A DNA stretch of 64,000 nucleotides from Escherichia phage BF15. Of this stretch, positions 1-64,000 are shown in pieces. The stretch is from the sequence record MW822007.1; one strand, 5' to 3'. A program made the position numbers and the translations under genes. The notes beneath the pieces were generated by a model, which saw only the letters and a program-made list of their open reading frames with translations, was not told where the DNA came from and did no database searches. The first letter of the stretch is position 1. The number at the start of each line of letters is the position of its first letter.

Positions 1-287
1 ATTGTATTCTGTCGTTTAGCACCAGTTTGTTTAAAGTCATGATTGTCGATTTGATCGGTACGAGCAACTCCGAATGATGATTTAATCTTAGCTTTAGATC
101 CTTTAGTTATAGAAATAAACATCTCGGAAGACCCTTTCTTAAAGTCCGATGCGGATACTTCAACGCCGTTCTTAGCAAGTGACCTCAGAATTGCCTCCGC
201 GTACTCATCATCAAGACTCGCTTGAGTATTAATAACGAATGTCTTTGGTGCAGCCGCTTCATTGATAAATTCTTTGAAAGTTTTCAT
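1..287 (-). CDS. internal-protein-like capsid-targeted protein (partial; 3' end lies beyond window start)
   Basis: Minus-strand ORF with ATG at 287..285 preceded by SD AGGAA; N-terminus MKTFKEFINEAA resembles the T4 internal-protein capsid targeting sequence; absent from ORF track because truncated. Confidence 0.6.
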   Translation of the reverse strand, partial: MKTFKEFINEAAAPKTFVINTQASLDDEYAEAILRSLAKNGVEVSASDFKKGSSEMFISITKGSKAKIKSSFGVARTDQIDNHDFKQTGAKRQNT

Positions 288-298
288 TTTATTTTCCT
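250..298 (-). repeat. repeated leader module (RBS + capsid-targeting N-terminus), copy 1
   Basis: About 45 nt nearly identical to 589..632 (gcttcattgataaattcttt.aa.gttttcattttatt). Confidence 0.8.
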
Positions 299-317
299 AA
301 TTAATTTTGATGAGATA

Positions 318-347
318 ATAGTACAACAACCCTATTTAAAAGTAAAC
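318..347 (-). promoter_or_regulatory. T4 early-type promoter (GTTTAC-N18-TACTAT) for partial IP-like gene
   Basis: Minus strand reads GTTTAC (342..347), 18-nt spacer, TACTAT (318..323). Confidence 0.45.
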
Positions 348-620
348 TCATTTTAAATAAATTGCGTATTTTTTATAACCCGCTGACTCATGACGAAGAC
401 CCTTATCATTAGCAAAACGCTCAATGTTGTTAATTTGATTCTGGTCAAGTTCAGAGATGTCAAACACGAAAAAGTTACGTTTGTTACCAACTGTTACATA
501 GTCAGTTAAATCAATATCATATAGGTAATTGATGTCAGCAATCAAAGTCTTGACAGCTTTGCTAATTTTTACTTTTTCGTTAAAAGCAGCTTCATTGATA
601 AATTCTTTAAATGTTTTCAT
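348..620 (-). CDS. internal-protein-like capsid-targeted protein (about 90 aa)
   Basis: ORF track 348..632 begins at a TTG; ATG at 620..618 with SD GGAG gives MKTFKEFINEAA, the same leader as the neighbouring ORF; position next to 57B matches T4 ipI. Confidence 0.6.
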   Translation of the reverse strand: MKTFKEFINEAAFNEKVKISKAVKTLIADINYLYDIDLTDYVTVGNKRNFFVFDISELDQNQINNIERFANDKGLRHESAGYKKYAIYLK

Positions 621-632
621 TTTATTCTCCAA
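589..632 (-). repeat. repeated leader module, copy 2
   Basis: Direct repeat of 250..298 with about 4 mismatches. Confidence 0.8.
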
Positions 633-656
633 TCACTCATTTGTTTTGATAGGGTA

Positions 657-686
657 ATAGTATCATAACTAAAACCCCATGTAAAC
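657..686 (-). promoter_or_regulatory. T4 early-type promoter (GTTTAC-N18-TACTAT) for IP-like gene
   Basis: Minus strand reads GTTTAC (681..686), 18-nt spacer, TACTAT (657..662); same architecture as 318..347. Confidence 0.45.
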
Positions 687-698
687 AGCTTTGTGAAA

Positions 699-1395
<697 letters not shown>

Positions 1396-1396
<1 letters not shown>

Positions 1397-2121
1397 TATA
1401 GTACCTTTAGTGTATTTTTAATTTTAGAAAAAAGTTCTTCAAGAGAACCATCGTTTGTAATTACTAAATCACCATCACGAATTGGCAATCCAGCTTCTGT
1501 AATATGTGTATCATTGGATTTTTGACCAGGACGAACTACATGAATTACTGTAGCACCCATCGCCCTAGCCGCATCCATTTCATGATCTTGACGAGTATCA
1601 GGAACGATATAATAATCATAACCTGAGTTAAATTTATCAAGATAATCTAAAGCAAATAATTTTACCCAATACATGCGGTCGAAGTTATTAACAATCAAAT
1701 CCGTACCTAGGGCTTGCATCAGACGACGGACTGACCATTGGTCTTCAATATTATTTATAACGTCAATAATCTTGTTACATGCTACGGAATCAACTGATTC
1801 TTGTCCTTCGTCCTCAAAAACACACACACCCTTAATTGGGCTTTTACCGTTAAGATAGCAAAATGCTTGTTCCATAATCGTGATTACTTCTGATTTAGTC
1901 AGATTTAAATTAGTCTCACGATCATAGTCAATTCCTTCAAACTCTTTGCGAGTTAAGCAAGGATAGTCAGTGTTTGCTGCAAATACACCCCATGCATAAG
2001 CCAATGCATCTTTAATAGGACCAGCAAGTTGATATTTAACTGCAGAATAATTATTCATGATAAAATCTGCAGTAGTATCTTTTCCACTACGCTTTACACC
2101 ACTTAAAAAGATTAGTTTCAT
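1396..2121 (-). CDS. 1: deoxynucleoside monophosphate kinase
   Basis: 241 aa, P-loop GVKRSGKDT; length and synteny match T4 gp1. Confidence 0.9.
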
Positions 2122-2170
2122 ATGTTTCTCCTCAAATTTAGTTAAGATTATAACACATGAAACTGAAGCA

Positions 2171-2701
2171 TTAAACTTCTGCTATAATTTTACCATCTTT
2201 TTCTACTTGAAAATACGTATAAGGAATCGTTGCTGTACATACTAAAGCTGGGTCTGAATCTTCCGTGTAGCTAAATTCTACTTCAGACAGGTCAGAAACC
2301 CAAGGCTTATAAAAATTTATTGACATCACGATTTCAGTTTTACTGTTATCTAAAATGTAAAGCGTAATGTACTCAGGACCTGTTTTTTGGGCAGTATTTT
2401 CACCTGTAAGATAGTTGCTAGTTCCTAGCATCCATTCATACATTCCTATCCACGACTTAAGTTCTTCATCAACTATAAATCTCACAATGAGTGGGTCGTA
2501 CTCAAATGTAACTCCTGGACGCTGTGCTCGGCCTAGTCCAAACGGCCCAGTCACGGTATCAGTAACAGGTATCCTAATTCCCGGAATAGGAACTGACTGA
2601 GCATTTAAAGTAAAAGCAGATGTAGTATTACTATGTGGTATTGATACTACAAAGTTAGTTGTATTTGCTTGGTTAAAAATTTGTTGTAGTGCTTGCGACA
2701 T
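2171..2701 (-). CDS. 3: gp3 tail completion / sheath stabiliser
   Basis: ORF track ORF is 203 aa from an upstream alternative start; internal ATG giving MSQALQ... yields 176 aa as in T4 gp3; synteny 1-3-2-4. Confidence 0.8.
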   Translation of the reverse strand: MSQALQQIFNQANTTNFVVSIPHSNTTSAFTLNAQSVPIPGIRIPVTDTVTGPFGLGRAQRPGVTFEYDPLIVRFIVDEELKSWIGMYEWMLGTSNYLTGENTAQKTGPEYITLYILDNSKTEIVMSINFYKPWVSDLSEVEFSYTEDSDPALVCTATIPYTYFQVEKDGKIIAEV

Positions 2702-2807
2702 ATATTCCTCATAATGCTTTATAAATGTTGGTGGTATAATGGGTCTAAGTCCCTTCCATTCAATTCCAATTAGAACAAACAATAGAAAAGAATGGAAGAT
2801 AATAGAA

Positions 2808-3632
2808 TTAAATATTTGACCAGACTTTGTTTGCAGAGAAACGTTTTCCTTTTGAAACGAACTGCTGAAGTGGCATTAACACAACGTTCGCCCAGTCTTT
2901 CGGGGCGATTTCAACAAGACTACCCATGATATTACCAGGTATATATGCCTTAATCATTTGGTCTGCACCCCTAAATCCTTTCACTTGACTCCAATCAATT
3001 TTTAATTTCGTTTTATTAGTAATAGTAGGTGTATTTGAATATTGCTTTAAAAGCTCTTCTAGAAATTGCTGACGAGCTTTAGGTGGAATATAGTGCAAGT
3101 TCAATCCGTACATTAAATTATGTTTACCTAAACCGAGGTAAATTATCAAAGGAAATTTATCCCAATAAGGAAGAGTTTCCTTGTGTTTAGCATCATAAGC
3201 AAAAGCATATATTCGTCCCGGCTGCGGGCGAACAACTTTATGTCCTTTTACCTGCTTAATAGTTTCAGCAAACCACTTTCTGGTTTTATTATTAATTGCT
3301 GCGCCTTCATTACGAATTTTATCACGCAACGTTTGCCTAAATGAATTTATCATAAGCAGTTGTCTTTCTTGCTTATTGAGTTTATTCATTGGTTTTGATT
3401 CAAGCTTTTGAATCTTTTCAGCCGTTTTAATTCCTGAAGCATATTTTGACATTGCCGAAGTAAACGTAGAATATTTAATTCCTCTTTCTTCAGCAAATTG
3501 CTTTCCTGTCATTCCTTTTGCTTTGGCCTTTTTGTATTCAAGACCTATCTGAATCCATTTCTTTTCGTTTAATGATTGCTTAACCTTTGGAACTTGGGGA
3601 GTGCTTTCATTAATTATTTGAAAAATAGCCAT
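2808..3632 (-). CDS. 2: gp2 DNA end protector protein
   Basis: 274 aa basic protein; length and synteny match T4 gp2. Confidence 0.85.
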
Positions 3633-4084
3633 TATGCCCCCTTAAAGCCAAGAGCTCGTAATCCATCTTCTGTTAGAATTCTAAATTTTATTCCACGCTT
3701 TTCAGCTAAAGATTGTGCTGCTTTCCATTTGTCAGTATTAACGGAATATGTATAAATTTCATTCATAAATCTTTTCTTCGCTGCGGTTGTTAGATGTGCT
3801 GGTTTAACTGGTGGTTGTGTTTCTTTTTTAGGTTTTATTTCAATAAAAAATTCTTGTCCAGAAGAATCTTTCATCCAAATATCCATGAAGTATCTACGTT
3901 TTTTCCCTTCTGCATTACAAAAATAAGGAATTACTGCTGTTTCACTACCCCATGCAATAATTTCTGGATTTTTATCTAACCATTCAAAAAAGAATTTTTC
4001 CCAATTTGATCTATACGTAATTTTTTTAGGGTCACCTCTATATTTTGATATATTTTTAGGAACCCATTTTCCAGAATATGCCAT
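3632..4084 (-). CDS. 4: gp4 head completion protein
   Basis: 150 aa; length and synteny match T4 gp4; late promoter motif upstream. Confidence 0.85.
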
Positions 4085-4095
4085 TGGATTCTCCT

Positions 4096-4103
4096 TATAA
4101 ATA
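4096..4103 (+). promoter_or_regulatory. late promoter (TATAAATA) for gene 53
   Basis: Exact TATAAATA 28 nt upstream of ATG 4132. Confidence 0.7.
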
Positions 4104-4110
4104 GATAATA

Positions 4111-4118
4111 TATTTATA
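4111..4118 (-). promoter_or_regulatory. late promoter (TATAAATA on minus strand) for gene 4
   Basis: Plus strand TATTTATA, 26 nt upstream of minus-strand ATG at 4084. Confidence 0.65.
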
Positions 4119-4131
4119 AACAGGAGGGCCC

Positions 4132-4722
4132 ATGCTCTTTACATTTTTTGATCCGATTGAATATGCGGCCAAAACGGTGAATAAAAACGCGCCGACTATT
4201 CCTATGACAGATATTTTTAGAAACTATAAAGACTATTTCAAACGCGCTCTTGCGGGATACCGCTTACGTACTTATTATATTAAAGGTTCACCACGCCCGG
4301 AAGAGTTAGCAAATGCTATATATGGAAATCCGCAGTTGTATTGGGTTTTATTGATGTGTAATGATAATTATGATCCGTATTATGGATGGATTACTTCACA
4401 AGAAGCTGCTTATCAAGCATCTATACAAAAATACAAAAACGTAGGTGGAGACCAAATAGTATATCACGTGAATGAGAATGGTGAAAAATTTTATAATTTA
4501 ATATCATACGATGATAATCCGTATGTTTGGTATGACAAAGGCGATAAAGCTAGAAAATATCCTCAATATGAAGGAGCACTGGCTGCGGTCGATACGTATG
4601 AAGCTGCTGTTCTTGAAAATGAAAAACTTCGTCAAATAAAAATAATAGCAAAATCAGACATCAATTCATTTATGAACGACCTTATACGTATAATGGAGAA
4701 ATCTTATGGAAATGATAAGTAA
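4132..4722 (+). CDS. 53: gp53 baseplate wedge protein
   Basis: 196 aa; synteny (divergent from gene 4, upstream of gene 5); TATAAATA late promoter 28 nt upstream. Confidence 0.85.
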   Translation: MLFTFFDPIEYAAKTVNKNAPTIPMTDIFRNYKDYFKRALAGYRLRTYYIKGSPRPEELANAIYGNPQLYWVLLMCNDNYDPYYGWITSQEAAYQASIQKYKNVGGDQIVYHVNENGEKFYNLISYDDNPYVWYDKGDKARKYPQYEGALAAVDTYEAAVLENEKLRQIKIIAKSDINSFMNDLIRIMEKSYGNDK

Positions 4723-6433
4723 TAACCTCAACTGGTTTGTTGGTGTTGTTGAAGATAGAATGGACCCATTAAAATTAGGTCGTGTTCGTGTTCGTGTGGT
4801 TGGTCTGCATCCACCTCAAAGAGCGCAAGGCGACGTAATGGGTATTCCAACCGATAAATTGCCATGGATGTCAGTTATTCAACCTATAACTTCTGCAGCA
4901 ATGTCTGGAATTGGAGGTTCCGTTACTGGACCAGTAGAAGGAACTAGAGTTTATGGTCATTTTTTAGACAAATGGAAAACTAACGGAATTGTCCTTGGTA
5001 CTTATGGCGGAATAGTTCGCGAAAAACCTAATAGACTTGAAGGATTTTCTGACCCAACTGGACAGTATCCTAGACGTCTAGGAAATGATACTAACGTATT
5101 AAACCAAGGCGGAGAAGTAGGATATGATTCGTCTTCTAACATTATCCAAGATAGCAATCTAGACACTGCAATAAATCCCGATGATAGACCGCTATCAGAG
5201 ATTCCAACTGATGATAATCCAAATATGTCAATGGCTGAAATGCTTCGCCGTGATGAAGGATTAAGACTAAAAGTTTATTGGGATACTGAAGGATATCCGA
5301 CAATTGGCATTGGCCATCTTATCATGAAGCAGCCAGTTCGTGATATGGCCCAAATTAATAAAGTTTTATCAAAACAAGTTGGTCGTGAAATTACCGGAAA
5401 TCCAGGTTCTATTACAATGGAAGAAGCGGTAACTTTATTTGAACGTGATTTAGCTGATATGCAACGTGACATTAAATCACATTCTAAAGTTGGCCCAGTT
5501 TGGAAAGCAGTTAATCGTTCTCGTCAAATGGCATTAGAAAATATGGCATTTCAGATGGGTGTTGGCGGTGTAGCTAAATTTAACACAATGTTAACTGCTA
5601 TGTTAGCCGGAGATTGGGAAAAAGCATATAAAGCCGGTCGTGATTCATTGTGGTATCAACAAACAAAAGGCCGTGCATCCCGTGTTACCATGATTATTCT
5701 TACAGGCAATTTGGAATCATACGGTATTGAAGTGAAAACGCCAGCTAGGTCTTTGTCTGCAATGGCTGCTACTGTAGCAAAGTCTTCTGACCCGGCTGAC
5801 CCTCCTATTCCGAATGATTCGAGAATTTTATTCAAAGAACCTGTTTCTTCATATAAAGGTGAGTATCCGTATGTTCACACAATGGAAACTGAAAGCGGTC
5901 ATATTCAGGAATTTGATGATACCCCTGGGCAAGAGCGATACAGATTAGTTCATCCGACTGGAACGTATGAGGAAGTATCACCATCAGGAAGAAGAACAAG
6001 AAAAACTGTTGATAATTTGTATGATATAACAAATGCTGATGGTAATTTTTTGGTAGCCGGCGATAAAAAGACTAACGTCGGTGGATCAGAAATTTATTAC
6101 AACATGGATAATCGTCTTCACCAAATAGATGGAAGCAACACAATATTTGTGCGTGGCGATGAAACCAAGACAGTTGAAGGTAATGGAACTATCCTAGTAA
6201 AAGGTAATGTTACTATTGTAGTTGAAGGTAATGCTGACATTACAGTTAAAGGAGATGCTACCACTTTAGTTGAAGGAAATCAGACTAATACAGTAAATGG
6301 AAATCTTTCTTGGAAAGTTGCTGGGACAGTTGATTGGGACGTTGGTGGTGATTGGACAGAAAAAATGGCATCTATGAGTTCTATTTCATCTGGTCAATAC
6401 ACAATTGATGGATCGAGGATTGACATTGGCTAA
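4706..6433 (+). CDS. 5: gp5 baseplate hub / cell-puncturing spike with lysozyme domain
   Basis: 575 aa; central lysozyme-like segment (GYPTIGIGHL); C-terminal VxGxxxxx beta-helix repeats; length identical to T4 gp5. Confidence 0.95.
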   Translation: MEMISNNLNWFVGVVEDRMDPLKLGRVRVRVVGLHPPQRAQGDVMGIPTDKLPWMSVIQPITSAAMSGIGGSVTGPVEGTRVYGHFLDKWKTNGIVLGTYGGIVREKPNRLEGFSDPTGQYPRRLGNDTNVLNQGGEVGYDSSSNIIQDSNLDTAINPDDRPLSEIPTDDNPNMSMAEMLRRDEGLRLKVYWDTEGYPTIGIGHLIMKQPVRDMAQINKVLSKQVGREITGNPGSITMEEAVTLFERDLADMQRDIKSHSKVGPVWKAVNRSRQMALENMAFQMGVGGVAKFNTMLTAMLAGDWEKAYKAGRDSLWYQQTKGRASRVTMIILTGNLESYGIEVKTPARSLSAMAATVAKSSDPADPPIPNDSRILFKEPVSSYKGEYPYVHTMETESGHIQEFDDTPGQERYRLVHPTGTYEEVSPSGRRTRKTVDNLYDITNADGNFLVAGDKKTNVGGSEIYYNMDNRLHQIDGSNTIFVRGDETKTVEGNGTILVKGNVTIVVEGNADITVKGDATTLVEGNQTNTVNGNLSWKVAGTVDWDVGGDWTEKMASMSSISSGQYTIDGSRIDIG

Positions 6434-6467
6434 TATACTTCCAATGAGCGCTGATTTAGGAGAATCC

Positions 6468-6962
6468 ATGGAAGGTTCTTCTATCGACGTCACCTTTACC
6501 GCTCAATTAGAAACGGGTGAAACGTTAGTATCTATAAATATAACTAGTTACGAAGAAACTCCTGGGGTTTTAGTAGAAGAAAATCGTTTATATGGAACGT
6601 ATGAATCTGTATTTGGATTTGGAAATGACGCATTGAAATATCGTTTAGATAATGAATTTAAAACTGCTGCTTCATGGGAAGACCTTCCAACTGATTCTAA
6701 TACTCAGTTATATCTATGGAAAGCTCCTCAAAACCTCCAGAAGACATTCACTTACGAAGTAACATTAATATATGACTACCAAGAACAAAGTGAATCTGGA
6801 GGTTCTGGCAGTAATTCTAGGTCATCTTCTGATACTACTGAATCAACGGATCCTCCTGCTCCAATAAGAAAAACTCTTGTTAAAAATTACACAAAAACTA
6901 TAGTTGGAAATTGGAGCCGTTGGGCTAATAAATTGAGAAGCTACGTATATGAGAGGCAATAA
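6468..6962 (+). CDS. 5.1: gp5.1-like protein (start uncertain; ORF open from 6405)
   Basis: ORF between genes 5 and 5.4; ATG at 6468 is preceded by AGGAG; earlier in-frame starts at 6408 and 6444 cannot be excluded. Confidence 0.6.
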
Positions 6963-7255
6963 TGTCAGGATTAAGTTATGATAAGTGTGTTACTGCTGGC
7001 CATGAAGCATGGCCTCCAACAGTTGTGAATGCTACACAAAGTAAAGTATTCACTGGAGGAATTGCTGTTCTCGTAGCAGGTGATCCAATTACAGAACATA
7101 CAGAAATTAAAAAGCCATATGAAACACATGGCGGAGTGACACAACCTAGAACTTCTAAGGTATATGTCACTGGAAAGAAAGCTGTTCAAATGGCTGATCC
7201 AATATCATGCGGTGATACTGTGGCTCAGGCATCATCTAAAGTATTCATTAAATAG
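6962..7255 (+). CDS. 5.4: gp5.4 PAAR-repeat spike tip protein
   Basis: 97 aa, same length and position as T4 gp5.4; Cys/His-containing small protein. Confidence 0.8.
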
Positions 7256-7263
7256 GATTCAAA

Positions 7264-9246
7264 ATGGCAAATACCCCTGTAAATTATCAATTAACAAGAA
7301 CAGCAAATGCTATTCCCGAGATATTCGTCGGGGGTACATTTGCTGAAATAAAACAAAACCTCATTGAATGGCTTAATGGTCAAAATGAATTTTTGGATTA
7401 TGATTTTGAAGGCTCAAGATTAAACGTTCTGTGTGACCTTTTAGCTTATAATACATTATACATTCAGCAGTTTGGTAATGCTGCTGTGTATGAAAGCTTT
7501 ATGCGTACTGCTAACTTACGAAGTTCAGTTGTTCAAGCTGCACAAGATAACGGATATTTACCTACTTCAAAATCCGCTGCGCAGACCGAAATTATGTTAA
7601 CATGCACTGACGCATTGAATAGGAATTACATTACTATTCCTCGCGGAACTCGCTTTTTAGCATATGCAAAAGATACTTCTGTTAATCCATATAACTTCGT
7701 TTCTACCGAAGACGTTATTGCCATTCGTGATAAAAATAACCAATATTTTCCGCGTTTAAAATTGGCCCAGGGACGTATAGTAAGAACTGAAATCATTTAT
7801 GATAAATTAACACCTATTATCATTTATGATAAAAATATTGATAGAAACCAGGTTAAATTATATGTCGATGGAGCGGAATGGATTAACTGGACGAGAAAGT
7901 CAATGGTTCATGCTGGTTCAACATCAACGATTTACTATATGCGTGAAACTATTGATGGAAACACTGAATTCTATTTTGGTGAAGGTGAAATTTCTGTTAA
8001 TGCTTCTGAAGGAGCTTTGACCGCTAATTATATCGGAGGTCTTAAACCTACTCAGAACTCTACGATTGTTATTGAATACATCAGTACTAATGGCGCTGAC
8101 GCGAACGGAGCAGTCGGATTTTCATACGCAGATACATTAACAAATATAACTGTCATCAATATTAATGAAAACCCAAACGATGACCCAGATTTTGTTGGGG
8201 CAGATGGCGGCGGCGATCCAGAAGATATTGAGCGTATTCGCGAATTGGGTACTATTAAACGTGAAACCCAGCAACGCTGCGTAACTGCGACCGACTATGA
8301 TACATTCGTTTCAGAAAGATTCGGTTCTATTATTCAAGCGGTTCAGACTTTCACTGATTCTACTAAGCCTGGTTATGCATTTATTGCTGCTAAACCTAAA
8401 TCAGGATTATATTTAACTACTGTACAACGTGAAGATATTAAAAATTATCTCAAAGATTATAATTTAGCTCCTATTACACCATCAATTATTTCTCCTAATT
8501 ATCTTTTTGTTAAGACTAATTTAAAAGTCACATATGCTTTAAATAAGCTGCAAGAATCAGAACAGTGGCTAGAAGGTCAAATAATTGATAAAATTGATCG
8601 TTATTATACCGAAGATGTAGAAATTTTTAACTCATCTTTCGCTAAATCTAAGATGCTGACATACGTAGATGATGCAGATCATTCTATCATTGGCTCATCC
8701 GCGACAATTCAAATGGTACGTGAAGTACAAAACTTCTATAAAACGCCTGAAGCGGGTATTAAATACAATAATCAAATAAAAGATCGTTCTATGGAATCTA
8801 ATACGTTTTCATTTAATTCCGGACGAAAGGTTGTAAATCCTGATACTGGTTTAGAAGAAGATGTATTATACGATGTTCGTATAGTATCAACAGACCGAGA
8901 TTCTAAAGGAATTGGTAAAGTTATTATTGGTCCATTTGCTTCGGGTGATGTTACAGAAAATGAAAACATTCAGCCATATACAGGCAATGATTTTAATAAA
9001 TTAGCAAGTTCCGATGGACGCGACAAATACTACGTTATCGGTGAAATAAATTATCCAGCTGACATGATTTATTGGAATATCGCTAAAATTAATTTAACAT
9101 CCGATAAATTTGAGGTTCAGACTATTGAGCTATATTCTGATCCAATAGACGATGTTATTTTCACACGCGATGGTTCACTGATTGTATTTGAAAATGATTT
9201 ACGTCCACAATACTTAACTATCGATTTGGAGCCTATATCACAATGA
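7264..9246 (+). CDS. 6: gp6 baseplate wedge protein
   Basis: 660 aa, length and synteny identical to T4 gp6. Confidence 0.9.
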   Translation: MANTPVNYQLTRTANAIPEIFVGGTFAEIKQNLIEWLNGQNEFLDYDFEGSRLNVLCDLLAYNTLYIQQFGNAAVYESFMRTANLRSSVVQAAQDNGYLPTSKSAAQTEIMLTCTDALNRNYITIPRGTRFLAYAKDTSVNPYNFVSTEDVIAIRDKNNQYFPRLKLAQGRIVRTEIIYDKLTPIIIYDKNIDRNQVKLYVDGAEWINWTRKSMVHAGSTSTIYYMRETIDGNTEFYFGEGEISVNASEGALTANYIGGLKPTQNSTIVIEYISTNGADANGAVGFSYADTLTNITVININENPNDDPDFVGADGGGDPEDIERIRELGTIKRETQQRCVTATDYDTFVSERFGSIIQAVQTFTDSTKPGYAFIAAKPKSGLYLTTVQREDIKNYLKDYNLAPITPSIISPNYLFVKTNLKVTYALNKLQESEQWLEGQIIDKIDRYYTEDVEIFNSSFAKSKMLTYVDDADHSIIGSSATIQMVREVQNFYKTPEAGIKYNNQIKDRSMESNTFSFNSGRKVVNPDTGLEEDVLYDVRIVSTDRDSKGIGKVIIGPFASGDVTENENIQPYTGNDFNKLASSDGRDKYYVIGEINYPADMIYWNIAKINLTSDKFEVQTIELYSDPIDDVIFTRDGSLIVFENDLRPQYLTIDLEPISQ

Positions 9247-12200
9247 CAGTAAAAGCACCTTCAGTCACTAGTCTCAGAATTTCCAAGTTATCCGCAAATC
9301 AGGTGCAAGTACGCTGGGATGACGTTGGTGCTAATTTCTACTATTTTGTAGAAATCGCTGAGACAAAAACAAACTCGGGAGAAAATCTCCCGAGTAATCA
9401 ATACAAATGGATTAACTTAGGATATACTGCAAATAACAGCTTCTTTTTTGATAATGCTAATCCATTGACATCGTACATTATTAGAGTAGCTACAGCTGCG
9501 CAGGATTTTGAGCAGTCTGATTGGATTTATACTGAAGAGTTTGAAACTTTTGCTACAAACGCTTATACATTTCAAAACATGATTGAAATGCAATTAGCTA
9601 ATAAATTCATTCAGGAAAAATTTACTCTTAATAATTCTGACTATGTCAATTTTAACAATGACACTATAATGGCTGCATTGATGAATGAATCGTTTCAATT
9701 CAGCCCATCATATGTTGATGTTTCATCAATAAGTAATTTTATTATTGGTGAAAATGAGTATCATGAAATACAAGGTTCTATTCAGCAAGTATGTAAGGAT
9801 ATTAACCGAGTTTATTTGATGGAATCAGAAGGGATTCTATATCTTTTTGAGCGTTATCAACCTGTAGTTAAAGTATCTAATGATAAAGGACAAACCTGGA
9901 AAGCTGTAAAGCTCTTCAATGACCGTGTAGGATATCCTTTATCTAAGACTGTATATTACCAATCTGCAAACACAACATACGTTCTAGGATACGACAAGAT
10001 TTTCTATGGCCGCAAATCTACTGATGTTAGATGGTCAGCTGATGATGTCAGATTTAGTTCGCAGGATATAACATTTGCTAAACTTGGCGACCAATTACAT
10101 CTAGGATTTGATGTAGAAATTTTTGCCACTTACGCGACTTTGCCAGCTAATGTATACCGCATTGCAGAAGCTATTACTTGCACCGATGATTACATTTACG
10201 TTGTCGCCAGAGACAAAGTTAGATACATAAAAACGAGTAATGCACCTATAGATTCTGACCCATTATCTCCAACATATTCGGAACGGCTATTTGAACCTGA
10301 TACGATGACTATAACCGGAAATCCTAAAGCAGTATGTTATAAAATGGATTCTATTGGTGATAAAGTTTTTGCTCTTATTATCGGAGAAGTTGAAACATTA
10401 AATGCTAATCCTAGAACATCAAAAATAATTGATTCTGCTGATAAAGGAATATATGTTTTAAATCATGGCACGAAAACATGGAAAAGAGTTTTTGGCAACA
10501 CTGAAGAAGAAAGAAGACGTATTCAACCTGGATATGCGAATATGTCAACTGATGGTAAATTAGTTTCTCTGTCTTCGAGTAATTTTAAATTTTTAAGCGA
10601 TAACATTGTTAATGACCCTGAAACTGCAGCGAAATATCAGTTAATCGGTGCTGTTAAATATGAATTTCCTCGTGAATGGCTAGCTGATAAGCATTATCAT
10701 ATGATGGCATTTATAGCAGATGAAAAATCTGATTGGGAAACTTTTACACCTCAGCCGATGAAATACTATGCAGAACCATTCTTTAACTGGTCTAAAAAAT
10801 CTAACACACGCTGTTGGATAAACAACTCTGACAGAGCTGTAGTAGTTTATGCTGATTTAAAATACACTAAAGTTATAGAAAATATTCCGGAAACATCGCC
10901 AGATAGATTAGTTCATGAATACTGGGATGATGGTGATTGTACGATAGTAATGCCAAATGTTAAATTCACGGGATTTAAAAAATACGCGTCTGGGATGCTT
11001 TTTTATAAGTCTTCTGGTGAAATAATTTCTTACTATGATTTTAACTATCGAGTGAGAGACACGGTTGAAATAATTTGGAAGCCAACTGGAATATTTTTAA
11101 AAGCATTTTTACAAAACCAAGAGCGTGAAACTCCTTGGTCCCCGGAAGAAGAGCATGGATTAGCTGATCCTGATTTAAGACCATTGATTGGCACAATGAT
11201 GCCTGATTCTTATTTGCTACAGGATTCTAATTTTGAGGCATTCTGCGAAGCATATATTCAGTATCTTTCTGATGGATATGGAACTCAATATAATAATTTA
11301 CGAAATTTAATTCGTAACCAATATCCGCGAGAAGAGCACGCGTGGGAATATTTGTGGTCAGAGATATATAAAAGAAACATTTATTTAAATGCTGATAAAC
11401 GTGATGCTGTTGCAAGATTTTTTGAATCACGTAGCTATGATTTTTATTCTACTAAAGGAATTGAAGCATCATACAAATTTCTTTTTAAAGTTCTTTATAA
11501 TGAAGAAGTTGAAATTGAAATTGAATCTGGAGCTGGTACTGAATATGATATAATCGTTCAATCTGATTCTTTAACCGAAGACTTAGTAGGACAAACGATT
11601 TATACAGCTACAGGAAGATGTAATGTTACTTATATAGAAAGAAGCTATTCTAATGGTAAATTGCAATGGACCGTAACTATTCATAATCTTTTGGGAAGAT
11701 TAATTGCCGGTCAAGAAGTTAAAGCAGAAAGACTCCCTAGTTTCGAAGGCGAAATTATTCGCGGGGTTAAAGGAAAGGATTTGCTTCAAAATAATATAGA
11801 CTATATTAATAGAAGTAGATCATATTATGTAATGAAAATTAAATCCAATTTACCTTCTTCCCGCTGGAAATCTGACGTTATTCGTTTTGTTCATCCAGTA
11901 GGATTTGGATTTATAGCAATTACCCTTTTAACAATGTTTATTAATGTTGGTTTAACTCTTAAACACACAGAGACTATAATTAATAAATACAAAAACTATA
12001 AATGGGATTCTGGATTGCCTACTGAATATGCTGATAGAGTAGCCAAATTGACTCCAACTGGTGAAATTGAGCATGATTCAGTAACAGGCGAAGCAATTTA
12101 TGAACCTGGCCCAATGGCTGGTGTAGAATATCCTCTTCCTGATGACTATAATGCTGAAAATAATAATTCAATATTTCAAGGTCAATTGCCGTCTGAACGA

Positions 12201-12341
12201 CGTAAATTAATGAGTCCTTTATTTGATGCATCTGGAACAACATTTGCGCAATTTAGAGATTTAGTTAATAAACGTCTAAAAGATAATATAGGAAATCCAA
12301 GAGACCCTGAAAATCCAACACAGGTTAAAATAGATGAATGA
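9243..12341 (+). CDS. 7: gp7 baseplate wedge initiator
   Basis: 1032 aa, length and synteny identical to T4 gp7; start overlaps gene 6 stop (ATGA). Confidence 0.9.
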   Translation: MTVKAPSVTSLRISKLSANQVQVRWDDVGANFYYFVEIAETKTNSGENLPSNQYKWINLGYTANNSFFFDNANPLTSYIIRVATAAQDFEQSDWIYTEEFETFATNAYTFQNMIEMQLANKFIQEKFTLNNSDYVNFNNDTIMAALMNESFQFSPSYVDVSSISNFIIGENEYHEIQGSIQQVCKDINRVYLMESEGILYLFERYQPVVKVSNDKGQTWKAVKLFNDRVGYPLSKTVYYQSANTTYVLGYDKIFYGRKSTDVRWSADDVRFSSQDITFAKLGDQLHLGFDVEIFATYATLPANVYRIAEAITCTDDYIYVVARDKVRYIKTSNAPIDSDPLSPTYSERLFEPDTMTITGNPKAVCYKMDSIGDKVFALIIGEVETLNANPRTSKIIDSADKGIYVLNHGTKTWKRVFGNTEEERRRIQPGYANMSTDGKLVSLSSSNFKFLSDNIVNDPETAAKYQLIGAVKYEFPREWLADKHYHMMAFIADEKSDWETFTPQPMKYYAEPFFNWSKKSNTRCWINNSDRAVVVYADLKYTKVIENIPETSPDRLVHEYWDDGDCTIVMPNVKFTGFKKYASGMLFYKSSGEIISYYDFNYRVRDTVEIIWKPTGIFLKAFLQNQERETPWSPEEEHGLADPDLRPLIGTMMPDSYLLQDSNFEAFCEAYIQYLSDGYGTQYNNLRNLIRNQYPREEHAWEYLWSEIYKRNIYLNADKRDAVARFFESRSYDFYSTKGIEASYKFLFKVLYNEEVEIEIESGAGTEYDIIVQSDSLTEDLVGQTIYTATGRCNVTYIERSYSNGKLQWTVTIHNLLGRLIAGQEVKAERLPSFEGEIIRGVKGKDLLQNNIDYINRSRSYYVMKIKSNLPSSRWKSDVIRFVHPVGFGFIAITLLTMFINVGLTLKHTETIINKYKNYKWDSGLPTEYADRVAKLTPTGEIEHDSVTGEAIYEPGPMAGVEYPLPDDYNAENNNSIFQGQLPSERRKLMSPLFDASGTTFAQFRDLVNKRLKDNIGNPRDPENPTQVKIDE

Positions 12342-13338
12342 TTCAAGTGTTATCTATCGTGCGATAGTTACTTCAAAATTTAGAACAGAAAAAATGTTGA
12401 ATTTTTATAATTCAATTGGAAGTGGTCCGGATAAAAACACTATCTTTATTACATTTGGAAGATCAGAACCGTGGTCATCAAACGAAAATGAGGTGGGATT
12501 TGCCCCACCTTATCCCACCGATTCTGTGTTAGGTGTAACTGACATGTGGACTCATATGATGGGAACCGTGAAGGTTCTTCCATCTATGCTTGATGCAGTT
12601 ATTCCTCGTCGAGATTGGGGAGATACTAGATATCCGGATCCATACACATTTAGAATTAACGATATTGTAGTGTGTAACTCAGCTCCTTACAACGCTACCG
12701 AATCAGGCGCAGGCTGGTTAGTATATCGTTGTTTAGATGTTCCTGATACTGGAATGTGCTCAATTGAGTCTTTAACTAATAAGGATGAATGCCTTAAGCT
12801 AGGTGGAAAATGGACTCCTTCTGTTAGGTCAATGACTCCTCCTGAAGGTCGAGGAGACGCGGAAGGAACAATCGAACCTGGAGACGGGTATGTATGGGAA
12901 TATCTTTTTGAGATTCCGCCTGATGTATCTATAAACAGATGCACGAATGAATATATCGTGGTTCCTTGGCCCGAGGAATTAAAAGAAGACCCGACTAGAT
13001 GGGGGTATGAAGATAACCTCACTTGGCAGCAAGATGATTTTGGATTAATTTACCGGGTTAAGGCAAATACTATTCGTTTTAAAGCATACTTAGATTCAGT
13101 TTATTTTCCTGAAGCTGCATTGCCAGGAAATAAAGGATTTAGACAAATATCGATAATCACGAATCCTCTTGAAGCTAAAGTTCATCCAAATGACCCAAAC
13201 GTTAAAGCTGAAAAGGATTACTATGATCCGGAAGATTTAATGAGGCATTCGGGCGAAATGATTTATATGGAAAATAGGCCACCTATTATTATGGCAATGG
13301 ATCAAACAGAAGAAATCAATATTCTGTTTACATTTTAA
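12334..13338 (+). CDS. 8: gp8 baseplate wedge protein
   Basis: 334 aa, length and synteny as T4 gp8; followed by hairpin terminator. Confidence 0.9.
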   Translation: MNDSSVIYRAIVTSKFRTEKMLNFYNSIGSGPDKNTIFITFGRSEPWSSNENEVGFAPPYPTDSVLGVTDMWTHMMGTVKVLPSMLDAVIPRRDWGDTRYPDPYTFRINDIVVCNSAPYNATESGAGWLVYRCLDVPDTGMCSIESLTNKDECLKLGGKWTPSVRSMTPPEGRGDAEGTIEPGDGYVWEYLFEIPPDVSINRCTNEYIVVPWPEELKEDPTRWGYEDNLTWQQDDFGLIYRVKANTIRFKAYLDSVYFPEAALPGNKGFRQISIITNPLEAKVHPNDPNVKAEKDYYDPEDLMRHSGEMIYMENRPPIIMAMDQTEEINILFTF

Positions 13339-13343
13339 ATTAA

Positions 13344-13368
13344 GGGAGCCCATGGGCTCCCTTTTTCT
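13344..13368 (+). terminator. rho-independent terminator after gene 8
   Basis: GGGAGCC-CATG-GGCTCCC hairpin followed by TTTTT. Confidence 0.8.
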
Positions 13369-13369
13369 T

Positions 13370-13377
13370 TATAAATA
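13370..13377 (+). promoter_or_regulatory. late promoter for gene 9
   Basis: Exact TATAAATA 24 nt upstream of ATG 13402, immediately after terminator hairpin. Confidence 0.7.
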
Positions 13378-13401
13378 CTATAAACTCATAAGGAAACCGC
13401 T

Positions 13402-14268
13402 ATGTTCATTCAAGAACCAAAGAAATTGATTGATACCGGCGAAATTGGTAACGCTTCTACTGGTGATATCTTATTCGACGGTGGTAATAAAATTAATAGT
13501 GATTTTAATGCAATTTATAACGCGTTTGGCGATCAGCGTAAAATGGCAGTAGCAAATGGTACTGGTGCTGACGGCCAAATTATCCATGCTACTGGATATT
13601 ATCAAAAGCATTCTATCACAGAGTACGCAACTCCGGTGAAAGTTGGTACTAGGCATGATATTGATACCTCTACTGTTGGTGTTAAAGTTATCATTGAAAG
13701 AGGAGAACTCGGTGACTGTGTTGAATTCATTAATTCTAACGGATCGATATCAGTTACTAATCCTTTAACAATTCAAGCCATTGATTCAATTAAAGGTGTT
13801 TCAGGTAATTTGGTAGTAACTAGCCCATATAGTAAAGTTACTTTACGTTGTATTTCATCTGATAATTCTACGTCAGTTTGGAATTATTCTATTGAAAGTA
13901 TGTTTGGCCAAAAGGAATCACCGGTCGAAGGTACATGGAATATTTCTACATCTGGGTCAGTTGACATTCCATTATTTCATCGTACTGAATATAACATGGC
14001 TAAATTGCTAGTTACTTGTCAATCGGTAGATGGAAGAAAAATTAAAACGGCAGAAATAAATATTCTTGTAGATACTGTTAATTCAACGGTCATTTCTTCT
14101 GAATATGCTGTCATGCGGGTTGGGAATGAAACCGAAGAAGACGAAATCGCTAATATTGCATTTAGTATTAAAGAAAATTATGTAACGGCGACTATAAGTT
14201 CTTCAACTGTCGGTATGAGAGCAGCAGTTAAAGTTATCGCTACGCAGAAAATCGGGGTGGCTCAATAA
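13402..14268 (+). CDS. 9: gp9 baseplate wedge / long tail fibre socket
   Basis: 288 aa, length and synteny as T4 gp9; TATAAATA 24 nt upstream. Confidence 0.9.
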   Translation: MFIQEPKKLIDTGEIGNASTGDILFDGGNKINSDFNAIYNAFGDQRKMAVANGTGADGQIIHATGYYQKHSITEYATPVKVGTRHDIDTSTVGVKVIIERGELGDCVEFINSNGSISVTNPLTIQAIDSIKGVSGNLVVTSPYSKVTLRCISSDNSTSVWNYSIESMFGQKESPVEGTWNISTSGSVDIPLFHRTEYNMAKLLVTCQSVDGRKIKTAEINILVDTVNSTVISSEYAVMRVGNETEEDEIANIAFSIKENYVTATISSSTVGMRAAVKVIATQKIGVAQ

Positions 14269-16073
14269 TGAAACAAAATATTAATATCGGTAATGTTGTT
14301 GATGATGGTACCGGTGACTACCTGCGTAAAGGTGGTATAAAAATAAATGAAAACTTTGATGAGCTTTATTATGAACTTGGTGATGGAGATGTTCCATATT
14401 CAGCCGGTGCCTGGAAAACTTATGATGCTTCATCTGGTCAAACACTAACGGCAGAATGGGGAAAATCATACGCTATTAATACCTCTTCTGGAAGAGTAAC
14501 TCTACAACTTCCTAAAGGAACTGTCAATGATTACAACAAGGTAATTAGAGCCAGGGATGTATTTGCAACGTGGAACATCAATCCAGTTACACTAGTAGCT
14601 GCTTCCGGAGATACAATTAAAGGGTCGTCATCATCAGTTGAAATTAATATTCAATTTAGTGATTTAGAGCTCGTTTATTGCGCTCCAGGACGCTGGGAGT
14701 ATGTCAAAAATAAGCAAATTGATAAAATTATTAGTTCAGACATTAGTAATGTAGCTCGCAAAGAATTTTTAGTTGAAGTTCAAGGACAAACAGACTTTTT
14801 AGATGTTTTCAATGGAACTAGTTATAATGTCAATAACATCAGAGTAAAACATCGTGGTAACGAATTGTATTACGGTGATGTATTTAGCGAAAACAGTGAC
14901 TTTGGCTCTCCGGGCGAAAATGAAGGCGAATTAGTTCCTCTTGATGGATTTAATATTCGATTAAGACAGCCTTGTAATATTGGTGACACCGTTCAAATTG
15001 AAACATTTATGGATGGTGTATCACAATGGAGAAGTTCATATACTAGACGCCAAATAAAAGTACTAGATTCAAAACTAACATCAAAGACTTCATTAGAAGG
15101 AAGTATTTACGTTACTGATTTATCGGCGATGAAATCAATTCCATTTTCTGCATTTGGATTAATTCCTGGTGAACCCATTAATCCTAACTCTCTTGAGGTT
15201 CGTTTTAATGGAATTTTACAGCAGCAGGCTGGAACAGCTGGATATCCTCTGTTTTTGTGTGAAGGCGCTAATTCAGACACGCAAGAAGGATGTATATCTC
15301 TTGGTGGCGAATGGAAAGAATCAAACACCGATTATTCTATAGAATATGAAGACGGAAAACCTATCAGTCTTTTATTTGATAGAAAATTTGAATCCGGTGA
15401 CATTATCGTTATAACATGGTTCAATAATGATTTAGGAACTCTTTTAGAAAAAGATGACATCATTGAATTGACTGATGACCGTTATGTTAGTAAAGGATCA
15501 TCTACCGAAGTTACTGGTGATGTAGCCTTAACAGATTTTGATAAAATCGGTTGGCCAAATGTTGAAAAAGTTGATTCTTATACTAGAACGTATAATTCAA
15601 TATCATCTATTTTCGATAGCATTTATCCTGTAGGTTCAATTTATGAAAATGCTATAAATCCAAATAATCCGGTGACTTATATGGGATTTGGTTCATGGAA
15701 ATTATTTGGTAAAGGACAAGTTTTAGTAGGATGGAATGATGATGTTACGGATCCAAACTTTGCTTTAAACAATAATGATTTAGATTCTAGCGGAAATCCT
15801 TCACATACTGCCGGTGGAACAGTTGGAACAACATCAGTAACGCTTGAAAACGCAAATCTTCCTGCAACTAAAACCGACGAAAGAGTTTTAATTGAAGACG
15901 AAAATGGATCGGTTATTATTGGAGGTTGCCAATATGACCCAGACGAAACTGGTCCTATATATACAAAATATCGTGAAGACTATGCAACAACAAACTCTTC
16001 ACATACTCCTCCTGCTAATATTAGTAATATTCAACCGTCTATTACTGTATACCGTTGGATAAGGATTGCATAA
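14268..16073 (+). CDS. 10: gp10 baseplate wedge / tail pin
   Basis: 601 aa (T4 602 from memory); synteny. Confidence 0.9.
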
Positions 16074-16732
16074 TGAGTTTACTTAATAATAAAGCGGGAG
16101 TTATTTCCCGCTTAGCAGATTTTCTTGGTTTTAGAACTAAGAAAAATGATATTTCGGTTATGAATAATCAGCCAGTAGGTGCTGTAACAATTTCACAAAT
16201 AGCAAAAGGGTTTTATGACCCAAATGTAGAATCTGCTATTAATGATGTTAGAAATATGGCAGAGCAACAGGTTGGAGCTGTATTAGTTAATATAAGTGGC
16301 GTATCTCCTACTGGCGTGCAGCAAACAGACTATTGGTCATTTGAAGGAACTGTCAATGATACTTCAGCCAAACCAGGTGACCCAGTTATTGTTAATATGT
16401 TTGGCATTCCTGTTAAAGCTACTAACGGAATGACTTCAATCGAATTTACCAGTGCCGTTAGAACAGCTCTGCAGGAAATGGTTGCAAAATTTATTGCAAT
16501 TGATTCATTTGAAGACCATCCTACCATAGGAAATAAAATACAAGTTAAGTATTTAGATAACCAAGAACATATCTTAGAACAATACTCTGATAAAGGAATT
16601 ACTTTCAAACAAGAAATAATTTCTCCTTCTAAACCTGGATACGGAACTTGGCAATTATTAGGTGCGCAAACTGTCACGCTAGATAGTCACACACAACCTA
16701 CGGTATTTTATTATTTTGAGAGAATAGCATGA
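16073..16732 (+). CDS. 11: gp11 baseplate wedge / short tail fibre attachment
   Basis: ATG at 16073 overlapping gene 10 stop (TAATG) gives 219 aa MSLLNNKAG...; ORF track entry starts at an upstream TTG. Confidence 0.85.
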
Positions 16733-18279
16733 GTAACAATACATATCAGCACGTATCAAATGAATCAAAATATGTTAAATTCGATCCTACTGGATCGAAT
16801 TTTCCTGACACTGTCACGACAGTGCAGTCTGCATTATCAAAAATAAGTAATATCGGCGTAAATGGTATTCCTGATGCAACTATGGAAGTTAAAGGAATAG
16901 CAATGATTGCGTCAGAGCAAGAGGTTTTAGATGGAACTAATAATTCTAAAATCGTTACACCAGCTACATTAGCAACAAGATTATTGTATCCAAATGCTAC
17001 TGAAACTAAGTATGGTTTAACGCGCTATTCAACAAATGAAGAAACATTAGAAGGCTCAGATAATAATTCATCAATAACGCCGCAAAAACTGAAATACCAT
17101 ACTGACGATGTGTTCCAAAATAGATATTCGTCTGAGTCATCAAACGGGGTTATTAAAATATCATCTACACCTGCAGCTTTAGCTGGAGTTGATGATACTA
17201 CGGCAATGACTCCATTAAAAACACAAAAACTTGCAATAAAATTAATTTCACAAATAGCTCCTTCCGAAGATACTGCATCAGAATCTGTGAGAGGTGTAGT
17301 TCAATTATCTACTGTTGCGCAAACTCGTCAAGGAACTCTCCGCGAAGGATATGCAATTTCTCCGTATACCTTTATGAATTCTGTTGCAACACAAGAATAT
17401 AAGGGTGTTATACGTTTAGGAACACAATCGGAAATTAACAGTAATTTAGGAGATGTTGCAGTAACGGGTGAAACACTAAATGGTCGAGGAGCTACTGGTT
17501 CTATGCGTGGAGTAGTTAAATTAACGACGCAAGCCGGTATTGCCCCTGAAGGTGATAGCTCTGGTGCATTAGCATGGAACGCAGATGTAATTAATACTCG
17601 TGGTGGACAAACTATTAATGGTTCTTTAAATTTAGACCATCTTACAGCAAACGGAATTTGGTCGCGCGGCGGAATGTGGAAAAATGGCGATCAACCTGTT
17701 GCCACTGAAAGATATGCGTCCGAAAGAGTTCCAGTTGGAACTATTATGATGTTTGCAGGTGATTCAGCACCTCCGGGTTGGATTATGTGCCACGGCGGAA
17801 CCGTGTCAGGAGACCAATATCCTGATTATAGAAACACGGTTGGAGCAAGATTTGGTGGTGATTGGAATAATCCAGGGATTCCTGATATGAGAGGTCTTTT
17901 TGTTAGAGGAGCTGGCACGGGCGGTCATATTTTAAATCAACGTGGACAAGATGGTTATGGGAAGGATAGACTTGGCGTAGGATGTGACGGAATGCATGTT
18001 GGTGGTGTTCAGGCACAACAAATGTCATACCATAAACACGCTGGTGGTTGGGGAGAATACCAAAGACATGAAGCTCCATTTGGCGCGTCCGTTTATCAAG
18101 GATATCTTGGAACTAGAAAATATTCCGACTGGGATAATGCTTCATACTTCACTAATGATGGATTTGAATTGGGTGGACCGAGAGATGCCCTTGGTACACT
18201 TAATCGTGAAGGATTAATTGGTTATGAAACTAGACCATGGAATATATCATTAAACTATATTATTAAAATTCATTACTAA
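16729..18279 (+). CDS. 12: gp12 short tail fibre
   Basis: 516 aa; synteny between 11 and wac; Gly-rich C-terminal receptor-binding region. Confidence 0.85.
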
Positions 18280-18288
18280 GGATTACAA

Positions 18289-19746
18289 ATGATTGAATTA
18301 AAAGAGTTACCTTTTGTTGATAGCGTTCCTGGCGAAGGTCAGGAACGTATTTCATGGATTAAAAATGGTGAAGAAATATTAGGAGCTAGTACTAAGTATG
18401 GAAACGATGGGTCAATGAATAGACCAACTGTTTCTGTGTTTAAAAATGTCGAGGTTCTCGACGAAAATGTAGGAATTCTTAAAACTGCCATTGAAACATC
18501 TCAGGAAGATATTAAAACCATTCAAGGCATTTTAGATGTATCAGGAGATATAGAAGCGCTATCACAGATTAGTGTTAATAAAAATGATATATCAAATTTA
18601 AAGACACTCACGAATGAACATACTGATATATTAAATGGTACAAATACTACGGTTGATAATATTCTTTCTGACATTGGTCCATTTAATTCGCAAGCAAATT
18701 CAGTTTATAGAACGATTAGAAATGATTTGTTATGGATTAAAAGGGAATTAGGACAATATGCTGGACAAGACATTAATGGTCTTCCTGTTGTAGGAAATAG
18801 CAGCACGGGTATGAAGCACCGCATCATTAATAATACAGATGCTATAACTTCCCAAGGAATACGTCTAAGTGATTTGGAAGAAAAATTTATTGAATCTGAT
18901 GTAGGTTCACTGACAATTGAAGTCGGAAATCTTAGACAAGAACTTGGACAAAGACCATCTTCATTCAGTGAAAGCATATATTCACGTGTGCATAATTTAG
19001 ATCAATCTCAGATTAATCTTAGTTCCGAAATTAAATCTATCAAAACTTCTATTGGATATCCAGGAAATACTTCAATAATCACAGATGTTAACACTAATAC
19101 ACGAGAAGTTTCAGCTTTAAATGATGAACTAAATAAAAGCGGAGGTATTAAACAACGATTGACTGTCATTGAAACATCAATTGGCTCAGATGATATTCCT
19201 TCTAGTATTAAAGGTCAAATTAAAGATAATACCACATCAATTGAGTTTTTAAATGGAATTGTTGGTGAAAACACTTCATCTGGACTACGAGCAAACGTTT
19301 CATGGCTAAACCAAATCGTTGGAACTGATTCTAGTGGAGGTCAGCCTTCTCCTCCTGGGTCTCTTTTAAATAGAGTTTCAACAGTTGAAACTTCAGTTAA
19401 TAGACTGAACAATGATGTTCAAAACTTACAAGTTGAAATTGGTAATAACACTACTGGAATTAAAGGCCAAGTTGTTGCATTAAATAAACTAGTAAGCGGC
19501 ACAAATCCAAATGGTTCAACAGTAGAAGAGCGCGGATTAACTAATTCAATAAAAGCTAATGAAACTAACATTTCTTCTATTAATCAAGAAATGCGTAGTA
19601 TTAAAAGTAATGTATCTTCATTACAGGGGGATGTTCAGACTTTACAGGAAGCAGGTTATATTCCTGAAGCTCCAAAAGATGGCCAAGCTTACGTTCGTAA
19701 AGACGGCGAATGGGTACTACTTTCTACCTTTTTATCACCAGCATAA
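18289..19746 (+). CDS. wac: fibritin (neck whiskers)
   Basis: 485 aa, long heptad-repeat coiled coil; C-terminal foldon [27 protein letters not shown]. Confidence 0.95.
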
Positions 19747-19749
19747 CAT

Positions 19750-19776
19750 GGGGCCGCAAGGCCCCAAAGGATTTTT
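19750..19776 (+). terminator. rho-independent terminator after wac
   Basis: GGGGCC-GCAA-GGCCCC hairpin followed by A/T-rich tract with TTTTT. Confidence 0.7.
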
Positions 19777-19778
19777 AA

Positions 19779-21486
<1,708 letters not shown>

Positions 21487-21521
21487 TTATAAACTAATTA
21501 AAGCCCAGATTAGGAGAAATC

Positions 21522-24662
<3,141 letters not shown>

Positions 24663-24690
24663 TATTAAAGCATATTAAAGAGGATTAAAA

Positions 24691-26670
24691 ATGACTTTAT
24701 TATCTCCGGGCATTGAGCTCAAAGAAACTACGGTTCAAAGCACCGTGGTTAATAACTCTACTGGTACAGCAGCTTTGGCCGGTAAATTCCAGTGGGGTCC
24801 TGCTTTTCAGATCAAACAGGTTACAAATGAAGTAGATTTAGTTAATACTTTTGGTCAACCTACAGCTGAAACTGCTGATTATTTTATGTCTGCAATGAAT
24901 TTCTTACAATATGGAAATGATTTGCGAGTTGTGCGTGCTGTCGATAGAGATACCGCTAAAAACTCATCTCCGATTGCTGGTAATATTGAATACACTATTT
25001 CTACCCCAGGTAGTAACTACGCGGTTGGAGATAAAATCACAGTTAAGTATGTTTCAGAAGACATTGAAACGGAAGGTAAAATTACCGAAGTAGATGCTGA
25101 TGGAAAAATTAAGAAAATTAATATTCCTACCGCAAAAATTATCGCTAAAGCGAAAGAAGTAGGTGAATATCCAGCATTAGGTTCTAACTGGACCGCGGAA
25201 ATTTCTTCGTCTTCCTCTGGTTTAGCTGCAGTAATAACTCTTGGAAAAATTATTACTGATTCCGGTATTTTATTAGCTGAGATTGAAAATGCTGAAGCTG
25301 CTATGACAGCAGTTGAATTTCAAACAAATCTCGAAAAATATGGAATTCCAGGAGTAGTAGCTCTTTATCCAGGCGAGTTGGGCGATAAAATCGAAATTGA
25401 AATCGTATCTAAAGCTGACTATGCAAAAGGTGCTTCTGCATTACTACCAATTTATCCAGGTGGCGGAACACGCGCATCTACTGCCAAAGCAGTGTTTGGA
25501 TATGGACCACAAACTGATTCACAATACGCTATTATAGTTCGTCGTAATGATGCTATTGTTCAAAGCGTTGTTCTTTCAACAAAGCGTGGTGAAAAAGATA
25601 TTTACGATAGTAACATCTACATTGATGACTTTTTCGCAAAAGGCGGTTCAGAATATATTTTCGCAACTGCACAAAACTGGCCAGAAGGATTCTCTGGAAT
25701 TTTAACTCTGTCTGGTGGATTATCATCAAATGCTGAAGTAACAGCAGGAGATTTGATGGAAGCTTGGGACTTCTTTGCTGACCGTGAATCCGTTGATGTT
25801 CAGCTGTTTATTGCTGGTTCTTGTGCCGGTGAATCTTTAGAAACAGCATCTACTGTCCAAAAACACGTCGTTTCAATTGGGGATGCTCGCCAGGATTGCT
25901 TAGTATTGTGCTCACCACCGCGCGAAACTGTAGTTGGAATTCCTGTAACTCGCGCTGTTGACAACTTAGTCAATTGGAGAACCGCAACAGGTTCATACAC
26001 TGATAATAACTTTAATATCAGTTCAACCTACGCAGCAATTGATGGTAACTACAAATATCAATATGACAAATATAACGATGTCAATCGCTGGGTTCCATTA
26101 GCAGCTGATATTGCAGGTTTATGCGCAAGAACCGATAACGTTTCTCAGACTTGGATGTCTCCAGCTGGTTATAATCGCGGCCAGATTCTTAACGTTATTA
26201 AACTTGCTATTGAAACTCGCCAAGCTCAGCGCGACCGTTTATATCAAGAAGCTATCAACCCAGTAACTGGTACAGGTGGTGATGGTTACGTATTGTATGG
26301 TGATAAAACAGCTACTTCTGTTCCTTCTCCATTTGATCGTATTAACGTTCGTCGTCTGTTTAATATGTTGAAAACGAATATCGGACGTAGTTCAAAATAT
26401 CGTTTGTTCGAATTAAACAACGCGTTTACTCGTTCATCATTCCGCACAGAAACTGCCCAATACTTACAGGGAATTAAAGCTCTCGGTGGAATTTATGAAT
26501 ATCGTGTAGTTTGCGATACAACAAATAACACTCCGTCAGTAATTGATAGAAATGAGTTTGTTGCAACATTCTACATCCAACCGGCTAGAAGCATTAACTA
26601 CATTACCTTGAACTTCGTAGCAACTGCTACTGGTGCAGATTTCGATGAGTTAACTGGTCTTGCAGGTTAA
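24691..26670 (+). CDS. 18: tail sheath protein
   Basis: 659 aa, length and synteny as T4 gp18; TATAAATA upstream. Confidence 0.95.
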   Translation: MTLLSPGIELKETTVQSTVVNNSTGTAALAGKFQWGPAFQIKQVTNEVDLVNTFGQPTAETADYFMSAMNFLQYGNDLRVVRAVDRDTAKNSSPIAGNIEYTISTPGSNYAVGDKITVKYVSEDIETEGKITEVDADGKIKKINIPTAKIIAKAKEVGEYPALGSNWTAEISSSSSGLAAVITLGKIITDSGILLAEIENAEAAMTAVEFQTNLEKYGIPGVVALYPGELGDKIEIEIVSKADYAKGASALLPIYPGGGTRASTAKAVFGYGPQTDSQYAIIVRRNDAIVQSVVLSTKRGEKDIYDSNIYIDDFFAKGGSEYIFATAQNWPEGFSGILTLSGGLSSNAEVTAGDLMEAWDFFADRESVDVQLFIAGSCAGESLETASTVQKHVVSIGDARQDCLVLCSPPRETVVGIPVTRAVDNLVNWRTATGSYTDNNFNISSTYAAIDGNYKYQYDKYNDVNRWVPLAADIAGLCARTDNVSQTWMSPAGYNRGQILNVIKLAIETRQAQRDRLYQEAINPVTGTGGDGYVLYGDKTATSVPSPFDRINVRRLFNMLKTNIGRSSKYRLFELNNAFTRSSFRTETAQYLQGIKALGGIYEYRVVCDTTNNTPSVIDRNEFVATFYIQPARSINYITLNFVATATGADFDELTGLAG

Positions 26671-26686
26671 TACGGTGCATTCTAAA

Positions 26687-26704
26687 GGCCTGTTTCGGCA
26701 GGCC
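26687..26704 (+). terminator. hairpin after gene 18 (weak terminator or processing site)
   Basis: GGCCTG-TTTCGG-CAGGCC stem-loop, no strong T-run. Confidence 0.45.
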
Positions 26705-26705
26705 A

Positions 26706-26713
26706 TATAAATA
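26706..26713 (+). promoter_or_regulatory. late promoter (distal) for gene 19
   Basis: Exact TATAAATA right after hairpin 26687..26704. Confidence 0.55.
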
Positions 26714-26764
26714 CACTATATCCTTAATTCTTTAATTCTATATGCCCTAGGTTAAACATAGGGA

Positions 26765-26772
26765 TATAAATA
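26765..26772 (+). promoter_or_regulatory. late promoter (proximal) for gene 19
   Basis: Exact TATAAATA 14 nt upstream of ATG 26787. Confidence 0.6.
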
Positions 26773-26786
26773 CTACAGAGGCTAAT

Positions 26787-27278
26787 ATGTTTGTAGATGA
26801 TGTAACACGAGCGTTTGAATCTGGTGATTTTGCTCGACCTAACTTATTCCAAGTAGAAATTTCTTATCTTGGACAAAATTTTACGTTTCAATGTAAAGCC
26901 ACTGCTTTACCAGCTGGTATTGTAGAAAAAATTCCAGTCGGATTTATGAACCGTAAAATTAACGTAGCAGGCGATCGCACATTCGATGACTGGACTATTA
27001 CAGTAATGAATGATGAGGCGCATGATGCACGCCAGAAGTTTGTTGACTGGCAAAGCATTGCTGCTGGGCAAGGAAACGAAATTACTGGTGGAAAACCAGC
27101 AGAGTATAAAAAGAGTGCTATTGTACGCCAATATGCTCGTGACGCTAAAACTGTAACAAAAGAAGTCGAAATTAAAGGCCTGTGGCCTACTAACGTGGGT
27201 GAACTTCAGTTAGATTGGGATTCAAACAATGAAATCCAAACCTTTGAAGTAACTCTCGCTCTCGATTATTGGGAATAA
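26787..27278 (+). CDS. 19: tail tube protein
   Basis: 163 aa, length and synteny as T4 gp19; two TATAAATA motifs upstream. Confidence 0.95.
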   Translation: MFVDDVTRAFESGDFARPNLFQVEISYLGQNFTFQCKATALPAGIVEKIPVGFMNRKINVAGDRTFDDWTITVMNDEAHDARQKFVDWQSIAAGQGNEITGGKPAEYKKSAIVRQYARDAKTVTKEVEIKGLWPTNVGELQLDWDSNNEIQTFEVTLALDYWE

Positions 27279-27284
27279 AATGAA

Positions 27285-27300
27285 TGGGGAGAAATCCCCA
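27285..27300 (+). terminator. hairpin after gene 19 (weak terminator)
   Basis: TGGGGA-GAAA-TCCCCA stem-loop with GNRA-type loop. Confidence 0.45.
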
Positions 27301-27310
27301 TCCTGCTTAA

Positions 27311-28935
<1,625 letters not shown>

Positions 28936-28936
<1 letters not shown>

Positions 28937-29184
28937 TGGAAGGTTTAATTGAAGCTATTAAATCAAACGACCTCGTAGCCGCTCGTAAATTATTTGCTGA
29001 AGCCATGGCTGCAAGAACGATTGATTTAATTAAAGAAGAAAAAATCGCTATCGCTCGTAATTTCTTAATCGAAGGTGAAGAACCTGAAGACGAGGATGAT
29101 GACGAAGACGAAGATAGTGATGATAAAGACGACAAAAAAGACAAAGACTCTGACGAAGATGACGAAGACGAGGATGATGAATAA
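28936..29184 (+). CDS. 67: gp67 prohead core protein with acidic C-terminal tail
   Basis: 82 aa; synteny 20-67-68-21; poly-Asp/Glu C-terminus. Confidence 0.85.
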
Positions 29185-29609
29185 TGCTTCTGATCCCTGA
29201 AACTCATGAATTAGTTCTCGAGAATGTCGAAGCACTTATTCCTGAAGCACAGGGTCGCTTTGACGAATTGTCTTCTGCTTTAAATAAAGACGATATAAAT
29301 ACAATTGTCGAGAATATGCTTGATGATGAAACCGATTTAGCAGTTGCATTAGCTTCTATTAATGAAAATATGCCGTTAAATGAATTCATTGTTAAGCATG
29401 TTTCAGCTCGTGGTGAAATTACACGTACTAAAGACCGCAAAACACGCGAACGTAATGCATTTCAAACCACTGGGCTGTCTAAAGCAAAACGTAGACAAAT
29501 TGCTCGCAAAGCTACCAAAACGAAGATTGCCAATCCAGCAGGTCAATCTCGTGCTCAGCGTAAGCGTAAAAAAGCTCTTAAACGCCGTAAAGCATTAGGA
29601 TTAAGCTAA
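29184..29609 (+). CDS. 68: gp68 prohead core protein
   Basis: 141 aa, length and synteny as T4 gp68; basic C-terminus. Confidence 0.85.
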
Positions 29610-30247
29610 TGAATGAACCCCAATTACTAATTGAAACTTGGGGTCAACCTGGCGAAATTATTGATGGTGTGCCAATGCTTGAATCCCACGATGGAAAAGA
29701 CTTAGGTTTAAAACCTGGTTTATACATCGAAGGAATATTCATGCAAGCAGAAGTCGTCAATAGAAATAAACGTCTTTATCCAAAACGCATATTAGAAAAA
29801 GCGGTAAAAGACTATATTAATGAGCAAGTTTTAACTAAACAAGCTCTCGGAGAATTAAATCATCCTCCACGCGCTAATGTTGACCCGATGCAAGCCGCTA
29901 TCATTATAGAAGATATGTGGTGGAAAGGAAATGACGTATACGGACGAGCTCGTGTTATTGAAGGTGACCATGGTCCTGGAGATAAATTAGCAGCTAATAT
30001 TCGTGCCGGATGGATTCCAGGAGTTTCTTCTCGTGGATTAGGTTCATTGACTGACACAAATAAAGGTTATCGTATCGTAAACGAAGGATTCAAATTAACT
30101 GTAGGTGTTGATGCAGTATGGGGTCCAAGTGCTCCAGATGCATGGGTAACTCCTAAGGAAATTACCGAATCACAGACGGCGGAAGCCGATACAAGTGCCG
30201 ATGACGCCTATATGGCTCTCGCAGAGGCCATGAAAAAAGCGTTATAA
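29609..30247 (+). CDS. 21: prohead core scaffold protease
   Basis: 212 aa, length and synteny as T4 gp21. Confidence 0.9.
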   Translation: MNEPQLLIETWGQPGEIIDGVPMLESHDGKDLGLKPGLYIEGIFMQAEVVNRNKRLYPKRILEKAVKDYINEQVLTKQALGELNHPPRANVDPMQAAIIIEDMWWKGNDVYGRARVIEGDHGPGDKLAANIRAGWIPGVSSRGLGSLTDTNKGYRIVNEGFKLTVGVDAVWGPSAPDAWVTPKEITESQTAEADTSADDAYMALAEAMKKAL

Positions 30248-30250
30248 ATA
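30243..30250 (+). promoter_or_regulatory. late promoter for gene 22
   Basis: Exact TATAAATA overlapping gene 21 stop. Confidence 0.65.
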
Positions 30251-30277
30251 TTATTATCTAAACAACAGGACTACAAA

Positions 30278-31087
30278 ATGCTTAAAGAACAACTGATTGC
30301 TGAAGCGCAAAAAATTGATGCTTCCGTTGCTCTTGATAGTATTTTCGAATCAGTTAATATTTCTCCGGAAGCAAAAGAAACTTTCGGCACTGTATTCGAA
30401 GCTACCGTCAAGCAGCACGCCGTTAAATTAGCTGAATCTCATATCGCTAAAATTGCTGAAAAAGCAGAAGAAGAAGTAGAAAAAAATAAAGAAGAAGCCG
30501 AAGAAAAAGCTGAGAAGAAAATCGCTGAGCAAGCTTCTAAATTCATCGACCATCTTGCGAAAGAATGGCTCGCTGAAAATAAATTAGCAGTTGATAAAGG
30601 CATCAAAGCCGAACTGTTTGAATCCATGCTTGGTGGATTAAAAGAGCTCTTTGTTGAACACAACGTTGTTGTTCCAGAAGAATCAGTTGATGTTGTGGCT
30701 GAAATGGAAGAAGAGCTGCAAGAACATAAAGAAGAATCAGCTCGTCTGTTCGAAGAACTCAATATGCGCGACGCATATATTAATTATGTGCAGCGTGAAG
30801 TGGCATTGAGCGAAAGTACTAAAGATCTGACTGAGTCTCAAAAAGAAAAAGTCTCTGCTCTGGTCGAAGGTATGGATTATTCAGATGAATTCTCAAATAA
30901 ATTGAGTGCCATCGTAGAAATGGTGAAGAAGTCTAATAAAGATGAAAGCACTATTACTGAGGGTATAAATACTCCTGATACTGAAGCAGCCGGACTGAAT
31001 TTCGTCACTGAAGCTGTAGAAGATAAAGCTGCACCTGGTGCAGAAGATATTGTAAGTGTATATGCGAAAGTCGCATCTCGTTTCTAA
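30278..31087 (+). CDS. 22: prohead core scaffolding protein
   Basis: 269 aa highly charged alpha-helical protein; length and synteny as T4 gp22. Confidence 0.9.
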   Translation: MLKEQLIAEAQKIDASVALDSIFESVNISPEAKETFGTVFEATVKQHAVKLAESHIAKIAEKAEEEVEKNKEEAEEKAEKKIAEQASKFIDHLAKEWLAENKLAVDKGIKAELFESMLGGLKELFVEHNVVVPEESVDVVAEMEEELQEHKEESARLFEELNMRDAYINYVQREVALSESTKDLTESQKEKVSALVEGMDYSDEFSNKLSAIVEMVKKSNKDESTITEGINTPDTEAAGLNFVTEAVEDKAAPGAEDIVSVYAKVASRF

Positions 31088-31105
31088 TTTTAAAGGTTAA
31101 CACAA

Positions 31106-32671
31106 ATGACTATCAAAACTAAAGCTGAACTTTTGAACAAATGGAAGCCATTACTGGAAGGTGAAGGTTTATCGGAAATTGCTAATAGCAAACAAGCGAT
31201 TATCGCTAAAATCTTTGAAAACCAGGAAAAAGATTTCCAGACAGCTCCAGAGTACAAAGACGAAAAAATTGCTCAGGCATTCGGTTCTTTCTTAACAGAA
31301 GCTGAAATCGGTGGTGACCACGGTTACAACGCTACTAACATCGCTGCTGGTCAGACTTCTGGCGCAGTAACTCAGATTGGCCCAGCTGTTATGGGTATGG
31401 TACGTCGTGCTATTCCTAACCTGATTGCTTTCGATATTTGCGGTGTTCAGCCGATGAACAGCCCAACTGGTCAGGTATTCGCACTGCGCGCAGTATATGG
31501 TAAAGACCCAATCGCTGCCGGCGCTAAAGAAGCATTCCACCCAATGTATGGTCCAGATGCAATGTTCTCTGGTCAGGGTGCTGCTAAGAAATTCCCAGCT
31601 CTGGCTGCTAGCACACAAACCGTTGTAGGTGATATCTATACTCACTTCTTCCAGGAAACTGGTACTGTGTATCTGCAGGCTTCTGCTGTAGTAACAATCG
31701 ATGCTGGTGCATCTGACGCAGCTAAATTAGATGCAGAAATTAAGAAACAAATGGAAGCTGGTGTACTGGTAGAAATCGCTGAAGGTATGGCTACTTCTAT
31801 CGCTGAACTCCAGGAAGGTTTCAACGGTTCTACCGATAACCCATGGAATGAAATGGGCTTCCGTATCGATAAACAAGTTATCGAAGCTAAATCTCGTCAG
31901 CTGAAAGCTGCTTACTCTATCGAATTAGCACAAGACCTCCGCGCTGTTCACGGTATGGATGCTGATGCTGAACTGTCTGGTATTCTGGCTACCGAAATCA
32001 TGCTGGAAATCAACCGTGAAGTTGTTGATTGGATTAACTACTCAGCTCAGGTTGGTAAATCTGGTATGACCCTGACTCCAGGTTCTAAAGCTGGTGTATT
32101 TGACTTCCAGGATCCGATTGATATTCGTGGTGCTCGCTGGGCGGGTGAATCCTTTAAAGCTCTGTTGTTCCAGATTGACAAAGAAGCAGTTGAAATTGCT
32201 CGTCAGACCGGTCGTGGTGAAGGTAACTTCATTATCGCTTCCCGTAACGTAGTTAACGTTCTGGCTTCAGTTGATACCGGCATTTCTTATGCTGCACAGG
32301 GTCTGGCTACCGGCTTTAACACTGATACTACCAAGTCAGTATTTGCTGGTGTTCTGGGTGGTAAATACCGTGTATATATCGACCAGTATGCTAAACAGGA
32401 TTATTTCACTGTAGGTTATAAAGGTCCGAACGAAATGGATGCTGGTATTTACTATGCTCCATATGTAGCTCTGACTCCGCTGCGTGGTTCCGATCCGAAG
32501 AACTTCCAACCAGTAATGGGATTCAAAACTCGTTACGGTATCGGTATCAACCCATTTGCAGAATCCGCTGCTCAGGCTCCGGCTTCTCGCATCCAGAGCG
32601 GTATGCCTTCTATTCTGAATAGCCTTGGTAAAAACGCTTACTTCCGCCGTGTATATGTTAAAGGTATCTAA
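31106..32671 (+). CDS. 23: major capsid protein
   Basis: 521 aa, length and synteny as T4 gp23; strong terminator downstream. Confidence 0.95.
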   Translation: MTIKTKAELLNKWKPLLEGEGLSEIANSKQAIIAKIFENQEKDFQTAPEYKDEKIAQAFGSFLTEAEIGGDHGYNATNIAAGQTSGAVTQIGPAVMGMVRRAIPNLIAFDICGVQPMNSPTGQVFALRAVYGKDPIAAGAKEAFHPMYGPDAMFSGQGAAKKFPALAASTQTVVGDIYTHFFQETGTVYLQASAVVTIDAGASDAAKLDAEIKKQMEAGVLVEIAEGMATSIAELQEGFNGSTDNPWNEMGFRIDKQVIEAKSRQLKAAYSIELAQDLRAVHGMDADAELSGILATEIMLEINREVVDWINYSAQVGKSGMTLTPGSKAGVFDFQDPIDIRGARWAGESFKALLFQIDKEAVEIARQTGRGEGNFIIASRNVVNVLASVDTGISYAAQGLATGFNTDTTKSVFAGVLGGKYRVYIDQYAKQDYFTVGYKGPNEMDAGIYYAPYVALTPLRGSDPKNFQPVMGFKTRYGIGINPFAESAAQAPASRIQSGMPSILNSLGKNAYFRRVYVKGI

Positions 32672-32685
32672 TCTTTGACGATTTA

Positions 32686-32716
32686 AGGGACCTTCGGGTC
32701 CCTTTAGTTGTTTTTA
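32686..32716 (+). terminator. rho-independent terminator after major capsid gene 23
   Basis: AGGGACC-TTCG-GGTCCCT hairpin followed by T-rich tract. Confidence 0.8.
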
Positions 32717-32719
32717 TGG

Positions 32720-32727
32720 TATAAATA
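32720..32727 (+). promoter_or_regulatory. late promoter for gene 24
   Basis: Exact TATAAATA 27 nt upstream of ATG 32755, after gene 23 terminator. Confidence 0.7.
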
Positions 32728-32754
32728 AATCATATAAACCAAAAGGAAAGCGCA

Positions 32755-34038
32755 ATGGCTAAAATCAACGAACTTCTGCGCGAATCAACCACAACGAATA
32801 GCAACTCAATCGGTCGCCCAAATCTCGTTGCTTTGACTCGCGCTACCACTAAATTAATATATTCTGACATTGTAGCAACGCAAAGAACTAATCAACCTGT
32901 TGCTGCTTTTTATGGTATTAAATACCTTAACCCAGATAACGAATTTACATTTAAAACTGGTGCTACTTACGCTGGCGAAGCTGGGTATGTAGACCGAGAA
33001 CAAATCACAGAATTAACAGAAGAGTCTAAATTAACTCTCAATAAAGGCGATTTATTCAAATATAATAATATCGTTTATAAAGTATTAGAAGATACACCAT
33101 TTGCTACCATTGAAGAAAGCGATTTAGAATTAGCTCTTCAGATTGCAATTGTTCTTTTAAAGGTTCGTCTATTTTCTGACGCAGCGTCAACGAGCAAATT
33201 TGAAAGCTCTGATAGTGAAATTGCGGATGCTAGATTCCAGATTAATAAATGGCAAACTGCAGTTAAATCTCGTAAACTTAAAACTGGCATCACAGTTGAA
33301 TTAGCACAAGATTTAGAAGCAAATGGATTCGATGCTCCTAATTTCCTGGAAGATTTGCTTGCAACTGAAATGGCGGATGAAATCAATAAAGATATTTTAC
33401 AGTCTTTGATTACAGTATCAAAACGCTATAAAGTTACAGGAATTACTGATACTGGATTCATTGATTTGAGCTATGCATCTGCACCTGAAGCTGGTCGTTC
33501 ATTATACCGAATGGTATGTGAAATGGTTTCACATATCCAAAAAGAATCAACTTATACAGCAACGTTCTGTGTTGCTTCAGCTCGTGCCGCTGCGATTCTT
33601 GCTGCATCAGGTTGGTTAAAACATAAACCAGAAGATGATAAATATCTTTCACAAAATGCCTACGGGTTCTTAGCTAATGGTTTACCGCTTTATTGCGATA
33701 CTAACAGCCCATTAGATTATGTAATCGTTGGTGTAGTAGAAAATATCGGCGAAAAAGAAATTGTTGGATCAATTTTCTATGCTCCGTATACAGAAGGTCT
33801 TGACTTAGATGACCCTGAACATGTAGGTGCATTTAAAGTTGTAGTTGATCCAGAAAGTTTGCAGCCATCTATCGGTTTATTAGTTAGATATGCTTTATCT
33901 GCAAATCCTTACACTGTAGCAAAAGATGAAAAAGAAGCAAGAATAATTGATGGTGGAGACATGGATAAAATGGCGGGTCGTTCAGATTTGTCTGTTTTAT
34001 TAGGTGTTAAGCTACCAAAAATTATCGTTGATGAATAA
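32755..34038 (+). CDS. 24: capsid vertex protein
   Basis: 427 aa, length and synteny as T4 gp24; TATAAATA upstream. Confidence 0.95.
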   Translation: MAKINELLRESTTTNSNSIGRPNLVALTRATTKLIYSDIVATQRTNQPVAAFYGIKYLNPDNEFTFKTGATYAGEAGYVDREQITELTEESKLTLNKGDLFKYNNIVYKVLEDTPFATIEESDLELALQIAIVLLKVRLFSDAASTSKFESSDSEIADARFQINKWQTAVKSRKLKTGITVELAQDLEANGFDAPNFLEDLLATEMADEINKDILQSLITVSKRYKVTGITDTGFIDLSYASAPEAGRSLYRMVCEMVSHIQKESTYTATFCVASARAAAILAASGWLKHKPEDDKYLSQNAYGFLANGLPLYCDTNSPLDYVIVGVVENIGEKEIVGSIFYAPYTEGLDLDDPEHVGAFKVVVDPESLQPSIGLLVRYALSANPYTVAKDEKEARIIDGGDMDKMAGRSDLSVLLGVKLPKIIVDE

Positions 34039-34041
34039 AAC

Positions 34042-34068
34042 AAAGGGACCTTTCGGTCCCTTTTTATT
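34042..34068. terminator. bidirectional terminator between gene 24 (+) and rnlB (-)
   Basis: AAAGGGACC-TTTC-GGTCCCTTT hairpin flanked by A-run and T-run, terminator-like on both strands. Confidence 0.8.
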
Positions 34069-35072
34069 TAACTTACCAATTCAATCCAAGCCGGACGAAG
34101 TACATCTTGTACCATTTTAACTAATTCCTTTTTAACCAAAGAAGGATTATCCGCTTGAGTTAGAGTAATACCTTCACGAGAAGTTTCTTCCAAAATATCT
34201 TGAACAGTTAGCCCCATCACCTTTCCAAAATCCTTCGGACCAATTTCGCCAATTTTAGAAATAACGTTATTTACTCGGTTCAGTGTAACGTAGCAAGCTA
34301 AAATTCCCAGCAATTTATTATCAGCTTCTGACAACTCAACTTTAGCTTTAATAGGCTTATCAGACTTTTTCTTTTCACTAAATTTAGAGTTCTTGCATTT
34401 AATAGCTACACGATTGCCATTAGGCATCCAAGAAGGATAACAAGGTTTCAATACATAGCCTTCAGCGGTAAATACTTCGCCTTTTGCTTCGGCATTCCAG
34501 ACGTATTTATTTGCATAAACTAATCCAGCATGGTCTACCGTAAAATTATAATCCTGGACTACAGAATCTAAATCATTTGGCAATTTAATAAGCTCTTCAA
34601 ATTTACCACGACCTAAAAGTGGAGCCATTTTAAATTTAAATGTATTACAGAATGATTCCATCATATAATCATCGACATAAGTCACATCACCACTTTCGGT
34701 AGTAACAATAATGTCAAATACATAAAAATCTTTATCACCATAATCGATATTCTTCTGAATGCCAGGTCCAGCAAATTCGCCAAAGACTTGATAAGATACA
34801 ACTGCCGAAGTTTCCATAATATCTTGTACTGCTTTAATGGAATCAGCGTAATTCTTTAGAATAATTTCATACCCAAAGAAATCTTCAGCAGGAAGAATCG
34901 GTCCAGTACGTTTAGCACAAGTTGCTTTATCGCGCTCAATAATCAACGAGAAATTTGTACCATGAATCTTTTCACGAGCTACCCATTCGCCGCCAGTCAA
35001 TCCTAAACTATAAAGTTTTTCAATGAATTTAAAATTGTAATGATTTTCAAGACTGCTATACTTTTTAAACAT
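34068..35072 (-). CDS. rnlB: RNA ligase 2
   Basis: 334 aa; nucleotidyltransferase motif I EKIHGTN; length and position as T4 Rnl2. Confidence 0.9.
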
Positions 35073-35081
35073 AATTAATCC

Positions 35082-35360
35082 TCAAAATGTAATTTCTAAC
35101 CAATCACCATCACGCTGGTCACTATTGACTTTAAAGCTAAATCCTTCTTTTCTCAGCCAATCACCAATTTCTTCAGTAATCAATTTATCACGAGCAGTAC
35201 AATAATAACTAAAATATGTTTTACCTTGTTCAGCTGCTTTATTAGCAAGTTCCGAAAAATCTTTAATAAAACACTCTAGCTTAAACTGTTTGCTTTTAAG
35301 TGCTTTTTCGCGTAATTGATTAGCAAAAGATTCATTTTCATAAAGATCATACTGTTCCAT
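35082..35360 (-). CDS. hypothetical protein (24.2-like position)
   Basis: 92 aa ORF in the rnlB-hoc interval, codirectional. Confidence 0.6.
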   Translation of the reverse strand: MEQYDLYENESFANQLREKALKSKQFKLECFIKDFSELANKAAEQGKTYFSYYCTARDKLITEEIGDWLRKEGFSFKVNSDQRDGDWLEITF

Positions 35361-35562
35361 TTTTCACCTTTTTATTAATATGTCTTTTTCTATAGACAAC
35401 TTTTTCTCGAGTCTCAAATTTATTCTTAGCAGTCATAGCTCGAGCCCATAATACAGCCACTTCCTTTGCCTGTAAGTTCAATTCACGAGCAATTTCAATG
35501 AATGACTTTCCAGACTCATGGAGTGTAAACACCACAACCTCAGTTCTCATAATCAATCTCAT
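35347..35562 (-). CDS. hypothetical small protein with possible helix-turn-helix (24.3-like position)
   Basis: 71 aa ORF; segment SGKSFIEIARELNLQAKEVAVLW looks HTH-like; start may be an internal Met. Confidence 0.5.
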   Translation of the reverse strand: MRLIMRTEVVVFTLHESGKSFIEIARELNLQAKEVAVLWARAMTAKNKFETREKVVYRKRHINKKVKNGTV

Positions 35563-35629
35563 GCTATCGAGTTGGTGCCATTATATACATCGTTTTCTGA
35601 TTGCGTTTTGTGTGCTTTCAAAATGAAGA

Positions 35630-35647
35630 AAGGGGCCGAAGCCCCTG
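35630..35647 (-). terminator. terminator after hoc (minus strand)
   Basis: AGGGGC-TTCG-GCCCCT hairpin followed by T-rich stretch on the minus strand. Confidence 0.6.
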
Positions 35648-35650
35648 AGA

Positions 35651-37069
35651 TTATGGATAGGTATAGATGATACCAGTTTCTAAAGCAGTTTTATGAATGA
35701 TGTATCCATTACGCGATTCTTGAACATCAACTTCTGGATAGTCTTTCATCATCTTCTGAAGAGTGTAACGATGCAAGTAGTATTTACTATCTGGATCTTC
35801 AGTTTTCCAATCTTTACCTTCTTCAGTCATTTTTTGGATTTCATCCATAACCCACCAACCGCACCAGATATAAGCTGAGCTACGATGTGGAAGAGGATGA
35901 ACATAAGGTAATTCACCTTCTGGTTCCGGAGCAACTTTATCAGTCACTTGAACTTGACCTGTGGCTTTAACTGTTTTACTATCATAGTCAGTTGCTGTAA
36001 CGACAGCAGTAACTTCAATAGTTTGACTTCCAATAGATGAGGTATCAACAGTATATACGTTAGTTGACCCTTCCACAGGAGAAGAATCTTTCTTCCATGA
36101 GTAAGTAATTTGTGCTGCTTCAGGTGCGCCAGTAACATTAGCAGTAAATGTAGCCGAAGCATCTTGCTGAACATTAATAGAAGGAGGAGTCAATGTAACC
36201 TGTGGATTCATTGTCTTCTTATTAACTGTCAATGATACTTCATTGGAAGTAACTTCCTTTTCATTATAATTTTCTGCAGTTACTTGGGCTACGCATTTAA
36301 TTCTTTTTACTCCACTTGTAGTTGGAGTATAGTTAAATGTAGAGTTAGTTTCTCCACCAACTTGTGAATCATCTACATACCACTGATACGTGGCAGACGC
36401 TCCATCAGGTTGAGAAGCTAAGGCAGCAGTAAATTGAACCGGGGTTCCAATTACTCCAGCAGCAGGACTAGCAGGAGTTACTGCCAAGGTAGTTGTCTGT
36501 GTCTTTTTATTAACCGTTAATGATACTTCATTGGAAGTAACTTCCTTTGCATCATAATCTGTCGCGGTTACTTGAGCTACACACTTAATTGTTTTAACTC
36601 CGCTTGTGGAAGGAGTGTAATTGAATGTAGCAGAAGTTGCTTCGCCCACAGGAGAACCGTCAACGTACCATTGATACGTAGCAGATGCGCCTGATGGCTG
36701 CGAAGCTAAGGCAGCAGTAAATTCAACGGCTGTTCCGATTACTCCTTCTGGAGGACTATTAGGAGTTATAGCTAAGGTAGTTGTTTGTGTCTTATTTTGA
36801 ACTGTGATAGTTGTACTAATTTCAGCTGTTTCAGCTTCAGAATCAGGAATAGTATTTGTTGCAACTACCTTAATAGTCTTTTGACCAGCAGGTCCTTTTA
36901 ATACATAATCAAAAGTTGCTGCTGATCCTTCTTGGGGAGCATTATCTACGCTCCAAGCATATGTAATAGTTCCACCTCCAGTTTCACCACTGGGTGTAGC
37001 AGTAAACTGCTGAGTCTGATCTATAACTCCAGTAGGTGTTTTAGGAGTTATATCAACTGTAAAAGCCAT
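35651..37069 (-). CDS. hoc: Hoc highly immunogenic outer capsid protein, with one extra Ig-like domain
   Basis: 472 aa; N- and C-terminal sequence as T4 Hoc (C-terminal capsid-binding region ...YVHPLPHRSSAYIWCGWW...); internal tandem repeat of about 96 aa. Confidence 0.9.
   Translation of the reverse strand: MAFTVDITPKTPTGVIDQTQQFTATPSGETGGGTITYAWSVDNAPQEGSAATFDYVLKGPAGQKTIKVVATNTIPDSEAETAEISTTITVQNKTQTTTLAITPNSPPEGVIGTAVEFTAALASQPSGASATYQWYVDGSPVGEATSATFNYTPSTSGVKTIKCVAQVTATDYDAKEVTSNEVSLTVNKKTQTTTLAVTPASPAAGVIGTPVQFTAALASQPDGASATYQWYVDDSQVGGETNSTFNYTPTTSGVKRIKCVAQVTAENYNEKEVTSNEVSLTVNKKTMNPQVTLTPPSINVQQDASATFTANVTGAPEAAQITYSWKKDSSPVEGSTNVYTVDTSSIGSQTIEVTAVVTATDYDSKTVKATGQVQVTDKVAPEPEGELPYVHPLPHRSSAYIWCGWWVMDEIQKMTEEGKDWKTEDPDSKYYLHRYTLQKMMKDYPEVDVQESRNGYIIHKTALETGIIYTYP
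36213..36790 (-). repeat. intragenic tandem duplication (2 x about 288 bp) within hoc
   Basis: Two adjacent about 288-bp units roughly 85 percent identical by eye, encoding two near-identical about 96-aa Ig-like segments. Confidence 0.85.
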
Positions 37070-37078
37070 AAGTTATCC

Positions 37079-37759
37079 TTATTTTAATGTTACGAAAGAA
37101 GAGTTGCGTGTTTCACGAATTAAAACTGATCCGTCACGGTTAATGTAGTAAATTAAGCTAAATAAAGTTTGGTGTGCTGACGCGTGTTCAAAACTAGTTG
37201 GGTGAGATTTCCAATCCGGAGTTTCAGCAATCCATTGATAAATCCACCAAGGAACCGTACAGAATCCTGGATTTTTTCCAATCAGCTGAAGATTTGGACT
37301 AAAGTTTTCCGGAAGAGTAAATACAGACGGCTTTTCAGATTCAATAATCTCAGCTACAGCCTGTTCGAATTTTTCTTCAACAAAAGGAGTATCTTCAATC
37401 AAAACATCGGTATTTTCAGGAATTTTATCCGTTTCTACTACTTCAATTTTAATGTCAGATTTAACCGGAGAATCAATCAGAAGTGCTGCTTCTGGATTGA
37501 CTTCTTCATCGTCATATTTTAACCCTTCTGCGGCATCAGCAGCATCGATTAAGTCTTTAATAGATAACCCATCAGTCTCTGGCATAGGTTCACTAGCGAG
37601 CTTCTGGAGGGCTTCTTCAATATCAATAACGATATTATCAAAAGATTTATTCTTTTTGACCTTTATACCAAACTGTTCAGCATATTCAGCTAATTTAGCT
37701 TTAGCTTCTTTATTATCATCAAGAGCCTTCAGCTCTGCAATATAATCTTTATCTATCAT
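37079..37759 (-). CDS. inh: Inh, inhibitor of prohead protease
   Basis: 226 aa acidic protein between hoc and uvsW as in T4. Confidence 0.8.
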   Translation of the reverse strand: MIDKDYIAELKALDDNKEAKAKLAEYAEQFGIKVKKNKSFDNIVIDIEEALQKLASEPMPETDGLSIKDLIDAADAAEGLKYDDEEVNPEAALLIDSPVKSDIKIEVVETDKIPENTDVLIEDTPFVEEKFEQAVAEIIESEKPSVFTLPENFSPNLQLIGKNPGFCTVPWWIYQWIAETPDWKSHPTSFEHASAHQTLFSLIYYINRDGSVLIRETRNSSFVTLK

Positions 37760-37772
37760 AATATTTCCTCAG

Positions 37773-37780
37773 TATAAATA
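37773..37780 (+). promoter_or_regulatory. late promoter for uvsW
   Basis: Exact TATAAATA 29 nt upstream of ATG 37810. Confidence 0.7.
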
Positions 37781-37809
37781 TAGATATATTTATTACATGG
37801 TATTTAGAC

Positions 37810-39321
37810 ATGACTGACATTAAAGTACATTTTTATGATTTTAGTCACGTGAGAATTGATTGTGAAGAAAGTACATTTCATGAACTCCGTGATTTCTTTA
37901 GCTTTGAAGCTGATGGATATCGTTTTAATCCGAAATACAAATATGGTCACTGGGATGGACGAATCCGTCTATTAGATTATAATCGCCTTCTTCCATTCGG
38001 CTTAGTTGGGCAAATTAAAAAGTTCTGTGATAACTTTGGCTATAAAGCCTGGATTGACCCGCAAATTAACGAAAAAGAAGAATTATCAAGAAAAGATTTT
38101 GATGAATGGCTTTCTAAATTAGAAATCTATTCAGGAAATAAAAGAATTGAACCACACTGGTATCAAAAAGATGCAGTGTTCGAAGGATTAGTTAATCGTC
38201 GTAGAATTCTTAATCTTCCAACATCCGCAGGTAAATCTTTAATTCAAGCTTTGCTTGCACGTTATTATTTGGAAAATTATGAAGGTAAAATTCTTATCAT
38301 TGTTCCAACAACTGCTCTGACAACTCAGATGGCTGATGACTTTGTTGACTATCGTTTATTCAGTCATGCAATGATAAAGAAAATCGGCGGCGGAGCATCA
38401 AAAGATGATAAATATAAAAATGATGCACCGGTAATTGTTGGTACATGGCAAACTGTAGTAAAACAACCAAAAGAATGGTTCTCACAGTTTGGAATGATGA
38501 TGAATGATGAATGTCATCTTGCTACAGGAAAAAGTATTTCATCTATCATATCAGGTTTAAATAACTGCATGTTCAAATTTGGTCTATCAGGTTCATTACG
38601 TGATGGCAAAGCTAATATCATGCAGTATGTTGGAATGTTTGGTGAAATATTTAAGCCAGTAACGACTTCTAAATTGATGGAAGATGGACAAGTAACTGAG
38701 TTAAAAATTAATAGTATTTTTCTTCGCTATCCCGATGAGTTCACTACTAAATTAAAGGGAAAAACTTACCAAGAAGAAATAAAAATTATTACTGGGCTCA
38801 GTAAAAGAAATAAATGGATCGCTAAATTAGCTATTAAACTTGCGCAAAAAGATGAAAACGCTTTTGTCATGTTTAAGCATGTATCACATGGTAAAGCTAT
38901 TTTCGATTTAATTAAAAATGAATACGATAAAGTTTATTACGTATCAGGGGAAGTTGATACTGAAACACGCAACGTAATGAAAACCTTAGCTGAAAATGGT
39001 AAAGGAATAATTATAGTAGCTAGTTATGGTGTATTTTCTACTGGTATTTCAGTTAAAAATCTACATCACGTTGTTTTAGCGCATGGTGTTAAATCTAAAA
39101 TTATTGTATTGCAAACAATAGGTCGCGTATTACGTAAGCATGGTTCTAAAACAATCGCAACGGTCTGGGACCTCATAGATGACGCGGGCGTAGTTTCTAA
39201 ATCAAAAACATCTTCTAAAAAATACTCGCATTTAAACTATCTTTTAAAACATGGACTTGATCGTATTCAGCGTTATGCTGATGAGAAGTTTAATTATGTG
39301 ATGAAAGAGGTTAAACTTTGA
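37810..39321 (+). CDS. uvsW: UvsW DNA/RNA helicase
   Basis: 503 aa; helicase motifs PTSAGKS and DECH; length as T4 UvsW; TATAAATA upstream. Confidence 0.9.
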   Translation: MTDIKVHFYDFSHVRIDCEESTFHELRDFFSFEADGYRFNPKYKYGHWDGRIRLLDYNRLLPFGLVGQIKKFCDNFGYKAWIDPQINEKEELSRKDFDEWLSKLEIYSGNKRIEPHWYQKDAVFEGLVNRRRILNLPTSAGKSLIQALLARYYLENYEGKILIIVPTTALTTQMADDFVDYRLFSHAMIKKIGGGASKDDKYKNDAPVIVGTWQTVVKQPKEWFSQFGMMMNDECHLATGKSISSIISGLNNCMFKFGLSGSLRDGKANIMQYVGMFGEIFKPVTTSKLMEDGQVTELKINSIFLRYPDEFTTKLKGKTYQEEIKIITGLSKRNKWIAKLAIKLAQKDENAFVMFKHVSHGKAIFDLIKNEYDKVYYVSGEVDTETRNVMKTLAENGKGIIIVASYGVFSTGISVKNLHHVVLAHGVKSKIIVLQTIGRVLRKHGSKTIATVWDLIDDAGVVSKSKTSSKKYSHLNYLLKHGLDRIQRYADEKFNYVMKEVKL

Positions 39322-39905
39322 ATTATAAATTAATATACGATAATTTAATTAATAGAGCCCAGAATCGGGCTCGCCTTAATGGATACACTGAAACTCATCA
39401 TATAATTCCTAGATGTATGGGCGGTACGGATGATAAGTGTAATTTGGTAGAACTAACAGCTGAAGAGCATTTTATAGCTCATAAACTTTTAGCTAAAATT
39501 CATCCAAACCATTACGGTATAATTAAAGCCGTTATATGTATGGGGATGAATTCAAAGACTCATGAAAGACACGTTAATAAATCTTACGCCTGGGAACGTC
39601 GTAAAATGGCAGAACTTCAATCAGGTGAAGGTAATCCATTTTACGGAAAACACCATACGGAAGAACATAAACAATATATGTCAAAACTCATGAAAAATCG
39701 TCCAATTACGTGGGGAAGTAAAATTAGTAAAACTAAAAGAATGAACCCAACAAAATGGACTGAAGAAGCTAAAAGATTGCATTCTATCAATCAGGTAAAA
39801 ATAATGGCATGTATGGAAGGAAACATTCCGCTAAATCTATTCAGAAAATTAAAGATAACATGCCAGATAATTCAGGAGCTAATAACCCAGCTGCTAAACC
39901 TATAG
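39318..39905 (+). CDS. HNH homing endonuclease, N-terminal part (frame A)
   Basis: HNH motif HHIIPRCMGG...N...EEHFIAH; NUMOD-like repeat GNPFYGKHHTEEHKQYMS; no ATG start, ORF opens at TTG overlapping uvsW stop. Confidence 0.7.
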   Translation: MNYKLIYDNLINRAQNRARLNGYTETHHIIPRCMGGTDDKCNLVELTAEEHFIAHKLLAKIHPNHYGIIKAVICMGMNSKTHERHVNKSYAWERRKMAELQSGEGNPFYGKHHTEEHKQYMSKLMKNRPITWGSKISKTKRMNPTKWTEEAKRLHSINQVKIMACMEGNIPLNLFRKLKITCQIIQELITQLLNL

Positions 39906-40006
39906 AAGTAAATGGTGTTAAGTATAAATGCATGAAAGATGCTTCTAAAGCTACTGGATTATCAATGTACAAACTAAGAATACTTAGAAAAACAGTTAAT
40001 TTATAA
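39809..40006 (+). CDS. HNH homing endonuclease, C-terminal DNA-binding part (frame B, -1 relative to frame A)
   Basis: Frame B is open from about 39776 and encodes a second NUMOD-like repeat SGKNNGMYGRKHSAKS plus a C-terminal helix-rich tail; continuous with frame A if one A is added to the A5 run at 39797..39801. Confidence 0.55.
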   Translation: MYGRKHSAKSIQKIKDNMPDNSGANNPAAKPIEVNGVKYKCMKDASKATGLSMYKLRILRKTVNL

Positions 40007-40031
40007 GGGCTTCGGCCCTTTGGAGAAAAAG

Positions 40032-40262
40032 ATGTTACTAGAATTTAAACAATTTCTTTATGAAGCTTCTATTGATGAATTTATGGGTAAAATTGCATCA
40101 TGCCAAACATTAGAAGGTCTAGAAGAACTTGAAGCTTATTATAAGAAAAGAGTTAAAGAAACTGAATTAAAAGATACTGATGACATCTCTGTGAGAGATG
40201 CTTTGGCAGGAAAAAGAGCTGAATTAGAAGATTCAGACGATGAAGTAGAAGAAAGCTTTTAA
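40032..40262 (+). CDS. uvsW.1: UvsW.1 protein
   Basis: ATG at 40032 gives 76 aa MLLEFKQFLYEA...; acidic C-terminus; size and position as T4 UvsW.1. Confidence 0.75.
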   Translation: MLLEFKQFLYEASIDEFMGKIASCQTLEGLEELEAYYKKRVKETELKDTDDISVRDALAGKRAELEDSDDEVEESF

Positions 40263-40317
40263 ATTAAAAAAGGCCCAACCAAAAAGGAAGGGCCAAAACT
40301 ATAGACTAAAGGTCACA

Positions 40318-40485
40318 CTATAGCAAAAGTTGTGTTTCATTTAATTGTTCTTCCGAACTTTCTGAAACTGGTAGTTCTTTAATGTAATTATAACAAGGCC
40401 CAGGATGTACAGGACCTTTGTCTGTTTCAACAACCAATGCAGAATCGATTGGAGTTTTACAGACAACACAAATCTTATCTGACAT
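40318..40485 (-). CDS. hypothetical Cys-containing small protein (uvsY.-2 position)
   Basis: 55 aa ORF translated by hand (MSDKICVVCKTPIDSALVVETDKGPVHPGPCYNY...), below the ORF track length cutoff; downstream of uvsY, same strand. Confidence 0.5.
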   Translation of the reverse strand: MSDKICVVCKTPIDSALVVETDKGPVHPGPCYNYIKELPVSESSEEQLNETQLLL

Positions 40486-40513
40486 GATTGTCTCCTCTAA
40501 ATTATATATCTAT

Positions 40514-40738
40514 TTATATAACTCTCATATGCATATCAATGCCCATATCTTTGGAATAAAAATATTCATCAAGATATCCGGCAAATTTTCCTTTAATATA
40601 AAGTACATCTTCACCGCATGGGTGGTCAGCCAGGATACGAATATCCTGACGCTTGAGATTATACTTTTTCATTAAGAATTGAATTTCCGTTTCGAATTCT
40701 TCTTCATAATTAAAAGCATCATCAATGCTATATTTCAT
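40514..40738 (-). CDS. hypothetical protein (uvsY.-1 position)
   Basis: 74 aa ORF immediately downstream of uvsY, stop/start overlap. Confidence 0.6.
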   Translation of the reverse strand: MKYSIDDAFNYEEEFETEIQFLMKKYNLKRQDIRILADHPCGEDVLYIKGKFAGYLDEYFYSKDMGIDMHMRVI

Positions 40739-41151
40739 TATTTTCCAGCCTCAAATGCTCGCATGTCTTGAATATGCTTAATAGCAAATCCACGTGATTT
40801 AATAGCATCAAGAGCTCCGCTACAGAAATCTAATAAAATTCCCCAATATTGTAATGAAGTATCAACTTTTAAAACATCCTTATCAGCTGATAGAACTGTC
40901 TTCATTTCTGATTTCTCGTAACGATCCATACTAAATTCATCACCATCTCCTCGTCCCGAGTAGTAGTCTAATTTAGCTTTAAGAGCAACTTTTTTCTGTG
41001 CATCAATTCTAAGCATTTCCTTTTTAATACTTGAATGCTTATTAAGCCATTTACTATATAACATCACATTATTAGCTGCTTCATACTGTAATTTAGTCGA
41101 ATCTATAAACACATCTTTCTTCAATTCTTCTTGAAGATCTTCTAATTTCAT
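40738..41151 (-). CDS. uvsY: UvsY recombination mediator protein
   Basis: 137 aa, same length and position as T4 UvsY; MotA-box middle promoter upstream. Confidence 0.9.
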   Translation of the reverse strand: MKLEDLQEELKKDVFIDSTKLQYEAANNVMLYSKWLNKHSSIKKEMLRIDAQKKVALKAKLDYYSGRGDGDEFSMDRYEKSEMKTVLSADKDVLKVDTSLQYWGILLDFCSGALDAIKSRGFAIKHIQDMRAFEAGK

Positions 41152-41192
41152 ATTGTTCTCTATTCAATTGTTATTGGATTGGACTTAGATTC

Positions 41193-41218
41193 ATTATACC
41201 ACGTTTATACGTGAAGCA
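41193..41218 (-). promoter_or_regulatory. MotA-dependent middle promoter for uvsY
   Basis: Minus strand reads aaTGCTTCA (MotA box) + 13 nt + TATAAT, about 40 nt upstream of uvsY ATG. Confidence 0.7.
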
Positions 41219-41617
41219 TTATACTCTGTTACTAGAAGCCAGTTGCAGTTTTATCTGCTCAATATCATCAGGGTTATCGATGACCGAAAAGCGTATTTCT
41301 ACTATCAGAGTATAATCATCATAAACTGGTATTACATTAACTGCTAATTTATCAATACGCGGCTCGTAGTTTCTTACTGCGCTTTCAATGTTACGCTCAA
41401 CCGTATCAGCAGTAAGAGGAGTCATATTCTCAAAAAGTTGATCAGATAAATCGCAACCAAATTCTGGGTCAAACGGTCTCGACCCTTTTCTGGTTGTAAT
41501 AATTCCCAAAAGGCTATTTTTAATTGACCTTAATCCAAGAGATCTAGAAACATCTTTGTCCCAATCCATTTTCATTTCTGGGTCAATGTCAGAATAAAGC
41601 TTATTAATATTTGCCAT
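41219..41617 (-). CDS. 25: gp25 baseplate wedge protein
   Basis: 132 aa, length and synteny as T4 gp25. Confidence 0.9.
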   Translation of the reverse strand: MANINKLYSDIDPEMKMDWDKDVSRSLGLRSIKNSLLGIITTRKGSRPFDPEFGCDLSDQLFENMTPLTADTVERNIESAVRNYEPRIDKLAVNVIPVYDDYTLIVEIRFSVIDNPDDIEQIKLQLASSNRV

Positions 41618-42243
41618 TACAATAGCTCAAAGAATTCTTTGAGTCCTCTTATTACATGAGCGTGAGTTTTTCCACACTCTGGACACTTAATTGGAACAGC
41701 CAAATAAACAGTAGGCTTTAAAAGCATATCTTTTATAGCTACAATATCTGACTCTGTGATGATAGAATATAAATCTTCCAGTTCCTTTTCATTTAAGTCT
41801 TCAACTGGAATGCTTTCCCCGTTAGCATGAATCGTTTCTATGCATGATACTATCATGTGGGCTATATTTTTATCATCAAAAATTTTAGGGTAATGGAACT
41901 TAATTTTAATGTCACCCAGTGTATACCAGAGGTCTTCTGGTGCATCTATTTGTGTATGTAATAGATTTATATGGGTTGGTATTTCAGTTCCACAGGTGCA
42001 CTTCCAGGAGTTTTCATGATTAACTTCTCCAAGAGAATGCGCCCATAAATGAATCAACAATAGTTCTGATTCTTGGCGGTTTAAATCTTTTGCATTTGTA
42101 CAGTCTTTAATTAGCTTTTTAACAATTTCTTCGACTGAACCGTTCTTTTTAGCAGTAATAAGTTCTAGATATTCTTTAAGAGTAAATGCGCGACAGTTGA
42201 TTATTTTAGAACCAACTCTCACGTCAAATTTGTATTCATACAT
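41617..42243 (-). CDS. 26: gp26 baseplate hub protein
   Basis: 208 aa, length and synteny as T4 gp26; Cys-rich (CxxC) motifs. Confidence 0.85.
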
Positions 42244-42264
42244 ATTTAGCTCCTTTATTTATCA

Positions 42265-42272
42265 TATTTATA
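42265..42272 (-). promoter_or_regulatory. late promoter for gene 26 (minus strand)
   Basis: Plus strand TATTTATA, 21 nt upstream of gene 26 ATG (42243). Confidence 0.65.
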
Positions 42273-42276
42273 AATA
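42269..42276 (+). promoter_or_regulatory. late promoter for gene 51
   Basis: Exact TATAAATA 17 nt upstream of ATG 42294; overlaps the divergent minus-strand motif. Confidence 0.65.
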
Positions 42277-42293
42277 GAATAAAAGGAGCATCT

Positions 42294-43043
42294 ATGGCAA
42301 ACATTATTCGTTGTAAATTACCAGATGGTGTTCATCGTTTTAAACCATTTACGGTAGAAGATTATCGAGATTTTTTGTTAGTTCGAAACGATATAGAACA
42401 TCGGTCACCACAAGAACAAAAAGAAATAATTGCTGATTTAATTGCCGATTATTTTGGAGACTATCCGAAGACTTGGCAACCATTTATATTTTTGCAGGTA
42501 TTTGTAGGGTCAATAGGTAAAACTAAAGTACCAGTCACATTTGTATGTCCAAAATGTAAAAAAGAAAAGACAGTTCCATTTGAAATATATCAAAAAGAAC
42601 TAAAGGAACCTGTTTTTGATGTAGCTAATGTTAAAATTAAATTAAAGTTTCCTTCTGAGTTTTATGAAAATAAAGCAAAGATGATTACTGAAAATATTCA
42701 TTCTGTTCAAGTAGATGAAACATGGTATGATTGGAAGGAAATTAGTGAATCAAGTCAAATAGAACTTGTTGATGCCATCGAGATAGAAACATTAGAAAAA
42801 ATTCTCGATGCATTGAATCCTATTAATTTAACGCTACATATGTCCTGCTGTGATAAGTATGTAAAAAAATACACTGATATAGTAGATGTGTTTAAGCTAT
42901 TAGTTAACCCAGATGAGATATTTACTTTTTATCAAATTAATCACACACTCGTAAAAAGTAATTATAGCTTAAATTCAATAATGAAAATGATTCCTGCCGA
43001 GCGCGGATTCGTATTAAAACTGATTGAGAAGGATAAACAATAA
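42294..43043 (+). CDS. 51: gp51 baseplate hub assembly catalyst
   Basis: 249 aa, length and synteny as T4 gp51; divergent from gene 26 with late promoter. Confidence 0.85.
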
Positions 43044-44218
43044 TGAGTATGTTGCAACGCCCAGGATATCCAAATCTCAGCGTTAAATTATTTGATAGCT
43101 ACGACGCTTGGAGTAATAATAGATTTGTTGAATTAGCTGCTACTATTACCACATTAACTATGCGGGATTCTCTTTATGGCCGAAATGAAGGAATGCTGCA
43201 GTTTTATGATTCTAAAAACATCCATACAAAAATGGATGGAAATGAAATAATTCAGATTTCTGTAGCTAATGCAAACGATATTAATAATGTTAAAACAAGA
43301 ATTTATGGATGTAAGCATTTTTCTGTGTCAGTAGATTCAAAGGGTGATAACATCATTGCTATTGAATTGGGAACTATTCATTCTATAGAAAATCTTAAAT
43401 TTGGCAGACCGTTTTTCCCTGATGCAGGTGAATCTATAAAGGAAATGCTTGGCGTCATTTATCAAGACCGCACATTATTAACTCCAGCAATAAATGCTAT
43501 AAATGCTTATGTTCCTGATATTCCGTGGACTAGTACATTTGAAAACTATTTGTCATATGTCAGAGAAGTTGCTCTAGCTGTAGGAAGTGACAAATTTGTA
43601 TTTGTATGGCAAGACATCATGGGAGTTAACATGATGGACTATGATATGATGATAAATCAAGAACCGTATCCAATGATTGTCGGTGAGCCATCTTTAATAG
43701 GTCAATTCATCCAAGAATTAAAATATCCATTGGCATATGATTTCGTTTGGTTGACTAAATCGAATCCTCACAAACGTGACCCAATGAAAAACGCTACTAT
43801 CTATGCTCATTCATTTTTAGATTCTTCATTGCCAATGATTACTACAGGAAAGGGCGAAAACTCTATTGTAGTGTCAAGGTCAGGTGCTTATTCTGAAATG
43901 ACTTATAGGAATGGATATGAAGAAGCTATTCGTCTTCAAACTATGGCGCAATACGATGGCTATGCTAAATGTTCTACTGTCGGTAATTTTAACTTGACAC
44001 CTGGCGTTAAAATTATTTTTAATGATAGTAAAAACCAATTTAAAACAGAATTTTACGTTGATGAAGTCATCCATGAATTATCCAATAATAATTCAGTAAC
44101 TCATCTATATATGTTCACTAATGCAACGAAACTGGAAACAATAGACCCAGTTAAGGTTAAAAATGAATTTAAATCTGATACTACCACTGAAGAAAGTAGT
44201 TCTTCCAATAAGCAATAA
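43043..44218 (+). CDS. 27: gp27 baseplate hub protein
   Basis: 391 aa, length and synteny as T4 gp27. Confidence 0.9.
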
Positions 44219-44696
44219 AGAAGTTTCTATTCCTAAAATGGGTCTTAAACATTATAACATTTTAAAAGATGTTAAAGGTCCTGATGAAAATTTAAAACTT
44301 CTTATTGATTCTATTTGTCCGAATTTATCACCGGCAGAAGTTGATTTCGTTTCTATTCATTTATTGGAATTTAATGGAAAGATTAAATCTCGTAAAGAAA
44401 TAGATGGTTATACTTATGACATTAATGATGTTTATGTATGCCAAAGATTGGAATTTCAATACCAAGGAAATACATTTTATTTTAGACCGCCTGGAAAATT
44501 TGAACAATTTTTAACTGTGAGCGATATGTTATCCAAATGCTTGCTTAAGGTCAATGATGAAGTTAAAGAAATTAATTTTCTTGAGATGCCAGCATTCGTT
44601 TTAAAATGGGCAAATGATATTTTTACAACTTTAGCAATTCCTGGCCCTAATGGTCCAATAACCGGAATTGGCAATATTATTGGATTATTTGAATGA
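44163..44696 (+). CDS. 28: gp28 baseplate hub distal subunit
   Basis: 177 aa, length and synteny as T4 gp28; overlaps 3' end of gene 27 in another frame. Confidence 0.85.
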
Positions 44697-46465
44697 AAAA
44701 GCCACAAGAAATGCAAACGATGCGTAGAAAAGTTATTTCAGATAATAAACCAACACAGGAAGCGGCTAAATCCGCTTCCAACACTTTATCTGGACTTAAT
44801 GATATATCTACGAAATTGGATGATGCTCAAGCTGCTTCTGAATTAATTGCTCAAACTGTCGAAGAAAAATCGAATGAAATAGTTGGAGCAATTGATAATG
44901 TAGAAAGCGCAGTGAGTGATACTACTGCTGGTTCTGAGTTAATTGCTGAAACTGTCGAAATTGGCAACAATATTAATAAAGAAATCGGTGAATCACTCGG
45001 GAGCAAATTAGATAAATTAACAAGTTTATTAGAGCAAAAAATTCAGACAGCTGGAATTCAACAAACAGGAACCAGTTTAGCCACTGTTGAAAGCGCTATT
45101 CCTGTTAAAGTTGTTGAGGATGATACAGCTGAATCTGTGGGTCCTTTATTACCGGCTCCTGAAGCAGTTAATAATGATCCTGATGCTGATTTTTTCCCTA
45201 CCCCTCAGCCAGTTGAACCTAAACAAGAATCGCCAGAAGAAAAACAGAAAAAAGACGCATTTAACTTAAAATTATCTCAAGCTTTAGATAAATTAACAAA
45301 GACTGTTGATTTTGGATTTAAGAAATCCATTTCAATTACTGATAAAATATCAAGCATGTTATTTAAGTACACCGTCAGTGCTGCTATTGAAGCTGCTAAA
45401 ATGACTGCAATGATATTGGCTGTTGTTGTTGGAATAGACCTGTTGATGGTTCATTTTAAATATTGGTCAGATAAATTTTCACAGGCTTGGGATTTGTTTA
45501 GTACAGACTTTACTAAATTCTCTAGCGAAACCGGAACATGGGGTCCTTTATTACAGAGCATCTTTGGTTCTATCGATGAAATTAAAAAATTCTGGGAAGC
45601 GGGAGATTGGGGTGGTTTGACGGTAGCTATTGTAGAAGGGCTTGGAAAGGTTCTTTATAATTTAGGTGAACTTATTCAGCTTGGAATGGCTAAATTATCT
45701 GCGGCAATTCTTCGAGTTATTCCTGGTATGAAGGATACCGCTGATGATGTAGAAGGAAGAGCACTAGAAAATTTCCAAAATACTACAAATGCTTCTCTTA
45801 GCAAAGAAGACCAAGAAAAAGTTGCAAATTATCAATATAAAAGAATGAATGGAGAACTTGGTCCGATAGCAAAAGGACTAGACAAAATTGCGAACTGGAA
45901 AACTCGCGCATCTAACTGGATTCGTGGTGTTGATAATAAAGAAGCACTAACGACTGATGAAGAGAGAGAAGAGGAAGAAGAAAAATTAAAGCAACTTTCT
46001 CCGGAGGAAGCTAAAATTGCTTTAATGAAAGCTAATGAAGCTCGTGCTGCTATGAATCGTTTTGATGAATACGCTAATTCGGCTGATATGAGTAAAGATT
46101 CAACAGTTAAATCAGTTGAAGCTGCCTATGAAGACCTTAAAAAACGGATGGATGACCCGGATTTAAATAATTCACCGGCAGTTAAAAAAGAACTTGCTGC
46201 TAGATTTTCTAAAATTGATGCTACTTATCAAGAACTAAAGAAAAATCAACCTAATGCCAAACCTGAAACTTCTGCTAAATCGCCAGAAGCAAAACAAGTC
46301 CAGGTAATAGAAAAGAACAAAGCACAGCAAGCTCCTGTTCAACAAGCATCTCCTTCGATCAATAATACTAATAATGTTATTAAGAAAAATACTGTCGTTC
46401 ATAATATGACACCTGTTACGAGTACAACTGCTCCCGGTGTATTTGACGCGACTGGAGTTAATTAA
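44693..46465 (+). CDS. 29: gp29 baseplate hub / tail length tape measure
   Basis: 590 aa, length and synteny as T4 gp29; helical with hydrophobic central segment. Confidence 0.9.
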   Translation: MKKPQEMQTMRRKVISDNKPTQEAAKSASNTLSGLNDISTKLDDAQAASELIAQTVEEKSNEIVGAIDNVESAVSDTTAGSELIAETVEIGNNINKEIGESLGSKLDKLTSLLEQKIQTAGIQQTGTSLATVESAIPVKVVEDDTAESVGPLLPAPEAVNNDPDADFFPTPQPVEPKQESPEEKQKKDAFNLKLSQALDKLTKTVDFGFKKSISITDKISSMLFKYTVSAAIEAAKMTAMILAVVVGIDLLMVHFKYWSDKFSQAWDLFSTDFTKFSSETGTWGPLLQSIFGSIDEIKKFWEAGDWGGLTVAIVEGLGKVLYNLGELIQLGMAKLSAAILRVIPGMKDTADDVEGRALENFQNTTNASLSKEDQEKVANYQYKRMNGELGPIAKGLDKIANWKTRASNWIRGVDNKEALTTDEEREEEEEKLKQLSPEEAKIALMKANEARAAMNRFDEYANSADMSKDSTVKSVEAAYEDLKKRMDDPDLNNSPAVKKELAARFSKIDATYQELKKNQPNAKPETSAKSPEAKQVQVIEKNKAQQAPVQQASPSINNTNNVIKKNTVVHNMTPVTSTTAPGVFDATGVN

Positions 46466-46473
46466 GGAATAAT

Positions 46474-47568
46474 ATGGCAATTGTTAAAGAAATAACTGCT
46501 GATTTAATTAAAAAGTCCGGTGAGAAAATTTCAGCCGGACAGAGTACTAAATCAGAAGTAGGAACTAAAACATACACTGCCCAGTTTCCAACTGGGCGTG
46601 CTAGTGGTAATGACACTACAGGGGACTTCCAGGTAACAGATCTATATAAGAATGGATTATTATTTACTGCATACAATATGTCATCTAGGGATTCTGGAAG
46701 TCTTAGATCGATGAGATCTAACTACTCTTCTTCATCTTCGAGTATTTTACGTACAGCCAGAAACACTATCAGTAATACAGTATCAAAACTGTCAAATGGA
46801 TTAATATCAGATAATAATTCAGGAACAATAAGTAAAGCTCCTGTGGCAAACATTCTTTTACCGAGATCTAAATCTGACGTTGATACATCATCACATAGAT
46901 TTAATGATGTTCAAGAAAGTCTTATCAGTAGAGGCGGAGGAACTGCTACTGGTGTGCTAAGTAATATTGCTTCAACTGCAGTATTTGGAGCACTGGAAAG
47001 TATAACACAAGGTATAATGGCTGATAATAATGAACAGATTTATACGACAGCCAGAAGTATGTATGGTGGTGCTGAGAATAGAACTAAAGTGTTTACATGG
47101 GATTTGACTCCACGTTCCACAGAAGATTTAATGGCTATTATTAATATCTATCAATATTTTAACTATTTTTCTTATGGTGAAACGGGCAAATCTCAATATG
47201 CTGCTGAAATAAAGGGGTATTTAGATGATTGGTATCGTTCTACGTTAATTGAACCTTTATCTCCGGAAGACGCAGCTAAAAATAAAACACTGTTTGAGAA
47301 AATGACATCGAGTTTAACTAACGTCCTAGTAGTTTCAAACCCGACAATTTGGATGGTGAAAAACTTTGGTGCAACATCTAAGTTTGATGGAAAAACGGAA
47401 ATATTTGGCCCATGCCAAATACAAAGCATCAGATTTGATAAAACGCCTAATGGTAACTTTAACGGATTAGCTATTGCTCCAAACCTCCCTAGTACATTTA
47501 CTCTTGAGATTACTATGAGAGAAATTATCACGTTAAACCGTGCTTCTTTATATGCGGGGACTTTTTAA
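46474..47568 (+). CDS. 48: gp48 baseplate / tail tube initiator
   Basis: 364 aa, length and synteny as T4 gp48. Confidence 0.9.
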   Translation: MAIVKEITADLIKKSGEKISAGQSTKSEVGTKTYTAQFPTGRASGNDTTGDFQVTDLYKNGLLFTAYNMSSRDSGSLRSMRSNYSSSSSSILRTARNTISNTVSKLSNGLISDNNSGTISKAPVANILLPRSKSDVDTSSHRFNDVQESLISRGGGTATGVLSNIASTAVFGALESITQGIMADNNEQIYTTARSMYGGAENRTKVFTWDLTPRSTEDLMAIINIYQYFNYFSYGETGKSQYAAEIKGYLDDWYRSTLIEPLSPEDAAKNKTLFEKMTSSLTNVLVVSNPTIWMVKNFGATSKFDGKTEIFGPCQIQSIRFDKTPNGNFNGLAIAPNLPSTFTLEITMREIITLNRASLYAGTF

Positions 47569-48533
47569 TGTATTCTTTAGAGGAATTTAATAATCAAGCA
47601 ATAAACGCAGATTTCCAACGTAATAATATGTTTAGCTGTGTTTTTGCGACAACTCCATCAACTAAAAGCTCTTCGTTGATAAGTTCAATTAGCAACTTTT
47701 CTTATAATAACTTGGGTCTAAATTCAGATTGGTTAGGATTGACTCAAGGCGATATTAATCAGGGAATTACCACGCTAATTACAGCTGGCACACAAAAACT
47801 GATAAGAAAATCAGGAGTTAGTAAATATCTTATTGGTGCCATGAGTCAACGTACAGTTCAAAGTTTATTAGGCTCATTTACAGTTGGTACATATTTAATT
47901 GACTTCTTTAATATGGCATATAACTCATCTGGATTGATGATATATTCTGTAAAAATGCCAGAGAATAGATTATCCTATGAAACTGACTGGAACTATAATT
48001 CTCCTAATATTCGTATAACCGGGAGAGAATTAGACCCTTTGGTTATTTCATTTAGAATGGATTCAGAGTCGTGTAATTATCGTGCAATGCAAGACTGGGT
48101 TAACGCTGTTCAAGACCCAGTAACTGGATTACGCGCTTTGCCACAAGATGTCGAGGCAGACATTCAGGTTAATCTTCATGCTCGTAATGGATTACCTCAT
48201 ACTGCTGTGATGTTCACCGGATGCATTCCAGTGTCAGTGAGCGCTCCTGAGTTATCATATGATGGAGATAACCAAATAACTACATTTGATGTTACTTTTG
48301 CGTATAGAGTCATGCAGGCTGGAGCAGTTGATAGACAAGCTGCGCTTGAATGGCTTGAATCCGCTGCTATAAACGGTATTCAAAGCGTTCTCGGAAATAG
48401 CGGAGGCGTTACTGGACTATCTAATTCGCTTTCACGACTTAGTAGATTAGGAGGAACTGCTGGAAGCATTTCAAACATTAATACTATGACGGGAATTGTC
48501 AACTCGCAAAGTAAAATATTAGGAGCAATATAA
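47568..48533 (+). CDS. 54: gp54 baseplate / tail tube initiator
   Basis: 321 aa; synteny; followed by strong hairpin terminator. Confidence 0.9.
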   Translation: MYSLEEFNNQAINADFQRNNMFSCVFATTPSTKSSSLISSISNFSYNNLGLNSDWLGLTQGDINQGITTLITAGTQKLIRKSGVSKYLIGAMSQRTVQSLLGSFTVGTYLIDFFNMAYNSSGLMIYSVKMPENRLSYETDWNYNSPNIRITGRELDPLVISFRMDSESCNYRAMQDWVNAVQDPVTGLRALPQDVEADIQVNLHARNGLPHTAVMFTGCIPVSVSAPELSYDGDNQITTFDVTFAYRVMQAGAVDRQAALEWLESAAINGIQSVLGNSGGVTGLSNSLSRLSRLGGTAGSISNINTMTGIVNSQSKILGAI

Positions 48534-48537
48534 CAAT

Positions 48538-48568
48538 GGGGACCGAAAGGTCCCCATATTTTTATTTA
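48538..48568 (+). terminator. terminator after gene 54 (also at 3' end of convergent 96-aa ORF)
   Basis: GGGGACC-GAAA-GGTCCCC hairpin followed by ATATTTTTATTT. Confidence 0.8.
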
Positions 48569-48852
48569 CGGAATGAAATAAAAGCAGCAACTGAAGCAAC
48601 TAAACTGTCTTCAATATAAACTTCAATTTTTACCGGAGCTTCTGACTCAAATTTACCTGTTACTACACCTTGGAAAATGCTTTCAGTCTGTTCTGGCTTT
48701 GAAAAATTTTCAGAAGGAAAAATTCCGAACTTTTTATCTGTTCCAAAAATTTTGATAAATTCATCATAAACTGCTTCATTAAAAGCGTTATCAGCAGGAA
48801 TAACGCCTTCAACTACAAGTTCTTGACCTAAAAAGCGCAAAGAAGATTTCAT
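48562..48852 (-). CDS. hypothetical protein (alt-downstream small ORF)
   Basis: 96 aa ORF with ATG start; own early-type promoter GTTTAC-N18-TATAGT upstream; 3' end inside convergent terminator. Confidence 0.6.
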   Translation of the reverse strand: MKSSLRFLGQELVVEGVIPADNAFNEAVYDEFIKIFGTDKKFGIFPSENFSKPEQTESIFQGVVTGKFESEAPVKIEVYIEDSLVASVAAFISFRK

Positions 48853-48883
48853 TTTGTGTTCCTCATGTTATGTCAGTAAGTCT

Positions 48884-48913
48884 ACTATAACACAACACGA
48901 GGGACTTGTAAAC
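48884..48913 (-). promoter_or_regulatory. T4 early-type promoter (GTTTAC-N18-TATAGT) for 96-aa ORF
   Basis: Minus strand GTTTAC (48908..48913), 18-nt spacer, TATAGT (48884..48889). Confidence 0.5.
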
Positions 48914-50970
48914 TACATCTTGAACTTTTTAGACATTCCATTGATGTTAACCAAAGAAGCCAAGATTTGAGAAACTTCGTTTTCCTCTTCTTTTGATTCT
49001 TCTACAAGGAATTGATTAAACCCAGCCATTGGACGAACTTCACCAGTTTCCATTAGATGGTCGCCATCATATACCGATTCTTCTAATTGTTCAGAAGGAG
49101 GAACGATTGTGCCTTCGATTAGATACTTGTTATAAGCAGTTTCTTTCATCATGTACGTACTCACTTTATTAATCTTCAGCAAAATTCCACGTGGTAAAAT
49201 AACTTCAGCTTCTGATGGAAATCCTGATAAATGTCCTGGAACGATAACTTTGATTCGCTCAGCTCCTTTAATTACCATACCCACGCTAGTTTCAGCATCT
49301 TCATTGGCATACGCAGAATGACTACCCATATGCATTAAATCTTCAGCGTCAACAGAACCTTCTCCTTCACCAGAAAATACTGCACCGGAATCATCTAGAG
49401 CCATATAGTTTTTACCATACTCACCGAAGATATTTGGTTTAAGCGATGTGGATACGAAGTTCTTGAAGTAGAACATTTTATTTTCAATATTATGACGTAA
49501 AGTTTTAAAGGTAACTTCTTGTCCACGGTAAAGTGTAGTTCCTGGAGGAAGAACTGATCCTTTGGCAAAGGCAGAATCCATTGTCTCGATGTGTTTAATA
49601 GCTCGTTCCATATATTCTTCACGGGTAGAATCCGGTTTACCTAAAAGGAATGAGTTCATTTCAACATATGAATCTGCACAATAATCTTCAATTACATCAG
49701 ACTCAGCCTGAGTTAATCCTTTTGGAGTTACTTCAGTACTTGCATATTCATACGCTTGAGAAGCAGACTCATTAATCAATTTATAAACGCCATTCATGAC
49801 AAATTGAACAATAGCTACCTTTTCATCTGGTGTGGCTTTAGAACCTTTAACTAAATCATTGACAATTTTCTTAATAACATCAAAGCTATTAGAAATATTA
49901 ATGTCAGCAAGATCACTTAAAATTTTATCAGTTTTATAATCAAAAAATTCTTTATTCTTTAAATATTCTTGAGAACCTTGATATGATATATCGCTCTGTA
50001 ACTTGATAGATGGATCACGTAAACGCGCATGAGCCAATGCAATATGATTTCGGAAGCTTTCTAATTCATAATCACTAGATTTAAAACGGGAAGCACTCCT
50101 CATACCACCGATAGCTCCTTTGCTGAAGTTTGAACCAACCTGAATAACGCCAGAGTTCATTGGTCCTTCTGCTTTATATACCGGAACTTTAGATTCAAAC
50201 TCTTGATATTTCTTAGCAGCGAAGCTATCACCCTGAAGTGAAGCATCGACAGTAGAGTATTGAGCTTGTGCTGCTAATCGACGACTAATTTTAGTTTTCT
50301 GAATAACAGCTTGATCCGTGCGCTTATCATTTTCTAAAGCAATAGAAGCAGCAACAGCGACAGCTTTAGGAACAGCATTACCTGTTTTAACGTCTACATA
50401 AACATCACCAACCTTTGATTCAACTTTTGTGAATAACTCAGTTGAAATAGGAGGTACACCTGGAATGTCTTCTAAATTAGCATTTTTACGGTAAACCATA
50501 ATATATGCGTACTTTTTATCGTAATCCCAGATTTCCTTTAAAAGAACATATCGACCTGCTCCTTTAGTACGTACTAAACGGTCGGCAATAACTTGCATTT
50601 GACGAGCTGCACCATTTGTTTTACTCTTTAGTACGCGGAATAAGCATGCGTCAATTTTATACTGTTTCATTGTTTGAAGAGCAGTATCAAAAACGGCATT
50701 AATGACGCCAATTGGATTTCCACCTAAGTTTTTAAGTTTAACTAATGATAGTTTCTCATTAACACCTATCATTACGATATGCATCATTTTATCGCCTGGC
50801 TTAACGTTTTTATTTGTATCACCGCCAGAGGTGTATGTACAAAATCTAAATCCAGGAAGCACACTTTCTTCGCCTGCTTGAATAGCAAAAATTTGAGGTA
50901 TTTTATGCTTAGGATTTAAGTTAACAACCGGCGCCGAAGCGCCGTCAAATAATTCTGTAATAAGTTCCAT
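48913..50970 (-). CDS. Alt-like ADP-ribosyltransferase, paralog A
   Basis: 685 aa (T4 Alt 682 from memory); ART-like R/STS/E motifs (LYRGQ, VSTSL, SEAEVILPRG); N-terminal 240 aa strongly similar to the adjacent paralog. Confidence 0.85.
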   Translation of the reverse strand: MELITELFDGASAPVVNLNPKHKIPQIFAIQAGEESVLPGFRFCTYTSGGDTNKNVKPGDKMMHIVMIGVNEKLSLVKLKNLGGNPIGVINAVFDTALQTMKQYKIDACLFRVLKSKTNGAARQMQVIADRLVRTKGAGRYVLLKEIWDYDKKYAYIMVYRKNANLEDIPGVPPISTELFTKVESKVGDVYVDVKTGNAVPKAVAVAASIALENDKRTDQAVIQKTKISRRLAAQAQYSTVDASLQGDSFAAKKYQEFESKVPVYKAEGPMNSGVIQVGSNFSKGAIGGMRSASRFKSSDYELESFRNHIALAHARLRDPSIKLQSDISYQGSQEYLKNKEFFDYKTDKILSDLADINISNSFDVIKKIVNDLVKGSKATPDEKVAIVQFVMNGVYKLINESASQAYEYASTEVTPKGLTQAESDVIEDYCADSYVEMNSFLLGKPDSTREEYMERAIKHIETMDSAFAKGSVLPPGTTLYRGQEVTFKTLRHNIENKMFYFKNFVSTSLKPNIFGEYGKNYMALDDSGAVFSGEGEGSVDAEDLMHMGSHSAYANEDAETSVGMVIKGAERIKVIVPGHLSGFPSEAEVILPRGILLKINKVSTYMMKETAYNKYLIEGTIVPPSEQLEESVYDGDHLMETGEVRPMAGFNQFLVEESKEEENEVSQILASLVNINGMSKKFKM

Positions 50971-50973
50971 GAT

Positions 50974-53070
50974 TTATCCTTGAACGAACTTGTAAGGCAT
51001 GTTTGCAATATCTATGCAAGATGCAATAATTCCAAGAGATGATTCTACTTTTTGTTTAACATTTGATGAAACAAATGATGCAAAGTCAACTCTGTCTTCT
51101 ATTTCAATATCACCTGTCATTGCAACTACTTCGCCGGTTTCCATTAGACGGTCACCGTCATAAATTACTGATTCGGTGAGTTCTTCCGTAGTCATAACTT
51201 CAGCTTGAATGAGTTTTGTATTATTAGATGTTGTTCCGTCATTATTAGAAGCATCAGTTATTTTATTAACTTTGACCATCAATCCGCGTGGTAGAATAAC
51301 TTCAGCTTCTGTTGCTATTCCGAGACTTCCTGGATATACAACATTAACTTTATGAGCTCCATCAATTGCCCATCCTATTTGAACTTTAACGTATTCAGGA
51401 TTTTCTTTATACGCTCTTATTTCGTTTGGATTAATAGTTATTCCTTCTTCATTTTTATCAACTGTCAATTCATTACGAGCTTCTGGTTCTAAAAGACCAA
51501 TACCAGCATGTGTAATTCCAAAACGTCCAAAAATGATAGGAGTTAAAGAAGTAGATACAAAATTTCTGAAATAGAACACTTTATTTTTAACTAGTGCTTC
51601 GTATATAGGAGCAGTCATGCTTTGAGCACGATAAACTGTAATGCCTTCTGGTATACGGTCACCATTTTCAAAAGCTGAATCTAAATTATTTATCGCAGAT
51701 TCAATTTCTTTTTCACTCATTACATCATATCGTTCTGGATTGTAGCGGCCTAAAAGAAGATTATTGATGTCAGTATATCCTGATCCACAATACTCTCTAA
51801 TGCCGCGCTTTTGCGATGGAGTATATTTAGAACCATCACGGGCAATAGTAATATCAATCATTGGACCTGCACCAATTCCAGAAAAGCTATAAATCATTCG
51901 TTTGAGGAATTTAGTTTTTGCTGCGTTCCAGGAATTTTTAGTTATTTCTTCCCAGACTTCATCTGGCTGCCCTTTACGAGTTTTATTATGTTTATCAAGC
52001 CAATTATCTTTATATTCTTCAAAGAATTTATTAACAGCTGCTGCGTATTTCTCTAAACATTTTATTGAAGTAGTTGGTTCATTTTTGATCGCGTTAAAAA
52101 TTACATCTTTAATTTTTTCAGAAACTTCATCAACCTCACTTTTTGGAAAGAATTTATAGTCATAGTGAAGTTCATCTGCGGTTCCTTCGGCAATGATTTT
52201 TGCTGCCTTAGTTTTAGAAGCTAATGAATTAATTCCAAGCTTCATTTCTTCTGCTTCGGGAATTAAAGGAGCAGTAGCAGGTTTATTGAAATTAGCTGCA
52301 GTAGATTCATACTTCTGGAATAATTCGCTTTCAAATCTAGAAGATTCTAATGATTGACTTTGCGCAATTGCTCTACGGGAAATTTTAACTTTAACAATAA
52401 CAGCTTGGTCAGAACGTTTATCGTTTTCTTGCGCAATAGATGCTGCAATTGCCTCATTTTTAGTTACTTGAGCTCCAGTATCTTTATTGATATAAACATC
52501 GCCGACTTTCGATTCAACTTTAGTAAAGAGCTCGGTACTAATTTCTGGAACTCCTGGAATGTCTTCTAATGATACATTTTTGCGATGTATAAGAATATAT
52601 GCATACTTTTTATCGTAATCCCAGAGTTCCTTAAGAAGGACGTATCTGCCACCTGAACGACTACGGATAAGTCTATCAGCAATAACTTGAATTTGTCGAG
52701 CTTGACCAGCAGTTTTAGACTTAAGAATACGAAGCATGCAGGCATCAATTTTATACTGACGCATCGTTTGCATCGCAACAGTAAAAACTGAATTGATATA
52801 ATTAATTGGGCTTGGACCGAGACCTTTTAATTTAGCAATTGAACCTTTAGCAGTTAATGTAAAAGGAACAATATGCATCATTTTATCGCCCATTTTTAAA
52901 TCACGGTTAGTATCACCTCCAGATGTATAGGTACATAAACGAAAGCCTGGTTGTTCAATTGCGTCATCGACATGAACTGAAAAAATTTGTGGTATTTTCT
53001 TCTTTGGATTTAAGTTTGTAATCGGAAGAGTAGTATCTTCGTCAAATAATTCTGTAATAAGTTCCATCAT
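50974..53070 (-). CDS. Alt-like ADP-ribosyltransferase, paralog B
   Basis: 698 aa; ART-like motifs VYRAQ, VSTSL, TEAEVILPRG; N-terminus MELITELFD... near-identical to paralog A; TATAAATA 21 nt upstream. Confidence 0.85.
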   Translation of the reverse strand: MMELITELFDEDTTLPITNLNPKKKIPQIFSVHVDDAIEQPGFRLCTYTSGGDTNRDLKMGDKMMHIVPFTLTAKGSIAKLKGLGPSPINYINSVFTVAMQTMRQYKIDACMLRILKSKTAGQARQIQVIADRLIRSRSGGRYVLLKELWDYDKKYAYILIHRKNVSLEDIPGVPEISTELFTKVESKVGDVYINKDTGAQVTKNEAIAASIAQENDKRSDQAVIVKVKISRRAIAQSQSLESSRFESELFQKYESTAANFNKPATAPLIPEAEEMKLGINSLASKTKAAKIIAEGTADELHYDYKFFPKSEVDEVSEKIKDVIFNAIKNEPTTSIKCLEKYAAAVNKFFEEYKDNWLDKHNKTRKGQPDEVWEEITKNSWNAAKTKFLKRMIYSFSGIGAGPMIDITIARDGSKYTPSQKRGIREYCGSGYTDINNLLLGRYNPERYDVMSEKEIESAINNLDSAFENGDRIPEGITVYRAQSMTAPIYEALVKNKVFYFRNFVSTSLTPIIFGRFGITHAGIGLLEPEARNELTVDKNEEGITINPNEIRAYKENPEYVKVQIGWAIDGAHKVNVVYPGSLGIATEAEVILPRGLMVKVNKITDASNNDGTTSNNTKLIQAEVMTTEELTESVIYDGDRLMETGEVVAMTGDIEIEDRVDFASFVSSNVKQKVESSLGIIASCIDIANMPYKFVQG

Positions 53071-53090
53071 ATCCTCTCTAGTGTTTATTC

Positions 53091-53098
53091 TATTTATA
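53091..53098 (-). promoter_or_regulatory. late promoter for Alt-like paralog B
   Basis: Plus strand TATTTATA, 21 nt upstream of minus-strand ATG 53070. Confidence 0.65.
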
Positions 53099-53103
53099 AA
53101 ATT

Positions 53104-53121
53104 AAAGGCCCGAAGGCCTTT
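53104..53121 (-). terminator. terminator after ligase / 62-aa ORF (minus strand)
   Basis: AAAGGCC-TTCG-GGCCTTT hairpin on minus strand followed by AATTTTAT; next element is a late promoter. Confidence 0.6.
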
Positions 53122-53308
53122 AATAATCTAGTGGTAAGAGAGTACGATATATTTCAAACTTTGGCCCTTTTTCATAGGCATCAAATGTTTCTGTAAATTT
53201 ATTATAAGCATATGCATCTACAAATTCGAGAACGATTTGTGATACAGAAGTAGAAACATCTCCACCTTCTTTTTGAGCCACGACAATTGTTTCTAAGTAA
53301 GCTTTCAT
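53120..53308 (-). CDS. hypothetical small protein
   Basis: 62 aa ORF whose start overlaps the ligase stop (ATGA coupling); ends in terminator hairpin. Confidence 0.5.
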   Translation of the reverse strand: MKAYLETIVVAQKEGGDVSTSVSQIVLEFVDAYAYNKFTETFDAYEKGPKFEIYRTLLPLDY

Positions 53309-54765
53309 AAACCAGTTACCTCATGAAAATCACCAAATACATCCTCAAATGTATTAGCTTTAGTTTTATCTTCACGTAAACGAATCGCAATCGGAAGAAA
53401 TAATTTAACGTAATCAGTGCGGCCATCAGATTTTAACCAACCATTGCATTCGCACTCTAGAATTTTTCCAATATAATAATTTTGGTTTTCCATAATGCGA
53501 GTACGGTCAAGTTCATGTGATTTTACGCCAGCTTTATCTTTTAAGCCTGAACCTGCATTTACTTTAATTTTTCCACACTCTGATTCAAGAATAAATCCAC
53601 CCGCTTTAGTAGGGTCTTTACGGTGAGGATAAATTCCTACAATTTTTAAATCAACATCAATTACTTCTTTAAATTTATAAAGATTTTTTGAACGAGCATT
53701 TTCCCACAATCCATCGATATTTTTGAGAATAATACCTTCAAGACCTTGGTCAATATACTTTTTATAAATTACCTTAGCTTCATCTAGGTTATTTACTACC
53801 TGGTTTTCAATTAAAATTACTTTATCATATCCTGATGTCATTTGTTCTAGTTTAGAAAAACGTACATCATATTTTAAACGAAACGCCGGAAGACCGTATA
53901 TTTCTACCAACGGAACATAATCCCAGACCTGAAACTTCATGCATTTGGCTTCTTTTTCTGAAATAGTTCCCTTTAAAGATTTATTGGCGATTCCATTAGA
54001 AGCAGTACGAGATTCAGCTACTTCGGCAAACTCTTTAGCTTTACTATTTTCAGGAGCATCAAAAAGAAAATCTAGGCCTTCTGGTTCCTTTTCAACTTGC
54101 TCATGGTATACCAATTCGCCATCGATTAACACGCCTTCTGGATGAATCTGGCGGGCTTCAGCAGTCATTTTGATTAACTCTTCCTTAAGAAGATCTAATC
54201 CTAGGTATTCATTGCCAGCTCGTGATAAAAGACGAACATCATCTAATTCATCACCTCTGACTTCAGCAAAACACCGAGCTCCATCTGCTTTTAACTGCGC
54301 AAAAGCTGGAAACTTGATATTCTTACTAATGCCTTTTTCATCATAAGAACTTGCCAGCATTTGAGGTTGTTCAGGAATTAAACCTGGCCAAACTTTGTTT
54401 GCAATAGATACTGAAGCACCGCATTCAAGGTCTCGCATCATAACTCGACGCAAAACTTCAACATCATCCTTTTTACCATCGGTGATATATCCAGTTAATT
54501 CCTCAATTGCTGCATTGCCAGTTAATTTCCGAGTAGCTAACGTAAATTCAATAAAGTCAAGCATATCGGTAATAGTCAGCATTCCAAAACTCTGGGTAGC
54601 AATACCAGGTTTAGGCCATTTCTTGATATAATACTGTAACCCACGAGAATAAGTCAGACGATATACTCGTTTAAGCAATTCATTATTTTTATTCTTTTCA
54701 AGAATTGCTTGCTTCTGTTTAGTTGATCCAATAGATGCTATTTCATTCAGAATTTTAAGAATCAT
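53305..54765 (-). CDS. 30: ATP-dependent DNA ligase
   Basis: 486 aa; adenylation motif KADGAR; N-terminus MILKILNEIAS... as T4 gp30. Confidence 0.95.
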   Translation of the reverse strand: MILKILNEIASIGSTKQKQAILEKNKNNELLKRVYRLTYSRGLQYYIKKWPKPGIATQSFGMLTITDMLDFIEFTLATRKLTGNAAIEELTGYITDGKKDDVEVLRRVMMRDLECGASVSIANKVWPGLIPEQPQMLASSYDEKGISKNIKFPAFAQLKADGARCFAEVRGDELDDVRLLSRAGNEYLGLDLLKEELIKMTAEARQIHPEGVLIDGELVYHEQVEKEPEGLDFLFDAPENSKAKEFAEVAESRTASNGIANKSLKGTISEKEAKCMKFQVWDYVPLVEIYGLPAFRLKYDVRFSKLEQMTSGYDKVILIENQVVNNLDEAKVIYKKYIDQGLEGIILKNIDGLWENARSKNLYKFKEVIDVDLKIVGIYPHRKDPTKAGGFILESECGKIKVNAGSGLKDKAGVKSHELDRTRIMENQNYYIGKILECECNGWLKSDGRTDYVKLFLPIAIRLREDKTKANTFEDVFGDFHEVTGL

Positions 54766-55031
54766 TGTTCATCCTTCAGAGTTTGATTTACATCTCTATT
54801 ATAAATCAATTCATCATTAAGCTCAGGCAAAGACTTATGATATGTCGTTCTAACTTTATTTCCTTGCATCCAGTGCTTGACGTAAATGAAACCTTGCTCT
54901 ACACATTTTTTAAAAATTCGTTCGTCTTTTTGAGCACGGAATTCTGGATTGCATCTAAAAAATTGATTTACGTGACCGTAATCACGTGTAGTATTACCTT
55001 CATTTTCATAAATAGTATGAACAACAAACAT
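54762..55031 (-). CDS. hypothetical protein (30.1 position)
   Basis: 89 aa ORF, start/stop overlaps with both neighbours on the minus strand. Confidence 0.6.
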   Translation of the reverse strand: MFVVHTIYENEGNTTRDYGHVNQFFRCNPEFRAQKDERIFKKCVEQGFIYVKHWMQGNKVRTTYHKSLPELNDELIYNRDVNQTLKDEQ

Positions 55032-55870
55032 TAGAATGCTCCTTGAAAAATATTATCACCACTAGTAGGTCTATTATACAAATACTCTATGCCACCAGGT
55101 TTAATATAGTTCCATGTCTGAAACGGATGTGTCTGATATGGATGATATAGATGATTATAAGGATTAAATCCAGGCGTTCTCCAGGTAGTGTTCCAAGGAA
55201 AAGAATCGTTTTTAACCATCTTCTCAATTAAATCTTTTATAGCTTTTTCACTATCAAAACTTTCTTTATTTTCCTTCGGCGAAAAAAGCTTATTTTCTAC
55301 ATCATTCCATGTATAAACTCGCTGCGCAGTTTTTGGAATATTATCACGCTCCCCTCGAGCCATCCAATAAACAGGAACATTTAATATTTCACTCGCATGA
55401 TCGCAGTGATGAGCGAGATCGTCAATATAACAAATTACGTTATATTTCTCTTTTGCCTTTTTGAACAGCTCTTCTTTTGAAGAATCATGACCACACATCA
55501 TTACTTCCGAGAAAGCACCAGGAAAAAGAGCATTCAAATTAAATTGACGATTCAATAAAGCGTCAATAGAATCACCCAATGCTGTAACAGCAACAAAATT
55601 ATAATCTTCTTTTAATTTGTTAATTACACACAGGGCATCTTTATACGGAGACAAGTAACGAATAAAATCTGAACGATTGTATTTTTCAATTAACTTGACG
55701 CCAAGTTCTTCGTCACAATTAAAGAGTTTACCTGGAGAAATAAATTTCTCATCTTGGATCATTTTTAAAATATGTTCTAACGGAAGATTATATTTCTGAG
55801 CAAAATAAGGAAGGCCTGATTGCCAGCTTAAACATACTCCATCAATATCAGTCAAAATAGTTGGTTTCAT
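55031..55870 (-). CDS. HAD-superfamily-like hydrolase (30.2 position)
   Basis: 279 aa; N-terminal LTDIDGV resembles HAD motif I (DxDG[TV]). Confidence 0.6.
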   Translation of the reverse strand: MKPTILTDIDGVCLSWQSGLPYFAQKYNLPLEHILKMIQDEKFISPGKLFNCDEELGVKLIEKYNRSDFIRYLSPYKDALCVINKLKEDYNFVAVTALGDSIDALLNRQFNLNALFPGAFSEVMMCGHDSSKEELFKKAKEKYNVICYIDDLAHHCDHASEILNVPVYWMARGERDNIPKTAQRVYTWNDVENKLFSPKENKESFDSEKAIKDLIEKMVKNDSFPWNTTWRTPGFNPYNHLYHPYQTHPFQTWNYIKPGGIEYLYNRPTSGDNIFQGAF

Positions 55871-56331
55871 AGAGAGTCTCTTAATAGGTTTAACACATCA
55901 ATAAATTCAGCTTCGGTTAGTATTGTATCATCTTTTGTTAGACCACTAGCCATGCTGTGCTTCAAAACTTTTCCTTTCGAGGCTTGTAATGCATCACGAA
56001 AACCCCTGTTTTGGATCGCTGCTTCAAAATATGCATTTGTGTATAATTCTTTCCATGCTTCGGAATATCTTGAAAACGGAGTTCCAAGCCAGAACAACGT
56101 GCCACGGTCCTGAGCTCTTGCATAAGCTCGTCCAGCTTTTTGCGCGTCCAACCCGGACATCCCAAATATACGTCTTTGCTGTTCAACATTTTTCACCTTA
56201 CATCCTTGGAGGAATCCTTCTAGACCTCCAAATTGAATACCATCCATAACGAAAGGCCATTGGGCGAAATTGCTTAATGCACATGATGGCCATTTAAAAT
56301 TGCTTCTAATCTCTAACTCAGACATTTTCAA
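55867..56331 (-). CDS. NADAR / YbiA-like (DUF1768) protein (30.3 position)
   Basis: 154 aa; segment LSNFAQWPFVMDG resembles the YbiA/NADAR N-terminal signature. Confidence 0.6.
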   Translation of the reverse strand: MKMSELEIRSNFKWPSCALSNFAQWPFVMDGIQFGGLEGFLQGCKVKNVEQQRRIFGMSGLDAQKAGRAYARAQDRGTLFWLGTPFSRYSEAWKELYTNAYFEAAIQNRGFRDALQASKGKVLKHSMASGLTKDDTILTEAEFIDVLNLLRDSL

Positions 56332-56524
56332 TACTTATAATTTCAACATCAGCCCAATGACCATAGCAAGGAAGACGAAATTCAACTGGCCAGTTAGGGT
56401 CCTTTTCTAATATAATAGACTGAACTTGTGACTCTTCATATTCATCGGTATACGGACCTTTATACGTTACTTTATATGTGACCTTAATGTACTGAATTCC
56501 AAAAATCTTATTAATTATATTCAT
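56318..56524 (-). CDS. hypothetical protein
   Basis: 68 aa ORF in codirectional overlapping array. Confidence 0.5.
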   Translation of the reverse strand: MNIINKIFGIQYIKVTYKVTYKGPYTDEYEESQVQSIILEKDPNWPVEFRLPCYGHWADVEIISIENV

Positions 56525-56718
56525 ACTAATTCCTTTAATCCGTAAATAGGAGATAATTCATCACCCATACGAAGGTCTTCATTTCCATCTACCCAGGAAA
56601 CAATATAAGCCTCTTTTATTTGAATACCACTCCATTTAAATGGAGATAGAACCTTAGAAATTAATCCAGGTATACCAACTCCCTTTAATTCAACAGTTTG
56701 ACCTAAAAAGAATTTCAT
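56521..56718 (-). CDS. hypothetical protein
   Basis: 65 aa ORF in codirectional overlapping array. Confidence 0.5.
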   Translation of the reverse strand: MKFFLGQTVELKGVGIPGLISKVLSPFKWSGIQIKEAYIVSWVDGNEDLRMGDELSPIYGLKELV

Positions 56719-57056
56719 TAGAACCTCATCTGAAAACCGTGCGATTTAACATTACCACCACCAATGTCAGAAATATTAATTTCACGCGCAATTGAAGGGT
56801 CAATGTCAATTTCACGATTGAGTTTAACGATAGCTAAAGTATCGCGCCCATTTACACTACGGAACTCTAAGGGGCAGACTACATTAACGTAGTTTTTAAT
56901 CGATTCACTGGTAGGTTGCAAATGAGCAGGAAGGCCTTTAGGCGCCTTTGAGAAAACCACTTCACAGAAATTTTTACGGGTATCAAAATAAGTAGTCATA
57001 AACATAGTATTTTCCTCAGTAAGGGGCCGAAGCCCCTGTTTTATTTTAAATATCAA
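56718..57056 (-). CDS. hypothetical protein
   Basis: 112 aa ORF; RBS GAGGA just upstream of 57056. Confidence 0.55.
   Translation of the reverse strand: MIFKIKQGLRPLTEENTMFMTTYFDTRKNFCEVVFSKAPKGLPAHLQPTSESIKNYVNVVCPLEFRSVNGRDTLAIVKLNREIDIDPSIAREINISDIGGGNVKSHGFQMRF
57022..57050 (+). terminator. plus-strand terminator-like hairpin inside minus-strand early gene array
   Basis: AGGGGC-CGAA-GCCCCT followed by GTTTTATTTT on the plus strand. Confidence 0.4.
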
Positions 57057-57411
57057 ATTCGTTAAGAACTACATCAAAGATTGCTTTAAGATGCTCAGGT
57101 TTAGCTCTGTTACTCAGAATATGACGAATCCAAGTTTTAACCAGAAGCTTACGATTGACGCCATTCCAGCAAGGATGAGTACCTAAATCACGTTGACGGA
57201 AATCATCATCTAATGCGATTTTAAAAGAAGAACCTTCTTTCGTGATTGAAACCGTGATGCCATTTTCAAATCGCATATAAACGTAGTTAGGAGTCATATA
57301 CTGTTCAATTTCACATACTGATCCATTTTGATGTTTCCAAAGGCAGATAGTATCAATAGAACCTGCAATACCGTTAGAAACATATTTACGTTCAAAGTTA
57401 ATGTAGTTCAT
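57046..57411 (-). CDS. hypothetical protein
   Basis: 121 aa ORF in codirectional array. Confidence 0.55.
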   Translation of the reverse strand: MNYINFERKYVSNGIAGSIDTICLWKHQNGSVCEIEQYMTPNYVYMRFENGITVSITKEGSSFKIALDDDFRQRDLGTHPCWNGVNRKLLVKTWIRHILSNRAKPEHLKAIFDVVLNEFDI

Positions 57412-57479
57412 TTTTATTCTCCGAGATATTTAATTGCGGTACAGGTATATAATATCATATCCTGTACCAAAGTAAACAA

Positions 57480-57812
57480 TTATTTTACTACTTTCCAATG
57501 TTGCATGTCAAGTTTACCAACTTTTTTCATCTTCTCAATTAAGCGTTCGGCACGCTGGCGAGCTGTAACATAATACCATTCACCTAATTCATTTTGTTCA
57601 ATTTTTCCAACGATTACTGTATTCAATTCATAAATCCAACCAGTAAAGAAATTATGAACTTGGATTGTAAAGGTGAAATCTGTTCCCATACCTTCTGTTG
57701 TTTCTACTTCAATAATATCACCTTCAACTGCCATTAAGAACCACATAGTTTCGTTATATTCACCATTGAAGCATTTAGTTTTAACTGTGGCGTTCAGATT
57801 AATCGTTTTCAT
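57480..57812 (-). CDS. hypothetical protein
   Basis: 110 aa ORF; early-type promoter motif upstream. Confidence 0.55.
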   Translation of the reverse strand: MKTINLNATVKTKCFNGEYNETMWFLMAVEGDIIEVETTEGMGTDFTFTIQVHNFFTGWIYELNTVIVGKIEQNELGEWYYVTARQRAERLIEKMKKVGKLDMQHWKVVK

Positions 57813-57839
57813 TTTATTCTCCTTTGTTTGTGTAAGATA

Positions 57840-57869
57840 ATACTATCACAAAGGAACTATACTGTAAAC
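57840..57869 (-). promoter_or_regulatory. T4 early-type promoter (GTTTAC-N18-TAGTAT) for 110-aa ORF
   Basis: Minus strand GTTTAC (57864..57869), 18-nt spacer, TAGTAT (57840..57845), between terminator and ORF start. Confidence 0.45.
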
Positions 57870-57884
57870 AACTTTATGCAATCT

Positions 57885-57918
57885 TTGGAAAATAAAAAAG
57901 GACTCCCGAAGGAGTCCT
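57885..57918 (-). terminator. rho-independent terminator after basic 72-aa ORF (minus strand)
   Basis: AGGACTCC-TTCG-GGAGTCCT hairpin followed by TTTTTTATTTT on the minus strand. Confidence 0.8.
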
Positions 57919-57922
57919 CAAC

Positions 57923-58141
57923 TTATGCTTTCTGCTTACCAAAACGAGAAGCATCATCTCGAAGAACCGCACGTGCTCGGCGCATGATCTTCTCAACAGT
58001 TTGATTGATACGAGAGTTCGACCCACGCTTGTAACCAGCGCGTTTAGAATCACCAACTTTCTTTTCAACTGCTTTCTTTGCTTTAGCTTGTTTTGCCATT
58101 ATAAATTCTCTTTTAAATGAAAATGCAGGACTTATTGGCAT
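57923..58141 (-). CDS. hypothetical highly basic small protein
   Basis: 72 aa Lys/Arg-rich ORF (may start at internal MAKQAKAKK); followed by rho-independent terminator. Confidence 0.5.
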   Translation of the reverse strand: MPISPAFSFKREFIMAKQAKAKKAVEKKVGDSKRAGYKRGSNSRINQTVEKIMRRARAVLRDDASRFGKQKA

Positions 58142-58495
58142 TGCCTGCGAAAGCCCTCAAGGGGTACTTAGGTTTTGAATATTTACCGACAGGATAACCA
58201 TAAACCCGTCATCATACCTTATAGCTCTTATCTGTTGCACACCGTTAGCTTAAAGGTTCCGGGTTCGATTTCTCGAGGATAAGATATATACTGATGGATA
58301 TATAGGCCTTGAGGCGTACTCCCAATTGGCCATCACCTCGGGGTAGCATGCACTTGCCGCTATAAGAATAACATTCAAGAGGTACACCATAAAACTGCCG
58401 GGGTCTTAAAACTATAATGATTCGCAAATCATTAATCAGACAGTTCGATGGCTCCTCGATTTTAGCTCACACTAAGGCAGTGAATCTCCAATAAA

Positions 58496-58744
58496 TTACT
58501 TCAGTGTTACCACAAAGTGACGAACTGCTTTTCGTGCAGCAGAAGCCAGAGGCTTAGCATACTTAAGTTCATCTTTTTCCTGAAGCTCAGCAGCTAATGC
58601 AGTTTGAGCAGGATTCAGATGTTTGAAATAACGCAGGATTTCAAGAGCTTCGGCTTCAACATCAATAGATGCGCCATAGTTTTCGTGACCATTATTCCAT
58701 GCGTTTCGTTGCAGTTCAAGAGCGTGTTGTAATTGTTTAATCAT
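58496..58744 (-). CDS. rIII: rIII lysis-inhibition accessory protein
   Basis: 82 aa, same length and position (next to gene 31) as T4 rIII. Confidence 0.8.
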   Translation of the reverse strand: MIKQLQHALELQRNAWNNGHENYGASIDVEAEALEILRYFKHLNPAQTALAAELQEKDELKYAKPLASAARKAVRHFVVTLK

Positions 58745-58883
58745 TTAAAAATTCTCGTTAGAGATTAAAACTCGGTAGTCACGTTCTTCTGAATTTCATC
58801 TTCTTTCGACAGATCTCTCAGTTGTAGACTACCACATAGAATTGTTCGGTTAACTTATTATTCCGACACCCAATTCATATTAT

Positions 58884-58891
58884 TATTTATA
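58884..58891 (-). promoter_or_regulatory. possible late promoter upstream of rIII
   Basis: Plus strand TATTTATA at the 3' end of gene 31. Confidence 0.4.
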
Positions 58892-59227
58892 TCACTTATA
58901 AAGACACGGAATAGCTTTATAGTGACAGGTAACGAATTTTTGTTTAATTTCTTTTGGCTGCTTAAGACCCAGAGCTACAAAAGGATGCGGAACGTTTCGA
59001 ATTTGACCAACTGGAAGAGAAGTCAAATCACCAACTTCGCAGAAACCTTCAGGAACATCAGGACCAACAGAGTGAACTACACACAGTTCAGGAACTTCAC
59101 CTTGAACACGTTTACCGATAATGAGTCCTGATTCTGTAACTTCTTCATCACCGGCTTGTGCAGGTTCAGAAACTAAAATAACATATTCACCGACAGCACG
59201 AATTGGTAGCTGTTGTACTTCAGACAT
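58892..59227 (-). CDS. 31: gp31 co-chaperonin (GroES analogue)
   Basis: 111 aa, same length and position as T4 gp31; MotA-type middle promoter upstream. Confidence 0.85.
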
Positions 59228-59257
59228 CGTTTTTCCTTTTTGTTAACAGATGAATTA

Positions 59258-59283
59258 ATAATAACAAATAATTCTTAAAGCAT
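59258..59283 (-). promoter_or_regulatory. putative MotA-dependent middle promoter for gene 31
   Basis: Minus strand aATGCTTTA (MotA-box-like) + 12 nt + TATTAT, about 30 nt upstream of gene 31 ATG. Confidence 0.5.
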
Positions 59284-59592
59284 TTATTTACCAATAAATT
59301 GAAGCAAATGCTCAACTTTCATGCCATTAACGGAAATCAATTTGTCAATAGAAAAACCTCGCCATGCACCAAGCTCAACATCAAATACTGGAATCATATC
59401 AGTAGATTCTTTACGAGTAGATTCAGTCAATTTACCGGTTTGCATGGTTGGCATAAAGTCTGCATCACGAGTACCTTTCATAGTACGAATAGTACCATCA
59501 GACTTTTCAAAAACTACGTTTGAAATACCCATGGACAATTTAGTTTTCAAAATTTCACGAATTGCTACTTTTTGTTCAGTCGTCAGTTTCAT
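59284..59592 (-). CDS. hypothetical protein (31.1 position)
   Basis: 102 aa ORF between cd and 31. Confidence 0.6.
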   Translation of the reverse strand: MKLTTEQKVAIREILKTKLSMGISNVVFEKSDGTIRTMKGTRDADFMPTMQTGKLTESTRKESTDMIPVFDVELGAWRGFSIDKLISVNGMKVEHLLQFIGK

Positions 59593-59829
59593 TTATTTAC
59601 CTATTACAGTTTTAATATGGGTTGTTCCACGTTCTTTAAGAGTGGAAAGCAATTTTTGGCATTTTTCTAAATCAGATTTCCAACTATATGGTCTATCAAT
59701 ACAAACCCATTCTGACTTATAATACTGCTTCCATTTAGAGAAAAAATATTTCTTATACTCTACAGCAAATGAAATATTCTCATTAGAATAAGAACTAATT
59801 GCTGTGAGTTGTACCAAACGAAATTTCAT
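59593..59829 (-). CDS. hypothetical protein (31.2 position)
   Basis: 78 aa ORF; start overlaps the cd stop. Confidence 0.55.
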   Translation of the reverse strand: MKFRLVQLTAISSYSNENISFAVEYKKYFFSKWKQYYKSEWVCIDRPYSWKSDLEKCQKLLSTLKERGTTHIKTVIGK

Positions 59830-60410
59830 TATTCACCACAGAATTCGTTGATATTTTCCCAATTTAACTTATTCAAGTTTTTCTTAGGAACATTAAACAC
59901 TTCAATACCCGCATTTCGCAGAATATCATCCCAGCCAGGTTTATTTTTATCGTATGTTTCACAATAAACCAACTTTTTAATTCCAGATTGAGCTATCGCT
60001 TTTGCACAATCTGGGCAAGGAGAAAGTGTTACATACATAGTAGCACCTTCAATTGAAGAACCATTTCGTGCAGCAAACAAAATCGCATTTAGTTCAGCAT
60101 GAATTTCATTTTTAGACGACCATTCAGAGTGAGCGCTGCGGTGTTCTTTCGCCAAAACAAAACGATCAGTTGAACAAAATGATACACATTCGGGCTTATG
60201 ACCTTGAATGATAGTATGTTTAGGCTTATTCAGCAACCAACCTTGCTCAGCAGCATAATCGCAGCAATTCACACCACCAGCCGGAGAACCGTTATATCCA
60301 GTAGAAATAATACGTCCATTCTTTTCAATTACTGCTCCTACCTTCCAGGAGCAACACTTTGATTCTTGTGATACTAAATATGCAATTTGAAGTACTGTAC
60401 TCGCTTTCAT
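59829..60410 (-). CDS. cd: dCMP deaminase
   Basis: 193 aa; cytidine/deoxycytidylate deaminase zinc motifs HAE...PCPDC; length as T4 Cd. Confidence 0.9.
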   Translation of the reverse strand: MKASTVLQIAYLVSQESKCCSWKVGAVIEKNGRIISTGYNGSPAGGVNCCDYAAEQGWLLNKPKHTIIQGHKPECVSFCSTDRFVLAKEHRSAHSEWSSKNEIHAELNAILFAARNGSSIEGATMYVTLSPCPDCAKAIAQSGIKKLVYCETYDKNKPGWDDILRNAGIEVFNVPKKNLNKLNWENINEFCGE

Positions 60411-60745
60411 TTCATAATCACCAGATAAGCAGATTTAGCAGTTTCAACACGATAAATTTCGTGACGAAGTTTAGTTATACTTTTAATAACAGAACTAATT
60501 ATATTCTGCCCATCTTTAAAGCGGTTTTTCTTATCAATAAAAATTGCACCAGCCATCTTTTTGTGAAGCTCAACTGGATACTTCGTCACAATAATAGCAT
60601 CATACACAGAAGGATGAATACTATTCACTAGAGTATCATTCATTAAAGTTATTCTAATGAACTGTGCTGTTTCAGAGTCAAGCGCTCTATGATCGCCAGT
60701 ATCATTTTCAAGACAATTATCAATTATATCAGTTAAATTCATCAT
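60407..60745 (-). CDS. hypothetical protein (cd.x array)
   Basis: 112 aa ORF. Confidence 0.55.
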   Translation of the reverse strand: MMNLTDIIDNCLENDTGDHRALDSETAQFIRITLMNDTLVNSIHPSVYDAIIVTKYPVELHKKMAGAIFIDKKNRFKDGQNIISSVIKSITKLRHEIYRVETAKSAYLVIMK

Positions 60746-60978
60746 AGTACGCCATACACCCTTTGTGCTTCAACTAATCCATCAAAATCCAATTTGAGAT
60801 GTGTTATTTGGTCACCATCACCTGGATTCACAATTACTAATACTGAACGAGGAGTTTCGGTAATAACACGAACCGATGTTTCAGGAAATCGTTCAGAAAC
60901 CTTATTTACCAATTCCTGAGCAAATAGTTTAACTTTTTCTTGGAATTCTTTAACAGTAATTGGTTTTTCACTTAGCAT
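60742..60978 (-). CDS. hypothetical protein (cd.x array)
   Basis: 78 aa ORF. Confidence 0.5.
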   Translation of the reverse strand: MLSEKPITVKEFQEKVKLFAQELVNKVSERFPETSVRVITETPRSVLVIVNPGDGDQITHLKLDFDGLVEAQRVYGVL

Positions 60979-61039
60979 TTCAATTTCCTCATTTGTTTGG
61001 TAGAGCTATAATATCACAACTCTACCGTAAAGTAAACTA

Positions 61040-61315
61040 TTAAATTGCTTTGAATTCTGATGTCTGTGATTCAAAGCGAATATCGCCTTTGATAACTAAC
61101 TCAGCATCAAGACCAAATACGACAATGATATGCGCGGAACCTGGATACAGCGTAATTGCAATAGAATCCACTTGGTCTGGAAGCAAAGCGTTCAATACAT
61201 GAGTCACTTGAGCGTGGATTCGAAGTTCAGCTGCATTATCAAGCTTTTCAAACATATTATTAGCGATAATTTGGCTAAACACTACTTCTACGATTTTAGA
61301 ATAAGTCGGAAACAT
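61040..61315 (-). CDS. hypothetical protein (cd.x array)
   Basis: 91 aa ORF. Confidence 0.5.
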   Translation of the reverse strand: MFPTYSKIVEVVFSQIIANNMFEKLDNAAELRIHAQVTHVLNALLPDQVDSIAITLYPGSAHIIVVFGLDAELVIKGDIRFESQTSEFKAI

Positions 61316-61317
61316 AT

Positions 61318-61518
61318 TTACCTCACATAATTTTCTTCAAGCCAATCAATAACATCCAAAGCGTTATCAAAAATTGAACCATCTACTTTGTCTTCTGTTT
61401 CATAATCAAGAACATCTAAGCCTACTCTTCCGTCAACAATAGGCCATAGACAAAATAGATATTTCTTTTCTTTTTCAATTTTATCACAAAGACGATAAAT
61501 CTTTTCTAGATTATTCAT
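61318..61518 (-). CDS. hypothetical protein (cd.x array)
   Basis: 66 aa ORF. Confidence 0.5.
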   Translation of the reverse strand: MNNLEKIYRLCDKIEKEKKYLFCLWPIVDGRVGLDVLDYETEDKVDGSIFDNALDVIDWLEENYVR

Positions 61519-61707
61519 AAGTTTTCCATGGTAAAGGCAGTTTAGTTTTCTTTACTGTTAGTTCAGCATCAGGATTCTTTTCTCTTAATTTAAGACATTC
61601 CTCCCAAGCTCTGTTTTCACTAGTGAATACACAAAATTGCCCATTACTAGTACCAACTAAACCGCTATTTACAATAACAATAGCCCAAGTTTCATGATGC
61701 AAAGCCA

Positions 61708-61708
<1 letters not shown>
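61511..61708 (-). CDS. hypothetical protein (cd.x array)
   Basis: 65 aa ORF. Confidence 0.5.
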
Positions 61709-62908
<1,200 letters not shown>

Positions 62909-62912
<4 letters not shown>

Positions 62913-63139
62913 TTATTTTTCTCAACCAATGATTGAATATAATCATGCAGGTCTTTAGATGCTTTACCCCACTTATTTTGGTATTCATTTTTAAGATTAG
63001 CACGTGATTGAGCTAATAAAACATCATTAGTTGGAGGTAAAGATTCTAATCGTTGAATCTGGCGTCCATAAATCATTGCAGCCATCTCGGATTCATAAAT
63101 CAATCCTTTGAGATGTTCAAATTGATGCCATGAAATCAT
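62909..63139 (-). CDS. hypothetical protein
   Basis: 76 aa ORF. Confidence 0.5.
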
Positions 63140-63435
63140 TTACATTTATCCTCTTTTAGCTCTTGACGATAATAACATATCATAGTTTTTTGGTCATGTA
63201 CATATCGTTTTACATCATTAAGCCAAATACGAAATTCCTGGGAATCTTCAAATGGCATACCAACCCAAGCTTTACCATCAATAACTTTAACTTGCCAGGA
63301 TAGTTTAGCTTCATCATATGACTTTATTTGTACTGGCCAATTAGGATGAACTGTTTCTTTCTTTACTTCTAAAGGCTTTGTCGAACAACCAACTAGAAGA
63401 CCAATAGATAATATTACTGCTGATAGTTTAATCAT
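63136..63435 (-). CDS. outer-membrane spanin lipoprotein (o-spanin)
   Basis: 99 aa; signal peptide with lipobox LLVGC; overlaps upstream i-spanin-like gene by 4 nt. Confidence 0.7.
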   Translation of the reverse strand: MIKLSAVILSIGLLVGCSTKPLEVKKETVHPNWPVQIKSYDEAKLSWQVKVIDGKAWVGMPFEDSQEFRIWLNDVKRYVHDQKTMICYYRQELKEDKCK

Positions 63436-63785
63436 TTAGAAAGGTCCTGGATGTCTTCTGCGAACTTGTTGAAGGAGTTGTTGATTTGTTTTTCAACCAA
63501 TCCTGGCTTATGAGCCACCACATCCGCCTTCTTTGCATCTTTGCGCAGTTTTTCATTTTCACGCTCAATAGCAGCAATTGCCTCACGATTTTTATTATTC
63601 ATCGCATCAATATAATTATACTGAATTCGCAAATTATCTAATGCTAAAGCGTTTTCATTGGCCGTTTTTGTAATTTCAGTAACCGATGTTTCTAATCTTT
63701 CTACCTTATTTTTTAAAATAATAGATGTTCCGCCAAATGCTATTACAAGTAATAGCAATCCAGCTGTAAAATTACTTACATGCAT
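63432..63785 (-). CDS. inner-membrane spanin (i-spanin)
   Basis: 117 aa; N-terminal TM helix (GLLLLVIAFGGTSIIL) followed by coiled-coil periplasmic domain. Confidence 0.7.
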   Translation of the reverse strand: MHVSNFTAGLLLLVIAFGGTSIILKNKVERLETSVTEITKTANENALALDNLRIQYNYIDAMNNKNREAIAAIERENEKLRKDAKKADVVAHKPGLVEKQINNSFNKFAEDIQDLSK

Positions 63786-64000
63786 AAAGTTTTAATAACC
63801 TCTACAATATCGTCTTGAGAAAGACCGTTAATTAAAATATGATGTTCAGCTGGAGATTTAGAAATTTTAAAACATGCCTCAACATCTTCTGCCATATCTG
63901 ATGCACTACGATTTGGATTACTAATTCCAAGACGATGTTTTCCCGTCAAAGGATTAACGATGATGTAGCATTTACAGTTGTTAATATGAACATTAGGTTG
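63776..64000 (-). CDS. hypothetical protein (partial; 5' end beyond window end)
   Basis: Open minus-strand frame to the window edge, C-terminus ...DDIVEVIKTLCM, stop overlaps start of the i-spanin gene; not in ORF track because truncated. Confidence 0.4.
   Translation of the reverse strand, partial: QPNVHINNCKCYIIVNPLTGKHRLGISNPNRSASDMAEDVEACFKISKSPAEHHILINGLSQDDIVEVIKTLCM

Follow-up and report, generated by a model that had tools for sequence, protein, structure and literature searches.

The DNA analyzed here, called the window, is the whole stretch of 64,000 nt from Escherichia phage BF15 (MW822007.1). It is a T4-like (Tequatrovirus) genome segment, and its minus strand carries the genes cd, 31.2, 31.1, 31 (58892–59227), rIII (58496–58744), and 30.9. 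The sequence-only reading of this DNA had singled out positions 58142–58495, between rIII and 30.9, as the longest noncoding island. This interval is indeed the longest stretch of the window free of ORFs (at least 55 aa, ATG start, both strands), but its left edge had to be corrected. The 72-aa ORF that places this edge at 58141 is gene 30.9 prolonged upstream. Since this gene is annotated in T4, T4 strain 147, and LZ9 as a 177-nt frame starting with MAKQ, which corresponds to a start at 58099, the true gap extends from 58100 to 58495 (396 bp). The extension (58100–58141, minus strand; ATG at 58141) adds 14 codons to 30.9 and lacks a ribosome-binding site. The annotated 58-aa form has the motif AAGAG 8–9 nt upstream of its start. 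The protein, gp30.9, is very basic and has no match in Pfam.

Two hairpins of the minus strand lie in or near this region. An AU-rich 7-bp hairpin (58405–58433; AAUGAUU-UGCG-AAUCAUU, then AUAGUUUU), which is common to the window and T4, lies about 60 nt past the rIII stop. It could be a weak rIII terminator, and our terminator scan misses it because it contains fewer than three G–C pairs. A strong intrinsic terminator (57888–57919; GAGGACUCC-UUCG-GGAGUCC and a U run) follows directly after 30.9, and is also kept in Jiaodavirus and Moonvirus. The hairpin of this terminator is the source of the sole sub-threshold Rfam matches near the gap (Atu_C8 and Phe_leader).

The gap itself is modular. Megablast finds matches in 930 phage records, but these matches are piecewise; the closest records over the gap are ACG-C40 and KIT06 (98.7% identity). 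T4 contains only the two outer segments of the gap. The unit that the window has and T4 lacks spans 58218–58366 and consists of a conserved 135-nt core (58225–58359; RNA 5′ end CGGCAAGUGCAUG..., 3′ end ...CAACAGAUAAGAG) and a closing stem, P0. In the following, position p of the RNA corresponds to window coordinate 58360 – p. A search of the window with our covariance model (R1) returned the core as its single match (166.8 bits, E = 5e-40). Comparison among phage lineages showed that the minus strand of 58218–58366 encodes a conserved, structured noncoding RNA.

The predicted fold consists of three arms on a closing stem. P0 is formed by the flanks of the core (5′ arm, 58360–58366, CUUAUAG; 3′ arm, 58218–58224, CUAUAAG) together with C1–G135. 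Since P0, P1, P3, and P4 adjoin without linker bases, they form a perfect four-way junction. In the first arm, or 5′ domain (58305–58358), P1 (RNA 2–4/53–55; G2G3C4/G53C54C55) encloses an invariant internal loop (AAGNGCAU/CUCAAG) and P2 (13–22/35–46), which contains two bulges. The second arm is the P3 hairpin (56–62/69–75; 58285–58304). The third arm, or 3′ domain (58226–58284), is a three-way junction, in which P4 (76–82/128–134) encloses P5 (84–87/92–95; loop GAAA), P6 (96–100/116–121; 15-nt loop), and the invariant junction GCAACA (122–127). Finally, the loops of P2 and P3 are complementary over 6 bp: UGAUGG (25–30; 58330–58335) can pair with CCAUCA (63–68; 58292–58297). All of these coordinates refer to the minus strand.

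RNAalifold returned P1–P6 independently from 22 distinct sequences without being given a structure. We then counted covariation in a model-based alignment of 24 distinct sequences. Standard pairs occupy 99.6% of 1006 cells, and half of the pairs (21 of 42) have changed on both sides: 6 of 10 in P2, 4 of 7 in P3, 4 of 7 in P4, and 3 of 4 in P5. None of 500 column shuffles reached the observed values, and only 28–43% of cells were paired when the structure was slid by 1–3 columns. P6 is compensated in Cronus (U96–A121) and in Yersinia phage fHe-Yen9-01 (A100–U116). The latter sequence was found after the alignment was made. It has an all-new P2 (GCAUCAAU/AUUGAUGC), a compensated P1 (U4–A53), and the loop pair CAAUGA/UCAUUG. 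Covariation supports seven helices, one of which is the L2–L3 pairing. This pairing is tested most cleanly, since interactions of its kind cannot be represented in a covariance model; it was absent from the model used for aligning. All 144 cells of this interaction are paired. Three of its six pairs have changed on both sides (CG/UA; GC/AU/UA; GC/AU), and one-sided changes do not occur.

The closing stem behaves in the same way. The arms of P0 differ completely among lineages yet are still complementary: CUUAUAGC/GCUAUAAG in the window, CAAACAGC/GCUGUUUG in phage PKM.Lu.22.1, GUAUAAU/AUUGUAU in Cronus, CAUAUUA/UAGUAUG in EcS1, and UAAA/UUUA in Klebsiella phages. C1–G135 occurs in 22 of 22 sequences, and the next three pairs of P0 (AU, GC, UA, and CG types) are 91–100% paired. 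Over the stem, 87% of cells are paired, compared to 64% in shuffles (0 of 500 reach the observed value) and 23–45% in slid controls.

The types of pairs also identify the functional strand. Counted over the whole structure, G·U occurs in 35 cells and A·C in none (13 versus 0 without the constant U62·G69). This imbalance shows that the fold works on the minus strand, on which the neighboring genes are also encoded; on the plus strand it would contain mismatches. Conservation is higher in unpaired columns (34 of 51 invariant) than in paired ones (35 of 84), which places the sequence-specific constraint in junctions and loops. The helices drift by compensatory change; the unpaired bases of J1/2 (AAGNGCAU), J2/1 (CNNANG), the L2 flanks, L6 (GANCC...GCUAA), and J6/4 (GCAACA) are nearly invariant. 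L5 is peripheral, since the loop of P5 varies (GAAA, GUAA, UAAA, and others), and for the same reason we rejected a role of L5 in a GNRA tetraloop-receptor contact. Several other structural ideas were dropped. An early helix GAGG(20–23)/CCUC(46–49) and a GGCC/GGCC pseudoknot both clash with the covarying P2 and decay in the most divergent members; the L2–L3 pairing accounts better for the bases involved. A K-turn or loop-E motif in the internal loop between P1 and P2 does not fit the sequence by inspection.

Folding of the single sequence recovers most helices with an energy that is thermodynamically unexceptional (z = –1.6). The case for this predicted RNA is therefore not an energetic one; it rests on comparative evidence. 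The diversity behind this evidence is modest (about 25 distinct sequences), so that recent spread could account for some of the high identity. Nevertheless, we regard the existence, strand, extent, and fold of the predicted RNA as supported to near certainty.

We also considered whether the element is a protein-coding gene, and rejected this possibility. Stop codons interrupt all six frames in nearly every lineage, the length of the element varies (132, 135, 136, and 144 nt), and its indels are not multiples of three. Several records call small "hypothetical proteins" over the element (JN986846, ACG-C40_0208a; PP723046, CDS0047; ON720975; MZ502379), and two records place the label "glycogen branching enzyme" over it. 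Since no frame is open across lineages of varying length, the "hypothetical protein" calls are spurious; both kinds of label appear to be annotation errors.

The earlier reading had pointed to two strings reminiscent of tRNA T-loops, and both are where it placed them: GGTTCGATT at 58262–58270 and GTTCGATG at 58443–58450. This likeness does not exceed chance. The heptamer GTTCGAT occurs three times in the window, compared to an expectation of 7.8 ± 2.7. Moreover, GGTTCGATT is read on the plus strand, opposite to the RNA. As RNA, this site is AAUCGAACC; it covers the last part of the L5 tetraloop, continues through the 3′ strand of P5, and reaches into P6. GTTCGATG is not part of the conserved element and falls in a segment that T4 also contains. 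ARAGORN found no tRNA or tmRNA gene on either strand of the whole window, and Rfam 15 gave no match in the window at gathering thresholds. With lax filters and E ≤ 10, nothing was reported within 58100–58495, including tRNA, tmRNA, and ribozyme classes. The paired loops on neighboring arms also distinguish the predicted fold from a cloverleaf, and our covariance model found only noise (≤7.7 bits, filters off) in the tRNA, rnaC, and rnaD region of T4. A degenerate tRNA is thereby dismissed.

Could the locus act as DNA instead, as an origin, a recombination site, or a homing site? The plus-strand strings and the presence/absence polymorphism described below could be taken as signs of a tRNA-like element or of such a site, but the excess of G·U over A·C pairs suits a transcribed RNA and not duplex DNA. 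We consider tRNA-like and DNA-level explanations effectively excluded. The GC-rich hairpins noticed at first sight are real, although they are not separate structures; together they belong to a single, larger fold that is conserved on the minus strand. The suggestion that came nearest to the evidence was a small regulatory or structured RNA, as indicated by the conserved covarying fold. A lack of conserved structure, or absence of the region from relatives, had been named as grounds for abandoning this idea; examination of both points favors a conserved structured RNA.

A blastn search with the core identified 407 phage records with 408 places, a single copy per genome. Searches seeded with the most divergent members recovered the same set of records and nothing further. 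The carriers include at least nine genera of Tevenvirinae: a subset of Tequatrovirus, the JS98 group, Moonvirus, Jiaodavirus, Marfavirus, Kanagawavirus, Karamvirus, Roskildevirus, and Kagamiyamavirus, together with Yersinia phage fHe-Yen9-01. In every T4-like case examined, the order 31–rIII–element–30.9 is maintained on one strand. The core alone is found with 90–95% identity in phages of Klebsiella, Enterobacter, Citrobacter, and Edwardsiella. In Jiaodavirus, Kanagawavirus, Moonvirus, and Marfavirus the element is 90–95% identical to that of the window, whereas genes 31, rIII, and 30.9 of the same genera are only 65–86% identical (mostly 65–75%). The element is the most conserved sequence of its neighborhood.

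At the same time, the element is missing from T4 and from about 80% of Tequatrovirus records and is therefore dispensable. It is present in 20 of 50 rIII-anchored IMG/VR loci; the remaining 30 contain no diverged copy even with filters off. No blastn match was found in 5,426 E. coli genomes or among the plasmids of PLSDB, and we rejected the idea of a host-derived or host-mimicking sequence. All 35 GTDB loci that contain a 17-nt invariant string proved to be chance matches, as did most pattern matches in metagenomes and IMG/VR.

Pairs of filled and empty sites define the mobile unit. In T4 the site is precisely empty (GAATGT/GAATGATG); the aligned sequence of the window is GAATGT/TATTCTTATAGC-core-GCTATAAG/GTATGATG. 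A second pair occurs in a different family. PKM.Lu.22.1, an unrelated 76-kb phage of the Grimontviridae, contains a copy 14 nt after the stop codon of an SSB-like gene and upstream of a strong terminator (45 nt on) and an ECF-sigma gene. Its 98%-identical sister PKM.Hi.22.6 is without the element, and here, too, the inserted unit comprises both P0 and the core. Nor is the element present in the Grimontviridae relatives 7-11, SE131, GAP52, and A24. Judging by these alignments, the element is a recent gain of PKM.Lu.22.1. Since the nearest known relative of this copy is only 85% identical, the donor lineage must be unsampled. Both pairs show a module that is gained or lost as one precise unit and that has moved to an unrelated phage family. 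The polymorphism is a real echo of the earlier suggestion that the gap is a scar left by deletion of an intron or endonuclease. Yet a scar is not supported: the module is intact and no remnant, and it shows compensatory changes as well as strong purifying selection.

These properties could also belong to a catalytic RNA of a new kind, self-cleaving or other, or to a selfish mobile element, with an RNA structure that serves its own processing or propagation and not the phage. The compact, closed, and autonomous module, its invariant core, and its loop–loop tertiary contact would fit this explanation, as would the patchy distribution, the precise gain and loss, and the movement between phage families. 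Furthermore, cleavage at an intercistronic site would uncouple the adjoining mRNAs. On the other hand, no ribozyme class of Rfam matched, even at E ≤ 10. Selfish propagation is difficult to reconcile with one copy per genome, with the lack of an associated endonuclease, reverse transcriptase, or transposase, and with P0 arms that, unlike the inverted repeats of transposons, vary in sequence. Because target-site duplications are not evident at either filled/empty pair, the copy is single, and the P0 arms are unconserved, we rejected a miniature inverted-repeat transposable element. Overall, a catalytic or selfish RNA seems improbable.

The transcriptional setting raises a different alternative. 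The element is co-oriented within the 31–rIII–30.9 transcription unit, which ends at the strong terminator just after 30.9. A scan for promoters of the sigma-70 type, as distinct from the T4 middle and late types, found none upstream of the element on the minus strand, nor elsewhere on this strand of the gap, and so lends no support to the promoter region proposed earlier. In T4-like phages there is no intrinsic terminator between the element and 30.9. An element that is always co-oriented, intercistronic, and without its own sigma-70-type promoter may act in cis on the rIII–30.9 transcript. As a leader for 30.9, it could bind a ligand or a protein. Alternatively, it could modify the transcribing RNA polymerase in the manner of HK022 put, so that the terminator after 30.9, or the one 45 nt downstream in PKM.Lu.22.1, is read through. 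The strong terminator after 30.9, the terminator between the element and the ECF-sigma gene in PKM.Lu.22.1, and the combination of a variable closing stem with a conserved core, which is the usual layout of aptamers, are all consistent with such a role.

Indeed, the element shares this layout with classical riboswitches, in which a helix closes a conserved aptamer with conserved junction bases; the agreement is one of layout only. The aptamers of purine and lysine riboswitches are similar in having a variable closing helix, a multi-helix junction with conserved bases, and neighboring arms tied by loop–loop pairing. In the lysine class the longer arm bends toward the shorter one, and the large internal loop of the element could allow the same. 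In contrast to these aptamers, the element matches no Rfam aptamer model, its branch point contains no unpaired bases, and it is not connected to a conserved expression platform or an alternative pairing. Duplex energies of the 3′ strand of P4/P0 with the following 130 nt do not surpass those of shuffled sequences in 14 of 15 lineages, and in PKM.Lu.22.1 the complementarity is worse than in shuffles. A candidate antiterminator pairing in PKM.Lu.22.1 that was seen by eye (GAGGCUG with CAGCC..UC) was discarded because it is no better than shuffles. The absence of downstream complementarity argues against a classical expression platform.

HK022 put provides a model that does not need a separate platform. 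This cis-acting antitermination RNA consists of two simple hairpins of about 70 nt and, like the element, it is a portable phage module within its own transcript and upstream of terminators. As put is generally described, the element is set apart from it by its size (135 nt) and its seven helices. Three further observations weaken any cis-acting role. The distance and the content between the element and the start of 30.9 vary between genera, with a second conserved module (block X, see below) placed before or after the element. The genes that follow the element in one phage family are unrelated to those in the other. And T4 expresses the same operon without the element. We therefore consider a cis-regulatory RNA possible, if on the unlikely side.

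A more modest function would be that of a passive mRNA element that determines stability or processing, for example by blocking exonucleases or by providing a site for RNase III or RNase E, without a specific partner. The intercistronic and 3′-UTR position agrees with this explanation, and one record (OL960580) annotates a "terminator" under the match. However, a simple hairpin would suffice for such a task. The invariant unpaired bases, the covarying loop–loop pairing, and the 90–95% identity across genera represent a constraint in excess of it, and make a passive element very improbable.

The explanation we tentatively prefer is that the element is an accessory RNA, acting in trans or otherwise independently of its context, that binds a conserved partner; we would give this reading somewhat less than an even chance. 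According to this proposal the element would be transcribed within the rIII–30.9 mRNA and possibly freed by processing at P0. It would fold into a self-contained, pre-organized binding RNA, whose junctions and loop–loop pairing would keep its invariant single-stranded bases in place as a pocket or surface for one conserved partner. Candidates for this partner are a host macromolecule common across Enterobacterales or a small molecule. The pre-organized fold, the invariant single-stranded bases, the context independence, the dispensability, and the transfer between families would all be explained by a fixed binding surface. The precise filled and empty sites in two phage families and the changing order of modules around the element speak for its autonomy. 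If the element acts independently of neighboring sequence, as we propose, it would be an accessory noncoding RNA and not a classical riboswitch tied to 30.9. Not all observations favor this proposal. The element bears no likeness to E. coli genomes or plasmids that would suggest mimicry, and its constant place before 30.9, as well as its place 45 nt before a terminator in PKM.Lu.22.1, would also be expected of a cis-acting element.

A bolder version of this proposal assigns to the mobile accessory RNA a function that is new for RNA in lytic phages. As an aptamer, it could sequester a host immune signal or factor and would then be an anti-defense sponge or decoy made of RNA only; alternatively, it could represent a new ribozyme class. 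Such a function would explain the patchy spread, the family transfer, the context independence, and the near-invariant binding surface. At present we consider it speculative and unlikely. The profile of the element, which is conserved, tertiary-folded, dispensable, and mobile, resembles that of phage accessory or counter-defense genes, but with RNA as the product.

Other phage-encoded RNAs offer partial parallels. The T4 RNAs rnaC and rnaD (species 1 and 2) are of similar size (about 120–140 nt) and are processed from a longer transcript without a promoter of their own, as may also be the case for the element. Unlike the element, they reside in the tRNA cluster, and T4 contains both of them while lacking the element. 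None of the noise-level scores mentioned above fell on rnaC or rnaD, and homology was rejected. The prohead RNA of phi29 and the RNA-only multimers ROOL and GOLLD are structured RNAs borne by phages, in which covarying loop pairs bring about tertiary or intermolecular contacts. By analogy, the L2–L3 pairing could in principle also occur between molecules. The element has no sequence or model match to these RNAs and is much smaller than ROOL and GOLLD. Packaging of the T4 type is not known to need an RNA.

Searches of the full-text literature, including searches with sequence strings, returned no description of the element; their scope excludes a viral RNA catalogue from 2023 with more than 10,000 candidates (PMC10690425). 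Given this result and the lack of an Rfam match, we treat the element as a putative new family among the structured noncoding RNAs of phages. T-even phages are among the best-studied genomes, yet in about 400 deposited genomes the element either has no annotation or carries a wrong one. At the least, it deserves an entry as an RNA family, and the overlapping ORF calls should be removed. The natural filled/empty pairs, T4 versus ACG-C40-type phages and PKM.Hi.22.6 versus PKM.Lu.22.1, make its function directly testable.

The element is surrounded by other small modules whose order shifts between genera. Block X (58177–58217, minus strand; GUAUGAUG...GUUnUnGGUUAUC...CGUAAAA) contains a hairpin stem that covaries (GAC/GUC, GUG/CAC, GUC/GAC) and starts with AUGAUG, which opens a mini-ORF of variable length (3–10 codons). 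This block follows the element in the window, Merlin, Cronus, and EcS1, with the block present at the corresponding place in T4, and precedes it in Jiaodavirus, PEi20, and Marfavirus. The T4-like phage fHe-Yen9-01 shares a hairpin motif of about 23 nt (AGGUGAUnCGCUACCUUAAGUGCG), in nearly identical form, with two phages to which it is unrelated, PKM.Lu.22.1 and PKM.Hi.22.6 of the Grimontviridae. This motif is located between rIII and the element in fHe-Yen9-01 and after the element in PKM.Lu.22.1, and it also occurs in the empty site. A diverged version of this motif occurs just after rIII in the window (58459–58489, minus strand) and in T4. Finally, Klebsiella and Citrobacter phages contain a further, apparently structured insert between the element and 30.9 that is absent in the window and in T4. 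This insert is closed by GGGAGC...GCUCCC and contains internal hairpins (CAACU...AGUUG); a U-rich tract comes directly after it.
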